From: Escherichia phage vB_ESM-pEJ01 | Reading direction: 5' to 3' (one strand) | Length of the DNA: 64,000 nucleotides | Sequence record: OP114734.1 | Part shown: positions 1-64,000 of the stretch, in pieces | Position numbering within the stretch: the first letter of the stretch is position 1 | How the letters are laid out: each line of letters starts with the position of its first letter | Made by a program: the position numbers and the translations under genes | Notes under the pieces: model-generated | What the model was told of the DNA's origin: nothing | Database searches by the model: none | Seen by the model: the letters and a program-made list of their open reading frames with translations, nothing else

Positions 1-467
1 TGCACCATTTTAGGCATAGAGTTTTGCACAAATGCCGTAAAGCCATAAGCGCGACCATTGTAATAGTTTACGATTGTAAAGGTGTCAGTGTAGCTATAAG
101 CAGATTTCGCACCTAAACCAAAAGATCCGATATAATCATTAGTCTGGTCTTTGGTTGATTCAAAGTAAACCGTAAACAGTTGTTCTAATTCTTTCTTAGA
201 CGGAATACCAGTACCATAATCACGCACAGAAAAATACGGTTCGATTGCAGTCGGTAAATGAATATCAAACGGACGATCTAAGGTTCCTGCTTCTTTGTGA
301 GTGTCGGTAGCATTACATGAATACTCACGGACGCAAGCACGCTCACAATATTGATAAGTGTTCTTAGAAAGCACCATAAAAGCCTTGCTACTTGCTTTCA
401 GAGAAAAATCAACCGCACCGCTCAAGTCACTGCCAAATACTTCCTCATTATCGATATGCATTTTCAT
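1..467 (-). CDS. rIIA: rIIA protein, N-terminal fragment (gene continues past window start)
   Basis: Minus-strand translation from ATG at 465-467 (MKMHIDNEEVF...) matches remembered T4 rIIA N-terminus incl. GHKL-ATPase-like motifs VRDYGTGIP and GSFGLGAKSAYSYTDTF; SD GAGGA upstream. Confidence 0.8.
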   Translation of the reverse strand, partial: MKMHIDNEEVFGSDLSGAVDFSLKASSKAFMVLSKNTYQYCERACVREYSCNATDTHKEAGTLDRPFDIHLPTAIEPYFSVRDYGTGIPSKKELEQLFTVYFESTKDQTNDYIGSFGLGAKSAYSYTDTFTIVNYYNGRAYGFTAFVQNSMPKMV

Positions 468-481
468 AATATAATCCTCAC

Positions 482-739
482 TTAATTAAAATCTTCTTCG
501 TCCATCTCTGCGTAGATTACATCCCACGCCCATAAATCAATAAACGCATTATATGTCACGGTGCAATCGTTGTCAATCACTTCTTTCGCATATTTCTTGA
601 TGTTTTCGTAGGAAACTTGCGGATCAATTTTGTGTTTACGAAGGTGTGCATATTCATACCTCAAACATTTCATAAACAGGTTCATCGATTTCTTTTCTCG
701 ATGACACTTGGCGATCAGAAAATCAAAACTTCGACTCAT
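482..739 (-). CDS. hypothetical protein (85 aa)
   Basis: ORF track; AAGGAG SD 8 nt upstream of ATG at 739; no recognisable motif. Confidence 0.5.
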   Translation of the reverse strand: MSRSFDFLIAKCHREKKSMNLFMKCLRYEYAHLRKHKIDPQVSYENIKKYAKEVIDNDCTVTYNAFIDLWAWDVIYAEMDEEDFN

Positions 740-749
740 TTTCTACTCC

Positions 750-944
750 TTATACATTTTCAATCACCCATTGCAGATGGGCTTCTGCGTCAACCAGTTC
801 AGCGCGGCTTTTCTCTAAGCACTTGCTGTATTCTTTACGTTCCCAATCAGCAATTTCGTTTTTCAGGACTTCTTCATAGTAAGCAATTACGCCTTTCAGG
901 TCTGAAACTTTACGGCTTGCCAGTTCGATGTAATGGTTACGCAT
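750..944 (-). CDS. hypothetical protein (64 aa)
   Basis: ORF track; AAGGAGAATCAAAATG initiation region; no recognisable motif. Confidence 0.5.
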   Translation of the reverse strand: MRNHYIELASRKVSDLKGVIAYYEEVLKNEIADWERKEYSKCLEKSRAELVDAEAHLQWVIENV

Positions 945-1195
945 TTTGATTCTCCTTTGTTACTAGATAACGAATTTGGTCTTGCATTGCGATCAGTTCC
1001 CAGCGTGCTACTTTCATCATGGAAACCGACTCTTTGAACATAATATTAGCCTTTTCCTTATTCCCTGTCAAGTAGATTTCTGCAATTTTCACAAAATTTT
1101 TGAGTTTCTTCATTCTTAAACGGTTTCATATAAGTCAACCTTTTGTTTTCGATGGGGACATTATGATATATCCCCGATCCAATGTCAACAGATTT

Positions 1196-1495
1196 TTAAT
1201 CTTTTTTCAGTGCATCCATTACTCGCTCTGCGATCAGTTCTCGTAAGCACTGATAACCATGATATTTGATGGCAATGTCACGCAGATCATTAACCAGTTC
1301 CCGTACTTCATGGTCTTTCAGATCGTCTCTGTATTTCGATTTAACCGTGTCTTTAGGTGGATTGTGGATAACCTGAAAACCTTGTTCTGCAATCACTGCG
1401 GCTTCGCGCTGGCGTTCATGTTGTACTGTATTTTTGATCAGGTCTGCTTCCATGAACTTTGCCATACTCATCATCATGTTATTCTTTTTGCTCAT
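1196..1495 (-). CDS. hypothetical protein (about 99 aa)
   Basis: ORF track 1196..1531; start moved to internal ATG at 1495 (MSKKNN...) which has GAGGA SD, whereas the 1531 ATG lies inside promoter hairpin. Confidence 0.5.
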   Translation of the reverse strand: MSKKNNMMMSMAKFMEADLIKNTVQHERQREAAVIAEQGFQVIHNPPKDTVKSKYRDDLKDHEVRELVNDLRDIAIKYHGYQCLRELIAERVMDALKKD

Positions 1496-1518
1496 TATTA
1501 AATCCTCATAAAAGAAAA

Positions 1519-1557
1519 GGGAGACTCCCATTATAGAGAATCTCCCTTGTATGTCAA
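1519..1557 (-). promoter_or_regulatory. sigma70-type early promoter cassette (-35 TTGACA, inverted repeat gggaga/tctccc over -10 region)
   Basis: rc of tgtcaa at 1552-1557; inverted repeat 1519-1546; followed by SD and ATG of downstream gene. Confidence 0.4.
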
Positions 1558-2117
1558 CTAAAATTTAAAGATGCAAACTCCCCGTGATGAATTTTTGCAT
1601 ATTCATCATATGCTCTAGCGGCTTCCTCCTGAGTAGCAAACGATCCTATGTATTTTCTGTATCCGTTTATCCTTATTTGTGCTTGCCACGGTCTTTTGCT
1701 AGATCCTTTGCGATGAGTAACACCATTATATATGCTCGTGCACCCGTCCATTTTCTTTTTATTGTACATGTTTTGTTGTTGTGTTGCCTCCCGTAAATTT
1801 GGTGGATTGTTGTTTTCTGGATTCCCGTCTATGTGGTCTATTACCTTAACCTGTGTTCCATATTCAAGAAACCAGACAATTCTATGTACAAGATATGTAG
1901 ATGTTCTCTTTTTAACCTTATTGTAAACATCTATTGCCAAATGACCGTAATTTAACTTTTTTGTTTTTACTTTATCACCGACTCGGTAGAAATATCCCTC
2001 TGGTAGACCATTAAAAGACGGACTATTTGTTTTGTGATATAGAACACCTTCCGTGTGTTCAAATCTGCGTTTTAATTCCTCTTGAATTTCAGTATTCCAA
2101 AATTTCGCACTTTTCAT
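1554..2117 (-). CDS. HNH homing endonuclease with C-terminal AP2 DNA-binding domain
   Basis: HNH motif LVHRIVWFLEYGTQVKVIDHIDGNPENNNPPNLREATQQQN; AP2-like YNGVTHRKGSSKRPWQAQIRINGYRKYIGSFATQEEAARAYDEYA; start codon directly abuts stop of topoisomerase gene. Confidence 0.8.
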   Translation of the reverse strand: MKSAKFWNTEIQEELKRRFEHTEGVLYHKTNSPSFNGLPEGYFYRVGDKVKTKKLNYGHLAIDVYNKVKKRTSTYLVHRIVWFLEYGTQVKVIDHIDGNPENNNPPNLREATQQQNMYNKKKMDGCTSIYNGVTHRKGSSKRPWQAQIRINGYRKYIGSFATQEEAARAYDEYAKIHHGEFASLNFS

Positions 2118-2118
2118 A

Positions 2119-3942
2119 TTATGACGCCATCCATGCCTTCCTCATGTCTGAATCTTCGCTATAGAGCAAATCGAATAGCTCTTTATAGTTTTCCGGTAAC
2201 GTGATGATCTCCATGACAGGATCGTTGATCACGCGATGATAGTCTGATTCTGTGAGCGATGCTAAACCTTTGATATATCGAATGTTGTAACCTTTGATAT
2301 TATCTCGGTCGTTCTCGAAATCTTCTAGGTCATAATACCATCGAACATCATCACCTTTCTTTGGTTCAGCAATGATAATAGGTGTTTTGATAAACCGGAT
2401 TCGTCCATCTTCGAACAATTCAGGCCAACGTGCAAAGAAAGAGATCAGACTAGGTTTAATAGACCCGATCCCGTCGGTATCAGCGTCTGTCATAATCGCA
2501 ATATTTTTGTATTGCATAACTTCCAATGCATCAACACCAAATTGCAAGCCAGTGATCGCCATGATGTTAAAAATTTCGGCGTTATTAACGATCTTTGCCT
2601 CCGGTTGTTCCCACGTTGTAAGAGTTTTGCCTCGCAACGGGAAACCTCCATGTAAATCTTGATCGCGTACAGAGATCAGATAGTTGATCGCGGAATCACC
2701 TTCCGTCAAAAACAGGGTAGTTTCTGCGTCAGTTCCAATAAGGTTAGCTTTAACGTGTTTTGCCACCTTAGCCCGTTTCGCTGCCTTTGCTGCCTTAGTC
2801 GCTGCCGCTTTATCTGCTGCCTCTTTGCGTGCCAAGACTACAGCAATAATAGGCATGATAATGTTTTCTTTCTTCGCAATGACTTTAGCCAGCTTTTTAA
2901 AATCAAGATCAATATGACGCTTGATATCACCAGTCGGGTTAGTCAAGCGTTCTTTTGTCTGTGAATCAAAACGAAGGTTAGGCAATTCACGAACAATAAG
3001 AATACAGGTCAATCCAGATTTAACCGCAGCTTTAGTAACATCAACCTTATATTCTTTCTTGATTCGTTTTACAATCTCTTCACAAAGATCATCTGTCACA
3101 TAATCAACGTGTGTTCCCCCGTTTTTGGTAAACAGACCGTTAGCAAAGGATACTGATTTAAAACCTTCTCCCTCGACCGCCGGAACTAGGGCAAGTGAAA
3201 AGTTTTTATCTTCAATGACAAACGGATCATCATTGTATAGTTTAGCATAATCCTTGAACTTACTAACAATACGTTTACCATTAAACTTAAACGTGATCTT
3301 AGGAAATATTACGCTCAATGATTGCAGACGATCATGAACAATATCTAAAACAGAGTTGTCCATCATATAACCTTCGAAGTGGTCGAAGTCTGGACAAAAT
3401 GTAACCTTCGTTCCCTTCAATTTTGATGGTTTTGATGACCATGTGACATTTTCAGCACCGTTTGTGCATTGAACGGTCATTTCTGTTTCGCCGTCACAGG
3501 TCACACCAGTAAACCAATCGCTAAAGAAATTTGATAACGACGACCCAACACCGTTCATCCCTTGCGTTAATCGATTGGTATCATCAAAGTTAGACCCTGC
3601 TTTTGTTCGTGTCCATGCGGCTACAGGTTGCGGAATCTGCGTACCCTCTGGGGTAGTAACCATATGTTGAGGAATACCGCGACCATTGTCTGTTACCGTA
3701 ACAATATTGTTTTGGATATCGACGCTAATCACATTGGCAAATTCAAAGTTAGTGCGGATCGCCTCGTCTACAGAGTTGTCGATGATCTCATCAATGATTT
3801 TAACCAGTCCAGGAACGTATGAAATTTTTGTCCATTTACCGAACAGGAAACGTTGATGTTCTTCGTAAGTTGTTGATCCTATATACATTCCTGCACGCTT
3901 AAGGACATGTTCACGATCAGATAAAATGCGAAACTCACTCAT
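2119..3942 (-). CDS. 39: DNA topoisomerase II large subunit, uninterrupted (T4 gp39 plus gp60-equivalent in one 607-aa ORF)
   Basis: N-terminus MSEFRILSDREHVLKRAGMYIGS and GHKL ATPase motifs match T4 gp39; C-terminus NIAIMTDADTDGIGSI...RYIKGLASL matches T4 gp60. Confidence 0.9.
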   Translation of the reverse strand: MSEFRILSDREHVLKRAGMYIGSTTYEEHQRFLFGKWTKISYVPGLVKIIDEIIDNSVDEAIRTNFEFANVISVDIQNNIVTVTDNGRGIPQHMVTTPEGTQIPQPVAAWTRTKAGSNFDDTNRLTQGMNGVGSSLSNFFSDWFTGVTCDGETEMTVQCTNGAENVTWSSKPSKLKGTKVTFCPDFDHFEGYMMDNSVLDIVHDRLQSLSVIFPKITFKFNGKRIVSKFKDYAKLYNDDPFVIEDKNFSLALVPAVEGEGFKSVSFANGLFTKNGGTHVDYVTDDLCEEIVKRIKKEYKVDVTKAAVKSGLTCILIVRELPNLRFDSQTKERLTNPTGDIKRHIDLDFKKLAKVIAKKENIIMPIIAVVLARKEAADKAAATKAAKAAKRAKVAKHVKANLIGTDAETTLFLTEGDSAINYLISVRDQDLHGGFPLRGKTLTTWEQPEAKIVNNAEIFNIMAITGLQFGVDALEVMQYKNIAIMTDADTDGIGSIKPSLISFFARWPELFEDGRIRFIKTPIIIAEPKKGDDVRWYYDLEDFENDRDNIKGYNIRYIKGLASLTESDYHRVINDPVMEIITLPENYKELFDLLYSEDSDMRKAWMAS

Positions 3943-4041
3943 TATTAAACCTCTTCATAACATAACCATAACTTACTGCAACCGCCACAAAGACGGCTGC
4001 AACAATCATATTAAAAATTGAGTGATTGTCAAGTATATGAC

Positions 4042-4215
4042 TCATGACACGCGCACATTTTTATCATAGTACCCGCCATTAATCCCGCGCGGGGCAGTTA
4101 ATCCCTGTTTGCATTCTTTACCACATTCAGGGCATTCTGCCTTTTCACGCTCGGAAATTTTGCGGATTTTCTGAAATTGACCGTGTTCTTCACAAGAATA
4201 ATCATATAATGGCAT
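4042..4215 (-). CDS. small zinc-ribbon protein (FmdB-like CxxC...CxxC)
   Basis: MPLYDYSCEEHGQFQKIRKISEREKAECPECGK; start moved to ATG at 4215 with AAAGGGGA SD (track ORF 4042..4296). Confidence 0.5.
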   Translation of the reverse strand: MPLYDYSCEEHGQFQKIRKISEREKAECPECGKECKQGLTAPRGINGGYYDKNVRVS

Positions 4216-4216
4216 A

Positions 4217-4885
4217 TTATCCCCTTTGTTTCTTAACTGAATTTGGATCTGGATTTTCTGGTAGGTCTTCCAGACCCATAGCATAACGTTGTGCATAGAT
4301 TAGCATAAGAATATCGCGAGCGCAATCATGAATTGCATCATGTGCGATAAAACCATCTAGCGTACCCATTGGTAACGGGCATTCACACATACCACGATGC
4401 ATCAATGTACGCTCAATGGCGGTGCGAACATCTCGGATGTTCCAGAATCGCACAGGTTCAAGATTGAACGTCTCACGGGTATTGTGTGCACGGCGGATCA
4501 TATCAACCAGTAACGGAATATCAAACGCATTACCGCGTGACCACATTACGGATTTAACCGGATCTACTCCTACAGATTCACAGAATGCGTTAAAACGCGC
4601 TAAACCTTCTTTAGTTGATACTTCCGTACCATTTGTGATTAATTGCTTTCTCATGCCTTCTGAGGCGGTATTCTTCCACCATTCAACCACACCATGATCA
4701 AACACCCTTACACCTTTCTGGGAAGGAATATCAAATTTTACCAGAAAGGAATTGTCAACCAGTTCTTTAAATGTAGGTGGGTTGTGCGGATCTTCTTTAA
4801 ATCCGATTGCCGCCATATTGATCACCGCCCCATCAGGCGGATAACCTAAACTTTCAAAGTCAATCATTAAATCCACTGGAAGCAT
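4217..4885 (-). CDS. dexA: DexA-like 3'-5' exonuclease
   Basis: 222-aa ORF in the T4 dexA position between gene 39 and dda; sequence resembles remembered DexA but was not aligned. Confidence 0.65.
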   Translation of the reverse strand: MLPVDLMIDFESLGYPPDGAVINMAAIGFKEDPHNPPTFKELVDNSFLVKFDIPSQKGVRVFDHGVVEWWKNTASEGMRKQLITNGTEVSTKEGLARFNAFCESVGVDPVKSVMWSRGNAFDIPLLVDMIRRAHNTRETFNLEPVRFWNIRDVRTAIERTLMHRGMCECPLPMGTLDGFIAHDAIHDCARDILMLIYAQRYAMGLEDLPENPDPNSVKKQRG

Positions 4886-4886
4886 T

Positions 4887-5192
4887 TTAAATATCCTCCG
4901 CTATATGCCGGAACAACTCCAGATCGTTTTTATCTAGAATGAAACCGCTACAATCAATAATCCCTTTACCGTAATTATCAGTTAACAGTCGGTCCGTTGC
5001 CATGTATGCGCGTACTTTGTTGTTAAAATTAATTACATGTTGTGCATAATCACAATGAATCTTTTGACGGTTCCACGCGACAATTGATTGTAGATGTATT
5101 ACATTAGCCACATTATTAATAACAACCATATCAAAACCCTCGCTTAGTGGAATGTTCTGGCATTTTATTGATACATTCAGCTTGGTAGTCAC
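4887..5192 (-). CDS. hypothetical protein
   Basis: ORF track (GTG start at 5192); alternative ATG at 5129 with GAGGG SD would give about 80 aa. Confidence 0.45.
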   Translation of the reverse strand: MTTKLNVSIKCQNIPLSEGFDMVVINNVANVIHLQSIVAWNRQKIHCDYAQHVINFNNKVRAYMATDRLLTDNYGKGIIDCSGFILDKNDLELFRHIAEDI

Positions 5193-5196
5193 GAGA
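5126..5196 (-). repeat. direct repeat copy 1 (about 70 bp, roughly 80 percent identical to 5302-5372)
   Basis: accatatcaaaaccctcgcttagtggaatgttctggcattttattgatacattcagc... repeated with substitutions at 5302-5372. Confidence 0.6.
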
Positions 5197-5301
5197 TTTT
5201 TTTGACGAATTAAGAGCTACAGCCAAAAATCCTGTAACTGTTCGTTTGTCATTTTTGGCTTACACCGCGTATCTAAACCCTTCGTTCTTCTAGCTTCATT
5301 A

Positions 5302-5372
5302 GCCATATCAAAAACCTCTCTTAGTGAAATGCTCGATCATTTTATTGATACATGCAGCCTCACTATCGCCGG
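5302..5372 (-). repeat. direct repeat copy 2 (partial duplicate of gene start region at 5126-5196)
   Basis: gccatatcaaaaacctctcttagtgaaatgctcgatcattttattgatacatgcagc...; retains SD plus ATG but reading frame closes after 29 codons. Confidence 0.6.
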
Positions 5373-5475
5373 ACACGTTCCAGCCGTATAGACCCCATCT
5401 AAAGCACATGGTAACAGTTCCATTGTGACGGCTTACCGTCACATCATTAAATTCTGGGATACTTCGCATAATCAT
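5308..5475 (-). CDS. small hypothetical protein (55 aa), not in ORF track
   Basis: ATG at 5473-5475 preceded by GAGGAAATTATT SD; MIMRSIPEFNDVTVSRHNGTVTMCFRWGLYGWNVSGDSEAACINKMIEHFTKRGF. Confidence 0.3.
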   Translation of the reverse strand: MIMRSIPEFNDVTVSRHNGTVTMCFRWGLYGWNVSGDSEAACINKMIEHFTKRGF

Positions 5476-5485
5476 AATAATTTCC

Positions 5486-6877
5486 TCAAATATAGTCTAC
5501 TCGATACCTCGCACGGGTAACACCCACATATAATAACTGCATTGCCAATTCAAAGTCAACATTGTCTGTACACATGCAAGGAGTATACAGGAACACGCGG
5601 TCTACGCTGATCCCTTGTGACTTATGAATGGTGCAAGCTGGTAATGCTTTTACATTCAAGAACATACGCTTCATCGTCCAGAATGAATCCCAATCTGGTT
5701 TAAATTTTGGATTCTCTTTCTTCATTTCGCGATATTGTCCGGCGACCGTATTCAGATAGATAGAGAAAATGTTCTTCTGACGTTGTTCTGTCAGAATGTT
5801 GATTTCTACTAAATCTGGTTTATCTGTAGTGATTCCGACTGCATCTAAACCTACTTTCTGATTTAGGATTTCTTTGTCTTCGTCATCATCGACGCTTTCC
5901 ACTTTCAGAGTATATCCTAAAACTGGTTGCGGATCTACCCCCGTGCAACGTAATGTAAATTCACGCGGGATGACCTCTTTAACTCGGATCATCTCACCAT
6001 TGTTAAAAATAACATTGGGAATCTTCTTCCCGCGTTCATCTCGCAGATATTCGATCAATGGTTCCTGAGTAACCAGAATTTCATCTACAATCACTGGTTC
6101 ATCGGTGTTATAAACGCGCTTACGTACAATTTCATTGAGTTTTTCGACGCTCTTGTTAGTGTAGGCCAGAATACGGTTTTCTAGAAGGTCTTCCGGCGTT
6201 TTAACGGTTTCGAAATAATGCTTCATAAACTCCGGCAGAGTTGAGCTATGGAATACACCCTCGTTGCCGCACTGCTTTTCGAATACCCATTTACCATTAC
6301 GGACAGCGGTCGCCACATCAATTATTGGCGCATTAGATCGTTTAATCTCTGTAAGTTCTACATTCTGAAACCTTTCATCGGTGAAGAAAGGAGAGATCGA
6401 CGTTGCACCGCTCGGATCAACTGGTCGTAACTGGTACAGATCACCCACGGCAATAATAACAATTCGACCGTTGATACTCTTCATGAGAATATCAAATAGT
6501 TTCTTATCGACCATACTCGCTTCATCAACAATGATGATCTGAACATCATCTAGCTTAGGAGTATCTTTTTGCTCAAATACTTGAGTATCTTCATAGTTGG
6601 TCGGGTTTAGTCGCAGTAGTGCATGTAAAGTAAATGCTTGACGACCTACCGCTTTACTCAAAACTTTTTTAGCCTGGTGGGTAGGCGTTGCCAAAACCAC
6701 ACCAGTTACACCACGACGGACCATTTCCTGAACAATGAATTTCATCATTGCGGTTTTACCAGTACCCGCCGCACCACGGACAGTTGTATGCTTCTTTTGT
6801 TCAATGCGTTTCATTAGAACATCAAAAGCATGTTTTTGCCCGTCTGTTAACATATCGAAAGTTAATACTCTGCTCAT
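5486..6877 (-). CDS. dda: Dda DNA helicase (SF1)
   Basis: Walker A GAAGTGKT; FTEIKRSNAPIIDVATAVRNGKW and C-terminal LLYVGVTRARYRV match remembered T4 Dda; GAGGA SD. Confidence 0.92.
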   Translation of the reverse strand: MSRVLTFDMLTDGQKHAFDVLMKRIEQKKHTTVRGAAGTGKTAMMKFIVQEMVRRGVTGVVLATPTHQAKKVLSKAVGRQAFTLHALLRLNPTNYEDTQVFEQKDTPKLDDVQIIIVDEASMVDKKLFDILMKSINGRIVIIAVGDLYQLRPVDPSGATSISPFFTDERFQNVELTEIKRSNAPIIDVATAVRNGKWVFEKQCGNEGVFHSSTLPEFMKHYFETVKTPEDLLENRILAYTNKSVEKLNEIVRKRVYNTDEPVIVDEILVTQEPLIEYLRDERGKKIPNVIFNNGEMIRVKEVIPREFTLRCTGVDPQPVLGYTLKVESVDDDEDKEILNQKVGLDAVGITTDKPDLVEINILTEQRQKNIFSIYLNTVAGQYREMKKENPKFKPDWDSFWTMKRMFLNVKALPACTIHKSQGISVDRVFLYTPCMCTDNVDFELAMQLLYVGVTRARYRVDYI

Positions 6878-7191
6878 TATCCTAAAATCCTCACCTTGCG
6901 AACACAGATAGTATTGAGTTCTCGCCGTACCCGTTCTTTTTCATATTCAGGAATTTTATATTCGATACCATCCCGAACAATTTCAGAAGACCGGATTATG
7001 CCAAATTTTCGTTTAGGTACAACCTTGTATTTCGGTTCACCCGCCAATAGACTCTCACAATAATCTATCTGATCACACATTGACGCTAACGCAGCATCAT
7101 GTGTTTCGCAAGTTAGGACGCGACCTTTCGCGTCCACTGAGTATTGAAAGAATCCGTCTTTATCACGATAACATACAGCAAATACATGCAT
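6877..7191 (-). CDS. hypothetical protein (104 aa)
   Basis: ORF track; start overlaps stop of next gene; no recognisable motif. Confidence 0.5.
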   Translation of the reverse strand: MHVFAVCYRDKDGFFQYSVDAKGRVLTCETHDAALASMCDQIDYCESLLAGEPKYKVVPKRKFGIIRSSEIVRDGIEYKIPEYEKERVRRELNTICVRKVRILG

Positions 7192-7946
7192 TATAAACCT
7201 ACCTTCGCTTTCATCAATTCAATCCACGACGCATCAATCGGAAGCCCGTATTTCACGCGTTCTTTTTGTGCTGGCGTTAAGTTCTCATACTTAGAAAGAG
7301 ATTCAATCAAAACGCTGGTATATTTTAGCACGACTTCGGTATTGTTTGCAATAGCCTTAAGTTTTTCTTCTTTCTTGTTGATTTCGCTAAGGGCTTGCTT
7401 GAGATCTGCAATTTTCTGATAACGTTCTTCCATACGGAAGAGAGTATTTTTAATCGCTCGCTCGGCTGCCTCTGCTTTCTCCGGTTCGTTGTGCTTTTTG
7501 TGGCGCTCGATTGCTAACTTCTTTTCTTCGATTGCCATTTCCTGATTTTTGATGCGATTCTCGTTAAGTTCGATCCACTCGATGTACTTCGCACGTAGGG
7601 CAATTTCATCATCAGAAAGTTTACCGTTAGTTCCTAGTTCCTGGATCTCTTTAAGAGATTCGATAGTGTGATTGCCACGGAAAGAATTGTATTTCAGTTT
7701 AACCGGAATTACACTGCCATCAACATATCCTAGATTGCAATCAATGCGCTCTAAGGAGAGTCCATCATCACCTTCACCGAACGCTTCACCGGAATAGGCG
7801 CAATGAGTCTGACGGTAAATGTTGCGCACAGTGACTAAGCTCATAGAGAAGTCTTTGTTGCGACGTGAAGCGCCAGCCATGATAGAGTTCAGACGGAAAA
7901 CAACCAGCGCCAATTCTTCGTTAGATTTAAAAGCAAACAGTTTCAT
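7191..7946 (-). CDS. hypothetical protein with Lys/Glu-rich coiled-coil C-terminal half
   Basis: ORF track 251 aa; AGGAG SD; N-terminal segment HCAYSGEAF...ERIDCNLGYVDGSVIPV weakly HNH-like (uncertain). Confidence 0.5.
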   Translation of the reverse strand: MKLFAFKSNEELALVVFRLNSIMAGASRRNKDFSMSLVTVRNIYRQTHCAYSGEAFGEGDDGLSLERIDCNLGYVDGSVIPVKLKYNSFRGNHTIESLKEIQELGTNGKLSDDEIALRAKYIEWIELNENRIKNQEMAIEEKKLAIERHKKHNEPEKAEAAERAIKNTLFRMEERYQKIADLKQALSEINKKEEKLKAIANNTEVVLKYTSVLIESLSKYENLTPAQKERVKYGLPIDASWIELMKAKVGL

Positions 7947-7975
7947 AATTGATTCTCCTTAGTTGGCATGTGTGT

Positions 7976-8004
7976 ATTATTGTCTATCTGGTTTGTGCTG
8001 TCAA
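7976..8004 (-). promoter_or_regulatory. sigma70-type early promoter (-35 TTGACA at rc 7999-8004)
   Basis: rc of tgtcaa 7999-8004; A/T-rich -10 candidate 17-18 nt downstream; 25 nt before AGGAG SD of gene starting 7946. Confidence 0.35.
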
Positions 8005-8007
8005 CAC

Positions 8008-8511
8008 TTAAATTAAAGAAAATTTGTAAATCTCTATCAGATCGCCATTACACGCGTAAACTTCCTCGATCTCATCAAGGATCATGGTCGTCCCTGTCTT
8101 GTATATGCACTCGCGCTCATCTGCCAACATAGCATACAAAGACAGTCGAGTAGTCGGATTGTCATACTCTTTAGACACCACTCGGTCAATAGCATGTTCG
8201 TAATAATTCATGCAAGGCTTGGTAGGTTTTATTGCAATAATCTTTCCTGTTGCATAAACATCGGTTGCAAAGTCCTCTGCTGTTGATTGCAGTGGCGTAA
8301 AGCTCATAGGACGCTCTACAACGAAAGAATCGCCTACAATTAAGGTATCCAGCTTACGGCCTTCTCTTTTGCTCACACCGCGATACAAGGCTTCATGATG
8401 CACTAACCGCTCAGTCTTTTCAATCAATCCATTAAGGATCGACATATCGATATTTTCTTTAGAGTTCATCACCTCATCAATGATGTTAAGTTCTTCTGGT
8501 GTAAATTGCAT
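8008..8511 (-). CDS. putative mono-ADP-ribosyltransferase (ModA/ModB-like)
   Basis: 167 aa with candidate R-S-E triad: LYRGVS, LQSTAEDF, ADERECIY; syntenic with T4 modA/modB region; start codon uncertain. Confidence 0.4.
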   Translation of the reverse strand: MQFTPEELNIIDEVMNSKENIDMSILNGLIEKTERLVHHEALYRGVSKREGRKLDTLIVGDSFVVERPMSFTPLQSTAEDFATDVYATGKIIAIKPTKPCMNYYEHAIDRVVSKEYDNPTTRLSLYAMLADERECIYKTGTTMILDEIEEVYACNGDLIEIYKFSLI

Positions 8512-8520
8512 AATAAAAAA

Positions 8521-8544
8521 GCCTCCAATCTTTCGACGGGAGGC
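8521..8544 (-). terminator. rho-independent terminator hairpin (gcctcc/gggaggc) followed by U-run on minus transcript
   Basis: rc gives gcctcccgtcgaaagattggaggc then UUUUUUAUUA (8511-8520); lies just 5' of the 8511 start codon. Confidence 0.45.
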
Positions 8545-8574
8545 ATAATAAAACCATGATAGAGTAGTGTCAAC
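8545..8574 (-). promoter_or_regulatory. sigma70-type promoter (-35 TTGACA rc 8569-8574; -10 TATTAT rc 8545-8550)
   Basis: Predicted start falls inside terminator hairpin 8521-8544. Confidence 0.35.
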
Positions 8575-8580
8575 TAATTT

Positions 8581-9105
8581 TTAGTAGCCTCGTTCTTGAC
8601 GGGCGAAGTTTTCAGCATTTTTCAGATAGTACAGAATAAAGAGTTCTTGAGCGTCAATACCCAGCGGGATCATCTTTGACAGAATGAAGTGGATCGCGTC
8701 CACAAATTCAAATTTCACTTCAAGCTGATCTTCCGGTGACAGTTCAGAGAATTTACGCGCTCGCGCTTCTCCGTGGTTCTTTTTCCACATTTTCCAGATT
8801 GCACTTGCATCTTTACCATTGGACATTCCACCCAGCGATGTGTAAAGCTCTCGTGTTTCGTCTGCGATAGCGTCATCCATCCGCTGCATCCAATCCAGCA
8901 TTTCACCGCAAGTCTCTAGCTTAGTTGGATTTGGGACCCAATCAAATTTTTCGGATAATGCAACCTGCAAACCAGTTTGCATTTCGAGCATCACCTGAAA
9001 CGGATCTTTACCTTCTGCAATAGCGTGATGATATGCGGCGATAGCCGCGTTAATATCTTTTTCGTTAACCAGACCAGCACAAGAATTAAATTCTGACATA
9101 TTCAC
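8581..9105 (-). CDS. 56: dCTP pyrophosphatase (dCTPase-dUTPase) gp56
   Basis: DETRELYTSLGGMS, LSPEDQLEVKFE, LYYLKNAENFARQERGY match remembered T4 gp56. Confidence 0.9.
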   Translation of the reverse strand: MNMSEFNSCAGLVNEKDINAAIAAYHHAIAEGKDPFQVMLEMQTGLQVALSEKFDWVPNPTKLETCGEMLDWMQRMDDAIADETRELYTSLGGMSNGKDASAIWKMWKKNHGEARARKFSELSPEDQLEVKFEFVDAIHFILSKMIPLGIDAQELFILYYLKNAENFARQERGY

Positions 9106-9113
9106 CTCATTAA

Positions 9114-10142
9114 TTAAAATTTACAATATTTCATAAACCGCATTTTAGCCATCAGACCTTGTACGGTGTTCTCTTTGATATATTCCATGATCTGGTCGCG
9201 TGTAGCGCCCTCGTCCTGAATCATGGCGTTGACGTCTTTAGAATGCCACGGGCAACGATCCCACAATACAATCTTTTCCCCTGCATTGATAAACTTTTCC
9301 AGTCGGTGCATTGTATCGGCAGACCGTGGTTCCGCATCAAGTACAAACACTCGCTGATCAGGGAAAGGAATTTCATCTAATCCCAAAGTACCGCCAGTAA
9401 TTGCACACCCGTTATCAATAAACAATGAATCGATCGGACCTTCTAAGAAATACACTGGCCTACTCGGATCGGCGCGTTCAAGACCATAGACCTTACTCGC
9501 TAACTCATGAGTTTTAATCGTCATATATTTGGTCTTTCCGTAATCCTTTCTCAATGCTCGCCCCTGAATGGATTCTATCTTGTTCTCGCGGTTAAAGATA
9601 GGAATCACTAAACGCGGTTCAGGTTGTGGATTCTTGAAAGTATCAGCCTTAATGTGATTTGCTACCTTTTGCCATTCTCTCGTGAAATACAGAAGATCCC
9701 ATTTATCGTGGGGAATGCAACGATCACTGACATACTTTATTATAGGATGATTAGCCGGAAGAGTATCTAACCTCTCGCAGAAAGGCAATGTTTGCACTTT
9801 CTTAATCTCCGGCTTTTCTACCTTTTTCAGTGGCTTGAACGTGGTGTTCTTGTGGTCGCCTTGTTCCTTCCGTCGTTCCATAAGCCATTCCCTGAATAGG
9901 TCCGGCTTATATTGTTTAAGAAATTCACCTAACGGCTGATTATAGTTACAGTTGAAGCAACCACAACGCAAACTATCTTTATAGGTATAGATACGGAATC
10001 GCGCTTGAGTATGATTTTTCTTTGAGTCACCGCAGATCGGACAACTACACACCAGCGTAAATGAGCTAGTATGCAACCGTTTAAAATTTCGTTCGCCGTA
10101 TATGGCTTTTTCCGCTATTTCATAATCTGCGTAGTAAATCAT
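9114..10142 (-). CDS. 61: DNA primase gp61
   Basis: 342 aa (same length as T4 gp61); N-terminal zinc-binding cysteines CSCPICGD...CGCFNC; position next to gene 56. Confidence 0.85.
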   Translation of the reverse strand: MIYYADYEIAEKAIYGERNFKRLHTSSFTLVCSCPICGDSKKNHTQARFRIYTYKDSLRCGCFNCNYNQPLGEFLKQYKPDLFREWLMERRKEQGDHKNTTFKPLKKVEKPEIKKVQTLPFCERLDTLPANHPIIKYVSDRCIPHDKWDLLYFTREWQKVANHIKADTFKNPQPEPRLVIPIFNRENKIESIQGRALRKDYGKTKYMTIKTHELASKVYGLERADPSRPVYFLEGPIDSLFIDNGCAITGGTLGLDEIPFPDQRVFVLDAEPRSADTMHRLEKFINAGEKIVLWDRCPWHSKDVNAMIQDEGATRDQIMEYIKENTVQGLMAKMRFMKYCKF

Positions 10143-10151
10143 AATAACCTC

Positions 10152-10355
10152 TTATAGCTCAAATTTCATGAAAGTTCCCACACTTTCATTTTCATTCTCT
10201 CCGTTTTCATCTAAGCCAAATTTGTAGACACTACCATCTGGCGATGTGTAAGAGAATACACGAAAACGGCCTACCGGATCAAGTTCTGTAAATTCATATT
10301 CTTTTCCGGCTTCAAAAAGTGAATATGTGCTTTTAAGACATTTCATCGTGATCAT
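10152..10355 (-). CDS. hypothetical protein (67 aa)
   Basis: ORF track; co-oriented; no motif. Confidence 0.45.
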   Translation of the reverse strand: MITMKCLKSTYSLFEAGKEYEFTELDPVGRFRVFSYTSPDGSVYKFGLDENGENENESVGTFMKFEL

Positions 10356-10618
10356 TTAAGCGCCACCGACAACAGAATGAGAACTACACCAACATACATT
10401 GTGATCTCGGATAACTTTTCTGTTTTTGTTTTGTGTCCAGATAATCCGAAAACAACAACACCGACAATAGCGGACAGCAAGCCAACGATAAACATGATGA
10501 TACTAAGCACCGTCTTTCTCCTTTTTGCGTTTTTCTTTACCCGATATACTAGGTCCACGATTGGTAATAGATCCGCTCGTTTCACCTGCTGCGATCTTCT
10601 CAGGATTGCCGCCAGCAT
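10352..10618 (-). CDS. small membrane protein
   Basis: Two hydrophobic segments (SIIMFIVGLLSAIVGVVVFGL; MYVGVVLILLSVAL); start codon uncertain. Confidence 0.45.
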   Translation of the reverse strand: MLAAILRRSQQVKRADLLPIVDLVYRVKKNAKRRKTVLSIIMFIVGLLSAIVGVVVFGLSGHKTKTEKLSEITMYVGVVLILLSVALK

Positions 10619-10675
10619 CGCCAGCGGTCATATCTTCTTTGAGTTTATTTTCTTCAACAAACTGTTTAAAGCCAA

Positions 10676-11050
10676 TCATAGAATAATCTCTTTCAGTAAG
10701 TCAACAATCTGGTCTTTCGTCAGTTTATCCTGATTCTCTACAATCTTGATAACACAAGCGTTAACATCTTTTCGAGTAACGCGGGAGATCGTTTTAATAC
10801 GATGAAACGGTTCGTAGAAATATACTGCTTCATTATAGAGCGCAGCAATTTTTCGACGCATTTGATCTTTATCAGCCAGAAAAACAATTGCAGTTTTCGG
10901 ATCTACACCAGCCACATCATAAAGTTCGGCGACTCCCCAGCGTCCTTCCGGTTCAACCATCCCAGCGTGTTTACCGTTAATAAAGATAAGAACGTCTCCG
11001 TTATTTGCGGTTTTAAATGCTACATCTTCCGGTGTAATCATATTTTTCAT
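10676..11050 (-). CDS. hypothetical protein (124 aa)
   Basis: ORF track; AGGAG-like SD (aaggagactatattATG). Confidence 0.5.
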   Translation of the reverse strand: MKNMITPEDVAFKTANNGDVLIFINGKHAGMVEPEGRWGVAELYDVAGVDPKTAIVFLADKDQMRRKIAALYNEAVYFYEPFHRIKTISRVTRKDVNACVIKIVENQDKLTKDQIVDLLKEIIL

Positions 11051-11080
11051 AATATAGTCTCCTTAGAGTTTCATTATAGG

Positions 11081-11716
11081 TCAAGCGAACGTAGAAAGCA
11101 AATGTTTTGTTTCTTTCAGTTGTCTTTCAAGATCTTTGCGTTTCTCTTTAAGTTGCATTTTAGCATTATTTCGCTCTCTTGAAACCTCTCTATCAATGCT
11201 CTTAGTCCAATTATCAATATCAGAATAAGTTGGCATACCCAATTCTAAGCCTAATGCGGTTGGATACAGGGTAACAGTCCATAAACCGCTAATCTTCTTA
11301 AATAGGTCGGGGTGTAGTGTACTATCTACATCTTCCGGTGTCAACTCTTTTTCTTCTTTCAGTGGTGGGATCTCGTCATATGGTTCCAGTGCATTTACTT
11401 TAATATCAGATACCTCATCAAAGAATCCGCGTACATCCGCAGGAAATACACAAGCAATTTCCCAACCGTGGTCACGCAGAGAAGTAATATTTTTCACTCC
11501 CCCACCATGTGTGATGATTGATGTGACATTGCCATCAAGGTCCACCGAATTTACGAGAAATGGCTTATCGTCTGTCAGATCATTATAAAACTGTGCTTCG
11601 GCTGTAGTCATCTCCAGAAACAGATCTCGGATCGGACGACCATCAGGTGCGTTACCTTCCTTGAGAGTATAAAAACGACTTACGATCCATTTTGGCGGTA
11701 AAGCATTAGCGATCAT
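11081..11716 (-). CDS. hypothetical protein (211 aa), basic coiled-coil C-terminus
   Basis: ORF track; no confident motif. Confidence 0.5.
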   Translation of the reverse strand: MIANALPPKWIVSRFYTLKEGNAPDGRPIRDLFLEMTTAEAQFYNDLTDDKPFLVNSVDLDGNVTSIITHGGGVKNITSLRDHGWEIACVFPADVRGFFDEVSDIKVNALEPYDEIPPLKEEKELTPEDVDSTLHPDLFKKISGLWTVTLYPTALGLELGMPTYSDIDNWTKSIDREVSRERNNAKMQLKEKRKDLERQLKETKHLLSTFA

Positions 11717-11766
11717 GTTATATCTCCTATCAAATCATTCACCAGCGCCCCGCAGGGCGCATTTTA

Positions 11767-13179
11767 TTAGAAAGTCATGTTATTTGCTAGCTCGTCGAGT
11801 TTTTCTCGTTTCTCGGCTTGCTGTGCGCTTTGTGGTTTAACTTGTGCATTCTCCTGATCTGCGATCTGGTTTGGTACTTCATACCAACGCTGATTGCCTT
11901 TTTTCACACCAACGTTAAACCGTGAATAATAGTTCTTATCACCGTAACGAGACTTGATCTGCTTCATGAGTTGGACGCCCATTTTAGCCAGGTCTTCGGT
12001 TTCGATAACACCCAACATAAAGTCGGCAGTAGCCGGAAGACCTGCCGATTCAGCGGTATCACTCATGTTAAGGTCGGAAGCATCCCAACCCGCGCGGGTA
12101 GTCTGTGCCGCAGTCCAACCAACAACATCCCACTTAACAAAAAATCCTCGCAGTTCTTCCGCAATCGCCTTAACTAGTGTGTAACTATTTTCAGAGTATA
12201 CACGCAAGCGAGACGATGCGCAAATCCCAAGATAGTCAACAATCACAACATCAGGTTTAAACTGTTTCTTGAGTCGCAATTCATTCATTAACGCCTCAAA
12301 GTGATTGGAGTTCGCGCCACCAGTCGGATACTGCTTGATCATCAATTTTCCAACCGGACGATCTCCGATCTTCTTATTCTTAACACGCTTCATACGTGCG
12401 GAATATTCCGCAAAAGAAACATTACCATTATCCAATTCATCTAATGTAATGTCAAGCAAGTTTGCGTCAATACGTTTGGCTACGACATGCTCTGCCATCT
12501 CCATTGAGATATACAATACATCATAACCACATTCCATATAATCCGCAGCAAGAGAACACAGTCCAAGCGATTTGCCAACGTTTACACCAGCAAGCAACAC
12601 GTTTAGCGTTTTTCTTTCCGCCCCTCCTTTCGTGATTTTATTCAACATCGGCAGCTTAAATGGGATCTTATTCGCCTTAGTCTGATATAACAGGAATCGT
12701 TTTTCAAAGTCATTAAACCAGTCATGACCTACATCAGAATCAAACGTAATGGATAGTGCTTCCTGCATAATTTCAGGAATAGCGCCCTCACTAGGCAATT
12801 TCTTATTCTGTTTCTCTTTTGGTAGTTGTGCGTTCGCCTGAATCTCTAGCGCCCGTGACATTGCATTGTACATAGCACGGTCACGAATAAATTTTTCGGT
12901 TTCCTTCATTAACCAATCAAGGTCTTCCGGTGTATTCTCCAGCGAATCGAGAAGAGTTTTAGCCCCTTCATATGTTGTCTGATTGCCTCTCTCCTTGTCT
13001 AAAGCAATCTGTAATGCAGTTGGCGTAGGAATATTGGAATATTCGTCTACGTGCTTTTTAATCAGCTTATAAATCAGTTTTTCTTCGTCTTCGGTGAAGT
13101 AGTCCGCTTTAAGGTGAGGCCATACATTCGTAAAGAATGCGCCATTGTAAATCAACTGTGAAAAGATAGTTTTAATCAT
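11767..13179 (-). CDS. 41: replicative DNA helicase gp41 (DnaB-like)
   Basis: Near-colinear with remembered T4 gp41: LNVLLAGVNVGKSLGLCSLAADY, YISMEMAE, IKSRYGDKN. Confidence 0.93.
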   Translation of the reverse strand: MIKTIFSQLIYNGAFFTNVWPHLKADYFTEDEEKLIYKLIKKHVDEYSNIPTPTALQIALDKERGNQTTYEGAKTLLDSLENTPEDLDWLMKETEKFIRDRAMYNAMSRALEIQANAQLPKEKQNKKLPSEGAIPEIMQEALSITFDSDVGHDWFNDFEKRFLLYQTKANKIPFKLPMLNKITKGGAERKTLNVLLAGVNVGKSLGLCSLAADYMECGYDVLYISMEMAEHVVAKRIDANLLDITLDELDNGNVSFAEYSARMKRVKNKKIGDRPVGKLMIKQYPTGGANSNHFEALMNELRLKKQFKPDVVIVDYLGICASSRLRVYSENSYTLVKAIAEELRGFFVKWDVVGWTAAQTTRAGWDASDLNMSDTAESAGLPATADFMLGVIETEDLAKMGVQLMKQIKSRYGDKNYYSRFNVGVKKGNQRWYEVPNQIADQENAQVKPQSAQQAEKREKLDELANNMTF

Positions 13180-13493
13180 ACGTAGCCCCCAACTACACGC
13201 ATAACAAAGGTCTTGAGTTTATACCAGAAAGTTTCTTTTTTCAACTTTTCTTCTGCTTCTTTGATCTGCGCGGTTAACGCCTTAATGACGTGTGGATATA
13301 CCACATCACGATCTGACGGCGTGGAGTAGTCGACCACAATACCTTTAGTGTCTGGATCGTATTCAACATTATGAATATAGACAATATGATGTTCTCCCTC
13401 TTCATCAACAATTATCAGTTCCTGAATAACTGTCTTCATTGCTTCTTGAATCAAGCTGTGTGCTTCTTCTAAACTTGTTGGTTTCTTATCCAT
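13176..13493 (-). CDS. small acidic protein at the T4 gene-40 position
   Basis: 105-aa ORF between gene 41 and uvsX as in T4; sequence identity not verified. Confidence 0.5.
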   Translation of the reverse strand: MDKKPTSLEEAHSLIQEAMKTVIQELIIVDEEGEHHIVYIHNVEYDPDTKGIVVDYSTPSDRDVVYPHVIKALTAQIKEAEEKLKKETFWYKLKTFVMRVVGGYV

Positions 13494-13534
13494 AATATAA
13501 TCCTCTCAGTCAAAATATCATTTTACTACTTTAA

Positions 13535-14311
13535 TTATTCTATGTCAACAAATTTCCAATTTGGAAAGTCTGGACTCATACAACGACGCCGAACGGTTCC
13601 GCGCTCGTTTCCTAGTACCTTAGATACTTCCGATACAGATTTATAAATCACACCATCAACAAATACAGCCTTTCGGTCTTTCCTGTTTTGGTTTTTGCTC
13701 TTTTCTCTTCTGGCTTCTACGTTATCCGAATCATTCCATTGTCTCTTTGCTGTCTCTCTGGAAGATATTGCCTTTTGTTCTTTAACAATATCTTTAACGA
13801 GTTGTTCTTGTCCTGTTATCTTCGCCCACACATTAACAGACTGGATAGCATTAGCCTCACTCATTCCCCAGCGTTTGCCGGATATATTCTTACGACGCAC
13901 GCGTAGAAATTCGTTAAAGACTTCTTCGCATTGGTGCATATAATCACGAAATCCATATTTCTTAGCCCATGCCTCTTTAATTGCATCAGACATATTTTCG
14001 GCAATACGTCTACGCATCCATGCATACTCCTTATTATTGCGACCGTGACTGGTCATGCACATCATACGCGAAGCCATAATAAGACCCACATGTTTAGGAT
14101 ACATTTTAGCTAAAAGTAGATGTGCTGTAAAGTGTTCCTCTGGAGTCAATGGAACGAGATTTTCGTGGTCATCGGTTCCACCCATACAACGTGGTTTAAC
14201 GTGATGGATCTCTACATATCCGGTCGGCTTCTCGCGGGTTCTTGCTCGTTCAATCAATTTTTTGTAATGTGCTTTGTAGTTCATGTGATCCTCCATATGA
14301 AAAAGGGGCAT
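13535..14311 (-). CDS. HNH homing endonuclease
   Basis: HNH motif GYVEIHHVKPRCMGGTDDHENLVPLTPEEH; basic C-terminal putative DNA-binding region; inserted between gene-40-position ORF and uvsX. Confidence 0.75.
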   Translation of the reverse strand: MPLFHMEDHMNYKAHYKKLIERARTREKPTGYVEIHHVKPRCMGGTDDHENLVPLTPEEHFTAHLLLAKMYPKHVGLIMASRMMCMTSHGRNNKEYAWMRRRIAENMSDAIKEAWAKKYGFRDYMHQCEEVFNEFLRVRRKNISGKRWGMSEANAIQSVNVWAKITGQEQLVKDIVKEQKAISSRETAKRQWNDSDNVEARREKSKNQNRKDRKAVFVDGVIYKSVSEVSKVLGNERGTVRRRCMSPDFPNWKFVDIE

Positions 14312-14335
14312 AACGCCCCTTAACTGTCACTGATA

Positions 14336-15406
14336 TTATGCTAACATATCTTCGATTTCTTTGTCAACTGCTTCGTCGCTGATAATCTGGCCTAACTGAT
14401 AATGATCGTTGATTGCTTTCTGGAAGTGCTCATTGGTCAGTAGAGGTTTCCAGAACTCCACACTGTCAGTGTCTTTTGCACGCACCTTGCGGTCTTCAAC
14501 TTCCATTTCTCCGGTCTCCTCGTTAAGAATAGCGCGAGAATACCAGCCATTTGATGGTTTAACTACCCAACCCAACTCCACCGCAAGATCCAGCAATCCA
14601 GAATAAGGATCGATGCCACCACTAAACGTTACGCTAATCGGGAACTTTGATCCCTCTCTAACCGTTCGTGATTTCTCGGCTTTCAGAATAAAGTCATAAC
14701 CCGTAACCTCGGTTCCTTCTTTCTGCTGGCGACGCCCAATGATGAAAATTTCATTGGAAGAGTAAACGCCACCAGTACCGCCACCCATGATATCTTTCGG
14801 GTAAAGATCCATTGAGCTATAAACGTGGTTAATCGCAATGCACGGAATATCATTCATGGTCAGATACGGCGTAATCATACGGAACAAGCCTTTAAGTGCT
14901 TTAGCTCTCGTCATATCCTGTGCCGATTTCTCATTAATCGCGTCTTCAACTTCTTTTTTACTTGCCAAGTTACCGATTGAGTCAATAAAGATGATCACTT
15001 TATCTTCACGGGTAATTTGCTCAAGCTGGTTCATGATCTCAAATTTAAGTTCTTCGATGTTCTTGATTGGAACGTGCACCACTCGATCAGGATCTACACC
15101 CATAGATGACAGATACGCGGAAGTAATGCCAAATTCTGAATCAAAGAACAAACAAGCCGCATCTGGATTCTGTTTCATGTATGCACTAACACAAGTTAAT
15201 CCCATGTTTGATTTAAAGTGCTTAGACGGACCAGCAAAGAAAATCAGACCAGATTGAAAGCCTTTTTTAAGATCACCAGAAAACGCAATATTCAGCATCG
15301 GGATCTTAGTGCGAGTATTTGTTTTTTCGTTAAAGAAGCTGGATTTAGACAGTACCGCAGTAGTTTTCAGGGTAGAGTTCTTTTTCAGTTTTTCCAGTAC
15401 AGACAT
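14336..15406 (-). CDS. uvsX: UvsX recombinase (RecA-like)
   Basis: KIPMLNIAFSG, GPSKHFKSN (Walker A), FIDSIGNLASKKE match remembered T4 UvsX. Confidence 0.93.
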   Translation of the reverse strand: MSVLEKLKKNSTLKTTAVLSKSSFFNEKTNTRTKIPMLNIAFSGDLKKGFQSGLIFFAGPSKHFKSNMGLTCVSAYMKQNPDAACLFFDSEFGITSAYLSSMGVDPDRVVHVPIKNIEELKFEIMNQLEQITREDKVIIFIDSIGNLASKKEVEDAINEKSAQDMTRAKALKGLFRMITPYLTMNDIPCIAINHVYSSMDLYPKDIMGGGTGGVYSSNEIFIIGRRQQKEGTEVTGYDFILKAEKSRTVREGSKFPISVTFSGGIDPYSGLLDLAVELGWVVKPSNGWYSRAILNEETGEMEVEDRKVRAKDTDSVEFWKPLLTNEHFQKAINDHYQLGQIISDEAVDKEIEDMLA

Positions 15407-15417
15407 TATTAATACCT

Positions 15418-15645
15418 CTATTCAGTTAATCCGTAATACTTTAATTGCTTCATTGTTATTCGATCTTTGTAGTGCTCTTGAATTAACTTTTTCATCACAT
15501 CAACATCGATCGTCACAAATACTTCGTTGCTGTGATTTCCGTGAACTTTCTTGAAATGCTCTATGCCTTCCTCACGTTCACGTTTAATCTTTTCAATGTC
15601 TCTCATAATATATTTCTCACATTGGCGGGTATCGTAACCCAACAC
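15418..15645 (-). CDS. hypothetical protein (75 aa)
   Basis: Only ORF between uvsX and gene 43. Confidence 0.5.
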   Translation of the reverse strand: MLGYDTRQCEKYIMRDIEKIKREREEGIEHFKKVHGNHSNEVFVTIDVDVMKKLIQEHYKDRITMKQLKYYGLTE

Positions 15646-15667
15646 CCGCCATTATACACACTTTATC

Positions 15668-18346
15668 TTAAATGTCAAACAGGTCCGTAAGCGATGCCAC
15701 CTTTTCATATTGCAGCTTTGCAGCCGTGGTAATGTTCTCCAGTGGTTTGACGAAAGTCTTATTAAACAACAAAGGCCAGTCCAACCACTTCAACACCTCT
15801 GATTCAATTTCTGGAGGAATACGAGTACCAGACAACCAACCAAAACAGATTTCTCCAAACGGATTTCGATCTTTAAGCGGTACAATCATAACCTTCTCGC
15901 CTTCACGAATCGGATCTAGTCCGAATTTTCGAGCATTACGATTATAACACAATACACTCTTAACCGCATACGGACAACCCTTAATCGGATACCCGTTTGA
16001 ATCGCTGTATTTCTGTAGGTTGTTTGCAGATGATACCGCAGCAACATCAAGATAGTCAAGTTTTCTAAATTCTTGCTCAAAAATACCGTAGTATTCCTGC
16101 AATGACTCTTCACCTTCCTGCAACATACGGCGAATACATTCTTTCAGTGATTTCTGACATGCTTTAGGGGTGGAGCTACGTTGCGTTTCCAAGCCCATGA
16201 TTTTTAGCTTAGGTTCAGCAAAGCGCGTTCCTTCCATATCCCAAACATTAAGAGCATAACGCTTTTTGCCAGTCCAGAATCCACCGATACCCGCAGATTT
16301 CAACGGAGGACCAGCAATTGCCTCACGGTCCATAAACATCAAGTGCTCATAGTTGTTCATGTACTCGCATAACTCGCGATATCCCTTGTCGATAATAGGT
16401 TCCATTCGATGTTTACCGAAATTATCAAGGAAGTCAACAAGTTTTTCGGTATCGTCGAAACGATCTTCCCCGCCAACCTTATCAACAACATTGTTAACCA
16501 GCACATAAACGGAGTCAGTATCACAATAACGAACATATGCAAAATCGGTTGTTCCGCAAAGCTCGTTTAAGTATTCGTTAATCTTACGCTCAATCCACTG
16601 AATTGCAAGCTGACCGAACAGTGTGATCGCACTAGCGTTACGGAGATCATAAAAACGGAATTTAGGATTCCCCAACGCACCATAAAGTGAGTTGATCAAA
16701 ACTTTTCGAGAAAGCTGGTTTGTATTGCACAAGATCGACTCGTCTTTACATTCTTCCAGCAATTTCTCTAAGGTATCTTTGCTTAATTCAGAAAGCATCG
16801 ATTTAAACGCTTCATCGAAGTCGTGACGCACTTCAACGCTATAGCTAATGGTTCCCCCATAAACATGATTTTCATCGTGTAGAATCGCTTTACATAGTTC
16901 AGCATTGCGATCACATGCCAACATCATGTTTTTGTACTGCTTACGCTGATCGAATACCTTTTTAATCTCAATCGGTACGATACCATGAATATCTTTTCTA
17001 TACATCCATCCGTTAGGCGAGCAAGAATACTCATCACTCGGACGTGGTGCAGTTTTATTGATATACTCGTGCATCGGTGCAGCATCAAAAGATCCAGCGA
17101 TTGTTTCAGGAGAAATATTAACCTGTCGAATAATAGATGGGTACAGACTTGTTAAGTCAAAGCTCATCATCCAACGGTAAGCATTTGGCACAGGTTCTTT
17201 TACAAATGCGCCTGGATACGTCTGCTTAGGCTGTATCTTATTTTCCGGTACTACTTTACCCTCAGCTTTCAGAGATCCGAAGATAATAGCATCCCATACT
17301 TTCATCGGGTTATAAACATGGTTAAATTTAATCTTTGCATAGAAACATAGACTATACACAAGATCGATAAATCCACGCTTTTTATCAATCGCCAGCACAC
17401 GATCAACGTCGCCGATGTTATAATCGATGTAAAGTTGATGGTTGTCATCACGCAATTTCTTTAACGGACCATCATAATCAACCTTACCGATTCCTGTCTC
17501 ATATTCAGCAACATAATCTAACGCATATGTTGGTTGAGTCGTAAAGCTAAATTTCTTGTACAGGTCAATATAATCAAGGCTTTCGATCCCCATGATCGTA
17601 AATGCTTCACGCTCGTTGCCAAAATCATCCTGTGAGATTCTGGATTTAATCTTACCGCACGGGCTTAGACGGTTAGCGGTTCTACTTCCGAACTTATTAC
17701 TGATACGTTTAATGATATATGGAATATCGAATGTTTCTGTGTTCCAGCCAGTGAAACCAACGGGTCGGTTTTCCTCAAAGAATCGGATGTATTCTAACAG
17801 CAATTCATCTTCTGTGTCATAGACGTTATAAACAACGCGCTCTACAATATCAGGTCGAAGAATAGACTTGCTTGCTTCCCAGATTTCACCGTTTTTTCCT
17901 TTCAAATCAAATACAAAGAAACGATCATGTACGGAATCATAATGCGTAATTGCATCGATAGGATATTTCGCTTCTTCTGGTTTAGGAAATTCTGGGGCAG
18001 TGACCTCAATATCAACCCATGCTACACGGATTTTATTTCGGTCATATCGAATCTCGCCTTTATACGTATCAGACAGATAGGAGATGATAAAATCATCCAT
18101 CCCTAGTGCCTCCTGCCCCATTTCTCCCATCTTTTTACGCCATTTGTTGGCCTCGTTCATAGATGGGAATTTTTTAGCAATGCAAGGCTTGCCATAGATA
18201 TCTTTATAATTCGTAACCATACCAGGCGCGGCATGATGAAATAATGTTGGCGTATATTCAACGTAACGCTCTTGTTCTTGTCCAGCATCATCAATATAAC
18301 GCTCGTAGATCTTATCACCTACTCGCTCACATGACAGAAAATACAT
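15668..18346 (-). CDS. 43: DNA polymerase gp43 (family B)
   Basis: Colinear with remembered T4 gp43 (YGKPC, SFDLTSLYPSIIRQVNISPET, YCDTDS); start set to ATG at 18344-18346 with AAGGAG SD (track starts at upstream GTG 18376). Confidence 0.95.
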   Translation of the reverse strand: MYFLSCERVGDKIYERYIDDAGQEQERYVEYTPTLFHHAAPGMVTNYKDIYGKPCIAKKFPSMNEANKWRKKMGEMGQEALGMDDFIISYLSDTYKGEIRYDRNKIRVAWVDIEVTAPEFPKPEEAKYPIDAITHYDSVHDRFFVFDLKGKNGEIWEASKSILRPDIVERVVYNVYDTEDELLLEYIRFFEENRPVGFTGWNTETFDIPYIIKRISNKFGSRTANRLSPCGKIKSRISQDDFGNEREAFTIMGIESLDYIDLYKKFSFTTQPTYALDYVAEYETGIGKVDYDGPLKKLRDDNHQLYIDYNIGDVDRVLAIDKKRGFIDLVYSLCFYAKIKFNHVYNPMKVWDAIIFGSLKAEGKVVPENKIQPKQTYPGAFVKEPVPNAYRWMMSFDLTSLYPSIIRQVNISPETIAGSFDAAPMHEYINKTAPRPSDEYSCSPNGWMYRKDIHGIVPIEIKKVFDQRKQYKNMMLACDRNAELCKAILHDENHVYGGTISYSVEVRHDFDEAFKSMLSELSKDTLEKLLEECKDESILCNTNQLSRKVLINSLYGALGNPKFRFYDLRNASAITLFGQLAIQWIERKINEYLNELCGTTDFAYVRYCDTDSVYVLVNNVVDKVGGEDRFDDTEKLVDFLDNFGKHRMEPIIDKGYRELCEYMNNYEHLMFMDREAIAGPPLKSAGIGGFWTGKKRYALNVWDMEGTRFAEPKLKIMGLETQRSSTPKACQKSLKECIRRMLQEGEESLQEYYGIFEQEFRKLDYLDVAAVSSANNLQKYSDSNGYPIKGCPYAVKSVLCYNRNARKFGLDPIREGEKVMIVPLKDRNPFGEICFGWLSGTRIPPEIESEVLKWLDWPLLFNKTFVKPLENITTAAKLQYEKVASLTDLFDI

Positions 18347-18428
18347 AATATAAACTCCTTCATTTACGAAAGACACTCATTATAGGGGAATCGACCTAGT
18401 TTGTCAATACCCCTATCCCATCAGTATC

Positions 18429-18791
18429 TTAGCGTCCGATCTGATATTTCTCGATCAGCGTCCACTCTTCTTTCTGTTTGAAAGACAGTACACGGAAATT
18501 ATTAACTTCGGTAGTTTCAAAATCACTATCAATCAGGGTACACAGATTCCACTGCGCCAGAAGTTTTGCAATGTTATTACGGCGTAATTCATCTTCCCAC
18601 GTCATTTTAACACTACGACCATCTAATTTCAACAACTCCTTGAAATGAACGATGTAATAGCGCCCCTTCTTCTGGAGAATATGACAAGACTGATACAGTG
18701 TCTTGTCTCGATTGTTGGCAATGCCGCAGCGGGTTAAAGTCTCCTTAATTTTAAGGAAGTTTTCAGGACTAATCAAATTAATTTCAATCAT
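18429..18791 (-). CDS. regA: RegA translational repressor
   Basis: MIEINL...KETLTRCGIANNRDKTLYQSCHILQKKGRYYIVHFKE matches remembered T4 RegA. Confidence 0.9.
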   Translation of the reverse strand: MIEINLISPENFLKIKETLTRCGIANNRDKTLYQSCHILQKKGRYYIVHFKELLKLDGRSVKMTWEDELRRNNIAKLLAQWNLCTLIDSDFETTEVNNFRVLSFKQKEEWTLIEKYQIGR

Positions 18792-18792
18792 T

Positions 18793-19371
18793 TTACCACC
18801 TTTCTATAATCTTTTTAAGTCGTTTCCTTTCTGTCTGATTCTTAGTAACACCCGCCAAAAGTTCATCGGTCGCATACGGTTTAATGTGCTTCAATAACTT
18901 GTCCATATATCCCTTTTCATTAGCCAAATCGAGATAAAACCGGGCGTCATCCATATTTACACAATATGCTTTCGCCACTGCCATTAAAACCAATTTTTGG
19001 TCCAATTCTTCTGTTAGTTTAGCCCATTTACCGTATCGTTTCCCCTTAGAAATACTCTGTAAGAGATAATCAAAATGCATTTGATCTGGGAGGCCATGAC
19101 CGATTAAATTCATCACATACGCGCTATATAGGCAATCTGCGTGCTGGGAAAGAGCGGTGTTAATCCATCTCTGGTTATATGCAGAATTGTTTCCCACATT
19201 AACGCGCTGTTTATCTAAGGTGATATGATCCATCAGAGCAAATAATGCATTGTCGGTTTTCTCGGTGAATGTATCCGCTAATTCAGACACCTTTTCCCAA
19301 TCACGAGAACGCCATGCAATTTCATGCTCGTTTAATTGTGTATCATCTTCACCGAAAAATTGACCTAACAT
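18793..19371 (-). CDS. 62: clamp-loader subunit gp62
   Basis: QLNEHEIAW...RYGKWAKL match remembered T4 gp62; start overlaps gene 44 stop (TAATG). Confidence 0.85.
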   Translation of the reverse strand: MLGQFFGEDDTQLNEHEIAWRSRDWEKVSELADTFTEKTDNALFALMDHITLDKQRVNVGNNSAYNQRWINTALSQHADCLYSAYVMNLIGHGLPDQMHFDYLLQSISKGKRYGKWAKLTEELDQKLVLMAVAKAYCVNMDDARFYLDLANEKGYMDKLLKHIKPYATDELLAGVTKNQTERKRLKKIIERW

Positions 19372-20345
19372 TATACGAACTCCAATTCAACCATTAATTG
19401 CATTAACAAAAAGACAATGTGAATCTCTTTATCAGCCGCGTGCGCAAACATCTGATTATTTTCACCGATAATCTCGGTCAGACGAATAATAGAAGCTGGC
19501 TTAACTTGAGTATACAACTCATTATAAAGTTTCTTGACAAATTGAGCGTATGTATTGGTATAGCGTGGTGCGAGTTTACGCACATTAGCAAACTGTTTAG
19601 TTTTAAGTGCTTCCACCACATCGGTTACTTCGGTATTGCTACTTTCGATAACCATGCTCAATACGCCAGCATCAATTTTACCATGTTTAGCGTAGCGGTC
19701 CAAAAGTTTCATTACGCGTCGGAAGTCTGGGAAGTTCTGCTTAACCAATTCCGCTAATACGCGCATTTCTTCTACTGGCACACCTTCTTTATCAAGAATT
19801 GCTTTACACCGGACGATCATTTCTTTCATCATGCGAAGCTGATCATCTTTAGTCGGAGATCCAAACGTGATGGGGTCAAATCGAGATCGTAACGCTGGGA
19901 TAATACCTTCTAGATCGTTTGCTGTGATAATGAATGTCACGTTGTTTGAGTATGCCTCAGAGAAACTACGCAAGTGTCTTTGAGCATCAGCTAGCCCCGC
20001 TCGGTCATACTCATCGATAATAACAACTTTGCCTTTTTCTCGTTTTTCTTCATCGAGTGATACACTCTGCGCAAAGCGTGTAATCTCATCGCGGATAAAA
20101 TCAATCTTACAATCTGCGCCGTTAACAAACAGATAATCAACACCCACATCTTCGCAAAGCGCCTTAGCAACGGTTGTTTTACCAGTACCCGGCGATGGGC
20201 TATGCAGTATCATAGAAGGGATTCGGCCTTGCTTAACAATCTGCGCGAAGATCTTTTTATCTGCTTCCGGCAGAATACATTCAGAAATTGATTTCGGACG
20301 GTATTTCTGTTCCCACTGAAACTCATTTTCATTAACACTCAGCAT
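19371..20345 (-). CDS. 44: clamp-loader ATPase gp44 (AAA+)
   Basis: LHSPSPGTGKTTVAKAL, IIDEYDR, NFPDFRR match remembered T4 gp44; start set to ATG at 20345 (MLSVNE...), track begins at upstream GTG. Confidence 0.93.
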   Translation of the reverse strand: MLSVNENEFQWEQKYRPKSISECILPEADKKIFAQIVKQGRIPSMILHSPSPGTGKTTVAKALCEDVGVDYLFVNGADCKIDFIRDEITRFAQSVSLDEEKREKGKVVIIDEYDRAGLADAQRHLRSFSEAYSNNVTFIITANDLEGIIPALRSRFDPITFGSPTKDDQLRMMKEMIVRCKAILDKEGVPVEEMRVLAELVKQNFPDFRRVMKLLDRYAKHGKIDAGVLSMVIESSNTEVTDVVEALKTKQFANVRKLAPRYTNTYAQFVKKLYNELYTQVKPASIIRLTEIIGENNQMFAHAADKEIHIVFLLMQLMVELEFV

Positions 20346-20410
20346 ATAATCACCTCTCACAAATTACATCATTAAAACGGGGAGTATTTACACTCCCCAC
20401 AAACATTATA

Positions 20411-21097
20411 TTAGTCGGTGTAGCTGGAGTCAAGGTCACACGCGATCATATAAGATACGGTTTCACTTGCCAGCCATACAGCCTTACGGCGAGTGAAGCT
20501 CAGTTTGTAATCGCCGAAGTCAGTAGCAACCAGTTTCATGTTATCTTTACGAATAAAGAAATGGAAGTCTGCGGTTCCGGTATATTCGCCCATATCAAGA
20601 CAAAACATCTCATTCGGATTATTTTTGTCAATCTCTTCCCAGCCTTTGATCATCAGACGACCATCAATCGGAAGAAATTCAAGGCGATCCACTTTAAGCT
20701 GATTGCTCATTTTCATAAGCTGTTTCAGATCGTCGTTGCTCAGTTCGTAATCTACATCGCTTGCAGGTGGAGTAACTCGGCCTTTCGGTGATACGATAGC
20801 AGCAGCACTAGCACCAGGATAATTAATTTTCAGACGATCATTAGACACACGAATGTTTCCGGTGCGGTCATCAACCGTAATATCTGCTTCATCGCCTACC
20901 AGATTCAGAATACCCAGGAAAGAGTTAAGATCATAGATCCCAATTTCGTGTTCCAGTTCTTGATTCAGAGTCGCTTCACCATATACAACGTTTGTCATGT
21001 TTTTGGTGATCAGGACGTTTCCTTTTTTCAGGATGATACCTGGGTTAATAGCGGAAAAGTTTTTCAGGGTAGCAATGGTTTCTTTAGTCAGTTTCAT
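20411..21097 (-). CDS. 45: sliding clamp gp45
   Basis: MKLTKETIATLKNF...IYDLNSFLGIL resembles T4 gp45 N-terminus; rest divergent; start at ATG 21097 with AAGGTGA SD. Confidence 0.8.
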   Translation of the reverse strand: MKLTKETIATLKNFSAINPGIILKKGNVLITKNMTNVVYGEATLNQELEHEIGIYDLNSFLGILNLVGDEADITVDDRTGNIRVSNDRLKINYPGASAAAIVSPKGRVTPPASDVDYELSNDDLKQLMKMSNQLKVDRLEFLPIDGRLMIKGWEEIDKNNPNEMFCLDMGEYTGTADFHFFIRKDNMKLVATDFGDYKLSFTRRKAVWLASETVSYMIACDLDSSYTD

Positions 21098-21127
21098 CAA
21101 ATCACCTTTATCATGTTAATCAATTAA

Positions 21128-21526
21128 TTACGGGTTTACTGCGTGTTCGTTACGAATCTTGAGCATTTTGTTTTGAAAGTTTTCCGCAGCTTGCTCATCA
21201 ATAGCATGAGTATACTTAAATCCAATGTATGCTGTCAAGTATTGTTGCAGAGCATAGACAGTAACAGGATTCTTTGCGGTCTTCTTGCCTTCGAGATATA
21301 TCAGATCACCACGAACATCAAACGCAAGTTTACGACGAATCACATTATCAACAAACTCATCAACAACAAAATGCCAAATGTTGCTATCGGTTCCAATATC
21401 AAAATTAATCACAAATCCTTGTTTGACATAATCAAACGGTATCGGGAATAGTTTATAGTCAAGTTCGATAAACATTAATTGTTCTTTTAGGCTCATACGT
21501 TTCATTCTATCACTTCCCATCAGCAA
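21128..21526 (-). CDS. hypothetical protein at the T4 rpbA position
   Basis: 132-aa ORF immediately downstream of gene 45 as rpbA in T4; identity not verified. Confidence 0.5.
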   Translation of the reverse strand: MLMGSDRMKRMSLKEQLMFIELDYKLFPIPFDYVKQGFVINFDIGTDSNIWHFVVDEFVDNVIRRKLAFDVRGDLIYLEGKKTAKNPVTVYALQQYLTAYIGFKYTHAIDEQAAENFQNKMLKIRNEHAVNP

Positions 21527-21902
21527 TTGCGATCAGACGAGTTACTACTACGCTAGCGGCTTCAATCAGCAGTTCATCAGTGTCAATCTGATAACCTTTT
21601 TCGAGAATATCTTTACCTCGAATAGTTTTAGCGCCTTTAGCAATTGAATCATCGTAATACTTGCGCATTGCAGCGATCCATTCTTTTTGCACCATATCAT
21701 CAATATGCGCGTACAGTTCAAAGCGTGCTTGCTGCGGGATAACCTTCATTTTAGCTTTCTCGCTTTCTGGCATTTGTAGTACCCACGCTTTACGGATCTT
21801 GTTCATTGCTCGGTCAAATTCGAGGCTGGTTTTCTTGTTCTGAATGTCTGCTACAGTAATTTTAGCCAGGTTTGCGGAAGTAGTCATAATATTAATCTCC
21901 AA
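21510..21902 (-). CDS. hypothetical protein (130 aa)
   Basis: ORF track. Confidence 0.5.
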   Translation of the reverse strand: MEINIMTTSANLAKITVADIQNKKTSLEFDRAMNKIRKAWVLQMPESEKAKMKVIPQQARFELYAHIDDMVQKEWIAAMRKYYDDSIAKGAKTIRGKDILEKGYQIDTDELLIEAASVVVTRLIAIADGK

Positions 21903-21917
21903 AATAAAATCAGTATA

Positions 21918-22148
21918 TCACGTTCTAAAGTTTGTTGCAACCCCAGCATCAGGGTAATCAAGTTTATCAAAGTTGGGGACCAGCATAAACTCATGATGAC
22001 GACAAGACAACATTTTTGTTATGTCTGCATCGCTGTATATGCTGTTTTTCATATCCCCCATACTAACTACATATTCTTCACCGGAATATAGATTGATTAA
22101 GGTATACAATTCTAACTCCGGCTGCGTTACTCTGTCAAATGTTAACAT
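21918..22148 (-). CDS. hypothetical protein (76 aa)
   Basis: ORF track. Confidence 0.45.
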   Translation of the reverse strand: MLTFDRVTQPELELYTLINLYSGEEYVVSMGDMKNSIYSDADITKMLSCRHHEFMLVPNFDKLDYPDAGVATNFRT

Positions 22149-23817
22149 TCATTTCAGTGAATCGCCCACGTTTAACCATCTTGAGATGACGGCTAAAATC
22201 ATCAGGGTTATGGTCACGATGGCTGATAATATACACGTTATCATCTAACTTGTCAATGATGGAATCAAGTGCTTTTACGCCTTGAACGTCCGTAGCCCCA
22301 TCATAAATTTCGTCGAGTACCAACAAAGAAATATTAGTACCAGATACTTTACCAGCAACATCACGCCATGTAAAGAGCATCGCAAGGTCAATACGTGCCT
22401 TTTCGCCTTGACTGAACGATGTATACGAAAACGATTCACGCCCCCGTGATTTGATTGTTTCGTTAAACTCTTCATCTAGCGTAAAGATATAATCCGCTTC
22501 CATGATATCAAGATAATACGCAATCCGATCATTGAAATATGGAATATATTTCTTGACGATAGACGCCTTAACACCGGAATCCTTCAACATTTCTGTTACA
22601 AATCCACGGTGATATTTTTCAAGAACTAGCTTTGATTTTTCATTAGTAATCTCTACCAGTTCGTGTTCCAGTTTAGCAAGTTCTTCGGAATTGTCAACCC
22701 TTTCTTTTTGTAATTCCTGAATTGCTTTCTGGATCTGTTTAGCCCGACCTACAGATGCCGTTAAATTCGCTCTCTGTGACTCTATAGCGCGTTTAATTTC
22801 CAAGACCTTAGTTTGTGCTGTCTGGAAAGAATTGGCTTTCTCTGCGTATTCTACGCGTTTCTCGTCAATCAGAGACAGTTTATGTTCCGCTTGTGCTTTT
22901 TGTTCGCGTACAGCCTGATCATTACCCTGAATGATCGGTTGTGTGCACGTAGGACAGATCCCGCCTTTCTCATGCATATGAATAACACGGTCAAAGTTCT
23001 GGATCTGCGCACCAATCTGTGCGATAGCCGTATTAATTTTAGCCAATGCCGCGCTAGGATCTTCCGGCATAACAACAGCCAATAGCTCATCGGTCAAGCG
23101 CGTTTCTTCGGCTTTAAACGCTTTAGCTGATTCTACTTCTTTCTCGTACATATTCTGCAAACGCTGTAGATTCTCGGCACTCGCCTTGCTAGCGTCTTCT
23201 ATGTACTTTTTATGAGTGTTGATTTGTTGCTGAACGTGATTAGCTTTCATTTCCTGCATTTGGATATTCTGGGTAATCTCGCGCACATACGCTTTATTCA
23301 GTTTATCCATTTCGCCTAGCGTAGCAATATCAAGCAAATCCTCAACCAGTTTACGGCGACCCGCTGCCGGAAGACTCATAAACGGAACATAACCAGCAGT
23401 ACCTAAAACAACGATCTGTTTAAAGCTGGCTAGGTTCATGCCTATGATACCTTCAAAATATTCCTGAAAGTCTTTGGTGCTTGCGCTCTCGTCGATCTTT
23501 TGACCGTCGCGATGCACTTCGAATACTTCCGGTTTTTGACCACGTTTGATATAAAACTCTTTCCCGTCCAGTTCAAACCAGACTTCGACTAACAGTTTCT
23601 TTTTGTTGACGCTGTTAATCAATTGGCCTTTCTTGATACTACGAAACGGTTTACCGAACAACACAAAGCAAAGCGCCTCGATCATTGTTGATTTACCAGC
23701 ACCGTTAACACCAGTGATTAGTGTCTTTTTGAATCCGTCTAGCTGAATCTCAACAGGTTCAGCACCCACGCTCATTATATTTTGATAGCGCAAGGTTTTA
23801 AAATTTAACTTTGCCAT
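22135..23817 (-). CDS. 46: recombination endonuclease subunit gp46 (Rad50/SbcC-like ATPase)
   Basis: KTLITGVNGAGKSTMIEAL, GGICPTC zinc hook, C-terminal LLVLDEIYDG match remembered T4 gp46; start at ATG 23817 with GGAG SD (track starts at TTG 23832). Confidence 0.92.
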   Translation of the reverse strand: MAKLNFKTLRYQNIMSVGAEPVEIQLDGFKKTLITGVNGAGKSTMIEALCFVLFGKPFRSIKKGQLINSVNKKKLLVEVWFELDGKEFYIKRGQKPEVFEVHRDGQKIDESASTKDFQEYFEGIIGMNLASFKQIVVLGTAGYVPFMSLPAAGRRKLVEDLLDIATLGEMDKLNKAYVREITQNIQMQEMKANHVQQQINTHKKYIEDASKASAENLQRLQNMYEKEVESAKAFKAEETRLTDELLAVVMPEDPSAALAKINTAIAQIGAQIQNFDRVIHMHEKGGICPTCTQPIIQGNDQAVREQKAQAEHKLSLIDEKRVEYAEKANSFQTAQTKVLEIKRAIESQRANLTASVGRAKQIQKAIQELQKERVDNSEELAKLEHELVEITNEKSKLVLEKYHRGFVTEMLKDSGVKASIVKKYIPYFNDRIAYYLDIMEADYIFTLDEEFNETIKSRGRESFSYTSFSQGEKARIDLAMLFTWRDVAGKVSGTNISLLVLDEIYDGATDVQGVKALDSIIDKLDDNVYIISHRDHNPDDFSRHLKMVKRGRFTEMNVNI

Positions 23818-24061
23818 TAATCCACTCCGCAATCACACATTCCATAATATTAAATGCTAACACATCTTCATCAATATTGTAAACACTTGCCGCCTTCACT
23901 TTAACTAATGTGTCTCTGCGATCTGGCAACATGATCACATAATCCAGTGTCGCAGGATCATATGTCATAAAGGGATCAACATAAATCCCTTTATTCAATG
24001 CCAGATATTCGCGAAGACCTTCTATAACCCTGTGTCTAAGGTAGGTCATCGATAGAATCAT
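23798..24061 (-). CDS. hypothetical protein (87 aa)
   Basis: ORF track. Confidence 0.45.
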   Translation of the reverse strand: MILSMTYLRHRVIEGLREYLALNKGIYVDPFMTYDPATLDYVIMLPDRRDTLVKVKAASVYNIDEDVLAFNIMECVIAEWINGKVKF

Positions 24062-24654
24062 TTTAGTTTATGTTCCTCTAAAAATTCTTCAATTTCACCT
24101 TGCAGGTCTTCCGCTTGTTGTTCCAGAATATCGCGAAATTCACCTACAGTCAAGCGATAATCACACTTCACCAGTCGATGTGGGAGAATATACCCTTTAT
24201 ACATCGTCTCTGACGCTTCCAGGAATACCCCACTATGCATGACAGAGATCCAACCTGTTAGCGTCAATGGAGTATTCGGAAAATAATACTTGCTGGATTG
24301 TTTCCACTGGACGAAAGCACCATATACAATCGGATTATATTCACCAACCACACTCTTAATAATGGATTCTACTTTGTCTTTTACAAAGTCGCCAATGCCC
24401 ATAGTCACCATCAACTCTTGTGGGTGAATCACTTTAAGGTAACGACGGTAGCCGTCATCATACCACAGCTTAACCACTGGATGGCCCCACATTTTAGCAA
24501 TACGCGCTTTCAGATAACCATAGATCGGATTCTTGTAATATGATTGTTTTATTGTGTATGCGTGCACCAATTCAATAAAATATTCCATTGCTATCGAATC
24601 AGGATCAGCCGCGACCATAGTCGTATTCATAATATGTTCCTCGTTCAATTTCAT
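24058..24654 (-). CDS. hypothetical protein (198 aa or shorter)
   Basis: ORF track; overlaps upstream ORF by 50 nt so true start may be an internal ATG (24630 or 24618). Confidence 0.5.
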   Translation of the reverse strand: MKLNEEHIMNTTMVAADPDSIAMEYFIELVHAYTIKQSYYKNPIYGYLKARIAKMWGHPVVKLWYDDGYRRYLKVIHPQELMVTMGIGDFVKDKVESIIKSVVGEYNPIVYGAFVQWKQSSKYYFPNTPLTLTGWISVMHSGVFLEASETMYKGYILPHRLVKCDYRLTVGEFRDILEQQAEDLQGEIEEFLEEHKLK

Positions 24655-24925
24655 ATTGTTTCAGGTCTTCTAAAAGTTCATCCACTGCTTGTTTCAGCAC
24701 ATGACGCAGCGTAAAGTAATAGCTTTCATCAAATTCTATTTCCGCGCGAGGAATAGAGCGAAACTTACACTTAACAGTAGTATCGGTGAGTCGCTTTTCG
24801 ACCATCATCCGAACTTCTTCATGCTCTTTGGAATACCATACATCAACGGAGATTCCCTTACGGCGAGCGAACATAGGCAACGCTGCATTAAATTCCATTA
24901 CTTTTTGTGTAAGTGTTTTCATCAT
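24605..24925 (-). CDS. hypothetical protein (106 aa)
   Basis: ORF track. Confidence 0.45.
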   Translation of the reverse strand: MMKTLTQKVMEFNAALPMFARRKGISVDVWYSKEHEEVRMMVEKRLTDTTVKCKFRSIPRAEIEFDESYYFTLRHVLKQAVDELLEDLKQYEIERGTYYEYDYGRG

Positions 24926-25182
24926 ACAGACCCCATAGATCCACGCGCAATAACATTCTGGGTAATATCAGCAACCTTACGGGATACGATGTTTGTTAGC
25001 CCCTCTTTGGTGATATTTTCACGATCAAATGGGATTTCGTCATGAGTCCACAAACCATAGTTAGACCGAAATGATAGCATATACTGACCATCTCGCACAA
25101 CCTCAAATACATGGATCTTAGTGAATTTCGATAAACCTTCGTTGATTTCTTTCAGTGCATTAGTAATCATAACAACCTCCAA
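24922..25182 (-). CDS. hypothetical protein (86 aa)
   Basis: ORF track. Confidence 0.45.
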   Translation of the reverse strand: MEVVMITNALKEINEGLSKFTKIHVFEVVRDGQYMLSFRSNYGLWTHDEIPFDRENITKEGLTNIVSRKVADITQNVIARGSMGSV

Positions 25183-25224
25183 TCAATTTTTAGAGAGTAT
25201 AACGGGGATTTCTCCCCGCGTCAA

Positions 25225-26250
25225 CTAACTTTTTGCGTTATTTACTTCGGCTAAAAGTTCATCAGAAATACGCTTGACCGCCGCAAGTTCTTCCGGTTCT
25301 AGGTTTTGTTCTTCCAGATATTCATAGACCATCTGAATAGTGCTTTTAACTTCAATAACACCTGTTTCCTGTGATGCGCTACTCTCCAGTTTATGGACCA
25401 CCTTTAGCTTGTGTACAACGGCCTCTAACGCGCTTTCTAACTTAGTTAACCCATTATCAGCGACCGTTGCGATAAGACGCACACTAAGCCCTTTAAAGCG
25501 TTCGACATCGATTTTATCGTCTGACGGGTAAGTGATACGCACATGATAAGTTTTGTCATTCTGAATAAACTCTTTTTTGTGTGTATCGGTATCGAATACC
25601 CAAAAACCACGCGGATCGTTTTCGTCACCCGCCGTTAGTGTGTATGGTGTACCAATATACGTTACGTTACCGCCATCACTGATAGTATGAAAGTGACCCG
25701 AAAACACTTCACGGTATTTCTTGAGGAAGTCCGCGCTATAACCTTCGGATTTTAGCCCTTTATAGAAATAGTAACCGGACAATTCCCAATGGCCTACACA
25801 ATATTCGCTGAATGAGTTTTGAATAAACTCTAAAATCTCTGATTTATTGTCATCACAAAACCACGGGAACAGATCAAATGATACACCATCAAAGGTAACT
25901 GTTTCCGGTTTATCGATAACCTTAATGCAATCATACTGGCTTAACACTTCACGCGGTGCGTTAGGCTGGATCTTGTTTCGTTTAAACATATCATGATTCC
26001 CGACCGTGGTATAACAAGTAATATCAGCCTCTTCCAGTAACGGGATGACCTTAGTACGGTTAAATTTCATGGTTTCATGGGTAATTGCTTTTCGGCAATC
26101 AAACCAATCCCCTGTTTGAATCCATGTCTTAATATTATGCTCTTTGGAGTATTCAACCGCTTTCTTGATGGTATCAAGAATATACTCATGCACCCACGGA
26201 TCATCGCCACCGATACCAGTATGCAGATCACCTAAAAGCAAAATTTTCAT
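25225..26250 (-). CDS. 47: recombination endonuclease subunit gp47 (Mre11/SbcD-like)
   Basis: MKILLLGDLHTG, GNHDM, GHFH phosphoesterase motifs; GAGGAAG SD. Confidence 0.92.
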   Translation of the reverse strand: MKILLLGDLHTGIGGDDPWVHEYILDTIKKAVEYSKEHNIKTWIQTGDWFDCRKAITHETMKFNRTKVIPLLEEADITCYTTVGNHDMFKRNKIQPNAPREVLSQYDCIKVIDKPETVTFDGVSFDLFPWFCDDNKSEILEFIQNSFSEYCVGHWELSGYYFYKGLKSEGYSADFLKKYREVFSGHFHTISDGGNVTYIGTPYTLTAGDENDPRGFWVFDTDTHKKEFIQNDKTYHVRITYPSDDKIDVERFKGLSVRLIATVADNGLTKLESALEAVVHKLKVVHKLESSASQETGVIEVKSTIQMVYEYLEEQNLEPEELAAVKRISDELLAEVNNAKS

Positions 26251-26302
26251 AGTCTCTTCCTCTCTTCGTTTTCGATGCTCTCACTATATCACAGAAAAAT
26301 AA

Positions 26303-26318
26303 AAAGGGAAACCCCTTT
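26303..26318 (-). terminator. putative rho-independent terminator (aaaggg/cccttt hairpin plus U-run)
   Basis: Hairpin followed on minus transcript by UUAUUUUUC; just 3' of ORF 26341..26628. Confidence 0.35.
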
Positions 26319-26340
26319 CAGAGTCTCCCTTATAAAGCCA

Positions 26341-26628
26341 TTACAGCATACTTAATACCGTTTGCCGTGTACTAATCCACATAGCAGAAAGCAGTTCTGG
26401 CGTGTGTGGCTGTTTGTAGATATCACGTAATTTTCCGATAGCGTAGATATACGCATCACGATTATCATCGATGATAGCTTGTTCAGCCCACCGCTTAAGG
26501 CGTGCAATCTCTCGCGAGTTCTTACGCAAGATCTTTTCCGCTTTCTTAGCGGCTTTAGCCTCTAGTTCTGCTTGTACTTTGTCTACTTCATTCACTGCAA
26601 TCTGGTCATGCTGTTCATCGTAAGTCAT
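26341..26628 (-). CDS. hypothetical protein (95 aa)
   Basis: ORF track. Confidence 0.5.
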   Translation of the reverse strand: MTYDEQHDQIAVNEVDKVQAELEAKAAKKAEKILRKNSREIARLKRWAEQAIIDDNRDAYIYAIGKLRDIYKQPHTPELLSAMWISTRQTVLSML

Positions 26629-26629
26629 G

Positions 26630-26863
26630 TTATTTTCCTTCTGGGATATAGTCGATGATTAAAGAAAATTCATCTTCTGATACATTATAGCTATGTGAGA
26701 TTGTACCCGTAAAGACCTCAAGATCCGGTGATTTGATATTGCACGGATCGATAATCACCGGAACGCCGCAATCTCTCAAAAATAATTTGGCGAAATACGG
26801 CACGAGGTCAGTTTCAAACTCTGCTTCTTCCAGCAAACGGGAAATGTTAATTTTCAATCTCAT
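26630..26863 (-). CDS. hypothetical protein (77 aa)
   Basis: ORF track. Confidence 0.45.
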
Positions 26864-27380
26864 AAAATTGGTCCAGGCTAGGCAATTCCTCGGTCAATAC
26901 ATCTTCAACCTTTGGCGCTTTCGGTTTATTGACCGATTCCTCGTAGTTGTTGATTTTATCGTAAATGTCCTGTATGAATGCCTCATCAGCAATCTGGCAC
27001 ATATCAGCGTCGCGTTCGTCATATACATGATGCACAAAATATTTGTATTTTGCGGCTGTCGCTGTTCTCTCTTTTTTAATGCGCTGTACAAAAGCATTAA
27101 AGCACGCTTGCGTGATGTAAGCATGAGGATTTTTATACTTTGTCTCGTCAAAATTAATCAAACCCTTGACCGCCGCTTCGATTCCGTCGTCGATCATTTC
27201 TTCGCGCCATGTTTGACTATAACCAGAAAAGTTAAAACGACGTGATAGATTTTTAGAGATTTGCATAATTGCTAGGCCGATTTGATCGCTCATTGGAACT
27301 TGCCGACCTTCTGCTGCAATTTGTTGTTTCCAACGGCAAATTTCTTCGTAAAGCTCTTTATTGTTTACATAATCAGACAC
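26847..27380 (-). CDS. 55: late-transcription sigma factor gp55
   Basis: [50 protein letters not shown] match remembered T4 gp55. Confidence 0.9.
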
Positions 27381-27420
27381 TTCGCACCCTCGCTATTATT
27401 TAGGAAATAACCCTTTCGGG

Positions 27421-28890
27421 CTATTCCCCATTGCCATTATACTTTCTTTGCTTAGTTATCCACACTCTAACCATCTCTACTGATTCACCGTCAGACGGAT
27501 CAAGAGTTTTTCCTTTTTTCTTCATGCGGTACTTAAATCCGTTAAATCTTGCATTCTCTTGCTCGTTAAAGTCGAACATCTTTTTAAATGATTTTCGCCC
27601 TTTACGCTCACCACATTCTAGCGGAATCATTCGGTCTGTTATTACATTGGCATTAGGTAGAAACGTTTTTAGATAATCCACCAACGCCCAATCAGGAACA
27701 TATAGATTAACATTCTCCTTGCTCTCGTTGTCTCTCAGGTTACAACGCAAACATAATTGAAATGCTGGTTCCAGATAATCAGACACATGACGCGCTTTCA
27801 AAAACTCATTTGTCGGGAGATCACAACTATTAGCAAGACCTTTTAAAATATCAATCTCCCATCGTTGAGGGTTAAAGCTGAACATCACAGCAACATTTTT
27901 ATGATGAATGTAAGAGTTAAGACCATAAGATCCGTAAGGTATCCGCTCACCAATACCATTTGTACACGCTTCACGGTCCCGATTCACGGTATAAATGAAG
28001 TCATCACCACATTCATTTTTAACCATATCAACAAGACGTTCAAAGGTATTGTTTGTTTCTGACTGGTGACGCGACCATCGTTCGGAGTCCGTCATGAGGA
28101 TGATATTAACTCTATCTGTATTTTTATACTCTTTGAAATATAGTCGGGATTCTAGCGCACTCGGAACAAAATCGCAATTTTCATAGTATCGTAGATACTT
28201 CCCGCTATATGTATCAAAGAGATTTGCACATGCTATCGTAACCTTTTTAAAGTCTCCCCACGTACCGTGTTTGTTATCGTTCAAGAAAACAATTTTCGAC
28301 CCGTTCTTCCGGTGTCCTTCGTTATGTTTTACCATAACGTTGATTTTCTTCTCTAATAACGCCTCATAAAGCCCTCTAAGAGAAGAATCGATCATATCAG
28401 TACCATCCTTTGCACTTTCTATCTTTTCTTTGATAGCGGCCTTCTCAGAGTCTTTTAGAACTAAGTTCTGTAGGCATTCCGATTCGTCGGCGATTGGTTC
28501 GCAATGCTTCGTGATAAGTTCAAGATTAGACTTAAACGGATACTCATTAAATTCAACCAGTTGAGGAACTTCATCAATGTAAAGAGCATATTCACCAAAC
28601 ATTTTTGAACGTTCCATATTAGATAACGCTGTATGTGTAATGAATATCACATCAGCACCATCTTTAACTGATTGCATTATCGACGCTTGCACTGTCTTAA
28701 GGCTTCTTAGTCTTGTGCTATCAATCAAGACAGCACGACCGCCCATTCTTTTAAACTTATTGTAAGATTGTTCACTTAAAACACGAGATGGCGAAGCAAT
28801 AACCGCTTTTTCTTTTGTCTCTAGGACGTGGGAAAGTATAGCATCAGTTTTCCCCGCCGCTGGCAATGCGATTAATGTTTCAATCTTCAT
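27421..28890 (-). CDS. P-loop NTPase of unknown function (489 aa)
   Basis: Walker A LPAAGKT near N-terminus; candidate Walker B ALYIDEV about 95 aa later; large unassigned C-terminal region; sits where T4 carries alpha-gt. Confidence 0.6.
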   Translation of the reverse strand: MKIETLIALPAAGKTDAILSHVLETKEKAVIASPSRVLSEQSYNKFKRMGGRAVLIDSTRLRSLKTVQASIMQSVKDGADVIFITHTALSNMERSKMFGEYALYIDEVPQLVEFNEYPFKSNLELITKHCEPIADESECLQNLVLKDSEKAAIKEKIESAKDGTDMIDSSLRGLYEALLEKKINVMVKHNEGHRKNGSKIVFLNDNKHGTWGDFKKVTIACANLFDTYSGKYLRYYENCDFVPSALESRLYFKEYKNTDRVNIILMTDSERWSRHQSETNNTFERLVDMVKNECGDDFIYTVNRDREACTNGIGERIPYGSYGLNSYIHHKNVAVMFSFNPQRWEIDILKGLANSCDLPTNEFLKARHVSDYLEPAFQLCLRCNLRDNESKENVNLYVPDWALVDYLKTFLPNANVITDRMIPLECGERKGRKSFKKMFDFNEQENARFNGFKYRMKKKGKTLDPSDGESVEMVRVWITKQRKYNGNGE

Positions 28891-29177
28891 TAGAAACCCT
28901 TACGTCGTGCTTTCTGGCATTTCTTGATCATTTTATCAGAAATTTCGCGCTTAGGTGCAATCTCTTTCACACCGAAAGCACTAATGCCAAATTCAGAGAG
29001 AATATATTCAACTAACAATTCACGCACACGCGCTTTACCGATATTCACGCCGTTATTTTTCAGATATGTCTGACCTTCGACTTGCATCAGATCTAAATCT
29101 GCGTCGGTAATATTGATTTCTTCCATGCGCCCAAATCGAGAATAAACCATGTGTGCGATTGCATTGTGTACTAACAT
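28890..29177 (-). CDS. hypothetical protein (about 95 aa)
   Basis: Track ORF 28890..29195 begins at TTG; ATG at 29177 has GAGGA SD. Confidence 0.5.
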   Translation of the reverse strand: MLVHNAIAHMVYSRFGRMEEINITDADLDLMQVEGQTYLKNNGVNIGKARVRELLVEYILSEFGISAFGVKEIAPKREISDKMIKKCQKARRKGF

Positions 29178-29198
29178 AATATATTCCTCACTCAAGAA

Positions 29199-29357
29199 TT
29201 ACTTAATGATACTTACTTTACCAGATCCGTGACAATGAGCGCAACACCCATCACCACGCAATCCTGTTCCGTTACAGTGTTTACACTTCTTCAACGGTAA
29301 AGCCATTATAGCAAATAAAGCAATAATGAATACCGAAACTAAATTCTCAATAATCAT
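29199..29357 (-). CDS. small membrane-anchored protein with DnaJ-type zinc finger (52 aa), not in ORF track
   Basis: MIIENLVSVFIIALFAIMALPLKKCKHCNGTGLRGDGCCAHCHGSGKVSIIK: one hydrophobic helix then two CxxCxGxG repeats; GAGGG SD. Confidence 0.4.
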   Translation of the reverse strand: MIIENLVSVFIIALFAIMALPLKKCKHCNGTGLRGDGCCAHCHGSGKVSIIK

Positions 29358-29616
29358 AAATCGCCCTCAGTTCTTTATAGCCTCCAATGTGCTCGTTGTC
29401 AATGAATATCTGGGGGTATACAAACCGGAGGCTCTTTGAGTTTAGCCTCCCCGCCAGTTCTTCAATCATATCACGGTCGGGAATAATGTCAACCCCGACC
29501 TGCTTGAATACTGGTTTAAGTGTATACGGAATACCCAGATCATCCAGTAGCTTCATTGCACTAATACAACCATAACAATGATAAGCCTCTTTCGGTATAC
29601 CGTATATCTCGATCAT
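29347..29616 (-). CDS. glutaredoxin/NrdH-like redoxin
   Basis: CxxC active site YHCYGC near N-terminus, 89 aa. Confidence 0.7.
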   Translation of the reverse strand: MIEIYGIPKEAYHCYGCISAMKLLDDLGIPYTLKPVFKQVGVDIIPDRDMIEELAGRLNSKSLRFVYPQIFIDNEHIGGYKELRAIYDY

Positions 29617-30089
29617 TTCTCAGCCTTTAATCTTTCTAGTTCTTCTTCCAGTTCCTTGATCCGTTGGTCGCGTTCAAAGTCACGCTGTAACTTAGTGGCG
29701 AATACTCGTTTAAACTGATTGTAATCATCGATTTTAAACACTTCTTCTTCGCCATAGCGACGCACAGAAACTTCGTAGTTATTGAAGAATTGTTGCATCA
29801 TTGCTTCGGATGATAGTTCTGCTGATACTACTTTAAAATATTGATCTTCTGTAGGCGAAAACCAATTACAAGCATAAAGATAAACCTTTTCATTGTCTGG
29901 ACACTGGTAAGCCTTACCATCGATTTCAATCACAGAAACATATTCAGGTATACTAGATGAATCAATAGCTAAGACTTTAAACGCACGGTCCCCGATAAAC
30001 TCGGAGATCACACGATTCGCATCACTGGTTGCAAATGCTTTACGCGCTTGTTCGTTTTTCCACTGATAGGTCATACCAACAACAAACAT
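29613..30089 (-). CDS. modular paralog family member (one N-terminal beta-domain plus conserved C-terminal helical module)
   Basis: VGMTYQWKNEQARKAF...FKVLAID...IEIDGKAY...WF; start set to ATG 30089 (GAGGA SD); paralogous to neighbours. Confidence 0.55.
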   Translation of the reverse strand: MFVVGMTYQWKNEQARKAFATSDANRVISEFIGDRAFKVLAIDSSSIPEYVSVIEIDGKAYQCPDNEKVYLYACNWFSPTEDQYFKVVSAELSSEAMMQQFFNNYEVSVRRYGEEEVFKIDDYNQFKRVFATKLQRDFERDQRIKELEEELERLKAEK

Positions 30090-30090
30090 A

Positions 30091-30915
30091 TTACCATCCT
30101 CGCTCTTTACCAATCAAAAATTCAACTTCACGACGTTTAATGTCTTCTTGAAGGTCTTTAATCTTCTGGCGATCTTGCATGATTTCATCCATCTTGTCAA
30201 GTGCCGCAATGAAATCATCGAAACGTTCAAAGGTTTTACCTTCATTTGCTTCGCCAAATTTAACCATTGTCAGGCCGTAACGACTACTAAACAGACGTTT
30301 CAACTGTCCAACGATTTTAGAATCAGTGGTTATAACTTCCAATTCTTCTACTTCACGAAAGAATTTTCTATCAGAATCAATAAACCAGCTAGTTCCTTTA
30401 TGGTCTCTATCTTCGGTTGCGCTCATTAGAGTATGGTCTTTACCATCAATTTCAATTACATCAATTTGCCCACATGGACTAACATTTTTAACAGTAAAAG
30501 GTCTATAATTTATTGCTCGTGCAATAACATAATTAAGGTTAGATACGTTTTCAGCATAATGGCAGAAGTCGGTCATAGCATTCGCATCTTTCCAAGTATA
30601 AGTTTTACCAACTTCCCATTTCTGGGGAACTTCTTCAACTTCACGAAAGAATTTTCTATCGAATGGACTAAAGAAATATGTTGCCGTCCAAATGTCTTTT
30701 CCTGTAGCAGTTTTCGCCGTATGATAAACACCGTCTAGCTCTATTGCATAAATCCAACCGTTACCATCGATCTCGATGATGGTAAATGGCTTGTCACCAA
30801 TAGCTGCACTAATATCGCTGTTAAGTGGAGAAAGAACACCTTCTCCGTTAGTAATAAACTCAGTTTTAGCGTTTTCGTCTTTCCAGGTGTAAGTTTTACC
30901 AATTTCCCATTTCAT
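30091..30915 (-). CDS. modular paralog family member with two tandem N-terminal domains
   Basis: MKWEIGKTYTWKDENAKTEF... and QKWEVGKTYTWKDANAMTDF..., both ending DRKFFREVEE; DNA repeat cttcacgaaagaattttctatc at 30351 and 30639. Confidence 0.6.
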   Translation of the reverse strand: MKWEIGKTYTWKDENAKTEFITNGEGVLSPLNSDISAAIGDKPFTIIEIDGNGWIYAIELDGVYHTAKTATGKDIWTATYFFSPFDRKFFREVEEVPQKWEVGKTYTWKDANAMTDFCHYAENVSNLNYVIARAINYRPFTVKNVSPCGQIDVIEIDGKDHTLMSATEDRDHKGTSWFIDSDRKFFREVEELEVITTDSKIVGQLKRLFSSRYGLTMVKFGEANEGKTFERFDDFIAALDKMDEIMQDRQKIKDLQEDIKRREVEFLIGKERGW

Positions 30916-30927
30916 AATATATTCCCC

Positions 30928-31395
30928 TTAACCGATTTTATCAAGTTCGTTTAATGCTTTCTCTGCTTCCTGTATAGCTTGCACCCTTTCCGGCATTTTG
31001 TCAAGAAAATCTTTCAACTCTTCAAAACTGGAGATATGACGCAAGGCGTTAGCACCGATAGCCGCATGTGATTTGCATTCAAAGCGGATTTTATAATTAT
31101 CCATCGCCAACTTGAGAAGATCAATTAATTTAGATTCTTCTGGAATAATAATAATTTCTTCAAATCTGCTACGGTCATGATCCAGAAACCAACAAGATAG
31201 ACCTACATCGGTTGAACTCATATAAGTTCCATCATGAAGATAAACAGATCGCACGTATCCTTTTTTCGCATCAACCGACGCAACTTTAAACGGTAATCGC
31301 AGATATTTCAAATAATCAACATCATACCATTTAAAAAATTGGTTTGCATCTTTTACATCTTTCCACGCATAGGTCTTACCAACTTCCCATTTCAT
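30928..31395 (-). CDS. modular paralog family member
   Basis: MKWEVGKTYAWKD...FKVASVD; start set to ATG 31395. Confidence 0.55.
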   Translation of the reverse strand: MKWEVGKTYAWKDVKDANQFFKWYDVDYLKYLRLPFKVASVDAKKGYVRSVYLHDGTYMSSTDVGLSCWFLDHDRSRFEEIIIIPEESKLIDLLKLAMDNYKIRFECKSHAAIGANALRHISSFEELKDFLDKMPERVQAIQEAEKALNELDKIG

Positions 31396-31399
31396 AATA

Positions 31400-31927
31400 T
31401 CATCTCTCATTTTTGATACGTGATTCTAATTGGATCATACGGTCGCGCGTTTGTTTGTATTCTCGGATAGCACCGATCCGGCTAGGCATACCATCCAGTA
31501 CGCTCTTAATACCTTCTAGGGTAGTAATTTTGGCAATGCTATTATGTAACCCCATCTTATCGATCAACTGAATGTCGTAGGCTTCCATAAGCAGACCCAG
31601 ACGTTCTAAAGTTAGGTCTTCTTCTTTTTCTTTCGATTCTGGAATCTTAGGTTCAATAGTAACTTCGGTAAAGAAACGACGCTCACCAGCCCAAAACCAC
31701 ACACCATAACAATTGATAGAAGATTCTTTTAACGTCATCGGCTCGGTATCTTCACCGATAATGGTAATTTCACTAACATCACCATCAGCATCAAGTGCTT
31801 CTACCTTAAACGAACGACCGTTCAACAGGTCAATAATCATACTGTTAATGGATGACGAAAATTTAGTCAGTTCAGCTTTTGATATTTCACACTTAATGTT
31901 GTAGATCTTACCTACTTCCCATTCCAT
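31400..31927 (-). CDS. modular paralog family member
   Basis: MEWEVGKIYNIK...FKVEALD...RRFFTEV; start set to ATG 31927 (GAGGTGA SD). Confidence 0.55.
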   Translation of the reverse strand: MEWEVGKIYNIKCEISKAELTKFSSSINSMIIDLLNGRSFKVEALDADGDVSEITIIGEDTEPMTLKESSINCYGVWFWAGERRFFTEVTIEPKIPESKEKEEDLTLERLGLLMEAYDIQLIDKMGLHNSIAKITTLEGIKSVLDGMPSRIGAIREYKQTRDRMIQLESRIKNER

Positions 31928-31937
31928 AATAATCACC

Positions 31938-32447
31938 TCAAATAATTTTCACTGGAATACTATTAACAATCTTGTATTGTACTTGATTGTCAGACCCCCG
32001 CCACGGCTTCTTCGTTGGCATATCTTTAATATAACGCCCATCGATGAACATGTCAACTGATTCTACAATTTTTCTTTGCTCATCATTCAATTGGTCAAGG
32101 GTATAACCAGACCATAGCCAAATATCTTTATTTGGCATCCATGATTTTACTTCATCGATGATCCGCTGTACACCCTTTAAATTGCGTTTATACAGTGGAT
32201 CGCCACCTAAGAATGTTAGCCCCTGAATAAAATCAGGTCTAAGCAGGTCCAGAATCAATCCCATTGTATCATCGGTGAATGGTTCCCCGTTCTTAGGATT
32301 GAGTAGGCTAGCATTAAAGCAACCATCACATGCGTGTGAACATCCGGTAACGTAAAGGGAGACTCTCACTCCCTCACCGTTAACCATATCACAATCTTTA
32401 ATATCGGCATAGCGTAGTTTGCCGTATGTATCAGAACTCATATTCAA
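31938..32447 (-). CDS. nrdG: anaerobic ribonucleotide reductase activating protein NrdG (radical SAM)
   Basis: CSHACDGC radical-SAM cysteine cluster; about 160 aa. Confidence 0.88.
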   Translation of the reverse strand: MNMSSDTYGKLRYADIKDCDMVNGEGVRVSLYVTGCSHACDGCFNASLLNPKNGEPFTDDTMGLILDLLRPDFIQGLTFLGGDPLYKRNLKGVQRIIDEVKSWMPNKDIWLWSGYTLDQLNDEQRKIVESVDMFIDGRYIKDMPTKKPWRGSDNQVQYKIVNSIPVKII

Positions 32448-32658
32448 TTACCCCGAACTCGTTTACAATCTGCGCTTTATAGTAACCACCGCGAGATGCT
32501 AATAGATAAGCTGGGCTTAGGTATTCGTATTCACGGATTTCTACTTGTGCGTTTTCAGTTTCCCAAATCAGTAAAGTCCACATATTTGATTCTCCTGTAA
32601 AGTTGTATCTCGTCTTGATGAATATAGTATAGGGGATCTCGCGATCCCCGTCAAGCAT
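32431..32658 (-). CDS. hypothetical protein (75 aa)
   Basis: ORF track. Confidence 0.4.
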   Translation of the reverse strand: MLDGDREIPYTIFIKTRYNFTGESNMWTLLIWETENAQVEIREYEYLSPAYLLASRGGYYKAQIVNEFGVIEYEF

Positions 32659-33207
32659 TTATTTTAAATTTTTTCGAATGTATTCAGACCATTCCTTCCC
32701 TGTCATTTCGGACCCGTTCTGGAAACTGAAATATTCATACGGCATCGAGTCAAGATAAAACAGGATCATACATCGCGCCATATAATACCAATCACGATTA
32801 AAGTAAACTACGTTATCACCAGTACCATCAACCCCTTTATCATAACCATCGCGGGTACGGGCGACCCATTGAATAGTATCATTTTTCTCGCGGATCGTAA
32901 CAGGTTCCCAATATCCAGCACATCCAGCATGACCACACGAACAAGTCAGGAAATATTGACCTTTTGCTTTGTTGTCATCCCATTCACGATGGATTGGTTC
33001 GATCTCGTGAAACAGTGCTAAGCAATCATGATTATGCAACACTGGCTTACCATCAATCAATGCATGGAATGTATACAAACGACCAGTAGACAAATAGCTA
33101 TCCTCACGCTCAACCAGTTCAATAGCAATCTTTTTAGCTCGTTCTTTGTGTCGTTGTGCTTTACGCTTACGGTTTAATGATTTCATATTCACCTCACACA
33201 TTATCAA
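32659..33207 (-). CDS. hypothetical protein (182 aa), Cys/His-rich
   Basis: ORF track; LTCSCGHAGCAGYW. Confidence 0.5.
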   Translation of the reverse strand: MIMCEVNMKSLNRKRKAQRHKERAKKIAIELVEREDSYLSTGRLYTFHALIDGKPVLHNHDCLALFHEIEPIHREWDDNKAKGQYFLTCSCGHAGCAGYWEPVTIREKNDTIQWVARTRDGYDKGVDGTGDNVVYFNRDWYYMARCMILFYLDSMPYEYFSFQNGSEMTGKEWSEYIRKNLK

Positions 33208-33614
33208 AGGTCGCGATATAGTACATTATGAAAATGAGAACTTGCATTACCAATATTGTAGATAATAAATTCTTCATCCGGCGCTTGCGCTACAAATTGA
33301 GTATGAGCAACCGCCACAACCTTAAAAATACGATCCGTGATCTTGTGTTTAATTTCGGCTCCTACTTCCATAGGAACATATTCATGTGTTTCTGTTTCAG
33401 TCGCAAAACAGCCATCTTCTTCATAAGCACGAACAAATCGATCGCAATCAGTACGCTTAACAAATTCAAGAGTATACAATTCTCGTGAATTGTCGGTATA
33501 GACTAATACAGAATTATTCTGATAGCGAATCACATACAGGTTATTATCATCGTCAATTACGCAAAAGCTACGGATTTGTGTTCCTTCGCCTTTACTCCAG
33601 CAGATATTAACCAC
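33204..33614 (-). CDS. hypothetical protein (136 aa)
   Basis: ORF track; overlaps 33557..33751 ORF, start uncertain. Confidence 0.45.
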   Translation of the reverse strand: MVNICWSKGEGTQIRSFCVIDDDNNLYVIRYQNNSVLVYTDNSRELYTLEFVKRTDCDRFVRAYEEDGCFATETETHEYVPMEVGAEIKHKITDRIFKVVAVAHTQFVAQAPDEEFIIYNIGNASSHFHNVLYRDL

Positions 33615-33751
33615 AGTTCCTCTAATAAAAAACTTTCCTTTAAATTAAAACTAGCCAATGTGCTAGCGTGCATTTTAACAACAACACCATCGCCAATTTC
33701 CAGTTTACGAAGTTTAACTTCTTTGCTCAGTACACAAAACATCATCATCAT
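33557..33751 (-). CDS. small hypothetical protein (64 aa)
   Basis: ATG run at 33740-33751 with GAGAGGA SD directly downstream of promoter 33781-33808; overlaps next ORF (possible frameshift or alternative start). Confidence 0.35.
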   Translation of the reverse strand: MMMMFCVLSKEVKLRKLEIGDGVVVKMHASTLASFNLKESFLLEELWLISAGVKAKEHKSVAFA

Positions 33752-33780
33752 GTTGTCCTCTCGTTGTTTTCGATGTGAGC

Positions 33781-33808
33781 ATTATACATTAGCTAATCAT
33801 GTTGTCAA
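33781..33808 (-). promoter_or_regulatory. sigma70-type early promoter (-35 TTGACA rc 33803-33808; -10 TATAAT rc 33781-33786; 16-nt spacer)
   Basis: Perfect consensus hexamers on minus strand. Confidence 0.5.
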
Positions 33809-33824
33809 CACCCCAAAACGAAAA

Positions 33825-33846
33825 AGCCGACCCTTTCGGATCGGCT
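33825..33846 (-). terminator. rho-independent terminator 3' of nrdD
   Basis: rc hairpin agccgatccgaaagggtcggct followed by UUUUCGUUUU. Confidence 0.5.
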
Positions 33847-33851
33847 GAAAT

Positions 33852-35714
33852 TTACATGTGCTTAACGCGGTTTACCATCTCGGAGTGTTTCCCGTGGTTA
33901 AATGGACGCAGATCAACAGATCCAAGATATCCACTAACGCGACGGATAACATTCATCTTTTCCAGATTGTCATTGCCGCAATCAGGACAAACAAAACCAG
34001 ACTCGGTTGCTCTCATTTCCTTAGTAGATCCGCATACATGACATACATCAGAAGGAGTATTAACACCGAAGTAGTGCAATTTATCCATTGCATAGTCTAC
34101 TACAGTTTCAAGACCTTTCAGGTTGTTTTTCATGTCTGGGAACTCAACATAAGAGATCATGCCACCGGACGCCAGCCAGTGATAATCTTTCTCAAAGTCG
34201 ATTTTCTCAAATGGAGTGACTTTCCGGTCTACGTCAAGGTGGAATGAGTTGGTGTACCAGTCTTTATCGGTAGCACCCTTAACAATACCAAATTTCTCTC
34301 TGTCCAGTCGATTAAATCGATAGCAAAGACTCTCGGCTGGCGTACCGTAAAGACTAAACCCAAGTCCGGTTTCGTCCTTCCATTTTTCAGTATAATGACG
34401 CAAGATCTTAAGAATATGTTTACCGTATCGCTGCGCATCTTCCGAATCAAACGGATGAACACCAAACAGGACGCTCAATACCTCATGTAAACCAATATAT
34501 CCAAGAGAGATACTAGCGCGACCATCTTTCAACACTTCCAAAATTTCATCGTTTTGATGAATACGGAAAAATGCACCTTCGGTATACAGTACAGGAGCAA
34601 CATTGGCTTTAGCCCCTTTTAAAGCGTCTACGCGACTCATAAGCGCATCAAAACAAATAGGCAGACGATTCGCTAGCTCTTGTTCGAATAGCTCAATTCT
34701 GCGCATTACAGACTCTTTACCAGCACGACGCGCGGCAATAAGGGCAATACGCGGAAGATTCAGAGTCACAACACCTAAGTTATTACGTCCGTCTAATACT
34801 TCTTCGCCTTTCTCATTATGCCACACACCCAGGAAGCTACGACAACCCATCGGGCTAACCGGAACACTAGATCCAGTGATGCTACGGTTATTCTTCGCAG
34901 AGATATAATCAGGGTAAAGACGCTTACTCGAACATTCCAATGCAAGTTGCTTAATGTCGTAGTTCGGATCTTCCGGTTTAAGGTTTAATCCTTCTTCTAA
35001 GAACATCACCAGCTTAGGAAACACCGGAGTTATACCGTCTTTACCTAAACCTTTAGTTCGAACTTTCAGGATCGCTTTCTGAATCAGTTTTTCTTCCCAG
35101 CTAGTACCCATACCAAAGGTTAAAGTCACAAAAGGCGTTTGACCGTTGGTGGAGAACAAAGTGTTGATTTCATATTCCAACGCTTGATACCCGTCTAAAG
35201 TTTCTTTTTCTGTCTTCTCTTGTGCATAGAGAGTATCAGCTTTGATTCCGTAGGTTTCGGCATCAGCAAGGTGTTTATGATATGTTTTCTCAACGTATGG
35301 CGCTAAAACCTGATCGATGTTTGCGATTGTGGTCCCGCCATATTGATGACTTGCCACCTGTGCGATAATTTGAGCGGTTACAGCACAAGCAACGCCGATT
35401 GATTTCGGACTTTCGATTTGTGCGCTACCCAATTTAAAACCATTCTCTAACATGTCTTTGAGATTAACAAGACAGCAGTTAGTAAACGGCATAGCGGGTG
35501 CATAATCCATATCATGATAATGAATGTCACCGTCTACATGCGCTTTATAGATGTGCTCAGGTAACACGGTTTTAGCAATCTGTTTAGACACAGCACCAGC
35601 AATCAGATCTCGACGTGTCGGGAATGTTCGCGCGTCTTTGTTCGCGTTCTCTTTGCTTACTTCGTTTTCTTTACCCGTTGCGATCTCTGTAATGTCTTTG
35701 ATTAGTTTTTCCAT
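33852..35714 (-). CDS. nrdD: anaerobic ribonucleoside-triphosphate reductase NrdD (glycyl radical enzyme), uninterrupted
   Basis: 620 aa; C-terminal glycyl-radical motif RRVSGYLGS and Zn-ribbon CHVCG...CPDCG. Confidence 0.93.
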   Translation of the reverse strand: MEKLIKDITEIATGKENEVSKENANKDARTFPTRRDLIAGAVSKQIAKTVLPEHIYKAHVDGDIHYHDMDYAPAMPFTNCCLVNLKDMLENGFKLGSAQIESPKSIGVACAVTAQIIAQVASHQYGGTTIANIDQVLAPYVEKTYHKHLADAETYGIKADTLYAQEKTEKETLDGYQALEYEINTLFSTNGQTPFVTLTFGMGTSWEEKLIQKAILKVRTKGLGKDGITPVFPKLVMFLEEGLNLKPEDPNYDIKQLALECSSKRLYPDYISAKNNRSITGSSVPVSPMGCRSFLGVWHNEKGEEVLDGRNNLGVVTLNLPRIALIAARRAGKESVMRRIELFEQELANRLPICFDALMSRVDALKGAKANVAPVLYTEGAFFRIHQNDEILEVLKDGRASISLGYIGLHEVLSVLFGVHPFDSEDAQRYGKHILKILRHYTEKWKDETGLGFSLYGTPAESLCYRFNRLDREKFGIVKGATDKDWYTNSFHLDVDRKVTPFEKIDFEKDYHWLASGGMISYVEFPDMKNNLKGLETVVDYAMDKLHYFGVNTPSDVCHVCGSTKEMRATESGFVCPDCGNDNLEKMNVIRRVSGYLGSVDLRPFNHGKHSEMVNRVKHM

Positions 35715-35758
35715 TGTATCACCTATGAAAAAGCGGGATTTCTCCCGCTCGTTGATAG

Positions 35759-36253
35759 TTATTTTACCAGTTCTGCTAATTCTTTTTCTTTAGCTTCTAG
35801 TTCAGCTTTAAGCTGTTTAATCTCTTGTCGCTTCTTATTAGCGGCTTCTTGCTTACTATTTCGGATAACCTGATCTAGATACAACTCCCAATCCTGAATA
35901 TTTTTGATAATGTAACCGTCAACATTAATTGGTCGGAGATTCAGTACAGCTTCCAGTTTAGTTGCAAAAACTTTAATTGCTGGTGTGAAGTATTCATACT
36001 CGTTATCTTCAAACCAATAACCTAGACTTGCATTCTCAATACGAAGATGAAGTTTAAGATCAAGGTCTTTATCTTCGGTGTAAAGATCTTTCACCTGACC
36101 CAGCGAACTAACAACAACTTTAAAACGAATTTTATCTACACCACCAAACACATCAGTAAGTATACCAGCAATTGAGCTATTAGCGCAAGATTGGTCGCTG
36201 AATGCGTCAAGGTTTTCTTTAGTTACAGTATACCAAACATCTTGTACCCACAT
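35759..36253 (-). CDS. hypothetical protein (164 aa), coiled-coil C-terminus
   Basis: ORF track. Confidence 0.5.
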   Translation of the reverse strand: MWVQDVWYTVTKENLDAFSDQSCANSSIAGILTDVFGGVDKIRFKVVVSSLGQVKDLYTEDKDLDLKLHLRIENASLGYWFEDNEYEYFTPAIKVFATKLEAVLNLRPINVDGYIIKNIQDWELYLDQVIRNSKQEAANKKRQEIKQLKAELEAKEKELAELVK

Positions 36254-36307
36254 AATATAATCCTCTCATTGTTAAGTGGGAGTATTATAGCATACTCCCT
36301 TCGCATG

Positions 36308-37486
36308 TCAAGCACTAACTTTTTTCTTTACTGCTTTCACCTTCTGGCGAATTGCTCGAATCTCTTCGATCTCTTTTTCAGTCTCTTTAACAATTTCTTT
36401 GCGATTCTGAATATCTGTATCTAGATTATCATCAAGTTTAGGCAGCATGTCAATCAAGAACTTTTTAAAGTCTTTCAGGTTTCGGATAACAGCACCTTCA
36501 CCCATTACCGCCACGCCTACACCATCCGGCAGATCACCAAACAGCTTAACCAGTTCAGACAGATGATCATGATCTTCTAGTGCTTCTTCCGGTTCAGATG
36601 GCAGTTCAACAAAGTTATAACGTTCATCATTGCTGATCAAGTGATACCAGCAAAGCCCGAAAGATTTCGGTGTATATTCTACACCATCAATTTCAACCGC
36701 GTCAACACTTCCATAATCATCTACTTTAGTTACCTTAAATCCTTGTCCCAGCTTTTGAACAATTTCAACAACATGACTTGATACAGTTTCAGCGGTAAAC
36801 CAATATGGCAAATTATGCTGATTTGGTTTGTAGCGTTCACCTACTTTAAATCTCTGACCATCCGCTTGCATAGAATGAAATTGTTGTTTCGTGATTTCCG
36901 CGAAGTATTCAAATTCGCTACCGTCAAACAAGCAATTCCATTGATCACAAAAACGATCTGCCTTAACAGTTTCACCTTTCGCGGTGATCATGGTAGCTGA
37001 TCCGTGCAATTCTTCTTCAACTAAAAAGCCATATTCGACAAAATCAACAAGTTTCATAGCTTCTTTGTGATCTGGATCATGCTCTCCCCAGAATCGCTTA
37101 AATTCTTGCAAACCTTCTGGGGTAAACGAATAACATTTACCTTTTTCAAAGTAAGTCGGCATTGCATCCTCTTTCTTGTTCATCGCTTCGTATGCCTCTT
37201 TTGAGATACGTTTAAAGAATTTACGCTCATCGTGCATAATCATAGTAGCCCAATAATAAACGATATCCTCAGCGGAATAAACTACATCTCCAGCTTCAAT
37301 AGTAATAACATGACCGTGGTCATCTTTTTCTAATACTTTAAAGCCCTTTTCTACGATTTCAGCAACCCGAATATGACCACGGCGCGAAGCATCGGTCAGA
37401 ATAATTGAATAGCGAGAAAAGTCTAGAAACTCATCTTTACCGCCTTCACGGAATGCATAGTAATGACCTTCAAAGAATTTAGCCAT
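36308..37486 (-). CDS. modular paralog family member with three tandem N-terminal domains
   Basis: Three repeats (...GFKVLEKDDHGHVITIE...; ...GFLVEEELHG...; ...GFKVTKVDDYGSVDAVEIDG...) plus C-terminal LSELVKLFGDLP helical module; GAGGATTATATTATG start. Confidence 0.6.
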   Translation of the reverse strand: MAKFFEGHYYAFREGGKDEFLDFSRYSIILTDASRRGHIRVAEIVEKGFKVLEKDDHGHVITIEAGDVVYSAEDIVYYWATMIMHDERKFFKRISKEAYEAMNKKEDAMPTYFEKGKCYSFTPEGLQEFKRFWGEHDPDHKEAMKLVDFVEYGFLVEEELHGSATMITAKGETVKADRFCDQWNCLFDGSEFEYFAEITKQQFHSMQADGQRFKVGERYKPNQHNLPYWFTAETVSSHVVEIVQKLGQGFKVTKVDDYGSVDAVEIDGVEYTPKSFGLCWYHLISNDERYNFVELPSEPEEALEDHDHLSELVKLFGDLPDGVGVAVMGEGAVIRNLKDFKKFLIDMLPKLDDNLDTDIQNRKEIVKETEKEIEEIRAIRQKVKAVKKKVSA

Positions 37487-37542
37487 AATATAATCCTCTC
37501 GTTGTTTAGACGGGAGTATCTTACTACTCCCGTTTCATCATG

Positions 37543-38109
37543 TCAAGCGTTAAATGACTTTTGGATCTCTTTCAGTTCAGCTACTTTATCGGCGCTGAAT
37601 TTAGCGTAGGTATCATGTCGAATAATTTCACTTTCAAGAAAGGTTTCCAGCCGAGATCTATTTTCAATAAGGAACTCTTTCAGGTCTTCTGCGTTCTTGA
37701 TAAAGATTTTATTGTCGGTAATGTCATCTTCAATCGCAAAGGAGATAGAGCGAACTTTACCAAACAAGTTAATCAAATCTTCCAGTGATTCTTCTTTCTT
37801 AACTGGTTTCATTTCTTCAAACTGCTTTTTAGTGATGCGTTTAAAGTATTTGCGCTCGCTTGCGTCAATCATGATTGACGCGCCCTCATAATCATGAGTT
37901 TCTACCAAATATACTTTACCCATAACATTAACCGTAAGAACTTTAAAGCCCTTGTGAAGCACACCATACAGGAACGTGTTATGTTGTGGATAGCGTTTAA
38001 CAAATTCCTCTGCGGACTCAGCATTACGGAAAGTGTAATAACGACCTCGTTCAAAAACAGCATCATTTGAAGACTTAGCCGGATACAATTTATACGTTTT
38101 CTGTACCAT
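37543..38109 (-). CDS. modular paralog family member
   Basis: MVQKTYKLY...GFKVLTVNVMGKVYLVE...RKYFKRI; C-terminal LEDLINLFGKV module; start at ATG 38109. Confidence 0.55.
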   Translation of the reverse strand: MVQKTYKLYPAKSSNDAVFERGRYYTFRNAESAEEFVKRYPQHNTFLYGVLHKGFKVLTVNVMGKVYLVETHDYEGASIMIDASERKYFKRITKKQFEEMKPVKKEESLEDLINLFGKVRSISFAIEDDITDNKIFIKNAEDLKEFLIENRSRLETFLESEIIRHDTYAKFSADKVAELKEIQKSFNA

Positions 38110-38123
38110 AATATAATCCTCTA

Positions 38124-38396
38124 TCATTTCACTAATTGAACAGCACGGAACAGAATGCGCTCACACGGAAGCAGCATAAATTCCCAACGCGGATCAAAGT
38201 CTTTAGCGGTGTATGTTTTCCCATCAACCGAGATTTCACTTACATAACCAACAGGTGACACTTTAAGAACAGTAAACCCATTCTTGATGACTTCGTAGGT
38301 ATCTTTCACCCCTTCGTATTCATCATCTAAGAAGTCTTTATGTGCTTGCTCAGATTTAAAAACATAGGCAACACCGGATTTAAACATCTTACGCAT
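38124..38396 (-). CDS. modular paralog family member (single N-domain, no C-terminal module)
   Basis: MRKMFKSGVAYVFKSEQAHKDF...GFTVLKVSPVGYVSEISVDGKTY; start at ATG 38396 with AGGAGAATC SD. Confidence 0.5.
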   Translation of the reverse strand: MRKMFKSGVAYVFKSEQAHKDFLDDEYEGVKDTYEVIKNGFTVLKVSPVGYVSEISVDGKTYTAKDFDPRWEFMLLPCERILFRAVQLVK

Positions 38397-38427
38397 TGTT
38401 GATTCTCCTTCTTGATTAGATGGGAGT

Positions 38428-38456
38428 ATTTTACTACTCCCATTTCTTATTGTCAA
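38428..38456 (-). promoter_or_regulatory. sigma70-type early promoter (-35 TTGACA rc 38451-38456; -10 TAAAAT; inverted repeat gggagta/tactccc)
   Basis: 17-nt spacer; IR 38422-38441 overlaps -10. Confidence 0.45.
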
Positions 38457-38459
38457 CTA

Positions 38460-38933
38460 CTATCTTAATCTTTGTATAAATTGTTTCTTATACTTCTTCG
38501 TGATCTCTTCTCTTGTATCAGCGTCACAATAATCGAAACCTTCTGCGTCCATAATAGCAACCATCTCCGCGCGTGTCAAGCGTGAAAATCGTTTTACTTT
38601 ATCAACAGCATATTGAGGATGTAAATGATTGTTGGTGTAGTCTCCTTTGATGTAATTAACATAGTTTGTAGCCCAAACAACGAAATCAGCACCTAAAGCA
38701 CCAACACCAAACCGTTTAAAGTCTCCGGTCAACGATCCTTCTAGGCGGTTGCAACACGAATGAAGCAATCCCCTTACGCGGCCTTGCCCTTTCCCATCTA
38801 GATCGTGGTCGTGGTCAAGATGGTTTTTGCTCATATCCTCAAAAAGTGGCAATTGACAAAGGGGGCAAATGCCCCCCTGTTTTTCGAATAGTTCTTGTTT
38901 GTACTCTTTAGCACTCTTAGCAGTCAGTAACAT
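38460..38933 (-). CDS. 49: endonuclease VII (Holliday junction resolvase) gp49
   Basis: GGICPLCQ...NHLDHDHDLDG...VRGLLHSCCN...NHLHPQY match remembered T4 EndoVII; start at ATG 38933 (GGAGGG SD). Confidence 0.88.
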   Translation of the reverse strand: MLLTAKSAKEYKQELFEKQGGICPLCQLPLFEDMSKNHLDHDHDLDGKGQGRVRGLLHSCCNRLEGSLTGDFKRFGVGALGADFVVWATNYVNYIKGDYTNNHLHPQYAVDKVKRFSRLTRAEMVAIMDAEGFDYCDADTREEITKKYKKQFIQRLR

Positions 38934-38957
38934 AAATTCACCCTCCAAAGAAGGTAT

Positions 38958-39239
38958 TTAACCATTAATCTTGTTTTTGACTACAAAGGATCTGAACTCA
39001 TCAAAACCACCTATATAATCACCATTATAGAAAATCTGCGGCATGGTGGCAATAACTTCTACCCCTGCGCGATCCTGAATGTCGGCAATGATAGAATCAA
39101 TCTTTACCGGACGACCGTTTTCGTCTACACCATCATTAACCGGAATGTAGATGTAAGGGATCTTACGCGATTCACAAAGGCGCTTTGCATTCTGGCAATA
39201 CTTACAGTTGTAACCTTCAAAACCAAAAATTTCTACCAT
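38958..39239 (-). CDS. nrdC: NrdC-like glutaredoxin/thioredoxin
   Basis: CKYCQNAKRL CxxC site and C-terminal TMPQIFYNGDYIGGFDEF resemble T4 NrdC; start at ATG 39239. Confidence 0.8.
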   Translation of the reverse strand: MVEIFGFEGYNCKYCQNAKRLCESRKIPYIYIPVNDGVDENGRPVKIDSIIADIQDRAGVEVIATMPQIFYNGDYIGGFDEFRSFVVKNKING

Positions 39240-39240
39240 G

Positions 39241-39996
39241 TTATACCTCATTCAGTTCTATATCAAGTTCATTTTCAATAATATAGGCATTAACTGCCCG
39301 TGCCGCATCATCTTCTGTGTCAAATCTTCCTATATACACACCGCGAACTTTAGCACCGTAATTACCTTGTTTTGGTACTTTGTAAACGTATCTATGACGG
39401 GAACTTGCTGCTTTTTGGAGCTTCTTGCCATATTCAGACTTTGCATATTCTATATCATCAATCTCGTTTATACAAGACCTATCACCAAAATGTTTCAACG
39501 CTGCAAGATTATATGCATAAGCCGCACCGATCTCGGAGGGAAAATATCCTAAATGTATAGACTTCCCATCCAACATTATTGCACCAGTCCAATAACCTTT
39601 ATTCTTATTAAACGACACACCTTTATACTTCGAATATGTTTTGCATTTGGTCTTGCTCATATTCATATTATTTTGTTTGCTTGTCGTCTCTCTAAGGTTT
39701 TCAATGCGGCTATTATAACGATCTCGGTCTTTATGATCTATATACTTAGGACAATGACCATGAAACATATGATAGATAACACGGTGCATACGTTCGTATC
39801 GCTCGCCAGTCCATACAATACGATACCCATCGGGGGTATCACTTCCAGCTAATCCGTTTATAACACCTTTTCGGTGCGGGTGAATCTTCCACCTAAGAAA
39901 ACCATCATCATAATAAAACCGTGAATGATATAAATCATACAAACGTTTATCTTCTGGAGTCTTGTGTATAACCTCATATTTTAACATTGGTGACAT
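39241..39996 (-). CDS. HNH homing endonuclease with two AP2-type DNA-binding domains
   Basis: HNH HRVIYHMFHGHCPKYIDHKDRDRYNSRIENLRETTSKQN; AP2-like YKGVSFNKNKGYWTGAIM...AAYAYN and YGAKVRGVYIGRFDTEDDAARAVN. Confidence 0.8.
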   Translation of the reverse strand: MSPMLKYEVIHKTPEDKRLYDLYHSRFYYDDGFLRWKIHPHRKGVINGLAGSDTPDGYRIVWTGERYERMHRVIYHMFHGHCPKYIDHKDRDRYNSRIENLRETTSKQNNMNMSKTKCKTYSKYKGVSFNKNKGYWTGAIMLDGKSIHLGYFPSEIGAAYAYNLAALKHFGDRSCINEIDDIEYAKSEYGKKLQKAASSRHRYVYKVPKQGNYGAKVRGVYIGRFDTEDDAARAVNAYIIENELDIELNEV

Positions 39997-40789
39997 AAAC
40001 TTCCTTAGTATCGGATTTTTTACCCCCGCTACGGTCTAAACAATATGTTTTATCCAGTTCAACAACAGAAATATCATTACGTTCGATAAAATCAAGCAAA
40101 TGGTTGTTAACTTTCCCTTTGTGGTGAGTAACATTGCTTAATCCAAACTTAGTACCGCTAGACATTAATGATTCTATCCACATGTAGAATTTAATCTCTT
40201 CTTCTTCACTCCAGAACTTATTATATTCTGCCGACGTGATCCAATATGGCGGATCAAGGAAAACGAAATCACCTGGCAAGATCTCGATCTCATCATAACG
40301 ACCAGACGTAAAACTGATTCGACCGTCTTTGTTTTCTTCCTTAAAATTCAGGACACGCTCTACCGCGTTTTCGTTAAAAGTCCGTCGGCCAAAATTAGCA
40401 TTAAATTCGCCCTTCCGGTTGTGGCGGTTAATGTTGCTAAAACTATGCTGAATCAACACAAACAGCGATAACGGATCTGGATTCTCGTTATACTTCTTAC
40501 GGAATGTCATGTAAGCGTCTTTATCTTCGCGAGACAAACCATTTTCGGCAATAATACGCTTGATCGTAGAAACCGGATCAGGACACTCGTCAATCGCTTT
40601 GTACGCGTCAATTAAGCGGTGATCATAGTCATTAGCCAGCACATCCCCTTCGACGTACAGAGACACGCTCAAGCCGCCACAGAAGGCATCAACAAAGCGG
40701 TTATAGTGCTTAGGGAAATACTTACTAACACTTGGCAATAACTTTTCCTTATTCCCAGTATAGGGAATTAAACCTAATGCTTTCTTCAT
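39974..40789 (-). CDS. dam: DNA adenine methyltransferase (Dam)
   Basis: FVDAFCGGLSVSL (SAM binding) and FVFLDPPYWIT (DPPY catalytic motif); resembles remembered T4 Dam. Confidence 0.88.
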   Translation of the reverse strand: MKKALGLIPYTGNKEKLLPSVSKYFPKHYNRFVDAFCGGLSVSLYVEGDVLANDYDHRLIDAYKAIDECPDPVSTIKRIIAENGLSREDKDAYMTFRKKYNENPDPLSLFVLIQHSFSNINRHNRKGEFNANFGRRTFNENAVERVLNFKEENKDGRISFTSGRYDEIEILPGDFVFLDPPYWITSAEYNKFWSEEEEIKFYMWIESLMSSGTKFGLSNVTHHKGKVNNHLLDFIERNDISVVELDKTYCLDRSGGKKSDTKEVYVTNVKI

Positions 40790-41220
40790 TATCCCTTCCT
40801 CAAATAAGTTCGCTCAATCTCTACCAGTTCGAAAAATTCTTGCCAATCACACGGAAAATTGCAGTTTCCGAAATGATCCTCTTTGTAAAGTTCTTTACCG
40901 GATGGCAGCTTAATATCTGTTACGCTGTAGTATCCACAACAATCGCAATCACCCTCTGTATATTCTGTTTTAGTCGGAATATCCATCATTGCCAGATACA
41001 AAGGTACATCGTCTTGCTCAAAGTTCATGTAACCTTCATGGTCGAATGAAACAAAGTTATCATCACCACCGAAAGGGATATAATGGTCATAATCTGTTAC
41101 AGGTTGACCGTGTAATTCCCATTCTACAATTTTAACATTACCGCTAAACTTGATACCCATAATGTCAACAAGAAAATGAGTATCGTCAATGTAAATCTTA
41201 CTAGGAGTTGGATAAACCAT
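40789..41220 (-). CDS. hypothetical protein (143 aa)
   Basis: ORF track. Confidence 0.5.
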   Translation of the reverse strand: MVYPTPSKIYIDDTHFLVDIMGIKFSGNVKIVEWELHGQPVTDYDHYIPFGGDDNFVSFDHEGYMNFEQDDVPLYLAMMDIPTKTEYTEGDCDCCGYYSVTDIKLPSGKELYKEDHFGNCNFPCDWQEFFELVEIERTYLRKG

Positions 41221-41230
41221 TATATAATCC

Positions 41231-41527
41231 TCATATCTCAGAGAATAGAATCTCTGTTAATCGCACTGACTGCTCTCTGAATGTTAGCGTATACTCGAAA
41301 GGAAAGTCAACACCTAATTTCAAAAGAGAATAGCCTACCGCCTCTTTATGCTTATCAGTTAGGGCGATCCTAACCAATTCCCGTTGAATCTCTTTAGGCG
41401 GTGAATGGATAGTAACACGGGTATCATGTAATGTCCAGTCACCATTTCGAATTAAGATTAACGGTTTATCGTCATTGAAGATCACCGACCCCTTTCCGGT
41501 CGGTGAGTGTTTTATACTAATCATCAA
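41231..41527 (-). CDS. hypothetical protein (98 aa)
   Basis: ORF track. Confidence 0.45.
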   Translation of the reverse strand: MMISIKHSPTGKGSVIFNDDKPLILIRNGDWTLHDTRVTIHSPPKEIQRELVRIALTDKHKEAVGYSLLKLGVDFPFEYTLTFREQSVRLTEILFSEI

Positions 41528-41738
41528 ATTCTAAGAAATATTCTGGAACGATATACCCGTTAAAGTCATTGCACTTATAAAAATGTGGTGCATTTAATGC
41601 TGGATGAGCATTAGTAAAGAGTTTACCCTCTAGAAACAGAATGTAATTAATAGGTCTAATACCTACAGAATCAGGGTCTAAACCTTTTTCTTTCAGTTCA
41701 GCCAGCGTTAAAACTCGTCCAGATCGTAACTTAGCCAT
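41517..41738 (-). CDS. hypothetical protein (73 aa)
   Basis: ORF track. Confidence 0.45.
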   Translation of the reverse strand: MAKLRSGRVLTLAELKEKGLDPDSVGIRPINYILFLEGKLFTNAHPALNAPHFYKCNDFNGYIVPEYFLEFDD

Positions 41739-42024
41739 GATTTACCCCTAATTCATCAAGATTATGTCGCAGCATTTCAGAGTATTTTTCTACTTCCTTG
41801 ATCTTAGTGTGGATCTCCACGATCTCATCTTCACTATCAGATAGTTTAATGGCAATCGCGAGCGTGCTTTTACCAGCTTTCATAGTCTCTTTCCGTTCAA
41901 CCAATAGATCCGCGTGTTTCAATAGCAATTCCTCACGTCGAACATAAGCGACGGTCAAAGCCTCATCAGCGATTTCTAAAGCATTTTCAGCGACACCAAC
42001 AACCATTTTACGAGTAGACAGCAT
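41731..42024 (-). CDS. hypothetical protein (97 aa)
   Basis: ORF track. Confidence 0.45.
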   Translation of the reverse strand: MLSTRKMVVGVAENALEIADEALTVAYVRREELLLKHADLLVERKETMKAGKSTLAIAIKLSDSEDEIVEIHTKIKEVEKYSEMLRHNLDELGVNHG

Positions 42025-42038
42025 AAATTCACCTCACA

Positions 42039-42383
42039 TTATTTCACGTTAACGCCGTTATCAATCCAGCCGACGCTATTTGGTTTAACAGTTTTACCAT
42101 AGGATGCATACTTAATCAAGCATGGTTTAACATTGTTATCAAATCTTCCTAAGCGTACTCCCAAATCAGGAATATCCATGTATGCGGCTTTATATCCCCA
42201 TGTACCGTATTCAGAATCAATCTCAACCGGACGGCCTTTAAAAGCATACACTACACCGTGACGGTCAACGATAACATAGCGATAGCCAGCCGGAAGATAC
42301 ACAGTTTCGCCGTAAACTTTAACTGGAGTAGCAGAAGAGATAAACATAATATAATCCTCACATCGTTCATTTGATGCGGTCAT
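42039..42383 (-). CDS. hypothetical protein (114 aa or shorter)
   Basis: ORF track. Confidence 0.45.
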   Translation of the reverse strand: MTASNERCEDYIMFISSATPVKVYGETVYLPAGYRYVIVDRHGVVYAFKGRPVEIDSEYGTWGYKAAYMDIPDLGVRLGRFDNNVKPCLIKYASYGKTVKPNSVGWIDNGVNVK

Positions 42384-42417
42384 TATATGATAACCGCATT
42401 TTCATGTCAACAGTTTT

Positions 42418-42840
42418 TTAAAAATCTTCTTCCGGTTTATATCGACCGTCATCGACTGGTTTTGGACTGAATCCTTTATGCGTGCGCGGCTTCGCTTCCG
42501 GTTTACCAGCAATCATCAAACCAAAACATTTCATTCCCTTATAACACATAACAATATCAACCACGGTCCACGTTATAGGCCATACGATTGCAGCAATACA
42601 AAATGCTCCTGTATCGACCTCTTTGGTGTCCTTGTCGAATCTGGCGTACAAGCAGAATACTAGATACGAGATCATTGCACCAGTAGTCCAGATATAAAGC
42701 ACATTAACAATATCTTGTGTTGTCACATTATCCTCCTTACATGTCTTGCAGTGCATAAAAGCATTTTTCTTCATAGTCATAGAAAATGTCAAAGTATGCT
42801 TTTTCCACATACTCGCCATTAATCCAAGCGGCAGTAACAA
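42418..42840 (-). CDS. membrane protein (140 aa)
   Basis: Hydrophobic segments (YIWTTGAMISYLVFCLY; FCIAAIVWPITWTVVDIVM); start uncertain. Confidence 0.45.
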   Translation of the reverse strand: MLLPLGLMASMWKKHTLTFSMTMKKNAFMHCKTCKEDNVTTQDIVNVLYIWTTGAMISYLVFCLYARFDKDTKEVDTGAFCIAAIVWPITWTVVDIVMCYKGMKCFGLMIAGKPEAKPRTHKGFSPKPVDDGRYKPEEDF

Positions 42841-43015
42841 TCAGAGTGGTCCAGGTAGATCCGCTCTCAACGGTAAAGGTTTTAATACCCAGCTTCGCTG
42901 CCAAGTCGAACGCAAACCGGACGCAACCACGACAGGAAGTGATGTTGGAAGTTTTGATTTTAAAGCCACCGCGAGTTTTAGAAATTTCTACTTTAGCGAA
43001 AGACAGGTTGCTCAT
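42737..43015 (-). CDS. hypothetical protein (92 aa)
   Basis: ORF track; AGGAGAATCAAAATG initiation region. Confidence 0.5.
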   Translation of the reverse strand: MSNLSFAKVEISKTRGGFKIKTSNITSCRGCVRFAFDLAAKLGIKTFTVESGSTWTTLIVTAAWINGEYVEKAYFDIFYDYEEKCFYALQDM

Positions 43016-43094
43016 TTTGATTCTCCTTAAGAAAGTGTGTTTCGTTTTGATGTGTGTAGTATAGGGGATACGTGATCCCCTGTCAACAATTTTT

Positions 43095-43424
43095 TTATGA
43101 TTTTAGTGAATTAACCACTACATCAAAATGATGTACAGAGCACACCTTACGAAACACATATTCATCATGTTTCGGAATCGCCCCCAACCGCTTTATTTCG
43201 CTCGCTGACACGATAAACCGTTTATCAGGTGCATTTACCTTATATGCTTCAACAACGCACGGAAAACGCGTTTTAGAGAGTTCGGGATAGTTTTCTGACT
43301 CCATCAGGACAATGAATACCCTATTACATTGATTGTAGAATCCGGTTTTTGATTTCATCAAGTTTTCTTCTCTGTGAAATTCGTGCAATCTTCCTTTCAT
43401 GATTTCGTTGGTTCCTGTCTTCAT
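43095..43424 (-). CDS. hypothetical protein (start uncertain)
   Basis: ORF track; overlaps next ORF by about 100 nt so an internal start is likely. Confidence 0.35.
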   Translation of the reverse strand: MKTGTNEIMKGRLHEFHREENLMKSKTGFYNQCNRVFIVLMESENYPELSKTRFPCVVEAYKVNAPDKRFIVSASEIKRLGAIPKHDEYVFRKVCSVHHFDVVVNSLKS

Positions 43425-43665
43425 AGTCTACCCACTCAACAAGATCTTTACCTAACTCGAAAGCCCATTCTCGGTCCTGCTTTACGTTTTGTAGGTATGG
43501 ACTTTCCGACACTCGACGAAGTGATCCTGTCGTAACAAGAATGATCCCAGGAATGTTCGGATGTTCCTTTCCATATACAATGGGACGCGAGTCACTATCA
43601 ATACCCTGTAAGAAGGTGTATCCTGAATCACTTAGGATCATATACATTTTCATTTCATCCATCAC
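43324..43665 (-). CDS. hypothetical protein (113 aa)
   Basis: ORF track. Confidence 0.45.
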   Translation of the reverse strand: MMDEMKMYMILSDSGYTFLQGIDSDSRPIVYGKEHPNIPGIILVTTGSLRRVSESPYLQNVKQDREWAFELGKDLVEWVDYEDRNQRNHERKIARISQRRKLDEIKNRILQSM

Positions 43666-43922
43666 AGTTTCCTCAACCAGTTATTAAAGCGAGTAAACCA
43701 TGATGCTTTTCGTGCTTCTTTTACTTTATATGCACGCAAACCACTGAAACACCATTCATAATCATCACTGAAACATGATTCAACAGGAACACCCGCATTT
43801 CGTAGTTCTCTGGTCTTTATCATAAAAAATCCTTGACATAAGGGGCGACCTTCAACAATGATAGGAAGTTTAACTTTTTCCATGAAAGTATACCCAGCAC
43901 GGTCAATAATTTCAATCTTCAT
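43662..43922 (-). CDS. hypothetical protein (86 aa)
   Basis: ORF track. Confidence 0.45.
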   Translation of the reverse strand: MKIEIIDRAGYTFMEKVKLPIIVEGRPLCQGFFMIKTRELRNAGVPVESCFSDDYEWCFSGLRAYKVKEARKASWFTRFNNWLRKL

Positions 43923-44166
43923 TTACATTATCTCCATAGATCTTTCCAGCAATATCAATTTCACCAGCGCGAACATCTAGGATAAGATGCGGTAGGTGTA
44001 TGCAGTTTTCCCACCCCACTCGCTTCATTTCTGAAACAGTGACGTAAGCCCATCCGTTCGCTGTAATAAAGTCTACTTCAACCTTGAGAGGAAAGCAAGA
44101 CTTTTCTATGTCTTCAAATCCGATAATGTGTTTTGTCGTTGAATATGGAATATATCCGGTGATCAT
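43912..44166 (-). CDS. hypothetical protein (84 aa)
   Basis: ORF track. Confidence 0.45.
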   Translation of the reverse strand: MITGYIPYSTTKHIIGFEDIEKSCFPLKVEVDFITANGWAYVTVSEMKRVGWENCIHLPHLILDVRAGEIDIAGKIYGDNVNED

Positions 44167-44624
44167 TTTGTGATCTCCTTATACTCAACACACCATAAGC
44201 AGGTAGCCCATGATAAACGCTCATAACGCTGGCAGAAATCGGACCATAGATATTGTGCACCGTTCGGCATAGTTGAAATATGCGTTTTCTCTCCAACTTT
44301 CACGAAAGAAGTATTCGATTTTGTGATCTCGACCGGAGTATATCCGAAAGCGGGTTCCAACTCAACATCTGAACTAAATGCCAATTTAACAGAATTTGTT
44401 TTTCTGACCGCTGTCCGGTTTCCTTCTGGGTACAGCACAGCAGGTTTAGCGCCTAAGCGGATAAACTCAGTATTTTTAATGAACAGAATATCATGATAAC
44501 CGTCATATTCCGACACTTCCATAGTAACAGGAAAATCGATATGTGCTAAACCTGGTAGATCTCGCATATCATGAAATGTAGCCATAATCTTTTTCATTCT
44601 ATATTCCTCACTCTTCTGTTTCAT
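44163..44624 (-). CDS. hypothetical protein (153 aa)
   Basis: ORF track. Confidence 0.5.
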   Translation of the reverse strand: MKQKSEEYRMKKIMATFHDMRDLPGLAHIDFPVTMEVSEYDGYHDILFIKNTEFIRLGAKPAVLYPEGNRTAVRKTNSVKLAFSSDVELEPAFGYTPVEITKSNTSFVKVGEKTHISTMPNGAQYLWSDFCQRYERLSWATCLWCVEYKEITK

Positions 44625-44844
44625 TTCTTTTATATGGTACTATAACAGGATTAATACAGCAAGCACCAATTACGTTATGAGCACCACAATTTAAACATTT
44701 ATAGTCATGGAACTTATTAAGGAATCGACCAAACTCATAGCCGACTAACGCCGCATGTACTTGAGTCTCGATCTCATCCATATCAGCCAATGTTTTAACC
44801 TTCATAATATAATCCTCAAATTGTAGTTTTGCGAAGATGGTCAT
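44608..44844 (-). CDS. hypothetical protein (78 aa), Cys-containing
   Basis: ORF track; CLNCGAHNVIGACC. Confidence 0.45.
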   Translation of the reverse strand: MTIFAKLQFEDYIMKVKTLADMDEIETQVHAALVGYEFGRFLNKFHDYKCLNCGAHNVIGACCINPVIVPYKRNETEE

Positions 44845-45106
44845 TACATGCTTTTAATGCATCGGTCGCGGTGTCATAGCGAGTATTATCATAGCACCAA
44901 TAACCATCTGTCAACTGATAAATTAATCCATCCTTTTTAGCTTCGATGAAAGACAATTCTTTGAAAGTTTCTACTTTCTTTGCTGATACTCCACGGTCAC
45001 GGCGCTTATAGAGTTTAGCCAAAATGCGTTCAGCTTGTTCCTCTTTATCGCCAGACAGATCCCAGATGATGTTTCTGATATGCTTGATTAATTGTTCAGT
45101 GGTCAT
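44816..45106 (-). CDS. hypothetical protein (96 aa)
   Basis: ORF track. Confidence 0.45.
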   Translation of the reverse strand: MTTEQLIKHIRNIIWDLSGDKEEQAERILAKLYKRRDRGVSAKKVETFKELSFIEAKKDGLIYQLTDGYWCYDNTRYDTATDALKACNDHLRKTTI

Positions 45107-45135
45107 ATTTGATTATCCTTAGTTGGTATGCGTGC

Positions 45136-45163
45136 ATTATAGCATTGTGATTATCTTTGTCAA
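45136..45163 (-). promoter_or_regulatory. sigma70-type early promoter (-35 TTGACA rc 45158-45163; -10 TATAAT rc 45136-45141)
   Basis: Consensus hexamers, 16-nt spacer, followed by SD and ATG at 45106. Confidence 0.5.
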
Positions 45164-45180
45164 CACCCAAAAACAAAAAA

Positions 45181-45200
45181 GGCTACCCCGAAGGATAGCC
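45181..45200 (-). terminator. rho-independent terminator 3' of glycine-rich gene
   Basis: Hairpin ggctaccccgaaggatagcc followed on minus transcript by UUUUUUGUUUUU. Confidence 0.45.
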
Positions 45201-45207
45201 CATAAAA

Positions 45208-45984
45208 TTACACGCGAGCACCGTAGATCGTGCCTACTTTATCCCAGCGTGGAGCATTACCAGTAACAGCCTTACCAGCAGCACCGCCGTTATATTCTGT
45301 ACCGTTACCTTGAGTATTACATCTTCCTCCAGCAGCACCGACATTACCACCCGAACCGCCTGTATATGCACTAAGAGACCCCTCACCAACAGATCCTTTA
45401 CCAGGAGCGGAAATAGTACCAGCAGTTGCACCGGAACTCATATGAGAGGAAGACCCACCAGCACCGAATGGGCGACCACCGCCGCCGCCAAATACTAGTC
45501 GACCCCTGTTACCGCCGCCACCGCCGCCACCGCCGCCAGCGATAGCACCGTTATTTGTAATTCGTAGACGTGTACCGATAGCGTTATTGATTGCGTTTCC
45601 ACCAGCAGCGCCAGCAGCGTTACTACCACCATTACCCCCACGTCCGTAGACAGTCACATCGGAGTTGATGATCAGTGTTACATACTCGTTTGTTAACGAG
45701 CTAGGGAAGTCAAGACAAGGAACGCCAGTAGATTGGGAAACAATATTACCTGTGATAGTAATTACTACAGGAGTAGATCCTTGTGCTTTCATCCAGTTAA
45801 TAAGAGTGTCTTTATTGTAAGAGTTACTAGCACCAATGCTATAATGAATCTCTTTAGAGCGTCCGACCATTGCCGACATATACGCCGGACGACCTAAGCG
45901 TACAGCTTGCATTGCGGCGCTCATCCACCGTTGACCAGTCTCGGACACAGCAGATGATCCTACCCATCCAGAAGATATTGCCAT
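45208..45984 (-). CDS. glycine-rich protein (258 aa) with poly-Gly tracts
   Basis: C-terminal half about 45 percent Gly incl. GGGGGGGGG and GGGGG runs (ccg/cca triplet repeat 45511-45537); ordered N-terminal domain. Confidence 0.55.
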   Translation of the reverse strand: MAISSGWVGSSAVSETGQRWMSAAMQAVRLGRPAYMSAMVGRSKEIHYSIGASNSYNKDTLINWMKAQGSTPVVITITGNIVSQSTGVPCLDFPSSLTNEYVTLIINSDVTVYGRGGNGGSNAAGAAGGNAINNAIGTRLRITNNGAIAGGGGGGGGGNRGRLVFGGGGGRPFGAGGSSSHMSSGATAGTISAPGKGSVGEGSLSAYTGGSGGNVGAAGGRCNTQGNGTEYNGGAAGKAVTGNAPRWDKVGTIYGARV

Positions 45985-46038
45985 AAAATTTCCTCACAAG
46001 AAAAGCCCCATTTAAGGGGCATTGATTGATAATATTAC

Positions 46039-46260
46039 TTAGATGATCTCTGCTTCACCATTCAGGAAGAAAGACCATGTTTTGTTAGGATAGCGAAGCG
46101 CCCATGATTCAGCGGTTTTAACACCAGCTTCGAACAATTGACGGCTGGTTACTTTCGCCATACCATCTTCAATGTCAACGTTTTCAATAATCATCGGGTA
46201 CTTAGCGCCACGCATGAAACCGAAGCCAGCGGAAGATTTGATAATTTTAACAGTTGCCAT
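46039..46260 (-). CDS. hypothetical protein (about 73 aa)
   Basis: Track ORF 46039..46332; ATG at 46260 (MATVKIIK...) has AGGAGAATCAAAATG initiation region and promoter upstream. Confidence 0.5.
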   Translation of the reverse strand: MATVKIIKSSAGFGFMRGAKYPMIIENVDIEDGMAKVTSRQLFEAGVKTAESWALRYPNKTWSFFLNGEAEII

Positions 46261-46300
46261 TTTGATTCTCCTAGAAAGTGTATCTCGTTTCGATGGGTAT

Positions 46301-46329
46301 ATTATGCAATAACACCGGATCGCTGTCAA
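46301..46329 (-). promoter_or_regulatory. sigma70-type early promoter (-35 TTGACA rc 46324-46329; -10 CATAAT; 17-nt spacer)
   Basis: Part of recurring promoter-leader cassette. Confidence 0.45.
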
Positions 46330-46349
46330 CACTTTCTAAGAAAAAATTT

Positions 46350-46634
46350 TTAAACTAATCGAATATAGCCCAGAATTTCAGCACCTTTAGCCAAACCTAA
46401 AACTTCCCATTCAAGGTCGCCGTATTCGTAATTTGCAACCATCAACTGACCATTTTTCATGCAGCATTCATGAGAGAAAATTTGCCCCGCATAAACCACG
46501 ATAGTAATAAACTTTCCTGATTCTGGAGGTATGGAAGACAAAGCGACCATATGACCATTCAGCTTAGTCACCAGTGATGGAACAATAAAATTCGGGCTTA
46601 CCTGAATACCTTTAAATTCGTTTGTGTCTTTCAT
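46350..46634 (-). CDS. hypothetical protein (94 aa)
   Basis: ORF track. Confidence 0.45.
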   Translation of the reverse strand: MKDTNEFKGIQVSPNFIVPSLVTKLNGHMVALSSIPPESGKFITIVVYAGQIFSHECCMKNGQLMVANYEYGDLEWEVLGLAKGAEILGYIRLV

Positions 46635-46981
46635 GCCAGACCTCGCAAAACACTAATAGCATAATCATGCTGGTTATTCATAATATCAATTGCATTGTGA
46701 TAACGAGCTAAACCATCAAGGATAAATTCTTGTTTATCCTGTTTCAGTTTGGTATCACGCGCAGCCATAAGAGCATCAAGAACAGGTCCAAAGTGATTAT
46801 CTAATTCATCTTCGGTTGCAATGTTTCCTATTGCCTCGTCGATCCGTGATTCTAATGCTTGCTTTTCGTTGATCACTTGCTGGGTATATTCCAACACATC
46901 AAGAATATCGCGGGTAACGTCGCCATGATAAGGTATTCCCGCATGAAGATGATCAATTAATCGCTGAATATCAATGTTCAT
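46631..46981 (-). CDS. hypothetical protein (116 aa)
   Basis: ORF track. Confidence 0.45.
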   Translation of the reverse strand: MNIDIQRLIDHLHAGIPYHGDVTRDILDVLEYTQQVINEKQALESRIDEAIGNIATEDELDNHFGPVLDALMAARDTKLKQDKQEFILDGLARYHNAIDIMNNQHDYAISVLRGLA

Positions 46982-47316
46982 TTGTAACCCTCCTCTGAAA
47001 GCACATCCCAGATCGTTGAGTCAAGGTGCATTAAATTCCACATAATAGAGTCATAACTACCGAAGCCAGAAGTAAAAATTACATCACACTGGCGATAGGT
47101 CTTATGAAAATCGGTGGCTGTCTCTGCATCAATCGGCATATCGTCACCTGAAAGCACCAGACATTTAAGAATCATAACTCTGTTAGCCGTTGGCGCTTGC
47201 TTAGTCTTTTCAGCATATTTTTCGATGATCTGTTTTGCCTTTTCTTCTTTGATACGTCCAGACCAAATCCGGTTTCGGTATTGATTCATAATAATTTCAA
47301 TCACATCATTTTGCAT
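46978..47316 (-). CDS. hypothetical protein (112 aa)
   Basis: ORF track. Confidence 0.45.
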   Translation of the reverse strand: MQNDVIEIIMNQYRNRIWSGRIKEEKAKQIIEKYAEKTKQAPTANRVMILKCLVLSGDDMPIDAETATDFHKTYRQCDVIFTSGFGSYDSIMWNLMHLDSTIWDVLSEEGYK

Positions 47317-47515
47317 TCTTCACGGTCTCCATAATTGTTTTGTAAGCCAGCTTAAGATGATCACCGAAAAACTTTGCAGTGTTACCCTTCGGATCGCGGA
47401 GCATGGTTTCTACGATCTCATCGGCAGTAACAATTTCTCCTTTCTTTGCTGCATGTTCTACCATATACTTCAAAGTTTCTTCGGAGGCAAGTGCTGCGGC
47501 CACTGGATTAATCAT
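47306..47515 (-). CDS. hypothetical protein (69 aa)
   Basis: ORF track; AGGAGAATCAAAATG initiation region. Confidence 0.5.
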   Translation of the reverse strand: MINPVAAALASEETLKYMVEHAAKKGEIVTADEIVETMLRDPKGNTAKFFGDHLKLAYKTIMETVKNAK

Positions 47516-47542
47516 TTTGATTCTCCTTTGTTGTCGATGTGT

Positions 47543-47571
47543 GCATTATGCTATACCCTATTCCGGTTGTC
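47543..47571 (-). promoter_or_regulatory. sigma70-type early promoter (-35 TTGACA rc 47566-47571; -10 CATAAT)
   Basis: 17-nt spacer; recurring cassette. Confidence 0.45.
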
Positions 47572-47588
47572 AACACCTAAAAACGAAA

Positions 47589-47608
47589 AAGCCACCCTTT
47601 CGGATGGC
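47589..47608 (-). terminator. rho-independent terminator
   Basis: rc hairpin agccatccgaaagggtggct followed by UUUUCGUUUU. Confidence 0.5.
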
Positions 47609-47842
47609 TTTTGATTATATTTTATTCACGTCCATTTGTATAGTAGTGTTTGAATCGACCTTTGCTAAACTAGTTAAACATAGTAACCAATTCACCATCC
47701 CTTTCCAATGATAACCCTTCCTCGTCTTAGACGGGTCTTCCGATTCGGCAGTAATTGAACACGCGAAAGTATGAGGAAGCCAAATAGTTGTGTTAATGCT
47801 AGTATTCTTTTACTTCTGGTATGCATCCCACGGTGACTAACA

Positions 47843-48241
47843 TTAAGACAGTCGAGTGAGTTTATAAATTGTTTTAAAACATAGAGCTTTGATATCGTCT
47901 AAAACGCTCTGTAACGAGCTATCAACATCATTATAAATCTCACTAGCCATTTGCGTTAACTCTTGCAAATAGGCAATTTCGCTAATCTCCTTGCGGACGA
48001 CCAACGTTGGCTGATAACGACCAGTGATCCCAATATTGGTTTCAGTGAAATCATCAACCAATTCTTGCATTTCAAGATAGAACTCTTCTAGAGCCTTATG
48101 TTTTGCATAAGATCCAGGACCAGTTACCCCAAAATGCGCAGAATGCATATAAGTAACACTCATCAGACATTCACCGATAAAGCGGTCAACTTTATTATCT
48201 TTTCCCTCTTCGGACGTCTTTCGAAAATCACTGAATTTCAT
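47843..48241 (-). CDS. possible ferritin/Dps-like four-helix-bundle protein (about 132 aa)
   Basis: MSVTYMHSAHFGVTGPGSYAKHKALEEFYLEMQELVDDFTE loosely resembles Dps HWNVxG...HE motif; start at ATG 48241 (track ORF begins 48340). Confidence 0.35.
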   Translation of the reverse strand: MKFSDFRKTSEEGKDNKVDRFIGECLMSVTYMHSAHFGVTGPGSYAKHKALEEFYLEMQELVDDFTETNIGITGRYQPTLVVRKEISEIAYLQELTQMASEIYNDVDSSLQSVLDDIKALCFKTIYKLTRLS

Positions 48242-48530
48242 GTTCTCGATTCTCCATATTATGCAACATAACAAACTGTTGTGCGGCATATTCCCCCATA
48301 ATAAAACACTGCTTAGAATCCATACATTTACTACGAGCATACATCTTCATAATATGGGCATGAAATTTCTGGCTGGTTTCAATGGAAGGAGATATTTTGT
48401 TTACATATACTATCATTGCACCGTCGAAATAATCAGTAAAGTCACCAGTTGGATCATATTGATCAGCACTGACACTTCCGACCGCAGTCAAGCATATTGC
48501 CGCTGTTAGAGTTTTACGAATAAATGACAT
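48228..48530 (-). CDS. secreted/periplasmic protein with signal peptide
   Basis: N-terminal MSFIRKTLTAAICLTAVGSVSA signal-peptide-like; TATAAATA late-promoter-like motif (rc about 48568-48577) 40 nt upstream. Confidence 0.5.
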   Translation of the reverse strand: MSFIRKTLTAAICLTAVGSVSADQYDPTGDFTDYFDGAMIVYVNKISPSIETSQKFHAHIMKMYARSKCMDSKQCFIMGEYAAQQFVMLHNMENREHEIQ

Positions 48531-48598
48531 AAGTCATTCCCCCAGATTAAAAATATTCAGTTATATTTATAATCTGGGGCTTTATTTATGATTAACTC

Positions 48599-49195
48599 TT
48601 ATTTGGTAGTACCGTCAATAAAATGTTTACGGCACACAGAGACATATTTATCCTCTGCACCAACTTCTATTTGAGCACCATCGCGAATAACATTACCCTC
48701 TTTATCTACACGAAGGACCATTGTTGCTTTCTTGCCACAATGACAAATACCCTTCATTTCGACCAGTTTATCAGCAAATGCCATTAATGCCGCAGATCCT
48801 TCAAATAGATTGCCCTGAAAGTCGGTGCGAAGGCCATAGCACAGTACAGGGATATTTGCATCATCGACAAGCGCACACAAGCCTAAAACATGCTCTTTAG
48901 TCATAAATTGGGCTTCATCTACAAATACAGCATCAGGACGCCATCGATCCGGTCTACGCTTACCTAACGATTCACGATAAACCAAATCGAAAAGATCATC
49001 CGATTCAGTGAAGGTGATCGCTGGAGCACTTAGGCCAATTCGGGAAACAACTTCACTTTCTGAATCTCGATTATCAATCGCTGGCTTAAGAATTAATACT
49101 CGCATATCACGTTCGGTATAGTTATAAGCACTTTGTAACAGAGAAGTTGATTTGCCAGCGTTCATAGATGCATAGTAGAAATATAGTTGCGCCAT
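48599..49195 (-). CDS. tk: thymidine kinase
   Basis: Walker A YASMNAGKS, VDEAQF, C-terminal zinc ribbon CHCGKKAT...VCRKH. Confidence 0.9.
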   Translation of the reverse strand: MAQLYFYYASMNAGKSTSLLQSAYNYTERDMRVLILKPAIDNRDSESEVVSRIGLSAPAITFTESDDLFDLVYRESLGKRRPDRWRPDAVFVDEAQFMTKEHVLGLCALVDDANIPVLCYGLRTDFQGNLFEGSAALMAFADKLVEMKGICHCGKKATMVLRVDKEGNVIRDGAQIEVGAEDKYVSVCRKHFIDGTTK

Positions 49196-49488
49196 TAATT
49201 AATCTCCAAAAATCCAGCAAGACCTAAACCGATATAAGTCCAGATACAAAGGAAAAAGAAGCAAACACCCATAGCAAAGATAAATCCGCGTAGTGTCTTT
49301 GGATAACCTACCCAATATTCCCGACCATCTTCTAACCGGATCAGCTTATTTCCTTGAGAGTCCATATCAATTACAACATGTTTATTTCTGGATTGTAACA
49401 GATATTGCTTGACAATCTCAATACCCGCCACAATAACAATAACGAAATTGAAAGTCCACATAACAAGATTAATGATAGTCTCAAGCAT
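49195..49488 (-). CDS. small membrane protein (97 aa)
   Basis: Two hydrophobic helices. Confidence 0.45.
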   Translation of the reverse strand: MLETIINLVMWTFNFVIVIVAGIEIVKQYLLQSRNKHVVIDMDSQGNKLIRLEDGREYWVGYPKTLRGFIFAMGVCFFFLCIWTYIGLGLAGFLEIN

Positions 49489-49723
49489 TTTCTATCACCT
49501 CCACCCAATCAGGTGTTTCCTGAAAGACTCCTTCGCCTTCATGATGGTCGCAACCTTTATTGCTACAATACATCCACCAATCCCACATTCCCCACGGTAA
49601 ACGCTGCATATCGTCGTTACAGCAAGTGAAGATGATAGGCCAACCACATCTAACACATCGGCAGTTTTCTTTCATGTGAGCGGTATTAGGCTTCTTCATA
49701 GATGACTCCAATATAATCGACAT
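49481..49723 (-). CDS. Cys-rich small protein (80 aa)
   Basis: CRCVRCGWPIIFTCCN...CSNKGCDHH. Confidence 0.45.
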   Translation of the reverse strand: MSIILESSMKKPNTAHMKENCRCVRCGWPIIFTCCNDDMQRLPWGMWDWWMYCSNKGCDHHEGEGVFQETPDWVEVIENA

Positions 49724-49926
49724 TTACATTTAGGGCAATGCGGTTCTTTAATATAATACCCGTCTGTCTTTGGAACACTAACAGGAGCGGTTTTTATATT
49801 GTATTCGGTGAAACAACGAAAACAAGTTACGTTTTCTACAGACTGACGTTTCACCCAATAACCGGAATAGAGGTCATTTTTATTTGTCATATTCCACCAC
49901 CACAATGTTAATGTCTGGAGTAGCAA
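49696..49926 (-). CDS. zinc-ribbon small protein (76 aa)
   Basis: CFRCF...CPKCKC. Confidence 0.45.
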   Translation of the reverse strand: MLLQTLTLWWWNMTNKNDLYSGYWVKRQSVENVTCFRCFTEYNIKTAPVSVPKTDGYYIKEPHCPKCKCRLYWSHL

Positions 49927-50335
49927 TATTAATGATTTCTTCTACACATTCCAACTCAAGGCCACCGATACCGCAACCGATTTTAGGGATATAGAAAGGC
50001 TGTATAGCACCTTCAAAAACATCATTGAGAGTCTCAAATCCTTTCAGGATAGCACCATATTCAGCATTTGGACCCGGTCGGAATTGGGTATAGAGATTCA
50101 CCCCGCACCAGTTATAACCATTAACTTGATGCGTCCAGACACTAAACCCACCCAACTTTTCTACCTTACCGCGAGAAGTTTGCTTGTCAATCTCTAACGC
50201 TTGCGGGAACTCTTTCGCGATATCCGCAGCAATACCAGCGCCCATAGTATGAAAACAATTACAACCATGAATTAAATGACCGTTTCCTTGTTTAAACAGG
50301 GCGATGAGATCGCCCTTTACAGTATCAATAATCAT
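49880..50335 (-). CDS. Macro domain protein (ADP-ribose binding / ADP-ribosyl hydrolase-like)
   Basis: IHGCNCFHTMGAGIAADIAKEF and IPKIGCGIGGLELECV match the two conserved glycine-rich macrodomain motifs; 151 aa. Confidence 0.6.
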   Translation of the reverse strand: MIIDTVKGDLIALFKQGNGHLIHGCNCFHTMGAGIAADIAKEFPQALEIDKQTSRGKVEKLGGFSVWTHQVNGYNWCGVNLYTQFRPGPNAEYGAILKGFETLNDVFEGAIQPFYIPKIGCGIGGLELECVEEIINIATPDINIVVVEYDK

Positions 50336-50350
50336 AATATAAACCTCTCA

Positions 50351-50710
50351 TTAGTCACGGGAAGACAACCCAGCCATAAAACGGCTTAACAGTGTGTCGC
50401 GATAAGCAAAGCATAATTGCTTATCAGGGGCAGTATCACACAGGTTACGTTTTGTTTTAGCAAAGCTGGCAATACTCAGATCCCACGCTCGATTTTTTCG
50501 TTTTTCGTCTCGACCTTGTTTGTATGCTTCATCAAGTTCGAGCGCGATAAAATCACTACACATGTTATCATCATCACAGAAAGTTTTAATGATCTTTTTG
50601 TTGATCTCAAATCCTTTGTATTCGAACTTTGGATAAGGGCGCTCATTACTAGCAAGCGAACCAGCAGAGAACATCATAACAATCATAGCAATTATTGTCA
50701 ACTTTTTCAT
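50351..50710 (-). CDS. secreted protein with signal peptide (119 aa)
   Basis: MKKLTIIAMIVMMFSAGSLASN signal-peptide-like; 4 Cys. Confidence 0.5.
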   Translation of the reverse strand: MKKLTIIAMIVMMFSAGSLASNERPYPKFEYKGFEINKKIIKTFCDDDNMCSDFIALELDEAYKQGRDEKRKNRAWDLSIASFAKTKRNLCDTAPDKQLCFAYRDTLLSRFMAGLSSRD

Positions 50711-50717
50711 ATATTCC

Positions 50718-51308
50718 TCAATAGCGTTTAGTCTTAAGAATGCCTTTACTCTTTAGATGGTTAGCCTTTTTTAGTACGTCATCAGCATAACCTAATCCGG
50801 CTTTATAGTTCCATCCAGCATTGTAAGAAGCTAGCGCGAGTCGGATATTACCGTTTCGAACATCCAGCCAGTATGCTAACTCATCCATCGCGTAGAATGC
50901 AGAAACCTCGCGATTCATGATAAAGTTGATAGTCTGGCGATCACTCATTTTAACACCGAGCTTTGCATTTTTCGCTTTCACCGTTTTAAGGTAATTTTGA
51001 AACAATCCATAAGCATGATGATTTTTCTTTGGTGCTAAGTTTGCACCCGCGCTTGATTCTTGCCATGCGATACCCGCCAGGATGTGGCCTAAACCCTTTC
51101 CGTTATAGCGAATATTCGGATGGTCCTTTTTCAACTTACCGCTTTTCTCGAATTGCTCGCCGTATTGATAGGCGAAATGTAAATTATCTAGTTGGTGTGC
51201 TGTAAAGTTGTCTATCGGCGCTTTTTTGATCGGTGCGCTAGTCGATGCGTGTGTAGCACCAACGGCTAGTGACAGACTCAATACTATCGCTTTTAGAACT
51301 TTTAACAT
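50718..51308 (-). CDS. secreted lytic transglycosylase (SLT domain) with signal peptide
   Basis: Signal peptide MLKVLKAIVLSLSLAVGATHA; SLT catalytic region GIAWQESSAG...YGLFQ. Confidence 0.5.
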   Translation of the reverse strand: MLKVLKAIVLSLSLAVGATHASTSAPIKKAPIDNFTAHQLDNLHFAYQYGEQFEKSGKLKKDHPNIRYNGKGLGHILAGIAWQESSAGANLAPKKNHHAYGLFQNYLKTVKAKNAKLGVKMSDRQTINFIMNREVSAFYAMDELAYWLDVRNGNIRLALASYNAGWNYKAGLGYADDVLKKANHLKSKGILKTKRY

Positions 51309-51393
51309 TAATTTCTCCTGTTTGGCTTAACTTTCTGATTCCATAATATAGCCCTATCACCAGAAAGTCAAGCATTAATTTAACCAATTTCCA

Positions 51394-51816
51394 TTATTGG
51401 TCTACCTTCAAAACAACCGCCGACATTTTACCCGCCAGTCGTTTTGGATTCTCTATAATCATTCGGCAGCATAGACCGTGATATGGCTTACCCTCTTCGA
51501 TTAGATCTACTGTCATCCCGATCCACATGTTACCATCAGTAATTTCTAATCGATTAGGTCGGTCTTCCATTTTCAGGAAGTCGAAGATCTCCGGCAAACG
51601 AGTTTCTATCTTATTGAATAGTTCCATTGTCTTATGTTCATCGATATGACGATCGGTTAGACGGTCGATCATATGCGGACTAAAGCGAATGAAAATATAC
51701 TCACCGTAACCATCATTCAAGCACTTTTCTTTGATCTGCGCATTGGTTTTGCGCATTTCGGTTTCGAAGAATCTACGCAGCTTACTACGGCGAACATGTA
51801 CGTTAATTGTTTCCAT
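51394..51816 (-). CDS. regB: RegB endoribonuclease
   Basis: INVHVRRSKLRRFFE...NRLEITDGNMWIGMTV...CRMII resembles remembered T4 RegB; start at ATG 51816 (AAGGA SD). Confidence 0.8.
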   Translation of the reverse strand: METINVHVRRSKLRRFFETEMRKTNAQIKEKCLNDGYGEYIFIRFSPHMIDRLTDRHIDEHKTMELFNKIETRLPEIFDFLKMEDRPNRLEITDGNMWIGMTVDLIEEGKPYHGLCCRMIIENPKRLAGKMSAVVLKVDQ

Positions 51817-51820
51817 TTTA

Positions 51821-52156
51821 TTATCCTTTCTTAAACAAATTGCGAAGCCAGTATACAAACGGGATTTCTTTAAACTTGAATTTCTCTATAGTTAATTCTT
51901 TAGTAGCAAGATGAATACCATAAGCATCATGTGTCACGATATGCCATTTTCTATAGTCCAAATGTGAACAACCGTCTGGATCTAGGTTAATAAGAGTTTC
52001 TCGCTCACTAGGATTATTTTTCCACAATTTTGTAATAGGATCGCACATAATTCGACCTAGCGTACCATGAATAATCTCACAACGGTAAAGTTTTCCAGCA
52101 GTGAGATAGGCGCACCCGTCATAGTCGGTATAAACAAACACTTCTTTAACACTCAT
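51821..52156 (-). CDS. small paralog family protein (member 1 of 3)
   Basis: DPDGCSHLDYRKWHIV motif shared with next two ORFs; start at ATG 52156 (AAGGAG SD, promoter upstream). Confidence 0.5.
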   Translation of the reverse strand: MSVKEVFVYTDYDGCAYLTAGKLYRCEIIHGTLGRIMCDPITKLWKNNPSERETLINLDPDGCSHLDYRKWHIVTHDAYGIHLATKELTIEKFKFKEIPFVYWLRNLFKKG

Positions 52157-52184
52157 TTTAATACTCCTTTGTTTCGATGGGGGT

Positions 52185-52213
52185 ATATTACTACCCCCGT
52201 TTTGTTGTGTCAA
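52185..52213 (-). promoter_or_regulatory. sigma70-type early promoter (-35 TTGACA rc 52208-52213; -10 TAATAT; IR gggggta/taccccc)
   Basis: 17-nt spacer; IR 52180-52199. Confidence 0.45.
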
Positions 52214-52474
52214 CTACTTTTTCAAGATTTTTTTAATTGCGTTCCAAAGACCTTTATTCTCAGGTTGTTTTGGTTCTTCGATTAGTGTCCATGTTCGACC
52301 GTCTAAGTGTGCACAATTTTTAAGACAAATAAAAATCTGGTGTCCCTTATCATCACGGATATAACCACTATTCGCAAATCTTTCATGTGGTGTATATTCA
52401 TACAGTGTATTTGGTGTAATATACTTGCGGTTACTATAAGGTGTCATCACATACATCATGGTACTAACTCCCAT
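52214..52474 (-). CDS. small paralog family protein (member 2 of 3)
   Basis: YEYTPHERFANSGYIRDDKGHQIFICLKNCAHLDGRTWTL; start uncertain. Confidence 0.45.
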   Translation of the reverse strand: MGVSTMMYVMTPYSNRKYITPNTLYEYTPHERFANSGYIRDDKGHQIFICLKNCAHLDGRTWTLIEEPKQPENKGLWNAIKKILKK

Positions 52475-52650
52475 TTATCACCGCGAAGATGAGAACATCC
52501 ACCATCAAGAAGTATCGTAATACGATAACCTATATCATCTTTGATGTAACCGATTGTCGGTGGATTTTCGTCGTCTCGTGTCGGGGTAAAATCATACATC
52601 TTTCCGGGCGTAATATCTTGTCCTTTATTGCTATTGGTATAAACTTTCAT
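52456..52650 (-). CDS. small paralog family protein (member 3 of 3)
   Basis: YDFTPTRDDENPPTIGYIKDDIGYRITILLDGGCSHLRGDKWEL. Confidence 0.45.
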   Translation of the reverse strand: MKVYTNSNKGQDITPGKMYDFTPTRDDENPPTIGYIKDDIGYRITILLDGGCSHLRGDKWELVP

Positions 52651-52671
52651 TTTCTTAATCTCCTATATTAA

Positions 52672-53370
52672 CTAACCACGGGTATAGTGTTCCAGAACAA
52701 CTGTCAGATGAATATATTCTAATAGATCTTTCCAAAAGTCAACATCTGGTTCTTCCGGCATACCGTTTTTCTTTGCCTCTTCACGCGCGAGTTTAACACG
52801 TTCGTAGAGATCTTTCAATTCTTCCCGCACATTATCAAAGGTTCTTTCTCCTAACTTACACGCTAAAATAGAAGAACGTCGCGCGAGCGGGAATTGTAGA
52901 TCACCTGTCTGATAGATTTCAAGTAGCTGATAACCAACACGCAGAGCATGAGAAAGATCTTTCCAGTTACTGAAATACTTTTCAGATTTGGCTACCTGTT
53001 TCTTGAGATAACCAGACAAACCCCACATCCCAACATGATAGAATTTATCGCGATGTGTTCGGATGTATTCCCATTCTCTGGAGGATTCAATCAACATGTT
53101 ACTAGGCGCGTGCACCATGTCAATAGCGCCGATATCACCTTTACATGCCAGATTGATAAACCGTTTTAGACTAAACATATTAACGTCAATATCGTCTTTG
53201 GTGTTCTTGATACCTTGACCGCTAGTGCTTTGGTCATAGTGTTCTTTCATCGATCCTAAGATAATTTCTTTCGCAGTCGGAACAAAGATACCACGATAAT
53301 CTTTATCTGAATTTTCAGTATCAAGGCCGTATAAGTGAGATCCGAAGACCATTTTAACCATTGTATGCAT
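52672..53370 (-). CDS. minimal nucleotidyltransferase (Pol-beta superfamily fold)
   Basis: hG[GS]-x(n)-DhD signature FGSHLYGLDTENSDKDY near N-terminus; 232 aa with helical C-terminal half. Confidence 0.5.
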   Translation of the reverse strand: MHTMVKMVFGSHLYGLDTENSDKDYRGIFVPTAKEIILGSMKEHYDQSTSGQGIKNTKDDIDVNMFSLKRFINLACKGDIGAIDMVHAPSNMLIESSREWEYIRTHRDKFYHVGMWGLSGYLKKQVAKSEKYFSNWKDLSHALRVGYQLLEIYQTGDLQFPLARRSSILACKLGERTFDNVREELKDLYERVKLAREEAKKNGMPEEPDVDFWKDLLEYIHLTVVLEHYTRG

Positions 53371-53388
53371 AATTAAACCCTCAGTTGA

Positions 53389-53982
53389 TTAAACGTATTC
53401 AGCAACAACATTATGTTTAAAATTACCGCTCCTTTTTGGATTTGGATTTTTCAATCGACTATGTATTAAATTTTTGTTGTATCCGGTTGCTTTAGACGCT
53501 TCGCCAATACTTTGATAAACAACACCATTAACACGAATCGGACGAGACTTATTAAACAGTTTATTCAATCCGGCATCATATGCATGGTTTTGGTTTTCTT
53601 GCCTCGTTGCGATCTCAAGATTCCAAACACAATTACAAGATTTTACCCCACTTTTATGATTAATTTCAAGACCTTCACAATCACCTATAAAGTGTTCAGC
53701 AACTAGTCTATGAATATAGCGATATTTCTTACTTTCCCCATCATGCAAGCATACATTATAATAACCATCACCAGCGCGTTTAGGTCGGAGTAGTTTACCT
53801 TTAACACGTTTTATAGTAGGGAACTCACCAAATTGATTTCTCTGGATAAACGGAATCTCGCGGTCTAATGAACGGATTCGACCATAGTTAGACACTTGAT
53901 AAAAACTTTCATATCCTTTAATTGGCTTCCATATCTCAGGGATTTCTACACCATCAATAACAACAAGTTTAAATTCTTCCAT
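53389..53982 (-). CDS. HNH homing endonuclease (NUMOD4-like N-terminus plus HNH)
   Basis: IKGYESFYQVSNYGRIRS (NUMOD4-like); YIHRLVAEHFIG...INHKSGVKSCNCVWNLEIATRQENQNH (HNH). Confidence 0.75.
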   Translation of the reverse strand: MEEFKLVVIDGVEIPEIWKPIKGYESFYQVSNYGRIRSLDREIPFIQRNQFGEFPTIKRVKGKLLRPKRAGDGYYNVCLHDGESKKYRYIHRLVAEHFIGDCEGLEINHKSGVKSCNCVWNLEIATRQENQNHAYDAGLNKLFNKSRPIRVNGVVYQSIGEASKATGYNKNLIHSRLKNPNPKRSGNFKHNVVAEYV

Positions 53983-54001
53983 ATTTCACCTCATAAAAAT
54001 A

Positions 54002-54025
54002 AAGCCAACCCTTTCGGATTGGCTT
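54002..54025 (-). terminator. rho-independent terminator 3' of GrcA-like gene
   Basis: rc hairpin aagccaatccgaaagggttggctt followed by UAUUUUUAU. Confidence 0.45.
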
Positions 54026-54030
54026 GTTGA

Positions 54031-54444
54031 TTACATAGATTCCGTAAAGGTACGGGTGATAATATCAAGTTGTTGTTCGCGTGTCAAGGCGTTGAAGCGG
54101 GTAGCATAACCACTGATTCGAATTGTAAGCTGCGGGTACTTCTCAGGATGTTCAACCGCATCAAGAAGAGTCTCCCGACGCAGTACATTCGCGTTGAGAT
54201 GATGACCCGCGTTACTATTTACCCCGTTATCAATTGCTAAAGGACGGAAGCTAGTTGTGTGCAGTTCCAGCGAATCGACGTCTTCTGCGGTGATCACATG
54301 ATCTTCTGCGAAAGTTTTACTAACAATTACTTTAGCGCCGATCAGTGCTTTCGGTTCGGATACCAGAATCATAGGCGCGAAATGTCCACCGATAATAGTA
54401 CCTTTATGCTCACCTTTCATGATTTGAATTGCTTTAAATTCCAT
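54031..54444 (-). CDS. GrcA/YfiD-like autonomous glycyl radical cofactor protein
   Basis: C-terminal [58 protein letters not shown] closely matches remembered E. coli GrcA incl. glycyl-radical RxSGY motif. Confidence 0.7.
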
Positions 54445-54579
54445 AATTCACCTCTTATAGATCAGGACGTTCGTCATTAATTTTACCAACCAAAACCCCA
54501 TAGAGTTTATCAGGTTGGACTTTACGATTCTTATTGATTGTAGCACGGAATCGACGAGCCACGCTATCTTTATTTTTCA

Positions 54580-55071
54580 TTAGTTGATACCTAAGCCAAT
54601 GAAAATAGGTTGGTCTTCTACATTACCCATCCCAACACTAAGTCGATTCAATTCTAAAAACTGCAATACGCTGTCAGTAAATCCGCGCATGGTAGTATCT
54701 AGGATAAAAATTGTTTTGTCAAGACTACGACCTCGCCATGTGATCGGATTCAGGAAAGTTCGGATAGACGTACAATCTACATTTGAAATATTTACATTTT
54801 CACCGCGACCGCGATCTCGGATCGTTTTGGCATGTTCTCGCGTCGTTGAAACGATAAAGACACTATAGCCCTTTCGCGTATAATGGTCATATAACTTGAT
54901 TGTAGCGTCTGTATGCCCTGTCTGACGGCCTAAATTGATTGAGACAATGGAATCTAGGTCATCAGCAAAATTGCGTCGCTTACGGCGTTCTATGATGCCA
55001 TTTACGGCAGAAATACACGCAGCATAAATCAAATCTTTACTTTCTAATTCTAAATCAATGTCAATATTCAT
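54580..55071 (-). CDS. hypothetical protein (163 aa)
   Basis: ORF track. Confidence 0.5.
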   Translation of the reverse strand: MNIDIDLELESKDLIYAACISAVNGIIERRKRRNFADDLDSIVSINLGRQTGHTDATIKLYDHYTRKGYSVFIVSTTREHAKTIRDRGRGENVNISNVDCTSIRTFLNPITWRGRSLDKTIFILDTTMRGFTDSVLQFLELNRLSVGMGNVEDQPIFIGLGIN

Positions 55072-55133
55072 GGTAAAGTCTCCAGTGAACGGGGAGAGAT
55101 CCTTAGATTGTCTCCCCGTTGATGGTTAATATT

Positions 55134-55708
55134 TTATTTTGGATCTGGGAAATTCAATAGAGCATATTCTCCATAAAATTTCCTAGCTGCATTATCATAA
55201 GCGATTGCAGCTTCGATTTCTGTGTCATATTGTCCAAGAACATGTCTTTGTAGGTTGACCATTATACTAGCTCTCCATTTCTTACGCAAATCCTTCCTGT
55301 TACACTTACTAACACCCTTATACACACTAGAAAACTTTTAGACTTCTTCTTTCTATTATGTTGATTTTGCGCGTCGGTTGCCTCCATAAGATTTGGAGGA
55401 TTGTTATTAGCAGGATTACCGTCAATATGATCAATTAATCTAACTTGCGTCCCATGTTCTAGAAACCAAACAACCCTATGCACGAATAGATGAACTCTAG
55501 GAAGACCGTCATCTCTACTATGCCAAAATCTAAGATGACCATCTTTATTTGTTCTGACTTTAACTAAATCGCCGTGTTTATATCTACTCCCTAATGGTCG
55601 TCCTTTGATAGCTTTACTATCGACTCTATAATATAAGATACCCTCTATATGAGCATATCTAAGTTTTATCTCGTTTTGTAGGGATTCATCCCAATATTTA
55701 AAAGCCAT
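55134..55708 (-). pseudogene. HNH-AP2 homing endonuclease split by a frameshift at an A-run (or sequencing error)
   Basis: 55262..55708 carries HNH (LFVHRVVWFLEHGTQVRLIDHIDGNPANNNPPNL); AP2 domain (YKGVSKCNRKD...AAIAYDNAARKFYGEYA) continues in -1 frame as ORF 55134..55325; shift near aaaag at about 55318-55326. Confidence 0.55.
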
Positions 55709-55753
55709 TTTATAATCCTCACAAAGCCAGCGATTAAGCTGGCTTTATTTTAG

Positions 55754-56143
55754 TTATACCGGGTCTGGATATACCTTTTTATCGAGTTCCATATGCGGTC
55801 CGTCTTTAAAAGTAACCCAATCAACACCGCAGATAACAGGAACACCCAATTCTCGACCAGCTTGTTTAAATGCATCAGCGATCATGCGGTAATATTTCAT
55901 GTTCCATGTATCCTTATCTTTCGGATACGCTACAACGTCAACCGCGAAACCGTGAAGATGACGAGATTTCATAGTCTTAGATTTACCTTCCGCAACATAT
56001 TTCTTTTGCGTTTCTAGACTACGCACACCTTCCGTAATACCAAAATCGACCGGAGTCAGTTCTAATGCACGATGAACGACTTTTACCAGGTCTGGATGTA
56101 CACCAACAAGCCGATCTTTGCTTCTTTGAGATAATTTAAACAT
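55754..56143 (-). CDS. peptidase M15-like cell-wall hydrolase (candidate endolysin)
   Basis: Zn-binding signature SRHLHGFAVDV and later GPHMELD; 129 aa, no signal peptide. Confidence 0.5.
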   Translation of the reverse strand: MFKLSQRSKDRLVGVHPDLVKVVHRALELTPVDFGITEGVRSLETQKKYVAEGKSKTMKSRHLHGFAVDVVAYPKDKDTWNMKYYRMIADAFKQAGRELGVPVICGVDWVTFKDGPHMELDKKVYPDPV

Positions 56144-56171
56144 TATTCACCCCCTTTGTGAGTGATAATAT

Positions 56172-56363
56172 TTAGATTCCTGTGATCCTGCATAGAGTTC
56201 TTGTATTAGCACCAATCAGGATCGCATTAACAGCAACCATTCCCCAATCAACCCACGGATCATTATAAATGCTAAATCCGTTTGCAAGACCAAATACAAG
56301 CATTCCGGTACACATACTCAGAGCAATAATCAACATCACGGTAAAACCAAATGCAAATCTCAT
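56172..56363 (-). CDS. small membrane protein (63 aa)
   Basis: Two hydrophobic helices. Confidence 0.45.
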   Translation of the reverse strand: MRFAFGFTVMLIIALSMCTGMLVFGLANGFSIYNDPWVDWGMVAVNAILIGANTRTLCRITGI

Positions 56364-56364
56364 A

Positions 56365-56631
56365 TTATTTTCCTTTTCTCTGTTTACGTTTATAAAAGTA
56401 ATACATTACCTCATCTCGTCCGGTGACCCAACATGCTAGGGCGGTAAACAGGTTTACAATTCCCAACACACCTACGGATGCGGCGCTATCAACAGACATA
56501 GGAACAGTAAAGGCCATAGCTAACATAGCAACGCCACAAATGACATTAAGCACCATTATAATAAGACCGAAGAAAACCATTGTCAATCCTCCCAAATAAG
56601 AAAACCAACAATCACGCCAGTGATAAGACAT
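56365..56631 (-). CDS. small membrane protein (88 aa)
   Basis: Hydrophobic helices; basic C-terminus. Confidence 0.45.
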   Translation of the reverse strand: MSYHWRDCWFSYLGGLTMVFFGLIIMVLNVICGVAMLAMAFTVPMSVDSAASVGVLGIVNLFTALACWVTGRDEVMYYFYKRKQRKGK

Positions 56632-56774
56632 GATGCGCCGCTAATAAGACAACCCGCGCCAAGTGATTCCCACCAGATCAGAGAAGCGACAATAACACAG
56701 AATCCCCATACTACCGCAATCACAACATAGGCAAGGGTCGCCCAAAACATATATTTGTTCATAATAAATCCCAT
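56583..56774 (-). CDS. small membrane protein (63 aa)
   Basis: Two hydrophobic helices. Confidence 0.45.
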   Translation of the reverse strand: MGFIMNKYMFWATLAYVVIAVVWGFCVIVASLIWWESLGAGCLISGASCLITGVIVGFLIWED

Positions 56775-56947
56775 TCACCAAACAAATAAGAAAAAAGCCA
56801 TATCAACAGAAACGAGGCAATTGATCCGGCAAGCAAAATGATATTAGAGAATCCGCCGTCTATCCAGGCGACAAAACAGAATACGCCAGTATAGAAGCAT
56901 AAACCCAGTACAAAGCATACTATAAGCAACCATAGACAAAACGCCAT
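56759..56947 (-). CDS. small membrane protein (62 aa)
   Basis: Two hydrophobic helices. Confidence 0.45.
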   Translation of the reverse strand: MAFCLWLLIVCFVLGLCFYTGVFCFVAWIDGGFSNIILLAGSIASFLLIWLFSYLFGEWDLL

Positions 56948-57171
56948 AGAAAGCCCTCCAGTGAGCTAATTTAGTGCGGGTAGTACATTACCCTACCCGT
57001 ATTGTTAATCATCGCAGAGCTTCTTCTAGCGCGATCCAAAACCATCCACAAACAACGCCCATACAGACAGCTACAAGAAGATTCATTCTCTCTTTAGGGA
57101 TCATTGCAATCATAACAACAACCATACAGAAAGCCACATTACCATTGAAGTTAACATTTGTTCAACCATTA

Positions 57172-57510
57172 TCACACCTTTAAAGTCATAGACGCATAAA
57201 CATTAATGCCAGGCCAGTTAGGATCGCAATTATACTCAACATCCCACAAATAAAGCGGTTTAGATGTATCAGCCAAGTTTTTAAAATCTTCTACCCACAT
57301 TTCAAGGCTATATGATGGATAAACTAGGCTATCATATCCGCCGTAACGTTGGCCTACTGGTCGGTCAGTAAAAACTACCTCAAGATCCGGTAATTCTTTT
57401 TCAAGGATAACCGCCAGCGCATAAATCAGACGGTCTTCCTTGTTACGCTGCCGAAGGACCGTTGTCAGTTGGTTTTTCTGGTTCACTAGCAAGCACCTCC
57501 ACATTTTCAC
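57172..57510 (-). CDS. hypothetical protein (possibly 3' part of a frameshifted gene)
   Basis: Overlaps upstream ORF by 68 nt; no ATG after the overlap until residue 71. Confidence 0.35.
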   Translation of the reverse strand: MKMWRCLLVNQKNQLTTVLRQRNKEDRLIYALAVILEKELPDLEVVFTDRPVGQRYGGYDSLVYPSYSLEMWVEDFKNLADTSKPLYLWDVEYNCDPNWPGINVYASMTLKV

Positions 57511-57763
57511 AGAATGAAATTTTCACAGACACAATTTTACCATAAGTGAAGAATGAATATACATTATCGAGATATTCAACGTCACCTACAATCACATCAA
57601 ACTGCGGATCAGCAACCGCCGCAACATATTCTACCAGTTCATCAAGAGAATGCAACTTAATTTCATCAATTCGGCTGTATTTGGTTGCATCTTTAATTTT
57701 AAAACCACGTTCTTTCAGTTTGTCAATCAGAATTTCACGCGGAGTTTCAAACAGTTTGCTCAT
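57443..57763 (-). CDS. hypothetical protein (106 aa)
   Basis: GAGGATTATATTATG initiation region. Confidence 0.5.
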   Translation of the reverse strand: MSKLFETPREILIDKLKERGFKIKDATKYSRIDEIKLHSLDELVEYVAAVADPQFDVIVGDVEYLDNVYSFFTYGKIVSVKISFCENVEVLASEPEKPTDNGPSAA

Positions 57764-57784
57764 AATATAATCCTCACATTAAAT

Positions 57785-57985
57785 CTAAAATTTGTTAACG
57801 ACGAATTGCATAATTAGACTAATCACAAACATTGCAAACCAAGTATAAATGCAACAGATAAAAGCTACATACAATTCAATCTGGTCAGAGAATACACCGG
57901 GTAAAAGCATTAGCAAAATAACAACAGTAAAGACGCTAGCGATACCCGCAACAAAACCAATATCATTTTTACTAATCGTCATCAA
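57785..57985 (-). CDS. small membrane protein (66 aa)
   Basis: Two hydrophobic helices. Confidence 0.45.
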   Translation of the reverse strand: MMTISKNDIGFVAGIASVFTVVILLMLLPGVFSDQIELYVAFICCIYTWFAMFVISLIMQFVVNKF

Positions 57986-58191
57986 GTCACCGTTTTGTAA
58001 AGAAACACAATAAAATCCAAGACAAGAAAGACAGTGTAAATGATCATCGTCAAGACAGTAAACACTGTCAAATTTTCATCGTTAGTTAATTCATAGTCGC
58101 CCATCCATACAATCACAAGATATAGCATTGAAAGAATGGAAGCACCTACGAAGTTAAAAAACATATTCTTGAGCGTCATATTAACAACCAT
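57982..58191 (-). CDS. small membrane protein (69 aa)
   Basis: Two hydrophobic helices. Confidence 0.45.
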   Translation of the reverse strand: MVVNMTLKNMFFNFVGASILSMLYLVIVWMGDYELTNDENLTVFTVLTMIIYTVFLVLDFIVFLYKTVT

Positions 58192-58363
58192 CGCGGCTTA
58201 AGTCAACAGCAATTGCATACAGCATAATGAATATGCTAGCAGATCCGAGAATCAATACACCCTCACATTTTGAAACTCGCTCATCAAAATGTAACATTAT
58301 CCATCCGAGGATGTTAAAGGCGCAGACCGCGCCTATGTTCGCTAACCAATTAATCTTTTTCAT
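58181..58363 (-). CDS. small membrane protein (60 aa)
   Basis: Hydrophobic helices. Confidence 0.45.
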   Translation of the reverse strand: MKKINWLANIGAVCAFNILGWIMLHFDERVSKCEGVLILGSASIFIMLYAIAVDLSRDGC

Positions 58364-58371
58364 AATATACC

Positions 58372-58698
58372 TTAGAAAGAAACAGTTTTCAAGAAATCCA
58401 GATTTTCAGTACCGAAAAAGGAAAAGTAGTGTTTTCCTTTTTCGGTTTTAGAGAAAGCGATTGTCTTCTCTACATGGTGACGGAAGCCAGACAGACGATC
58501 ACCCAGGTCAAGGCGGCAAGCGTAAGTAGTGCCGTTTTCGAAAGTAACCTCGATTTGAGTTTTGTCATATTCGCTTTCATAGGCTTTTGCTGCCGCGTCC
58601 TGTGCTTTACGCTCGAAGTCTTCGAAGTGGAATACTTCGTTTGCGTTAGCGAATACAGAAGATTCAGAGAAGATAACTTTAACAGATACTGGTTTCAT
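58372..58698 (-). CDS. hypothetical protein (108 aa)
   Basis: Promoter-leader cassette upstream; AGGAGTATCAAAATG. Confidence 0.5.
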   Translation of the reverse strand: MKPVSVKVIFSESSVFANANEVFHFEDFERKAQDAAAKAYESEYDKTQIEVTFENGTTYACRLDLGDRLSGFRHHVEKTIAFSKTEKGKHYFSFFGTENLDFLKTVSF

Positions 58699-58740
58699 TT
58701 TGATACTCCTTAGTAGTTCGTGTTTCGTTTCGATGGGTGT

Positions 58741-58769
58741 ATTATGCTATACACCCTCTCGCGTGTCAA
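58741..58769 (-). promoter_or_regulatory. sigma70-type early promoter (-35 TTGACA rc 58764-58769; -10 CATAAT; IR gggtgtat/atacaccc)
   Basis: 17-nt spacer; recurring cassette. Confidence 0.5.
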
Positions 58770-58777
58770 CAACTTTT

Positions 58778-58966
58778 TTAGTCTTTTTTCATAATTTCTA
58801 GAGCAGTTTCTACAGCACCTTTCCAACCTTCCCACATAATGGACATAGTAAGGAAGTTAAAGCACCCGCAGGAATCAACCTTTTTAGAGATAAACCATTC
58901 TACAAACGCTTCGCTCATACCATGCTCTTTAGCGGATTCGCGTAATTGTTCAATTTGGTCTTCCAT
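58778..58966 (-). CDS. hypothetical protein (62 aa)
   Basis: ORF track. Confidence 0.45.
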   Translation of the reverse strand: MEDQIEQLRESAKEHGMSEAFVEWFISKKVDSCGCFNFLTMSIMWEGWKGAVETALEIMKKD

Positions 58967-58975
58967 AGTATCACC

Positions 58976-59176
58976 TCAACACTTAACATTATTCAAACGA
59001 TTTTGAAAGTACATATAGCAAGCATAATTTTGTTTTGGCTGTACCGTATCAGATAAGCACGCTTTTACAGCCTCGCGGTCCGATGGATCTACGCCCTCAG
59101 CGTTAAGCAATGCTAAGATCTGATAATAGCGTACTCTCAGTTGCGTTAATGGTTTCTCTCCCATAAAACCCTCCAA
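58976..59176 (-). CDS. hypothetical protein (66 aa)
   Basis: ORF track. Confidence 0.45.
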   Translation of the reverse strand: MEGFMGEKPLTQLRVRYYQILALLNAEGVDPSDREAVKACLSDTVQPKQNYACYMYFQNRLNNVKC

Positions 59177-59404
59177 TTAAAGTTGTTCTGCAATGTATGC
59201 GGTGCATTTACGGAGTTTAGCCATAGCACTACCTTTCATGTCGCTTGCGCCTACAATGTTCATGATCTCTAAGCGATCAGCCGGATTCAGTCTAGTAGCC
59301 CAGATCTGGTTAGCCAGTTCCATTTTACCCATCTGCGGTTCCATCTCAAACATTTCACGCTCAAAGTCGATAATTTCTTTTGCTGCGTCTTTAAAGTTAA
59401 TCAT
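59177..59404 (-). CDS. hypothetical protein (75 aa)
   Basis: ORF track; SD GGGAGGACCAAAATG. Confidence 0.45.
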   Translation of the reverse strand: MINFKDAAKEIIDFEREMFEMEPQMGKMELANQIWATRLNPADRLEIMNIVGASDMKGSAMAKLRKCTAYIAEQL

Positions 59405-59470
59405 TTTGGTCCTCCCGTTTCGTTGATGGTTGTATTGTAGGGGAGTTATCCTCCCCTGTCAACAATTTTA

Positions 59471-59656
59471 TCAGAAATATGCAATATAGTTTGCCAGTCC
59501 TACAGAGTCATCATTCGGCATTGCTTTTACCGCCAGTTCAAACCCTTCTTCAACTTTCTGTTTAGCGGATTCTTCGTTATAACCCCAGATGACCAGAATA
59601 GCTACTACGTTTTCTTTGCTTACTGCTTTCAGTGCTTTAGTGATGCGACGTGCCAT
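59471..59656 (-). CDS. hypothetical protein (61 aa)
   Basis: Promoter-leader cassette upstream. Confidence 0.45.
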   Translation of the reverse strand: MARRITKALKAVSKENVVAILVIWGYNEESAKQKVEEGFELAVKAMPNDDSVGLANYIAYF

Positions 59657-59702
59657 AATTTGATTCTCCGTTTAAGAAAGTGTGTTTCGTTTCGATGGGT
59701 GT

Positions 59703-59731
59703 ATTATGCTATAGGCGTGATCTGGTGTCAA
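59703..59731 (-). promoter_or_regulatory. sigma70-type early promoter (-35 TTGACA rc 59726-59731; -10 CATAAT)
   Basis: 17-nt spacer; recurring cassette. Confidence 0.5.
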
Positions 59732-59763
59732 CAACTTTTTTAAAAAATTTTAGGCAATAAAAA

Positions 59764-59785
59764 AGCCACTCCGAAGAGTGGCTTA
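59764..59785 (-). terminator. rho-independent terminator
   Basis: Hairpin agccactc-cgaa-gagtggct followed on minus transcript by UUUUUUAUU. Confidence 0.5.
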
Positions 59786-59786
59786 T

Positions 59787-59932
59787 AGGGAAGGTAGCGA
59801 ATCTTCCTTGTCTCCAACCTGCTAGCGGCCTAGCAAGTGAATGCTTTAGCGTACCGGATCACCCCATACGCTGTAATAAATGCGGCTAGGTGACGTCCAA
59901 ATCATTCTAACCGCGCTGTCTTTAGTTCACTA
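59787..59932 (-). ncRNA. candidate structured non-coding RNA / long 3' UTR (about 145 nt between stop codon and terminator)
   Basis: Several short hairpins (ggaag/cttcc, gctag/ctagc, gcgta/tacgc, gcggctag/ctaaccgc); no ORF; no tRNA cloverleaf found. Confidence 0.25.
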
Positions 59933-60151
59933 TTATTTATATCGCTTTCTCTCGCGACGTTTTTGATCTTCTTCCTTGATAGAGTTAAACGCATCAAAAA
60001 GACACATGACACTGATAATGAACATAACCGTATTTTCTACGATATCCCACGGCTTCGCATCAGTACAGATCCCCCAAACGGTAAGAAATGCAAATAGTGC
60101 AGAAGAGATCACAAGCATGATACTTGCTAAGATATAAAAAGTCATTTTCAT
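59933..60151 (-). CDS. small membrane protein (72 aa)
   Basis: Hydrophobic helices; basic C-terminus. Confidence 0.45.
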   Translation of the reverse strand: MKMTFYILASIMLVISSALFAFLTVWGICTDAKPWDIVENTVMFIISVMCLFDAFNSIKEEDQKRRERKRYK

Positions 60152-60342
60152 GGTTTTACCTCAATTCTTCGATATTCATCACACATCCACGCAGTAAGCA
60201 AGAATCCCAGCACATAAGCAACAAAATACGTTAATGCTTCTTCTGGTTTCGTGCTATGTATCATCAGTAAACCAGCGAGAACGGTCTTAACAATTACATT
60301 TAAAATAACTAGCCACGCAAATAATTTCATCGTTTGCCCCAT
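60148..60342 (-). CDS. small membrane protein (64 aa)
   Basis: Hydrophobic helices. Confidence 0.45.
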   Translation of the reverse strand: MGQTMKLFAWLVILNVIVKTVLAGLLMIHSTKPEEALTYFVAYVLGFLLTAWMCDEYRRIEVKP

Positions 60343-60566
60343 TTCGGTCGAGTCTTTTCAAACTTATACATTCCGTAACAATCTCGAATCATCCACGTAA
60401 CAAGAGCACCAGTCAACACAGACAATACACAGAAGAAGTAAAACGGTCCGGTTGCATTATCAACATGAGCAAGCCATGTAAAGAAAACACATGCAAGGAA
60501 CGTGAAGAACATCATAAAGCACAAGAAAGCAAAATATTTTATACTACTCATAGCGCCACCATACAA
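60327..60566 (-). CDS. small membrane protein (79 aa)
   Basis: Hydrophobic helices. Confidence 0.45.
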   Translation of the reverse strand: MYGGAMSSIKYFAFLCFMMFFTFLACVFFTWLAHVDNATGPFYFFCVLSVLTGALVTWMIRDCYGMYKFEKTRPKWGKR

Positions 60567-60654
60567 CAGATCATAAGAAACCCCAACGCAATAAGAATTG
60601 CGTCAAATTTAGTGAACTCAGGTCCACCTATCAACATCATTCGTTCTATTTCGT

Positions 60655-60897
60655 TCATAGCGTACAAAGCCATTTAAAAGCACCACATAAAGCGAGCAGA
60701 ATACTAGGTATAAACGAGATCATAACAAGTTTGCAAAAATCATCTAAGGTAACGCCGGAATAGCTACCTACTGTAACAACACCGATCATCAGACACAGAA
60801 AGAAAACAAATGCAACCAGAAACAAAGTATTGCTAAACAGTTTAGTGATCATTAGACACCCCACGACGATCAATTTCAAAAACTTTTTTACCATCAA
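60655..60897 (-). CDS. small membrane protein (start uncertain)
   Basis: Hydrophobic helices; overlaps upstream ORF by 56 nt. Confidence 0.4.
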   Translation of the reverse strand: MMVKKFLKLIVVGCLMITKLFSNTLFLVAFVFFLCLMIGVVTVGSYSGVTLDDFCKLVMISFIPSILLALCGAFKWLCTL

Positions 60898-61045
60898 CGA
60901 AGCATGTCACAACTGCCTCGTTGACTTCCGCAAATTGTTGTGTTACCCACTTAAGGTCAGAGCGAAACAATGTTCTATTAATAACAAATGTTTTACCGCT
61001 CTTATCCTTACCCATAAATTTTGCTTTAACCATATCCAATTCCAT
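60842..61045 (-). CDS. possible Dmd-like antitoxin (67 aa)
   Basis: MELDMVKAKFMG...QQFAEVNEAVVTCFVDGKKVFEIDRRG resembles my recollection of T4 Dmd (not verifiable here); not in the T4 dmd position. Confidence 0.35.
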   Translation of the reverse strand: MELDMVKAKFMGKDKSGKTFVINRTLFRSDLKWVTQQFAEVNEAVVTCFVDGKKVFEIDRRGVSNDH

Positions 61046-61054
61046 ATTATCACC

Positions 61055-61213
61055 TTATTTGCTAATCGCTAAACCCAATCCGAAGAGAGCACCCGATGCT
61101 ACAGTATACCCGAAAGTTTCAAATGCAGTAAAGATATCTAAGCCACCAGCTAACAGAGTTGCAGTAAACAGAGTACCAGCTACGAACATAAAAGTTTTAC
61201 CGATGAATTTCAT
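61055..61213 (-). CDS. small membrane protein (52 aa), not in ORF track
   Basis: MKFIGKTFMFVAGTLFTATLLAGGLDIFTAFETFGYTVASGALFGLGLAISK; AGGAGAATCAAAATG initiation region and promoter directly upstream. Confidence 0.5.
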   Translation of the reverse strand: MKFIGKTFMFVAGTLFTATLLAGGLDIFTAFETFGYTVASGALFGLGLAISK

Positions 61214-61244
61214 TTTGATTCTCCTTTCGTTTGTTTGTGGGGGT

Positions 61245-61273
61245 ATCTTACTACCCCCGTTTCATGTTGTCAA
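61245..61273 (-). promoter_or_regulatory. sigma70-type early promoter (-35 TTGACA rc 61268-61273; -10 TAAGAT; IR gggggta/taccccc)
   Basis: 17-nt spacer; IR 61240-61259. Confidence 0.45.
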
Positions 61274-61279
61274 CTATTT

Positions 61280-61654
61280 TTAAGAATATTTTACTTCGTC
61301 TACAATGTCTTTCATGACATTGATTTCCATTCCGGTCAGAACACGTTGGAACATGTGCTGCACATACGCTTTCAGGTATTCATTTGATGGCTTACTATCG
61401 AAAGTCTTTTTAGTGTAGTAGTCATCACCGAAAGCTACTGTAATTACATTTTCGTCGTCGCTCCAAGCGATATAAGCAAATTTGCCGTTATCCCAGAAGC
61501 GAGCACTAATTGCTACTTTTGTTGAATCGAATCCTACTTCGCTGTGAGATTCAAGAACTACTTGTGTGCCAGTTTCTTTATGAATGTAGTAGCGGGATAC
61601 TAAGTCAAAGTTACGGGTGTAGTGACATTCGAATTTATCTTTAAACATCATCAT
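61280..61654 (-). CDS. hypothetical protein (124 aa)
   Basis: Promoter-leader cassette upstream. Confidence 0.5.
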   Translation of the reverse strand: MMMFKDKFECHYTRNFDLVSRYYIHKETGTQVVLESHSEVGFDSTKVAISARFWDNGKFAYIAWSDDENVITVAFGDDYYTKKTFDSKPSNEYLKAYVQHMFQRVLTGMEINVMKDIVDEVKYS

Positions 61655-61692
61655 TTTTGATTCTCCTAAGTGTGTTTCGTTTCGATGTGTGC

Positions 61693-61721
61693 ATTATGCT
61701 ATAGTCGTTTATGGTTGTCAA
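61693..61721 (-). promoter_or_regulatory. sigma70-type early promoter (-35 TTGACA rc 61716-61721; -10 CATAAT)
   Basis: 17-nt spacer; recurring cassette. Confidence 0.5.
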
Positions 61722-61738
61722 CACATAAAAACAAAAAA

Positions 61739-61757
61739 CCCCGAAAAATTTTCGGGG
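61739..61757 (-). terminator. rho-independent terminator 3' of the 2H phosphoesterase gene
   Basis: Hairpin ccccgaaaa/ttttcgggg followed on minus transcript by UUUUUUGUUUUU. Confidence 0.5.
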
Positions 61758-61764
61758 TATAAAA

Positions 61765-62235
61765 TTACAGTTTGGACGTCCACTCCAGGTCTAGATCTTC
61801 GACATACTCATGAGATCGGACAATCTCTAAATCGAACTCTAGGTCAGTGCCAAATTTACGCGCACCAACATCATAAGAAAGCGTGATATGCGGTACATAT
61901 TCAGGATAATCCCACGTCGCGCCTAAAGCAGTGCCTATATCGTGTCTGAATTGCATGTAGTCGCTTTCAAATGCCAACACAAGCGCATTAGTACCGGATT
62001 GAGTTTCAAACACTTTAAGATGGCATAGAGAGCCTAAGAACTTTTCACCCTCTTCTGGTATAAACGGAACATAGACACGAGAATATAAGATAGTGCTATG
62101 CAGTTTATCACGAGGAACGGCATTAGGCAGATCGTAGAACTCCTGCAATTTTTCAATGCGGTCTAGTGTATCCTCAGTGAATTTAACCGCCGCATATGTA
62201 CCTTTAACGGATTCTCTAAACGGGGTCATAATCAA
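61765..62235 (-). CDS. 2H phosphoesterase, Acb1-like (T4 57B position; candidate anti-CBASS cyclic-nucleotide phosphodiesterase)
   Basis: Two H-x-T/S motifs (HSTILYS and HITLSYD) about 90 aa apart; about 155 aa; adjacent to 57A-like gene. Confidence 0.55.
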   Translation of the reverse strand: MIMTPFRESVKGTYAAVKFTEDTLDRIEKLQEFYDLPNAVPRDKLHSTILYSRVYVPFIPEEGEKFLGSLCHLKVFETQSGTNALVLAFESDYMQFRHDIGTALGATWDYPEYVPHITLSYDVGARKFGTDLEFDLEIVRSHEYVEDLDLEWTSKL

Positions 62236-62558
62236 GCCTCCGTGATCAGTTCTACTTCCTCTTCTGCGTCTTCCTCTTCTGCGTCTTCCTCTTCTGCGTC
62301 TTCCTCTTCTGCGTCTTCCTCTTCTGCGTCTTCCGCTGCTTCGTCTTTAGGGAGAAGTGCTTTCACTTCTTCGACAATAGCATCAAGGGAAACAGTGCCG
62401 TTTTCGTCTGGCTGAATACCAAGAATGCGTACCAGTTCCATCAATACACGCTCACGATCTTTCAGTTGGCCTTCTAAGAATGCGGCCTTTTCTTGAGTGT
62501 CAAACAGACGTACTTTCAGGACATTAATCATTTGTTCATGCTGATTGGACATATTCAC
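62232..62558 (-). CDS. 57A: gp57A-like tail-fibre assembly chaperone with acidic repeat tail
   Basis: N-terminal coiled-coil; position upstream of gene 1 as in T4; C-terminal (DAEEE)n encoded by 15-nt tandem repeat. Confidence 0.55.
   Translation of the reverse strand: MNMSNQHEQMINVLKVRLFDTQEKAAFLEGQLKDRERVLMELVRILGIQPDENGTVSLDAIVEEVKALLPKDEAAEDAEEEDAEEEDAEEEDAEEEDAEEEVELITEA
62261..62335 (-). repeat. 15-nt tandem repeat cttctgcgtcttcct x about 5 (codes EDAEE repeats)
   Basis: Direct tandem copies at 62261, 62276, 62291, 62306, 62321. Confidence 0.85.
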
Positions 62559-62584
62559 ATCTCCTACTTGTTGATAACTTTTTA

Positions 62585-63241
62585 TTAAATGTTCGCGAGA
62601 ATCGCGCTTTCAAATTCTTCTAATGTACCATTATTTATGATGATGGTTTCACCGTCAATAGGCAAAATTCCTTTTTCGGTGGAGTGAGTCGATACAATAC
62701 CAGTATCACGCTGAATATGCAACACCTTAGCACCCATAGCACGCATGAGAGCAATTTCAATAGGCTGACGCACATCAACCACTACAAAATACCCTTCTTC
62801 ATTTTTGCGCTTCATAAACTCATCCACAAAGAGATTACACCAATAAAGCGGATTGATCAAGTTAACCATTATATCAGTACCGAGAGTGGTTAACATGAGA
62901 CGAATAGACCAGACGTTATTATGTTTTTCGCCGATCTCATTAACGACCTTGTAAATCTCAGCCAGACGATCACAAGTAAAGGAACTACCGCCATACTTCG
63001 AATCTAGCATAAGCAGACACTGAATAAACCACTTATGCGCGGTATAGGTATCAATACCTAGATCGGCTTCTCTGTCACGCCCTAACCCGTCAAAGTCAAG
63101 ATAAGTCAGACCTAAGTCTGGTTGACATTCGCATAAGATTTCTTTGATCGGTGCTGCCAGTTGATAACTATGTCCATCAATGATTAACGCGGCAGTGTCT
63201 TTTCCTACTCGCTTTTTACCACAAAGTGCAATCAATTTCAT
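62585..63241 (-). CDS. 1: deoxynucleoside monophosphate kinase gp1
   Basis: MKLIALCGKKRVGKDT P-loop; YQLAAPIK, TTLGTDIMVN, VVVDVRQ resemble remembered T4 gp1. Confidence 0.88.
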   Translation of the reverse strand: MKLIALCGKKRVGKDTAALIIDGHSYQLAAPIKEILCECQPDLGLTYLDFDGLGRDREADLGIDTYTAHKWFIQCLLMLDSKYGGSSFTCDRLAEIYKVVNEIGEKHNNVWSIRLMLTTLGTDIMVNLINPLYWCNLFVDEFMKRKNEEGYFVVVDVRQPIEIALMRAMGAKVLHIQRDTGIVSTHSTEKGILPIDGETIIINNGTLEEFESAILANI

Positions 63242-63256
63242 TATATAAGCCTCTTA

Positions 63257-63847
63257 TTACTTTCTAAAAGCAGGGTGCATAGCTTTAATACCTTCCACCC
63301 GCTGACGATCCGCCGCCTGAATTGCTGGGCGAGGAACGATCAGTTGACCATCACGTTCAATGCTCATTGTTTTAAAGGGAAGAATTGCAGTACACACCAG
63401 AGATTCATGCATATCATCGGTGTATGTTAACTCAAGTTCCCCCAATTGTGAACACCAACAACCATAAAAGTTAAAAGTGCACACAATGTTACGTCGTTCG
63501 TTGTCCATCATGTGAACTTGAACGGCTTCCGGCATTGAATCCTTCCACGCAGTGGAGTTACCGTTATTGTAGTCTACTATAGAAAGCATCCATGTGTAAA
63601 GGTTTAGATAGCTTTCCAAATGCTCATCGACAATAAACCGGACTACCAACGGGTCAAACTCCACATGACTAGACGGATAATCAGCGACCGCCAAACCATA
63701 TTGACCAGCAACTTGCTTAGTCGGTGGAATGGTTATAGCAGGAAGTGTAACACCTTGAGCATTTAAAGTAAAGCCTTTTGTTAGTTGTCCATCTGGAATA
63801 TTGATCTGCCAGTTGCTAGGGTTAGCATAGTTAAAGAGATTAGACAT
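63257..63847 (-). CDS. 3: probable tail completion/sheath stabiliser protein (T4 gp3 position)
   Basis: 196-aa ORF immediately upstream of gene 1 as gene 3 in T4; sequence not verified. Confidence 0.5.
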   Translation of the reverse strand: MSNLFNYANPSNWQINIPDGQLTKGFTLNAQGVTLPAITIPPTKQVAGQYGLAVADYPSSHVEFDPLVVRFIVDEHLESYLNLYTWMLSIVDYNNGNSTAWKDSMPEAVQVHMMDNERRNIVCTFNFYGCWCSQLGELELTYTDDMHESLVCTAILPFKTMSIERDGQLIVPRPAIQAADRQRVEGIKAMHPAFRK

Positions 63848-64000
63848 TACTGATTCCTCAAATGAAAATATTTATTAACAATTGTCGCTTTGCGACGTGC
63901 CTACGGCACTGACTACTTTTTAACCGAAACAAATTTTTATTATTCTAAAGATCTTTCTTCGTTTTGGTTATGTTTTAACCAATAACTATATTTTTATACA

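Follow-up and report, generated by a model that had tools for sequence, protein, structure and literature searches.

What reaction does a small nucleotidyltransferase (NTase) of Escherichia phage vB_ESM-pEJ01 catalyze, and on which acceptor? The protein is encoded in the 64,000-nucleotide stretch of DNA analyzed here (record OP114734.1; the window). The sequence-only reading described it as a stand-alone, minimal enzyme of the Pol-beta superfamily with no HEPN partner, which would nucleotidylate a host protein or tRNA, or else make or disturb nucleotide second messengers. As a whole, this interpretation is partly supported. The reading frame of 232 aa, its coordinates and the quoted motif proved exact against the ORF listing and the sequence: on the minus strand, an ATG at 53370 is followed by exactly 232 codons and a stop at 52672-52674. 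The gene and its start signal are as follows:

52672..53370, minus strand: nrdC.11 coding sequence, 232 aa + stop, predicted RlaP-family (PF10127) nucleotidyltransferase (ORF listing, Pfam)
53378..53382, minus strand: Shine-Dalgarno sequence GAGGG, 7 nt 5′ of the nrdC.11 ATG (read from the sequence)

The translated protein begins with MHTMVKMVFGSHLYGLDTENSDKDY, and the quoted signature peptide, FGSHLYGLDTENSDKDY, corresponds to residues 9-25. GAGGG is a good ribosome-binding site, and the 24 nt directly before the ATG are unchanged relative to phage Phi1 (alignment). Over 3.2 kb surrounding nrdC.11, 58 Krischvirus phage records (RB49, Phi1, MIZ4 and others) match at 95-99% identity, and the protein is 100% identical to that of RB49. 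All 6 nucleotide differences from the Phi1 copy are synonymous, and nrdC.11 is thus kept under purifying selection. The Phi1 reference annotation names the gene nrdC.11 with the product "nucleotidyltransferase," and a COG3541 nucleotidyltransferase match of its orthologues has been on record since 2006 (PMC1524935). nrdC.11 is therefore an already annotated gene of a known enzyme family, for which a biological role is tentative only. The new points are modest: the assignment of D62 as the third carboxylate, and the Krischvirus protein as an apparently secondarily trimmed form whose layout is closest to that of the crystallized bacterial enzyme.

The family assignment is the most certain step. 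The Pol-beta NTase signature is far beyond chance: the protein scores 53.6 bits for Pfam PF10127 (RlaP), whose gathering cutoff is 23 (E 3.4e-14), residues 7-191 lying on profile positions 24-198 of 249, and PHROGs returns phrog_388, "nucleotidyltransferase," at E 2e-79. The short relative P0002 covers profile positions 23-229. Profile-profile alignment (hhalign) of the phage clade with the Pseudomonas fluorescens enzyme (PfRlaP) gives a probability of 92.5% (E 4.8e-7), and pairwise identity to the characterized Pseudomonas RlaPs is about 15-18%. The family is large: an exhaustive HMMER scan matched 3,575 clusters (50% identity level, E ≤ 1e-3), and tblastn found matches in 1,619 phage records, in T4-like phages of many hosts as well as in Mycobacterium, Gordonia and Bacillus phages; in 1,561 phage records the match covers at least 80% of NrdC.11. 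NCBIfam holds no family for NrdC.11, and the PDB, searched by sequence with NrdC.11 alone or with a 37-sequence profile, yielded nothing meaningful and no solved close relative. Judged from these sequence comparisons, NrdC.11 is almost certainly a full-length member of the RlaP family of Pol-beta-type nucleotidyltransferases.

The AlphaFold2 model of NrdC.11 (37 sequences) has a pLDDT of 91.4 and a pTM of 0.87, and together with Foldseek it returns the NTase fold that the motif had suggested. Two domains are predicted:

53035..53370, minus strand: N-terminal Pol-beta-type NTase domain, residues ~1-112, a mixed beta-sheet with flanking helices (AlphaFold2, fold matches, hhalign)
52675..53025, minus strand: C-terminal helical domain, residues ~116-232, five helices (AlphaFold2)

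The model includes a long terminal helix (residues 210-230), and its two-domain plan agrees with the description of the PfRlaP crystal structure. With high confidence, NrdC.11 is thus predicted to be a two-domain enzyme in which the NTase domain is fused to its own helical domain, and the label "minimal" does not fit. Against the PDB, Foldseek finds the kanamycin nucleotidyltransferase (KNTase) ANT(4′), Hailong HalB, LinB, 3c18, Tam41 and AAD(9), with E values from 2.5e-5 to 2e-3 and TM scores of only 0.28-0.47. HalB is the closest solved fold to the model; TUTases and Cid1 give only weak, low-probability matches. Generic four-helix bundles score as well as HEPN domains against the helical domain.

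These matches differ from NrdC.11 in several respects. ANT(4′), LinB and AadA/AAD(9), whose acceptors are small-molecule antibiotics, reach TM scores of only 0.28-0.41 with ~11-13% identity and no sequence-level match. HalB (PDB 9dbh/9dbj) is 12-13% identical to NrdC.11 and shows no sequence-profile relationship; its product is long poly-dA, started on a tyrosine of HalB itself, and its partner is the HalA channel, to which nothing comparable lies next to nrdC.11. The same holds for other NTase classes. MNT proteins consist of a single NTase domain (about 100-140 aa) encoded next to a separate HEPN gene; NrdC.11 differs from such pairs in its 232 aa, its predicted fused helical domain and the lack of an adjacent HEPN gene. 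CCA-adding enzymes and class II poly(A) polymerases combine a PolyA_pol head with neck and body RNA-binding domains in about 400 aa, whereas the 232 residues of NrdC.11 give no Pfam or NCBIfam match to them. CD-NTases and cGAS-like enzymes are likewise not matched in Pfam, in PADLOC (noise only) or among the top fold matches.

Is the active site complete? The motifs and their putative catalytic residues are encoded at:

53338..53343, minus strand: hG[GS] motif, codons G10-S11, invariant in all alignments including PfRlaP and the P. aeruginosa enzyme (PaRlaP)
53299..53307, minus strand: DxD metal-binding motif, codons D22-K23-D24, D22 and D24 invariant in alignments including PfRlaP/PaRlaP
53185..53187, minus strand: predicted third catalytic carboxylate, codon D62, at the start of strand 62-67 (homologue and PfRlaP alignments)

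Across 37 phage homologues G10, S11, D22, D24, D60, D62 and D84 are invariant, and conservation of the four signature residues G10, S11, D22 and D24 extends to the Pseudomonas RlaPs, where S21 and Y121 are also retained. (The PfRlaP and PaRlaP sequences are from the supplement of bioRxiv 10.64898/2025.12.29.696909.) The register with PfRlaP places G10-S11 on G39-S40, D22-K-D24 on D51-Y-D53 and I61-D62-V63 on L83-D84-V85, i.e., on the GS, DhD and hDh motifs. An acidic residue, D or E, occupies position 62 in all homologues, down to outgroups with 22-24% identity. Because of this conservation and its register with the hDh aspartate (D84) in PfRlaP, D62 is assigned as the third carboxylate, and the catalytic triad is intact. 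NrdC.11 D84 was considered for this role and rejected, being T or E in distant homologues and unconserved outside the T4-like clade. In the helical domain K137 and R144 are invariant within the phage and Bacillus members; their equivalence to K161/R168 is by inspection only, the MAFFT alignment of the phage and Pseudomonas helical domains being unconvincing.

The impression that the protein is unusually short did not survive comparison within its family, where 232 aa is a normal length: the Pfam model has 249 positions, Bacillaceae members have ~250 aa and PfRlaP has 262 aa. The difference is one between phages. The T4-type NrdC.11 proteins of the Straboviridae are orthologous, being 41-48% identical to the window protein with all catalytic and many other residues invariant. 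However, they are about 305-345 aa long, and in their helical domain a ~100-aa alpha/beta module, which the Krischvirus protein lacks, separates the first helix from the second. The site of this difference can be located:

52966..52989, minus strand: junction, residues ~128-135, where T4-type proteins carry the extra ~100-aa folded module that is absent here (alignments, long-form model, rooted tree)

The insert at this junction measures 11-20 aa in 5 short forms (12 residues in NrdC.11 here) vs. 88-130 aa in about 150 long forms, in which it is modeled as a folded alpha/beta module. The short forms match the PF10127 model as one continuous stretch. A neighbor-joining tree (200 bootstraps) was built with three distant phage homologues, themselves without the insertion, as outgroup. 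In 199/200 bootstraps it places the window protein inside the long forms, together with P0002, the one close short relative (57% identity), and in none does it put the two at the base; two further short lineages occur elsewhere in the tree. Because these two proteins fall inside the long forms and are never basal, the Krischvirus form is most simply explained by secondary loss of the module, and this would be one of at least three independent losses. Krischvirus NrdC.11 is a trimmed variant inside the T-even orthologue group and still a member of it. A reading of the short gene as the decaying remainder of a deletion was rejected on the grounds of the six synonymous Phi1 differences, the intact catalytic residues and the confident model.

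The neighborhood includes two further elements upstream of the gene:

53389..53982, minus strand: free-standing HNH homing endonuclease (NUMOD4 + HNH_3, Pfam), inserted just upstream of nrdC.11
54002..54025, minus strand: terminator-like hairpin with a 10-bp stem and a T run, after vs.6 and upstream of the HNH gene and nrdC.11 (hairpin scan)

The HNH gene is missing in Phi1 and RB49-type genomes (81% coverage matches; Phi1 alignment) and is found at the matching site of the divergent P0002 contig; the hairpin is also present in Phi1 (alignment). In Phi1, nrdC.11 has vs.6 on one side and, on the other, three small ORFs and then regB. Its neighbors in the window are the HNH endonuclease, vs.6, three small ORFs and regB, the last ~0.8 kb away with the small ORFs in between and coding for an early-mRNA endoribonuclease. 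The T4 gene also adjoins a free-standing HNH homing endonuclease, yet it is located next to mobD rather than between vs.6 and regB. As the sequence-only reading had observed, there is no HEPN gene, nor any other recognizable partner, among the neighboring ORFs searched with Pfam. Likewise, no RNA-repair gene adjoins nrdC.11 in the window or in the Phi1 neighborhood, in contrast to the Pseudomonas rlaP genes, which belong to an RNA-repair operon.

Biochemical data come from these Pseudomonas enzymes. Burroughs and Aravind gave PF10127 the name RlaP because some of its members share an operon with an RNA ligase. The RlaPs of P. fluorescens and P. aeruginosa are described in a preprint of December 2025 that is not peer reviewed (Carruthers, Fatma and Huang, bioRxiv 10.64898/2025.12.29.696909); in it, too, only "some" members are linked to an RNA ligase, and linkage is not required for membership. 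The two genes lie between rtcB and rtcA (bioRxiv 10.64898/2025.12.29.696909). Both enzymes add one or two NMPs (or dNMPs) to an RNA 3′-OH, with Mn2+ preferred, and favor as acceptor the 5′ half of a cleaved-tRNA mimic; DNA and proteins are not acceptors (bioRxiv 10.64898/2025.12.29.696909). In the annealed mimic the anticodon-loop break is favored over the acceptor 3′ end, and in total E. coli RNA many species are labeled, including rRNA-sized bands and full-length tRNAs, with all four NTPs accepted (bioRxiv 10.64898/2025.12.29.696909). The enzymes also weakly NMPylate themselves and accept dATP. The PfRlaP crystal structure comprises an NTase domain and a helical domain with a cleft between them, and its final helix packs back onto the NTase domain (bioRxiv 10.64898/2025.12.29.696909). 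The authors propose that RlaP is an antidote to nucleotide-removing ribotoxins such as RloC, with the caveat that, nucleotides being added at random, no more than a minority of tRNAs would be restored (bioRxiv 10.64898/2025.12.29.696909). Their family network, in which all members fall into one cluster at E 1e-10, includes T4 NrdC.11; at E 1e-30 the phage clade falls into cluster 5 and the Pseudomonas RlaPs into 1a (bioRxiv 10.64898/2025.12.29.696909). Pseudomonas RlaPs and the window protein share the Pfam family, the GS/DhD/hDh motifs in register, a similar size (262-266 vs. 232 aa) and the plan of NTase plus helical domain, also without the T4-type insertion. A ~28-residue N-terminal helix of the bacterial proteins is missing in the phage protein.

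By analogy with these two enzymes, the only ones of the family with shown activity, NrdC.11 probably carries out nucleotidyl transfer to RNA 3′ ends. D22, D24 and D62 would hold two divalent metal ions (probably Mn2+) and the NTP in the cleft between the NTase and helical domains, and one or two NMPs would be transferred, template-free, onto the 3′-OH of an RNA end. Acceptor specificity varies widely among Pol-beta NTases, which weakens the transfer of chemistry at 15-18% identity. RNA, or the tRNA among the acceptors suggested from the sequence alone, is nevertheless the likely acceptor of NrdC.11.

The biological role can be narrowed further, with less assurance. For nearly forty years T4 Pnkp and Rnl1 have served as the textbook case of how a phage counters the anticodon nucleases of its host, and Pnkp produces a 3′-OH, the type of end that RlaP needs. 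In this setting NrdC.11 may replace nucleotides trimmed from host tRNAs during infection by nucleotide-excising anticodon nucleases (RloC-like), acting after PseT (polynucleotide kinase-phosphatase) has yielded a 3′-OH and before RnlA (RNA ligase 1) seals. The heal-and-seal tRNA repair of T4 would thereby be extended to lesions that are otherwise irreversible for it. Several observations favor such a role. Phi1, a close relative, encodes both pseT (Pnkp) and rnlA (Rnl1). T4 Rnl1 sealed RlaP-extended tRNA halves (bioRxiv 10.64898/2025.12.29.696909). There are no tRNA genes in the window and none annotated in the inspected parts of Phi1, so that the phage appears to depend on host tRNAs. Wobble-nucleotide excision by RloC could defy reversal by phage Pnk/Rnl1 (PMC2610378), which would create a need for an additional activity. 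Finally, the unrelated mycobacteriophage AvadaKedavra combines an RlaP homologue (gp32) with a polynucleotide kinase, an RNA ligase and a Ro-like protein.

Other observations fit less well. In Phi1, pseT and rnlA lie ~75 kb from nrdC.11. An RNA ligase or Pnkp gene adjoins the homologue in none of six relatives, which comprise two mycobacteriophages, a Bacillus phage and three loci of Bacillaceae, one of the latter inside a prophage-like block. In mycobacteriophage Azrael100, another carrier of an RlaP homologue, neither a Pnkp nor an RNA ligase is annotated. At the genome level, co-occurrence with Pnkp and RNA ligase is found in two of three lineages checked, too few for statistics. Moreover, several phage and prophage homologues sit among nucleotide-metabolism genes (NrdH, RNR, ThyA, TK), a neighborhood left unaccounted for by the repair model. 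Under laboratory conditions T4 can do without nrdC.11-mobD.3 (PMC9825161); such dispensability is compatible with a host-specific counter-defense role and gives no positive support for it. Gap filling of tRNAs together with Pnkp/Rnl1 against nucleotide-excising nucleases is therefore possible but rather doubtful, and the complete proposal, from RlaP membership through RNA 3′-end NMP addition to tRNA gap filling, is plausible while falling somewhat short of an even chance.

If the chemistry of the Pseudomonas enzymes applies, the RNA acceptor may still be other than a broken anticodon loop. NrdC.11 could act like a poly(A) or poly(U) polymerase and tail the 3′ ends of mRNAs or RNA fragments, whether of the host or early phage transcripts cleaved by RegB, for exonucleolytic decay or an altered fate. 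The broad labeling of E. coli RNA, rRNA-sized bands included, the use of all four NTPs and the ~0.8 kb between nrdC.11 and regB are in line with tailing. However, the one or two nucleotides after which characterized RlaPs stop make a poor decay tail, a cleaved-tRNA mimic is the favored acceptor, and the proximity to regB is not conserved, since the T4 gene adjoins mobD and distant phage homologues have other neighbors; tailing is accordingly improbable. It is just as hard to credit that NrdC.11 acts on the 3′-CCA end of tRNAs, either repairing nibbled ends or blocking host tRNAs with extra nucleotides in the manner of MenT-type toxins. Full-length tRNAs are indeed labeled by RlaP in total E. 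coli RNA, and of the three inspected non-T4 phages with homologues, two have tRNA genes of their own: AvadaKedavra 9 and Azrael100, in which Pnkp and ligase are not annotated, more than 20. Nevertheless, RlaP favors the anticodon-loop break over the acceptor end of the annealed mimic, an enzyme lacking nucleotide specificity is ill-suited to rebuilding CCA, and family and fold searches find no similarity to CCA-adding enzymes or MenT.

Acceptors other than RNA are suggested by the superfamily at large. NrdC.11 could nucleotidylylate a protein or small molecule (cf. KNTase/LinB/AadA, DrrA, GlnE), perhaps a host or phage component of nucleotide metabolism. This is unlikely: the fold matches concerned are weak, with a TM of 0.37-0.47 and no backing at the sequence level, proteins and DNA were found not to be substrates in the family biochemistry, and early phage regions are rich in nucleotide-metabolism genes anyway, so that co-location may be incidental. 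HalB offers a more specific precedent, in which NrdC.11 would prime on its own tyrosine and make oligonucleotide decoys or signals that keep host effectors such as the Hailong HalA channel closed, a counter-defense by signal forgery rather than RNA repair. HalB being the closest solved fold, the weak self-NMPylation and dATP use of characterized RlaPs and the family-wide invariance of Y121 point in this direction, yet identity to HalB is 12-13% with no relationship at the sequence level, characterized RlaPs extend RNA and stop after two nucleotides, nothing indicates that these phages encounter Hailong, and the genes nearby include no HalA-like partner; the idea is very improbable. Least credible of all is the synthesis or destruction of cyclic or linear nucleotide second messengers by a CD-NTase-like activity interfering with CBASS, Pycsar or Thoeris. 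Only the catalytic motif common to the Pol-beta superfamily speaks for it, whereas PADLOC gives no CD-NTase or other defense-NTase match (the sole match, to a CARF/HEPN model at E 0.032, is noise), no cGAS or CD-NTase structures appear among the fold matches and Pfam places NrdC.11 in a different family. This half of the activities first suggested is thus unsupported.

Under the preferred reading, in which NrdC.11 supplies the missing nucleotide to cleaved tRNAs, the repair pathway of T-even phages would comprise three enzymes, and RloC's greater abundance would have to be explained in another way. RloC-type lesions were proposed in 2008 to be beyond Pnkp/Rnl1 repair (PMC2610378), and the question is worth testing. 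The Krischvirus protein is a convenient object for such tests, being the smallest natural version in the T4-like NrdC.11 clade, and its comparison with the long form of T4 would reveal the contribution of the extra module.

Four unrelated loci, from phages or prophage-like DNA, have their RlaP homologue within a few kilobases of nucleotide-metabolism genes: AvadaKedavra (L005), Azrael100 (L006), Bacillus phage BMBsp2 (L007) and a prophage-like block of Bacillus safensis (L009). The neighbours across these loci are NrdH glutaredoxin, class Ia ribonucleotide reductase, thymidylate synthase and thymidine kinase, and not RNA-repair genes. In T4, nrdC.11 forms the end of the nrdC.1-.11 cluster, and in the window it comes after vs.6, a glycyl-radical protein gene. 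This arrangement may reflect the organisation of early-region genes, or it may point to another role for the RlaP homologues. The features found upstream of nrdC.11 are as follows:

54031-54444, minus strand: vs.6 (Pfam Gly_radical, 58.7 bits)
54087-54059, minus strand: sigma-70 promoter-like site, near-consensus (11/12, extended -10 TG)
54002-54025, minus strand: strong terminator-like hairpin after vs.6 (10-bp stem and T run)
53389-53982, minus strand: free-standing HNH homing endonuclease (NUMOD4 and HNH_3)

The vs.6 product is a stand-alone, GrcA-like glycyl-radical domain protein. The promoter-like site falls within the end of vs.6, just upstream of the hairpin, which is kept in Phi1. The HNH gene is inserted between this hairpin and the ribosome-binding site of nrdC.11; it is missing in Phi1/RB49-type genomes and found in MIZ4-type genomes. 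An HNH gene occupies the same site in the L008 contig, where identity in NrdC.11 is just 57%, and in T4 the HNH gene mobD likewise adjoins nrdC.11. This repeated placement suggests that homing may have targeted nrdC.11 or vs.6 recurrently.

Of the 155 closest relatives, about 150 carry an additional module of ~100 amino acids (residues ~131-240 in P0037, a T4-type example), and the corresponding junction lies at 52966-52989 in the window. The module is modeled with confidence as a folded domain of the alpha/beta type, and no match to it could be identified in the PDB. Its losses are clean and have occurred at least three times, all at one junction (…KYG.KG /.DWK..SHALR…). P0143 and P0182 are homologues from metagenomes. 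P0143 reads SDTNY instead of SDxDY and, since N replaces the second metal-binding aspartate, may be impaired in catalysis. P0182 (94 amino acids) is 97% identical to the window protein over 71 residues, near-identity being limited to the first ~70 residues and followed by divergence, which suggests either a frameshift in this allele or a faulty assembly.

Directly downstream of nrdC.11 are three small ORFs, and further on Tk.4:

52456-52650, minus strand: Phi1 ORF097
52214-52474, minus strand: Phi1 ORF096
51821-52213, minus strand: Phi1 ORF095
49880-50335, minus strand: Tk.4 (Pfam Macro, 25.6 bits against a cutoff of 22)

The three ORFs are mutual paralogues, with 34-42% identity and the common pattern Y..T...I.L..C.HL....W. 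None has a Pfam match, and they represent a small protein triplicated in tandem. Tk.4 is a macro-domain protein, which the Phi1 annotation calls 'phosphatase', and a candidate enzyme for binding or removing ADP-ribose. The phage that the window comes from also encodes the Alt/ModB ADP-ribosyltransferases.

Follow-up and report, generated by a model that had tools for sequence, protein, structure and literature searches.

Why should a phage carry, in its early region, a small protein whose end reads like that of the host's pyruvate formate-lyase (PFL), and what could such a protein do during infection? The question is raised by a 137-residue open reading frame on the minus strand of a 64,000-nucleotide stretch of Escherichia phage vB_ESM-pEJ01 (OP114734.1; the whole stretch that was analysed is called the window below). 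A sequence-only reading of this DNA had proposed a GrcA/YfiD-like glycyl-radical spare part, serving as an auxiliary metabolic gene that supports anaerobic metabolism. Our analysis leads, at a probability of roughly 85%, to the reading that the gene is orthologous to T4 vs.6 (Y06I), represents it in Krischvirus and encodes a GrcA/YfiD-type autonomous glycyl-radical cofactor, which would repair O2-cleaved PflB after activation by PflA.

An intact gene for a stand-alone glycyl-radical protein

The open reading frame occupies 54031..54444 on the minus strand, at the very coordinates first proposed for it, and runs from an ATG start codon to a TAA stop codon at 54031..54033. A Shine-Dalgarno-like GAGGTG (54449..54454, minus strand) can be read from the sequence 4 nt 5' of the ATG, and a consensus scan found a terminator-like hairpin followed by a T run (54002..54025, minus strand) directly 3' of the stop codon; the same hairpin (54025..54002) carries a terminator annotation in phage G37-3. 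The gene encodes a small stand-alone protein, is situated between separate genes, and lacks the catalytic barrel of glycyl-radical enzymes (GREs).

Residues 78-137 (54034..54213, minus strand) constitute a glycyl-radical domain homologous to PflB 699-759, as indicated by Pfam, by sequence matches in the PDB and by the structure model. The Pfam Gly_radical model matched the protein with an E-value of 9.3e-16 (58.7 bits, against a cut-off of 22.2). The top PDB sequence match was E. coli GrcA/YfiD (6owr; E 3e-29), and the second was PflB itself, with residues 77-137 aligned onto 699-759 (phmmer; E 4.6e-24). The GrcA-like C-terminal 60 residues on which the sequence-only reading was built are present as quoted, and their similarity is far above chance: alignment to the two C-termini, the check that had been suggested, yielded 46/60 identities with E. 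coli GrcA and 44/60 (73%) with PflB, while T4 Y06I shared 45/60. Moreover, neither of the outcomes named beforehand as fatal to the assignment (absence of the radical glycine, or little similarity elsewhere in the protein) was encountered, as the glycine is kept (G112) and the similarity extends well beyond the motif, to 56% identity over 102 aligned residues with grcA from an E. coli chromosome.

Among the NCBIfam models the best match was TIGR04365 (autonomous glycyl radical cofactor GrcA; E 1.7e-33). The window protein scored 115.6 bits and missed the equivalog cut-off of this model (170 bits), as did the validated T4 Y06I (151.1 bits). The cut-off suits the bacterial proteins and leaves out the phage branch, and the miss says more about model calibration than about function.

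The codon predicted to specify the radical glycine is GGT at 54109..54111 (minus strand); it encodes Gly112 within R-I-S-G-Y-A-T, the equivalent of PflB G734, and its column was invariant in an alignment of 81 phage and bacterial homologs. In this alignment the window protein kept every invariant column (25/25, G112 included) and matched 41 of the 45 columns that were at least 90% conserved, the exceptions being N78, A79, H81 and T115. Within the loop R109-I-S-G112-Y-A-T115, the residues R, S, G, Y and A were invariant in the 81 homologs, and I110 and T115 occupied variable positions; T115 is the G+3 residue of the activase-recognition loop.

An AlphaFold2 model of the protein was consistent with the sequence matches. 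The pLDDT was 85-92 across residues 91-130, the top Foldseek match of the model was the NMR structure of YfiD (6owr; E 1e-5, 60 columns), and the predicted C-terminal domain superposed on the glycyl loops of several GREs with an rmsd of ~0.9 A over 42 residues. Judging from the model, the C-terminal domain is predicted to adopt the glycyl-radical-domain fold.

The N-terminal half (residues 1-77; 54214..54444, minus strand) proved in alignments to be homologous to the corresponding portion of T4 Y06I, relative to which it has an insertion of ~12-17 aa that is typical of Krischvirus. No Pfam domain was found in residues 1-77, where at E up to 1 there was only a chance-level match to EndoU. Foldseek matches of this half were KOW-like or ribosomal proteins at low probability, and the short beta strands predicted for it were of moderate confidence (pLDDT ~76-83). 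No recognisable domain was therefore detected in the N-terminal half. The N-terminus of E. coli YfiD is reportedly disordered, yet helps radical installation (PMC13450708).

Orthology with T4 vs.6

At the nucleotide level the window region is 93-99.5% identical to Krischvirus genomes, and the window is that of a Krischvirus, an RB49/JSE-like T-even coliphage of the Straboviridae. The T4 counterpart of the protein is encoded by ORF 63.1 (record X04567; 120 aa), with 52% identity across 134 residues; we take this ORF to be the T4 gene named vs.6, with Y06I as its product. The window protein matched phrog_1209 from end to end (residues 3-137 on 1-121 of 121; E 3.6e-47), and so did T4 Y06I.

The position of the gene leads to the same assignment. 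The equivalent gene of phage JSE bears the annotation vs.6 and has vs.8 and nrdC.11 as its neighbours; regB, vs.1, vs and tk follow past nrdC.11. The gene order of the window is that of JSE, with a vs.8-like gene (phrog_1488; 54580..55071), a conserved 41-aa ORF (54455..54580, minus strand), the grcA-like gene, the HNH endonuclease gene as an insertion, and a gene for an nrdC.11-like RlaP nucleotidyltransferase (52672..53370). The 41-aa ORF forms a PHROG family of its own (phrog_13848, E 1.8e-30) and has been annotated in JSE, JK32 and kaaroe. The grcA-like gene is thus, both by position and by sequence, the ortholog of T4 vs.6 in the tk-vs-regB ... vs.6-vs.8 early region. Also in the early region of the window, 55754..56143 (minus strand) encodes a Peptidase_M15_4 protein, the relatives of which are annotated as endolysin or L-alanyl-D-glutamate peptidase.

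The family is widespread: tblastn found homologs in 1580 phage records, which comprised T-even relatives of Escherichia, Klebsiella, Salmonella, Yersinia and Aeromonas as well as T5-like phages with shorter forms, whose proteins match residues 51-137 of the window protein. Phage FL20 encodes a protein that is 100% identical. Taken together, the sequence comparisons support assignment of the window protein to the autonomous glycyl-radical proteins of the GrcA/YfiD type (IPR011140 / TIGR04365 family), as the ortholog of T4 vs.6/Y06I.

Much of this had been recorded before. In GenBank, the proteins of Shigella phage JK32 (97% identical) and of phage kaaroe are labelled "autonomous glycyl radical cofactor". 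A comparison of T4-like genomes in 2006, with the RB49 group included, found vs.6 conserved in 6/6 genomes, reported a Gly_radical match, and speculated on a function in nucleotide metabolism (PMC1524935). According to PMC8683613, which cites Wagner et al. 2001, T4 Y06I and E. coli YfiD are the only two spare-part proteins reported to be biochemically validated. Searching the literature for what the "autonomous glycyl radical cofactor" does in phages returned host-side papers only. The identification is correct but already known, the protein being the ortholog of a characterised T4 protein and already so annotated in near-identical genomes. Publications from 2001-2006 onwards already cover the family, its mechanism and its occurrence in T-even phages, and the identification therefore adds no new biology.

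A putative repair part for host pyruvate formate-lyase

For Y06I and YfiD, the published accounts describe how PFL-AE installs the glycyl radical and how O2-cleaved PFL regains activity once the activated protein has bound to it (PMC8683613, PMC13450708; citing Wagner et al. 2001). By analogy with these characterised homologs, the following course of events can be proposed for the window protein. Under anoxic or microoxic infection, host PflA (the PFL-activating enzyme, a radical SAM protein) would generate the radical by hydrogen abstraction at Gly112, within the RISGYA loop. When host PflB is cut by O2 at Gly734, the truncated enzyme would be bound by the activated protein of 137 aa, the C-terminal domain of which (residues ~78-137) would substitute for the lost PflB 699-759. 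Conversion of pyruvate to acetyl-CoA and formate would be restored, and hence the supply of energy and acetyl-CoA during infection. The activation by PflA, the docking on the cleaved enzyme and any benefit to the phage are thus all extrapolated from the homologs.

Both PflB and PflA are supplied by the host. A match to the grcA-like segment was present in every complete E. coli genome searched (5426/5426), and the ten matches listed were all in grcA. The phage would, like T4, carry a repair part for the oxygen-sensitive PFL of its host, which is in keeping with life in the gut, where the host meets anoxic and microoxic conditions in turn. The auxiliary-metabolic role initially suggested for the gene agrees with the accepted view, as its ortholog Y06I is reported to have been validated for PFL rescue (PMC8683613).

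A second possible client is encoded by the phage itself. As the sequence-only reading had claimed, the phage has both NrdD (class III RNR) and NrdG, which are found in the window at 33852..35714 and 31938..32447 respectively, and NrdG had been suggested as a possible activator. The grcA-like protein might accordingly be a spare part for phage NrdD which is activated by phage NrdG and protects dNTP synthesis rather than host fermentation. Nucleotide metabolism was also the guess of the 2006 comparison (PMC1524935), and spare parts for other GREs may exist according to the literature (PMC8683613). The C-terminus of the phage NrdD (33852..34100, minus strand) has a zinc ribbon (CxxC...CxxC), after which comes the glycyl loop RRVSGYLG; the loop has the string RVSGY in common with the PFL-type proteins, while the domains are otherwise unrelated in sequence.

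Beyond this string, however, the two phage proteins have no significant similarity. BLASTP of the window protein against the phage's own NrdD produced nothing significant (best E 0.34), and of an NrdD-type glycyl-radical domain only the pentapeptide RxSGY was shared; the grcA-like protein is also without the zinc ribbon. PflB 699-759, on the other hand, matched at 44/60, and the T4 ortholog reportedly works with PFL and PFL-AE (PMC8683613). A spare part for NrdD is accordingly a very improbable reading and was ruled out by the lack of significant NrdD similarity. NrdG likewise is an unlikely activator, since the grcA-like protein has no significant similarity to NrdD beyond R(V/I)SGY. Because the protein resembles PflB and not NrdD, the host PFL activase would be the likelier of the two to activate it.

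A mosaic gene linked to an adjacent homing endonuclease

Alignment of the grcA-like gene with its orthologs from JK32, G37-3, FL04, RB49, kaaroe and JSE revealed a mosaic. Codons 1 to ~60 were almost identical across the aligned orthologs (pS 0.03-0.10, and 0.07-0.10 against RB49 and JSE). The last 60 codons were strongly recoded relative to RB49, kaaroe and JSE (pS 0.63-0.69, pN 0.18-0.21); against RB49 in particular, pS was 0.67 and pN 0.18 (pN/pS ~0.26), which corresponds to a dS of ~1.7 and a dN of ~0.20 (dN/dS ~0.12), so that selection on this half is purifying. Because the genome outside the recoded 3' half is ~94% identical, the 3' half is an imported, strongly diverged allele in which purifying selection was retained. 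Recent capture of this half from the E. coli host was ruled out, since among the matches listed from 5426 E. coli genomes the best nucleotide identity was ~72%, in grcA.

On its 3' side the grcA-like gene adjoins a free-standing homing endonuclease gene with NUMOD4 and HNH domains (53389..53982, minus strand; Pfam NUMOD4 1.7e-18, HNH_3 2.5e-10). RB49 and most relatives are without this gene, and the downstream flank (nrdC.11) is again ~99% identical. At an amino acid identity of at least 96%, the endonuclease was found in exactly eight phage records (MIZ4, MIZ5, FL20, LF73P4, JK32, AV108, FL04 and G37-3), i.e., 8 of the 58 related records; the next-best matches were below 45% identity and came from phages of Gram-positive hosts. 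The window-type 3' end of grcA (54031..54260), at a nucleotide identity of at least 92%, was found in the same eight records only, every other record reaching at most 80%. The 3' 230 nt were identical in five independent isolates.

The locus at 53389..53982 therefore combines nuclease and DNA-binding modules, sporadic presence and a flanking allele linked to that presence, the features by which a free-standing homing endonuclease is recognised. Endonuclease and linked flank together would be the pattern expected of such an element when it co-converts the adjacent conserved sequence or is immune through it. The free-standing Seg and Mob endonucleases of T-even phages practise intronless homing.

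At the same vs.6/nrdC.11 junction, JSE carries a different, weaker-scoring NUMOD4/HNH_3 endonuclease (6385..6915; 176 aa), and the vs.6 gene of JSE has a diverged 3' end of its own, which is yet another allele. The different HNH-type endonuclease of JSE at the same site may reflect independent targeting of the same gene. Mobile endonucleases seem to have settled at this junction more than once.

A consensus scan also detected a sigma-70-like promoter match inside the 3' end of the grcA-like coding sequence (54059..54087, minus strand; TTGACA-17-TATTAT with the TG of an extended -10, 11/12). The match is formed by allele-specific codons and points towards the endonuclease gene, and the RB49 allele has a weaker -10. 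The terminator-like hairpin at 54025..54002 stands between the promoter-like match and the ribosome-binding site of the endonuclease gene.

These features could be brought together in a tentative proposal, which we hold with more doubt than confidence: the conserved vs.6/grcA sequence coding for the glycyl-radical motif may be what the adjacent NUMOD4-HNH endonuclease targets in homing, and the unusual residues of the allele may be cleavage-immunity substitutions which are carried with the endonuclease gene and which also create its sigma-70-like promoter. If this is true, a selfish element, and not metabolism, shapes the sequence of the radical loop.

Alternatively, the recoded allele could differ in function, through either a shift in partner specificity (towards TdcE or another host GRE of the formate-lyase type) or the action of a decoy that titrates PflA instead of repairing PflB. 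The allele is off the consensus at T115 (G+3), I110, R122, L126 and the 78-81 segment. Its glycyl-radical domain is also less GrcA-like than that of T4, with 14 substitutions from E. coli GrcA in 60 residues (46/60), whereas the C-terminal 40 residues of the T4 protein are identical to GrcA. We nevertheless regard a functional shift as improbable: i) all of the invariant positions are retained; ii) selection on the diverged half is purifying; iii) linkage to the neighbouring homing endonuclease explains the substitutions better; iv) no other GRE is more similar to the protein than PflB.

Still less credible is that homing-endonuclease traffic has damaged the gene and left a decaying, non-functional remnant. 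The surrounding region is indeed rich in mobile endonuclease genes, one of which is frameshifted (55134..55708), and the 3' half is a recombinant patchwork. The frame, however, is intact and accompanied by a ribosome-binding site and the terminator-like hairpin, dN/dS is as low as ~0.12 in the diverged half, and identical copies recur in several isolates (the whole protein in FL20, the 3' 230 nt in the five independent isolates), on which grounds a pseudogene was ruled out. Conservation of the gene in all six T4-like genomes compared earlier (PMC1524935) and the homologs in 1580 phage records likewise argue against decay.

The frameshifted gene at 55134..55708 (minus strand) is a second homing-endonuclease-like gene, with HNH_3 and an AP2 DNA-binding domain, and is split into ORFs of 148 and 63 aa. 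JK32, JSE and FL04 have this gene intact, at 191 aa; compared with theirs, the window copy has lost 1 nt from an A5 run at ~55339. The resulting split is either a real frameshift (in which case the gene is a pseudogene) or a homopolymer sequencing error.

With the grcA-like gene read as an intact PFL repair part, the strict link between the recoded allele of its radical domain and the neighbouring homing endonuclease is the sole new angle of the locus, and the phenomenon is of a known kind. The linked allele supplies naturally occurring, apparently tolerated substitutions in the surroundings of the radical glycine, and the endonuclease and its putative target are a candidate new pair.

Comparison with known systems

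The endonuclease part of the locus resembles the Seg and Mob endonucleases of T-even phages, in that it occurs sporadically among near-identical genomes and is strictly linked to a recoded flank of an adjacent conserved gene. It differs from them in that the candidate NUMOD4-HNH endonuclease is less than 45% identical to anything outside its eight phages.

Among the relatives of the grcA-like protein, the short phage and bacterial proteins of the GrcA2/GrcA3 type (~80-90 aa, e.g., in T5-like phages) share the glycyl-radical domain with it (NF038360, 1.8e-29; NF008341, 2.3e-25), but are without the N-terminal half that is present in the T-even and enterobacterial forms. The C-terminal domain of PflB is alike at 44/60 positions and has the same loop around G734, the two proteins ending in ITRTFTESM (window) and ITRTFTQSM (PflB). 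The window protein, however, is without the catalytic barrel of ~700 residues, including the Cys418/Cys419 active site, and therefore cannot be an enzyme on its own. E. coli GrcA/YfiD (127 aa; 6owr) agrees with it in having 56% identity over 102 aa, 46/60 in the domain and a corresponding predicted C-terminal fold, although the first ~35 residues of the window protein are unaligned; moreover, GrcA is encoded by a stress-induced gene of the host, whereas the window protein is encoded by a gene of the phage early region.

T4 Y06I (vs.6, ORF 63.1, 120 aa) is also among the closest known systems. The window protein is 17 aa longer owing to the insertion in its N-terminal half, and the two differ within the C-terminal 60 residues (45/60 identical), where the window has RISGYAT and T4 has RVSGYAV and LTPEQQRDVIARTFTESL. 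In other respects they agree: both are small stand-alone proteins that align over their full length, belong to the same PHROG, are encoded in the same early-region neighbourhood and possess a corresponding glycyl loop and C-terminal domain.

Follow-up and report, generated by a model that had tools for sequence, protein, structure and literature searches.

Organization of the endonuclease locus

The stretch of DNA analyzed here (the window) comprises 64,000 nucleotides of the T4-like Escherichia phage vB_ESM-pEJ01 (OP114734.1) and is 96–98% identical to Krischvirus phages (RB49, JSE, GEC-3S, and others). On its minus strand lie two ORFs in different frames, one at 55708..55262 with an HNH_3 domain and one at 55325..55134 with an AP2 domain. 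The sequence-only reading had taken these ORFs as the two parts of a frameshifted HNH-AP2 homing endonuclease gene that meet at the A-run of tctaaaag. Its coordinates agree exactly with the ORF list, the sequence places the run at 55336–55339, and the identity of the gene is backed by Pfam, profile matches, and orthologue alignment. The features of the locus, together with an intact paralogue elsewhere in the window, are as follows.

55262..55708, minus strand: truncated HNH ORF, 148 aa (ORF list, Pfam, alignment to relatives)
55361..55486, minus strand: HNH_3 domain, I-HmuI-like His-Me finger (Pfam PF13392, E = 2e-10)
55427–55432 and 55364–55366, minus strand: catalytic-motif residues D93-H94 and N115, respectively (alignment to I-HmuI, 1U3E)
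55385..55387, minus strand: codon 108, ATG (Met) versus AGG (Arg) in relatives (alignment)
55336..55339, minus strand: A4 run, site of the 1-nt deletion; A5 in relatives (alignment)
55134..55337, minus strand: rest of the gene, read in the −1 frame and covering the linker and AP2 domain (sequence, ORF list, Pfam)
55134..55325, minus strand: AP2 ORF, 63 aa, GTG start (ORF list)
55134..55149, minus strand: right-hand recombination junction (identity to the native endolysin 3′ end)
55716..55746, no strand assigned: terminator-like hairpin (55723–55746) and GAGGA (55716–55720) (sequence; annotation in relatives)
55754..55834, minus strand: divergent version in place of the native last 27 endolysin codons (comparison of carriers versus non-carriers)
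1554..2117, minus strand: intact paralogue, 187 aa, HNH_3 and AP2, downstream of the topoisomerase large-subunit gene (ORF list, Pfam)

The 148-residue product of the first ORF matches UYE95401.1 of vB_ESM-pEJ01 in full, a protein that the phage record labels hypothetical; three other proteins of the window match UYE95299.1, UYE95352.1, and UYE95399.1 exactly. Residues 1–123 are those of the native protein except for an Arg-to-Met substitution at position 108 (R108M), and the final 25 residues form an out-of-frame tail. The Pfam HNH_3 match on this ORF covers residues 75–116 and exceeds the gathering score, and a profile of the family matches the HNH enzyme I-HmuI with E = 4.6e-10. In the alignment with I-HmuI (1U3E), D93, H94, N106, R108, and N115 pair with D74, H75, N87, R89, and N96. 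The HNH nuclease motif is present, although its invariant Arg108 is Met in the window.

A C-terminal AP2 DNA-binding domain is present as well. The Pfam AP2 match spans about 55170–55322 and is under the gathering score (E = 3.4e-6; 27.7 bits against 33.3 bits), and the family profile finds solved plant AP2/ERF domains with a best E of 3.9e-23. The two domains do not share one polypeptide in this phage; the AP2 domain follows in the −1 frame after the 1-nt deletion. Upstream of the gene, GAGGA sits 7 nt ahead of the endonuclease ATG at 55708. This motif and the hairpin, which serve as its expression signals, are the same as in relatives, with a terminator annotated at the equivalent of 55723–55746 in G2248, G5211, and TB34.

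The paralogue at 1554..2117 has the contiguous architecture that the sequence-only reading had described, with one 187-aa protein carrying both HNH_3 and AP2 by Pfam. It shares 45% identity with the repaired protein of 55134..55708. By motif reading, three more endonuclease-like ORFs, all on the minus strand, were recognized in the window: a 258-aa homing-endonuclease-like HNH protein at 13535..14311, which is absent there in JSE; a third HNH-AP2 protein of 251 aa at 39241..39996, between nrdC and dam, which is present in KMB43 and GEC-3S but not in JSE; and a 197-aa I-HmuI-like HNH protein at 53389..53982, where JSE has a different endonuclease gene. With these three, the window holds at least five such genes.

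An intact gene in Krischvirus relatives

Comparison with relatives, which the sequence-only reading had proposed as a check, showed one uninterrupted ORF of 576 nt and 191 aa in 12 of 12 phages. The gene is found between the endolysin gene and vs.8 in 13 of 58 Krischvirus records and is missing at this locus from about 45, in which only the flanks match. The 13 records represent 12 distinct phages (JSE, G2248, TB34, SAP, G5211, Whisky, JK32, KMB43, FL04, phiS, PTE-Eco09, and OZ035808), each with a single 576-nt CDS. The JSE copy (EpJSE_00105; ACL78054.1) and those of its 11 relatives are the same gene as that of the window, at the same locus and in the same flanking cassette. Copies of the JSE type have A5, Arg108, and an intact 191-aa ORF, whereas the window copy has A4 and Met108.

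The 575 nt of the window gene are 99.0–99.7% identical to the intact genes, and the pair of ORFs is therefore no chance juxtaposition. All four relatives in a detailed alignment read AAAAA where the window reads AAAA, and adding back one A restores the 191-aa protein. Otherwise the window gene departs from the consensus only by G323T, a change of Arg108 to Met that is private to the window.

The same picture emerges from the protein collection, in which two intact 191-aa forms are represented by 119 and 43 contigs and the 148-aa form by one, the pEJ01 genome itself. Exact patterns for the junction with four, five, or six A gave zero matches of any kind in IMG/VR, JGI metagenome contigs, and GTDB genome contigs, and these scans yielded no allele frequencies. 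The distant homologues are all contiguous HNH-AP2 proteins, as are the 12 of 12 orthologues.

The cassette at the 3′ end of the endolysin gene

The gene shows presence/absence polymorphism at a fixed locus together with altered flanking sequence, a pattern typical of a mobile free-standing homing endonuclease gene. Genomes without the insert have an endolysin gene that terminates in ...HLQLPHSKYPDPK*, with a terminator and vs.8 directly behind it. In carriers, it ends in ...HMELDKKVYPDPV*, strongly diverged at the nucleotide level, and is followed by the hairpin, the GAGGA ribosome-binding site, and the endonuclease gene. This divergence covers the final 27 codons of the endolysin gene and is confined to carriers of the endonuclease gene. 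At the other end of the insert, CCCAGATCCAAAATAA (PDPK*), with which the endonuclease gene closes, is identical to the native endolysin 3′ end of insert-free phages; the displaced native tail supplies the endonuclease gene with its terminal five codons and its stop.

By analogy with the T4 seg and mob genes (PMC2993671), the probable target of the enzyme lies in or close to the endolysin 3′ end of insert-free genomes. The divergent patch is probably a donor-derived flank that removes the cleavage site, and this protected form of the endolysin end would shield carriers from cleavage. The closest of the distant homologues (P0002; 51% identity) was considered as a clue to the donor of the cassette and set aside, as it adjoins gene 47, a different locus.

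Selection and damage

The intact gene is maintained by purifying selection. Variable sites among the 12 intact copies comprise eight synonymous and two non-synonymous changes, with an omega of about 0.06 (P = 8e-5 versus neutrality). What keeps the intact gene under selection is presumably homing.

Both private changes in the window are predicted to be damaging. No other homopolymer in the gene is as long as the A5 run, which is thus the likeliest place for a deletion by replication slippage. Arg108 is part of the N-L-R of the HNH motif, and its counterpart in I-HmuI, Arg89, stands two residues past the structural Asn87. An Arg occupies this position in 15 of 15 other homologues aligned, down to 28% identity, as well as in I-HmuI; the 15 include P0022, an allele of the same gene from a public assembly that has a 28-aa in-frame deletion within the AP2 domain. 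The only exception besides the window is P0023, another public-assembly allele of the same gene, in which NLREAT has become NLSEET (R108S and A110E).

The Ser of P0023 and the Met of the window indicate that Arg108 has been altered in two separate lineages, and the existence of the damaged alleles P0022 and P0023 shows that decay of this endonuclease gene is ongoing in nature. It is conceivable, but improbable, that the two lineages with a changed Arg108 reflect selection to attenuate a costly nuclease rather than random decay. The window copy itself combines an ORF that is broken relative to orthologues under purifying selection with the R108M substitution, the pattern of a recently decayed pseudogene.

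Origin of the frameshift

A single-nucleotide deletion in a homopolymer is a classic type of sequencing error, and the AAAA allele is present in one record only. The phage could then truly have AAAAA and an intact 191-aa gene, the missing A being an error of sequencing or assembly. Two further −1 homopolymer differences private to the window, both intergenic, at 46260 and 51379, could be of the same kind. However, the pEJ01 genome (OP114734; 166,422 bp) was assembled with SPAdes from Illumina HiSeq X-10 reads (PMC11767321), and consensus errors in 5-base runs are rare with this combination. The private G-to-T substitution in the same gene, moreover, is not a homopolymer artefact.

The whole 64 kb was screened for frameshifts against JSE, KMB43, and GEC-3S. 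No frameshift was seen in this comparison in genes of replication, recombination, nucleotide metabolism, or structure, and no essential gene is frameshifted across the 64 kb, which again speaks against an error-prone sequence. The few net frameshifting indels relative to all three references are those at 46260, 51379, 57135, the endonuclease gene, and about 33627. That at 57135 is a 2-nt insertion (CA, not in a homopolymer) within the minus-strand ORF 57009..57137; it removes the first ~10 codons of a small hydrophobic ORF of 52 aa and leaves a 42-aa ORF with a GTG start. A difference in a C-terminal T-run at 37559 proved to be specific to JSE rather than to the window. Among the references, the endonuclease VII gene of KMB43 (OR525698.1, 39163..39435) is annotated at 273 nt, versus 474 nt in JSE and GEC-3S, and may have a frameshift or truncation of its own.

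The only other homopolymer frameshift within a gene lies in a conserved hypothetical gene at 33204..33751 on the minus strand, which encodes 177–181 aa in most Krischvirus phages and is split in the window into ORFs of 64 and 136 aa by a T7-to-T6 change at about 33627–33632. This frameshift seemed private to the window and suggested an error-prone assembly; that idea was dropped because MIZ2, MIZ3, and MIZ6 carry the same split, with two ORFs annotated over the same span and an identical 136-aa product. In phiS, an allele that is 1 nt shorter is likewise annotated as two ORFs. The split looks like a recurrent homopolymer frameshift, by dispensability or on/off switching, and its recurrence in independent records marks it as real variation. 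The Illumina platform, the non-homopolymer substitution, and the recurrent split near 33627 together make an assembly error the less likely reading of the endonuclease gene; we regard it as unlikely but worth keeping in mind, and we infer that the deletion is real.

If the deletion is real, the two frames could still be joined during expression as a regulatory device, either by programmed −1 ribosomal frameshifting or by transcriptional slippage. The junction reads AAG UCU AAA AGU UUU CUA and contains no X XXY YYZ heptamer, leaving a single-tRNA slip on UUU as the only conceivable event. A −1 slip of tRNA-Phe on G-UUU-U (55331–55334), directly before CUA, would yield a protein with one change, K124S, and CUA is a rare codon in E. 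coli. A stimulatory RNA structure is lacking in the 106 nt downstream, where the minimum free energy is −13 kcal/mol, compared with −16 on average for shuffled sequences (z = +1.04), and 172 of 200 shuffles reach an equal or better fold. The runs of four A or T are too short for slippage, four-base runs of either being far too short for RNA polymerase to slip. Finally, the frameshift occurs in 0 of 12 relatives with otherwise identical flanks, so that nothing has evolved to serve a shift, and the 148-aa form stands on one contig against more than 160 with intact forms. With a singleton shift, no heptamer, and no downstream structure, we rejected programmed frameshifting, which we consider barely credible. 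A leaky allele, in which spontaneous slipping of tRNA-Phe on G-UUU-U before CUA would give some full-length K124S protein, is conceivable from the sequence and improbable; if it were so, the phage would make trace amounts of endonuclease.

The gene could also now work as two proteins, with an HNH nuclease and an AP2 DNA-binding protein each acting on its own. Both ORFs are still open, and at the point where the first one stops, the sequence ATAATG (about 55259–55264) also contains an in-frame ATG of the second, which could allow re-initiation. Re-initiation at this ATG, however, would yield only the last 42 residues, without the first AP2 strands (YKGVS...W), and no Shine-Dalgarno sequence precedes GTG 55325 of the AP2 ORF. 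Independent translation of this ORF is therefore unlikely, judging from its start region. The nuclease part, in turn, bears R108M. The split architecture was seen in none of the homologues examined, and the 63-aa product of the ORF as called here is not among the entries of the protein collection. We consider a division into two working proteins very improbable.

Probable recent inactivation of the endonuclease gene

The sequence-only reading had left three causes for the frameshift side by side: decay, slippage, and assembly error. Decay is now the best supported, slippage has been rejected, and error is judged unlikely. The locus is most likely an HNH-AP2 homing endonuclease gene that was recently inactivated in one phage and is now a pseudogene. 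The gene is of the free-standing type and occupies a Krischvirus locus between the endolysin gene and vs.8; its intact protein would cleave phage genomes that lack the insert, close to the endolysin 3′ end, and spread by double-strand-break repair. In this one phage, one A is missing from the A5 run that codes for a Lys-rich linker between the nuclease and AP2 domains. Translation then stops after 25 out-of-frame residues, detaching the AP2 domain from the nuclease, and the Arg-to-Met change strikes an invariant residue of the HNH motif in addition. The broken copy is, on these grounds, predicted to be non-functional. The window allele is known from a single record, which would also be compatible with a consensus error or with a minority or laboratory-passage variant.

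For annotation, the two ORFs belong together in the GenBank record as one frameshifted HNH-AP2 homing endonuclease pseudogene. The HNH-AP2 endonuclease is a known gene, and a dead copy of it is ordinary and involves no new mechanism. Beyond annotation it carries little weight. With 99.7% identity to copies that presumably work and continue to spread within the genus, the window copy illustrates cleanly, and at a very early point, how a homing endonuclease gene enters the decay phase of its life cycle. Homing experiments with Krischvirus phages could use the window allele as a natural negative control.

Comparison with known systems

The HNH-AP2 class of homing endonuclease genes is well established among T4-related phages, with JSE listed as having two and RB49 as having one (Petrov et al. 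2010, PMC2993671, Table 5). Such enzymes occur in cyanobacteria, ciliates, and phages according to the works cited there (Magnani et al. 2004; Wuitschick et al. 2004, cited in PMC2993671). The intact orthologues share the two-domain architecture of this class, whereas in the window copy the frameshift has uncoupled the domains. DNA binding and cleavage by this particular member of the family are predicted activities.

Each domain has structurally characterized counterparts. The His-Me finger aligns with that of I-HmuI from Bacillus phage SPO1 (PDB 1U3E), and the D-H...N-L-R...N pattern is kept in the window family; the resemblance in sequence is weak (E = 0.006 with the single sequence, 4.6e-10 with the profile). 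Unlike the window gene, I-HmuI is intron-encoded and has no AP2 domain. The profile of the C-terminal domain matches the plant AP2/ERF structures of WRI1, TEM1, and ERF, with E-values from 3.9e-23 to 1e-8.

Decay of homing endonucleases has precedents in the same phage group, where truncated endonuclease relics are known from the T4 nrdB intron and from an insert in gene 43 of JSE (PMC2993671). The window copy resembles these relics as a decayed homing endonuclease gene but differs from them in age. The T4 nrdB and JSE gene 43 relics are old truncations, whereas the window copy carries a very recent single-base lesion in a gene that is otherwise 99.7% identical to its intact counterparts.

Follow-up and report, generated by a model that had tools for sequence, protein, structure and literature searches.

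Judged from their conservation, the seven small open reading frames (ORFs) immediately 5' of the M15 peptidase gene of Escherichia phage vB_ESM-pEJ01 (OP114734.1) are genuine, conserved but fast-evolving accessory protein-coding genes, and the array that they form is quite probably a real, early and accessory one and not a lysis cassette. The account as a whole, in which the products are early accessory hairpins of the inner membrane that likely serve superinfection exclusion or counter-defence, a role that we infer, seems reasonably probable to us. The 64,000-nucleotide stretch that was analysed (the window) comes from a Krischvirus, an RB49-like T4-type coliphage, and every gene treated here, small ORFs and M15 endolysin alike, is carried by the minus strand. 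In RB49 these seven ORFs go by the names ORF103c-106c and ORF110c-112c (here p103-p106 and p110-p112), and the literature yielded no work on their function, transcription or genetics.

The seven ORFs that a preliminary description of this DNA had reported, four in a row and three in a row, are present at the positions that it gave. They lie on the minus strand, as does the M15 peptidase gene (55754-56143) that follows them immediately. Their size range of 60-88 aa had to be revised: four starts had been over-extended by a mechanical ORF rule and were reset from PHROG profiles and the annotations of relatives, and since the starts of p104, p105, p110 and p111 are thereby shortened, the true range is 59-71 aa and no member reaches 88 aa. 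For instance, the profile of phrog_15232 covers residues 18-88 of the long ORF, which puts the start of p104 at 56580 (71 aa, not 88). The first run consists of p103 (56172-56363, 63 aa, by ORF and hydropathy; matching phrog_15016 over its full length, E=2e-43), p104 (56365-56580, with the basic C-terminal tail YKRKQRKGK), p105 (56583-56762, 59 aa, phrog_16151) and p106 (56759-56947, 62 aa, without K or R, phrog_19354), and the second of p110 (57785-57982, 65 aa, phrog_15379), p111 (57982-58179, 65 aa, phrog_21837) and p112 (58181-58363, 60 aa, phrog_16425), all of them two-TM hairpins. The genes are tightly packed, with Shine-Dalgarno (SD) sequences ahead of the starts (a strong one, GGGAGGA, for p104) and with the start of p105 overlapping the stop codon of p106 (ATGA).

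The picture of two runs is incomplete in that an eighth small membrane ORF, p107 (ORF107c, 57009-57137), sits between them, as comparison with RB49, JSE and others revealed; its product is 52 aa in relatives, has TMHMM helices at 5-23 and 30-47 in RB49 (PMC1524935) and is truncated at the N-terminus in the window by a 2-nt insertion. Between p107 and p106 lies a stem-loop (CGGGTAG-N9-CTACCCG, 56977-56999, minus strand, -11.8 kcal/mol) that lacks a T-run and has no second copy in the window, so that it is not a repeated element; in phage JK32 a 264-bp tandem duplication spans its site. The remainder of the gap is occupied by p108 and p109 (ORF108c and ORF109c, 57172-57763), which encode overlapping soluble proteins without TM segment (L014 identity 98-100%, dN/dS 0-0.05), and the array is preceded by p113 (ORF113c, 58372-58698), the first gene of the transcription unit, encoding a soluble LPD25-domain protein (Pfam, E=3e-14).

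Further small membrane ORFs, six in number, were found upstream. Five of these, p118-p122 (ORF118c-122c, 59933-60852), recognised by hydropathy and in the TMHMM table, form a second run just 3' of dmd in the direction of transcription, and p124 (ORF124c, 61055-61213, 52 aa by translation; helices 7-29 and 33-50 in the RB49 TMHMM table, PMC1524935) lies beyond dmd, just 5' of it. The dN/dS of p118-p120 is 0.05-0.20; p122 is frameshifted in AV108 and p121 has an early stop in most relatives. The region 56.3-61.3 kb holds ten of the 12 small multi-TM ORFs found among the 124 minus-strand ORFs of the window (hypergeometric p ~4e-7), and the clustering thus exceeds chance. The preliminary description called the tandem arrangement unusual; the RB49 array had already been tabulated with TMHMM calls in 2006 (PMC1524935, Additional file 2).

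The array occupies the variable slot that T4-type genomes have between 57B and e: the order is 3-1-57A-57B...e-...-vs.8-vs.6 in T4 and 3-1-57A-57B...ORF102c-vs.8-vs.6 in RB49, with the M15 endolysin gene standing, by synteny, where T4 has gene e, and the anti-defence genes Acb1 and dmd are neighbours. T4 itself has e.2, e.3, e.4 and trna.4 in this slot (57B/57A/1/3 to endolysin), on the same strand and with predicted TM segments, but these are fewer, mostly encode 102-130 aa (trna.4 61 aa), stand among soluble genes and tRNAs and show no sequence similarity to the array. The surroundings also recall the hyperplastic regions of T4-type phages with their PeSL promoter/stem-loop cassettes (Arbiol et al. 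2010, PMC2839356; PMC4122927), in that variable small ORFs lie between core blocks, an early-promoter cassette is repeated and indels or replacements distinguish near-identical phages; so dense a run of membrane hairpins is peculiar to the 57B-to-endolysin slot, and neither ORF103c-112c nor their membrane character is discussed in PMC2839356 or PMC4122927. What we found, a variable slot, variation in presence and in alleles, lineage restriction and promoter cassettes, is what characterises accessory ORFans of hyperplastic regions, and the array is ordinary in kind.

Most of 58 sequenced relatives carry the seven ORFs intact, and the substitution ratios of these ORFs (pN/pS 0.11-0.61 among isolates; dN/dS 0.14-0.38, at dS 0.17-0.82, against L014, a divergent metagenomic relative used as the dN/dS reference) indicate purifying selection on all seven. 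The L014 lineage retains all members with the same lengths and in the same order, with TM genes that are 65-90% identical as against 96-100% for the flanking soluble genes. Among the members of the first run, p103 is intact in all ten genomes compared (pN/pS 0.20 among isolates, dN/dS 0.14 against L014), p104 has a TM2 and tail that are invariant across seven variants (dN/dS 0.11 among isolates and 0.32 against L014), and the corresponding dN/dS values are 0.25 and 0.16 for p105 and 0.61 and 0.38 for p106. In the second run p111 and p112 both have a dN/dS of 0.24 against L014 (p112 at 72% identity), and p110 occurs as two alleles, an RB49 type and a JSE type, that are about 40% identical. In p106, p111 and p112 a pN/pS of 0.4-0.6 leaves room for partial decay.

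Isolates differ by loss, frameshift, fusion and allele replacement of array members. The most dispensable member is p111: W115 and JK32 carry it with a frameshift, in AV108 it forms a fusion with p110, and JSE and SFHK24 lack it, as the other low-coverage records probably do (14 of the 58 records have less than 80% query coverage); p112 is frameshifted in FL04. The preliminary description had regarded absence or disruption of the ORFs in close relatives without a phenotype as evidence against its reading, and viable isolates show this in part, ORF111c being absent or frameshifted and ORF112c frameshifted. These losses indicate dispensability in the laboratory and not absence of function.

The two-helix character that had been noted from the sequence is borne out by a hydropathy scan, by the published TMHMM table of RB49 and by an AlphaFold2 model of p104 (helices 2-25 and 30-69, pLDDT 78). 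Each hairpin would lie in the inner membrane in a predicted N-in/C-in topology, with a periplasmic turn of 4-9, mostly acidic, residues; in six of the seven the loop lacks K and R and has at least one D or E. A charged C-terminus is clear in p104 (seven K/R in an 18-residue tail) and weak in p103, p110 and p111, and the ends of p105 and p106 are acidic or uncharged. The exposed surface being minimal, any activity would have to go via intramembrane helix-helix contacts.

The paralogy that the tandem arrangement had suggested did not materialise. In an all-against-all Smith-Waterman comparison of 15 hairpins with shuffling, the only significant pair was p110 and its JSE-type allele (z = 11.8), the 104 other pairs having z <= 3.8 with a median of 0.26, and apart from the p110 allele pair the sequences are unrelated. 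The members fall into seven separate PHROGs families, each labelled unknown function, and no functional family was matched by the hairpins in Pfam, NCBIfam or PHROGs, nor any characterised exclusion or anti-defence protein in these collections or by tblastn. No relatives beyond Krischvirus were found with tblastn of the seven concatenated sequences against 50,697 phage records, and a word-indexed search of 5.8 billion proteins with p104, p110 and p103 returned only relatives of at least 74% identity. Homologs of p103 occur in Krischvirus-like contigs only and those of p104, all 79-98% identical, come from contigs of about 170 kb. An exhaustive HMMER profile search with p110 of 1.84 billion representatives brought up nothing beyond the JSE-type allele and two truncated variants.

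A putative early-type promoter (GTTGACA-17-CATAAT, 58741-58769, minus strand, 11 of 12 matches in the promoter scan) precedes p113, fits the RB49 early consensus with G at -33 (PMC1524935) and coincides with a promoter in the annotation of GEC-3S. It is embedded in a 61-nt cassette (58720-58780) that is repeated at 59682-59742 (family D1, 87% identity), where it is preceded by a terminator stem-loop (59784-59763), and SDs that contain GGAG, i.e. RegB-type sites, are found ahead of p113 (AAGGAG), p106 and p104, with the RegB gene nearby. At the other end, a candidate late promoter for the endolysin (TCTAAATA, 56169-56176, minus strand) overlaps the stop codon of p103; it matches, letter for letter, an element labelled 'late RB49 promoter' in NC_005066, is invariant in the 14 genomes compared and belongs to a motif class that is depleted in the window (6 found vs 16.7 expected). 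On read-through transcripts the late-promoter region is predicted to pair with the SD and AUG of the endolysin gene in an RNA hairpin (56130-56180, minus strand, -12.5 kcal/mol, z = -4.45, none of 200 shuffles folding as well), whereas an RNA that begins at about 56161 folds at just -3.1 kcal/mol. A terminator-like hairpin from the terminator scan (55723-55746, minus strand), also annotated as terminator in G2248, closes the unit 3' of the endolysin gene.

In the order of events that these elements suggest, the early promoter cassette (58769-58741) would drive p113 through p103, the hairpin over SD and AUG would silence the endolysin cistron on read-through RNA, and late synthesis of endolysin would start from its own TCTAAATA promoter. 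The array is thus probably switched on early and independently of the endolysin gene, and an early array promoter combined with separate late control of the endolysin would place the small proteins in the early programme and not in a lysis cassette. The arrangement resembles that of the T4 lysozyme gene e, for which McPheeters et al. reportedly described in 1986 a hairpin on early read-through RNA with the late promoter inside: the RB49-type endolysin gene occupies the position of e, and a late-promoter-like octamer would pair with SD and AUG on longer transcripts. The differences are that T4 e encodes a muramidase and not a non-orthologous M15 peptidase, that its promoter is TATAAATA and not TCTAAATA, and that the RB49-type control is a prediction. 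We also observed TATAAATA at 59941-59934, from where late read-through transcripts across the array could arise.

Out of the three roles offered in the preliminary description (lysis regulation, superinfection exclusion or immunity, and host takeover), exclusion and takeover are the most plausible. We tentatively suggest superinfection exclusion or counter-defence as the business of one member or more. Each hairpin would bind its own distinct membrane-embedded target. This might be the machinery by which a superinfecting phage injects its DNA, as the case of T4 Imm suggests, or else host membrane defence or transport proteins. A fitness benefit that depends on conditions would explain the individual dispensability, the fast evolution and the swapping among isolates. 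Imm, the superinfection immunity protein of T4, is small, sits in the membrane, is made early, binds the tape-measure protein of the incoming phage and has been modelled with helices 1-4 (bioRxiv 10.64898/2026.03.06.709160). The array proteins are likewise small and encoded in a non-essential region of a T4-type phage, and would share with Imm early expression, the inner membrane and action by intramembrane contact; the differences are that Imm has 83-94 aa and four modelled helices instead of a two-helix hairpin, shares no sequence similarity with the array and is encoded next to gene 43 in T4, unlike the array. The hairpins had no match to the Pfam family Imm_superinfect, and tblastn of T4 Imm against the window and, in RB49, 1-60 kb and 100-164 kb gave no match at E<=10. 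In the same sequences T4 Sp had a single weak tblastn match (27% over 74 aa, E=0.06), which fell within gene 41 and is likely spurious. With neither Imm nor Sp recognisable in Krischvirus within these sequences, the Imm role would be vacant. The Sp match was the best of the tblastn comparisons, and T4 61.4, e.2, e.3, e.4 and trna.4 gave insignificant tblastn matches only.

A bolder and rather doubtful extension is that the 57B-to-endolysin slot is a 'membrane interface island' of about 14 unrelated early hairpins, each neutralising a different membrane-embedded threat, i.e. the injection pores of competing phages and the membrane effectors of abortive infection. Alleles such as p110 and its JSE-type counterpart (p110J) would then track their targets in an arms race, and the island would be the membrane counterpart of the flanking soluble anti-defence genes Acb1 and dmd.

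Takeover of the host is a less likely but serious alternative: the early inner-membrane hairpins would block or redirect transporters, respiration, division or envelope-stress sensors of the host to the benefit of phage growth, much as small membrane regulators of bacteria do, and would not act against phages or defence systems. The early-type promoter and RegB-type SDs, the small exposed surface with its implied intramembrane binding, the strong conservation of TM2 and the cytoplasmic tail of p104 and a constraint on p103-p105 as strong as that on the endolysin are all in line with this. Such targets are conserved in E. coli, however, which fits poorly with the divergence, replacement and loss of p110, p111 and p112, and homology to known inhibitors was not found in Pfam, PHROGs or NCBIfam.

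Far less probable is a role in lysis, in which the hairpins, especially p103 and p104, would be holins, pinholins or antiholins that tune the M15 endolysin. This enzyme (RB49 ORF102c, EndoRB49; Pfam Peptidase_M15_4) is an L-alanoyl-D-glutamate peptidase of published enzymology (PMC8140593, PMC10487532), and its gene adjoins the array on the same strand. Like the class II holins and pinholins (e.g. S21-68 of phage 21), the array proteins have about 60-70 aa, two TMDs, an N-in/C-in topology, a charged C-terminal tail and a gene next to that of an endolysin, and the stereotype of two TMDs and a basic C-terminal tail fits p104, p118 and p120, with p104, very basic in its tail, the clearest case of a small TM protein with a charged cytoplasmic C-terminus. 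Pfam holin superfamily III gave sub-threshold matches to p104 (E=0.031 and 0.4) and p120 (E=0.076), but these score 11-15 bits, far under the gathering cut-offs of 27-28, NCBIfam gave no holin match and no hairpin falls into a curated holin family. The context differs as well from that of class II holins, being probably early, with a soluble endolysin and a T-type holin present: the full T4 lysis set of RB49 lies elsewhere (holin t, antiholin rI, rIIA/B and the spanins pseT.2/pseT.3), with t following the tail-fibre genes on the late strand and rI as a separate gene (RB49p086, about 48.4-48.7 kb). RI has a SAR N-terminus and a periplasmic domain that binds holin T, and the hairpins, with periplasmic loops of just 4-9 residues, are not its orthologs. 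As no SAR or TM segment was seen in the endolysin by the hydropathy scan, a pinholin would not suffice. The small genes lie 5' of the candidate late promoter of the endolysin and 3' of the early promoter, which speaks against late co-expression with the endolysin, and a holin made early would be suicidal to the phage. The syntenic T4 gene e likewise has unrelated neighbours and no adjoining holin. With the lysis set elsewhere, an early-type promoter, an uncoupled endolysin and no holin family match, the lysis-regulator proposal of the preliminary description and, as far as the sequence allows us to judge, any reading of the array as a lysis cassette are not supported. A conserved module of endolysin and array was also considered and rejected, the M15 endolysin gene of RB43 (47% identical) having no membrane array upstream.

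Least probable of all is that the hairpins are filler, hydrophobic ORFs from T-rich, recombination-prone DNA that are open by chance or under weak selection and are being lost, as the frameshifts, the fusion and the absence in viable isolates, the ratios of p106, p111 and p112 and the failure to find homologs outside the genus might suggest, since the low dN/dS against L014 and its full set of members, the conserved start codons and SDs, the same charge pattern from member to member and the invariant TM2 and tail of p104 all speak against it.

A practical lesson is that in T4-type genomes a place beside the endolysin gene does not argue for a holin, and the ORFs of the array should not carry a holin annotation. 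RB49-type phages are widely isolated for therapy, and about two-thirds of the predicted membrane ORFs among the novel (non-T4) ORFs of an RB49-type genome lie in this one early region of 5 kb, beside known anti-defence genes. A large part of the accessory genes of phages are small hydrophobic ORFans that have gone unstudied. If even one member of the array were an Imm-like exclusion factor or an inhibitor of membrane defence, it would open a new way into the conflicts that phages have with one another and with their hosts at the inner membrane, and exclusion and counter-defence functions would then appear to evolve as interchangeable helical hairpins.

A total of 58 phage records, every one of them Krischvirus (including RB49, Phi1, JSE, GEC-3S and related isolates), matched the 5.4 kb around the array, with identities of 90-99%. 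The seven ORFs of the preliminary description were indeed found at the positions given there, on the same strand as the M15 peptidase gene; the minus strand is the coding strand for every gene of the region, and GC skew is negative throughout. Comparison with the RB49 record identified the four ORFs in a row as ORF103c-106c and the three in a row as ORF110c-112c (the homologs in the window are called p103, p104, etc.). The M15 peptidase gene (55754-56143, minus; Pfam Peptidase_M15_4) corresponds to RB49 ORF102c, which encodes EndoRB49, an L-alanoyl-D-glutamate peptidase that was characterised biochemically (PMC8140593, PMC10487532); the endolysin is soluble and lacks a SAR segment. The ORF sizes of 60-88 aa described initially had to be revised, as four starts were over-extended by a mechanical first-start rule. 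Starts taken from PHROG profiles and curated annotations (p104, 56365-56580, minus, 71 aa; p105, 56583-56762, minus, 59 aa; p110 and p111, minus, 65 aa each) put the true size range at 59-71 aa.

All seven members are present, but the array is bigger: ORF107c is an eighth hairpin gene on the minus strand between the two runs, and dmd is flanked by five more, ORF118c-122c (59933-60852, minus), and by ORF124c (61055-61213, minus). ORF107c carries in the window a 2-nt insertion (TG; 57137-57170) that sets it apart from RB49 and every other relative, frameshifts the first ten codons and leaves a GTG-initiated 42-aa version. Nolan's table (PMC1524935) predicts TM segments for 21 novel ORFs of RB49, 14 of which belong to ORF103c-124c, and small membrane ORFs cluster strongly, with 10 of the 12 small multi-TM ORFs of the 64-kb window, as counted with a crude gene caller, lying within 56.3-61.3 kb (p about 4e-7). 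The plus-strand AT skew is positive at 56001-58000 (+0.17) and 60001-62000 (+0.08) and negative elsewhere; the positive windows coincide with the two hairpin-gene runs, because the coding strand has T-rich hydrophobic codons there.

Two hydrophobic helices per protein, as proposed at first, were borne out by a Kyte-Doolittle scan (two hydrophobic segments in each), by TMHMM two-TM predictions for the RB49 ORFs, annotated since deposition of that genome and tabulated in 2006 (PMC1524935, Additional file 2), and by an AlphaFold2 model of p104 (helices 2-25 and 30-69, pLDDT 78). Charges counted using the published TM boundaries showed, in six of the seven proteins, a loop of 4-9 residues without Lys/Arg and with at least one Asp/Glu, and Lys/Arg at the termini, a pattern that predicts hairpins with both termini inside (N-in/C-in) and a short, acidic turn on the periplasmic side.

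The seven proteins matched seven separate PHROGs, each of unknown function, and none had an above-threshold match in Pfam or NCBIfam. Paralogy was not supported by pairwise comparison: in an all-against-all alignment with shuffling 104 pairs reached z <= 3.8, the sole significant pair being p110 and its alternative allele (z = 11.8), which is roughly 40% identical and takes the place of p110 both in the JSE group and in the divergent metagenomic relative L014. No homologs beyond Krischvirus-like sequences were found among 50,697 phage genomes, and only Krischvirus-like matches were obtained with p103, p104 and p110 against 5.8 billion proteins and with a p110 profile against 1.84 billion cluster representatives.

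Most array ORFs are intact and unchanged in length in nine sequenced relatives, and every member is kept, in identical order and length, in a more divergent lineage known from metagenomes (L013-L016; contigs up to 175 kb). Pooled pN/pS among isolates was 0.11-0.25 for p103-p105 and 0.41-0.61 for p106, p110, p111 and p112 (with very few substitutions in p110), and dN/dS against the divergent lineage was 0.14-0.38 at dS 0.17-0.82. A Shine-Dalgarno sequence (SD) precedes most starts, and neighbouring genes either adjoin directly or share 1-4 nt. Intact frames, low dN/dS and SDs thus indicate that the array ORFs are protein-coding and under purifying selection. Judged by protein identity to L014 (65-90% for the hairpins versus 96-100% for p108, p109, p113 and p117), the hairpin genes evolve faster than their soluble neighbours.

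Natural variants indicate that single members are dispensable for propagation, since p111 has a frameshift in W115 and in JK32, forms a fusion with p110 in AV108 and is missing from JSE and SFHK24 (both of which have the alternative p110 allele), and FL04 has a frameshift in p112. Coverage of the concatenated query was below 80% in 14 of the 58 records, among those listed mostly with the same 70% pattern. Furthermore, AV108 has a frameshift in p122, most genomes carry an early stop in p121, and metagenomes contain truncated p110 variants. Shigella phage JK32 (L009 4177-4700) has a 264-bp tandem duplication at the p107/p106 junction, covering the ORF107c 3' end, a stem-loop and the ORF106c 5' part and creating a chimeric extra ORF. 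The dmd gene (60842-61045, minus) showed a pN/pS of about 1.9 among isolates (summed pairwise differences: 5 synonymous and 38 non-synonymous), which could be a sign that the antitoxin is under diversifying selection, though the counts are small; in JSE and SFHK24 a 1-nt insertion changes its C-terminus.

The RB49-type gene order is 3, 1, 57A, 57B, a variable slot, endolysin, vs.8, vs.6. T4 has the same order, with ipI, tRNAs, segB and e.8 to e.1 in the slot and e as the endolysin gene, so that the M15 gene is, judging from synteny, an in-situ non-orthologous replacement of e. The T4 slot likewise has predicted membrane ORFs (e.2, e.3, e.4 and trna.4), unrelated in sequence to the RB49-type hairpins; RB43 has an M15 endolysin that is 47% identical, yet lacks the array. 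The 57B-like gene bordering the slot (about 61.4-61.9 kb in the window, about 336-804 in L013-L016) matches Pfam Acb1 (anti-CBASS phosphodiesterase), so that Acb1 and Dmd, both known from counter-defence, flank the slot. Just downstream of the terminator that follows the endolysin gene lies an HNH + AP2 homing endonuclease gene (55134-55708, minus), which a 1-nt deletion in an A-run relative to JSE splits into ORFs of 148 aa and 63 aa; either the gene is a pseudogene or the deletion is an error of homopolymer sequencing. The endolysin C-terminus (last ~26 residues; 55754-55795; loci L001-L009) exists in two versions differing at 12 positions, from ...ICGVDW... onward; that of the window always co-occurs with the homing endonuclease (10 isolates), as expected from co-conversion during homing, and a similar version is found in L013-L016, there without the endonuclease.

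An early-type promoter, GTTGACA-17-CATAAT (58769-58741, minus), lies upstream of p113; it fits the published RB49 early consensus (PMC1524935), and the GEC-3S record annotates a promoter at the same place. It is part of a 61-nt cassette (58720-58780) with a second copy (59682-59742, 87% identity) that follows a terminator stem-loop (59784-59763, minus), resembling the PeSL cassettes (promoter plus stem-loop) described for RB49 and Phi1; another terminator-like hairpin follows the endolysin gene (55746-55723, minus). The SDs of p113, p106 and p104 contain GGAG, which in T4 is the target of RegB, an endonuclease acting on early mRNA; a gene for RegB is nearby. Directly upstream of the endolysin gene, overlapping the p103 stop codon, is a late-promoter-like TCTAAATA (56176-56169, minus), identical to the octamer that the RB49 record labels 'late RB49 promoter'; the two 'hypothetical late promoters' of that record read TGTAAATA. 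The intergenic sequence upstream of the endolysin is invariant in 14 of 14 genomes, the divergent lineage included. Both T[C/G/T]TAAATA (6 observed, 16.7 expected) and TATAAATA (2 observed, 5.6 expected) are below expectation in the window (both strands counted), and the motif is therefore avoided where not needed; one TATAAATA (59941-59934) lies in the final codons of ORF118c, just upstream of a terminator. In folding, the RNA 56180-56130 forms a hairpin (-12.5 kcal/mol, z = -4.45; none of 200 shuffles folded equally well) in which the TCTAAATA region is paired to the SD and AUG of the endolysin gene, and the structure is lost (-3.1 kcal/mol) in RNA starting just downstream of the octamer. 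The small genes would thus form an early transcription unit from the promoter upstream of p113, and the endolysin would be expressed apart from them, early read-through RNA being silent and a late transcript starting inside the hairpin. The same logic was reportedly found for T4 gene e by McPheeters et al. in 1986 (untranslatable early read-through RNA, late transcript beginning inside the hairpin). The M15 gene appears to carry gene-e-style control, a feature of this gene that we did not find described in the literature searched.

Several features point to conflict-type accessory proteins acting via intramembrane contacts: expression predicted to be early, very little exposed surface, restriction to one lineage, rapid divergence, allele replacement, individual dispensability and the counter-defence neighbours. 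That they are early accessory inner-membrane hairpins is quite probable; more tentatively, they may exclude superinfecting phage and/or neutralise membrane defence effectors. It is unlikely that they are instead host-physiology takeover factors. Lysis regulation of the holin/antiholin type, in which the hairpins would serve lysis next to the endolysin, is very unlikely: the generic class II holin look of p104, p118 and p120 leaves it a small chance, but there is no holin family match, the predicted context of the small genes is early, the endolysin is soluble, synteny with T4 e accounts for its adjacency, and RB49 carries a complete T4-type lysis set outside the array (holin t, encoded on the late strand behind the tail-fibre genes; antiholin rI; rIIA/rIIB; and the spanins pseT.2 and pseT.3). 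Decaying filler is likewise very unlikely. For the conflict-type reading, the nearest functional precedent is T4 Imm, a small membrane protein expressed early that binds the incoming phage's tape-measure protein (bioRxiv 10.64898/2026.03.06.709160). In the window and RB49 1-60 and 100-164 kb, Imm had no match and T4 Sp one weak, likely spurious match inside gene 41, so that the exclusion role would be unfilled by known genes. We doubt that the slot is a dedicated 'membrane interface island'. In the literature we found neither a discussion of the cluster nor functional studies of its ORFs, and the array members represent new, uncharacterised small membrane ORFans of the T4-type hyperplastic regions, of a kind already known.
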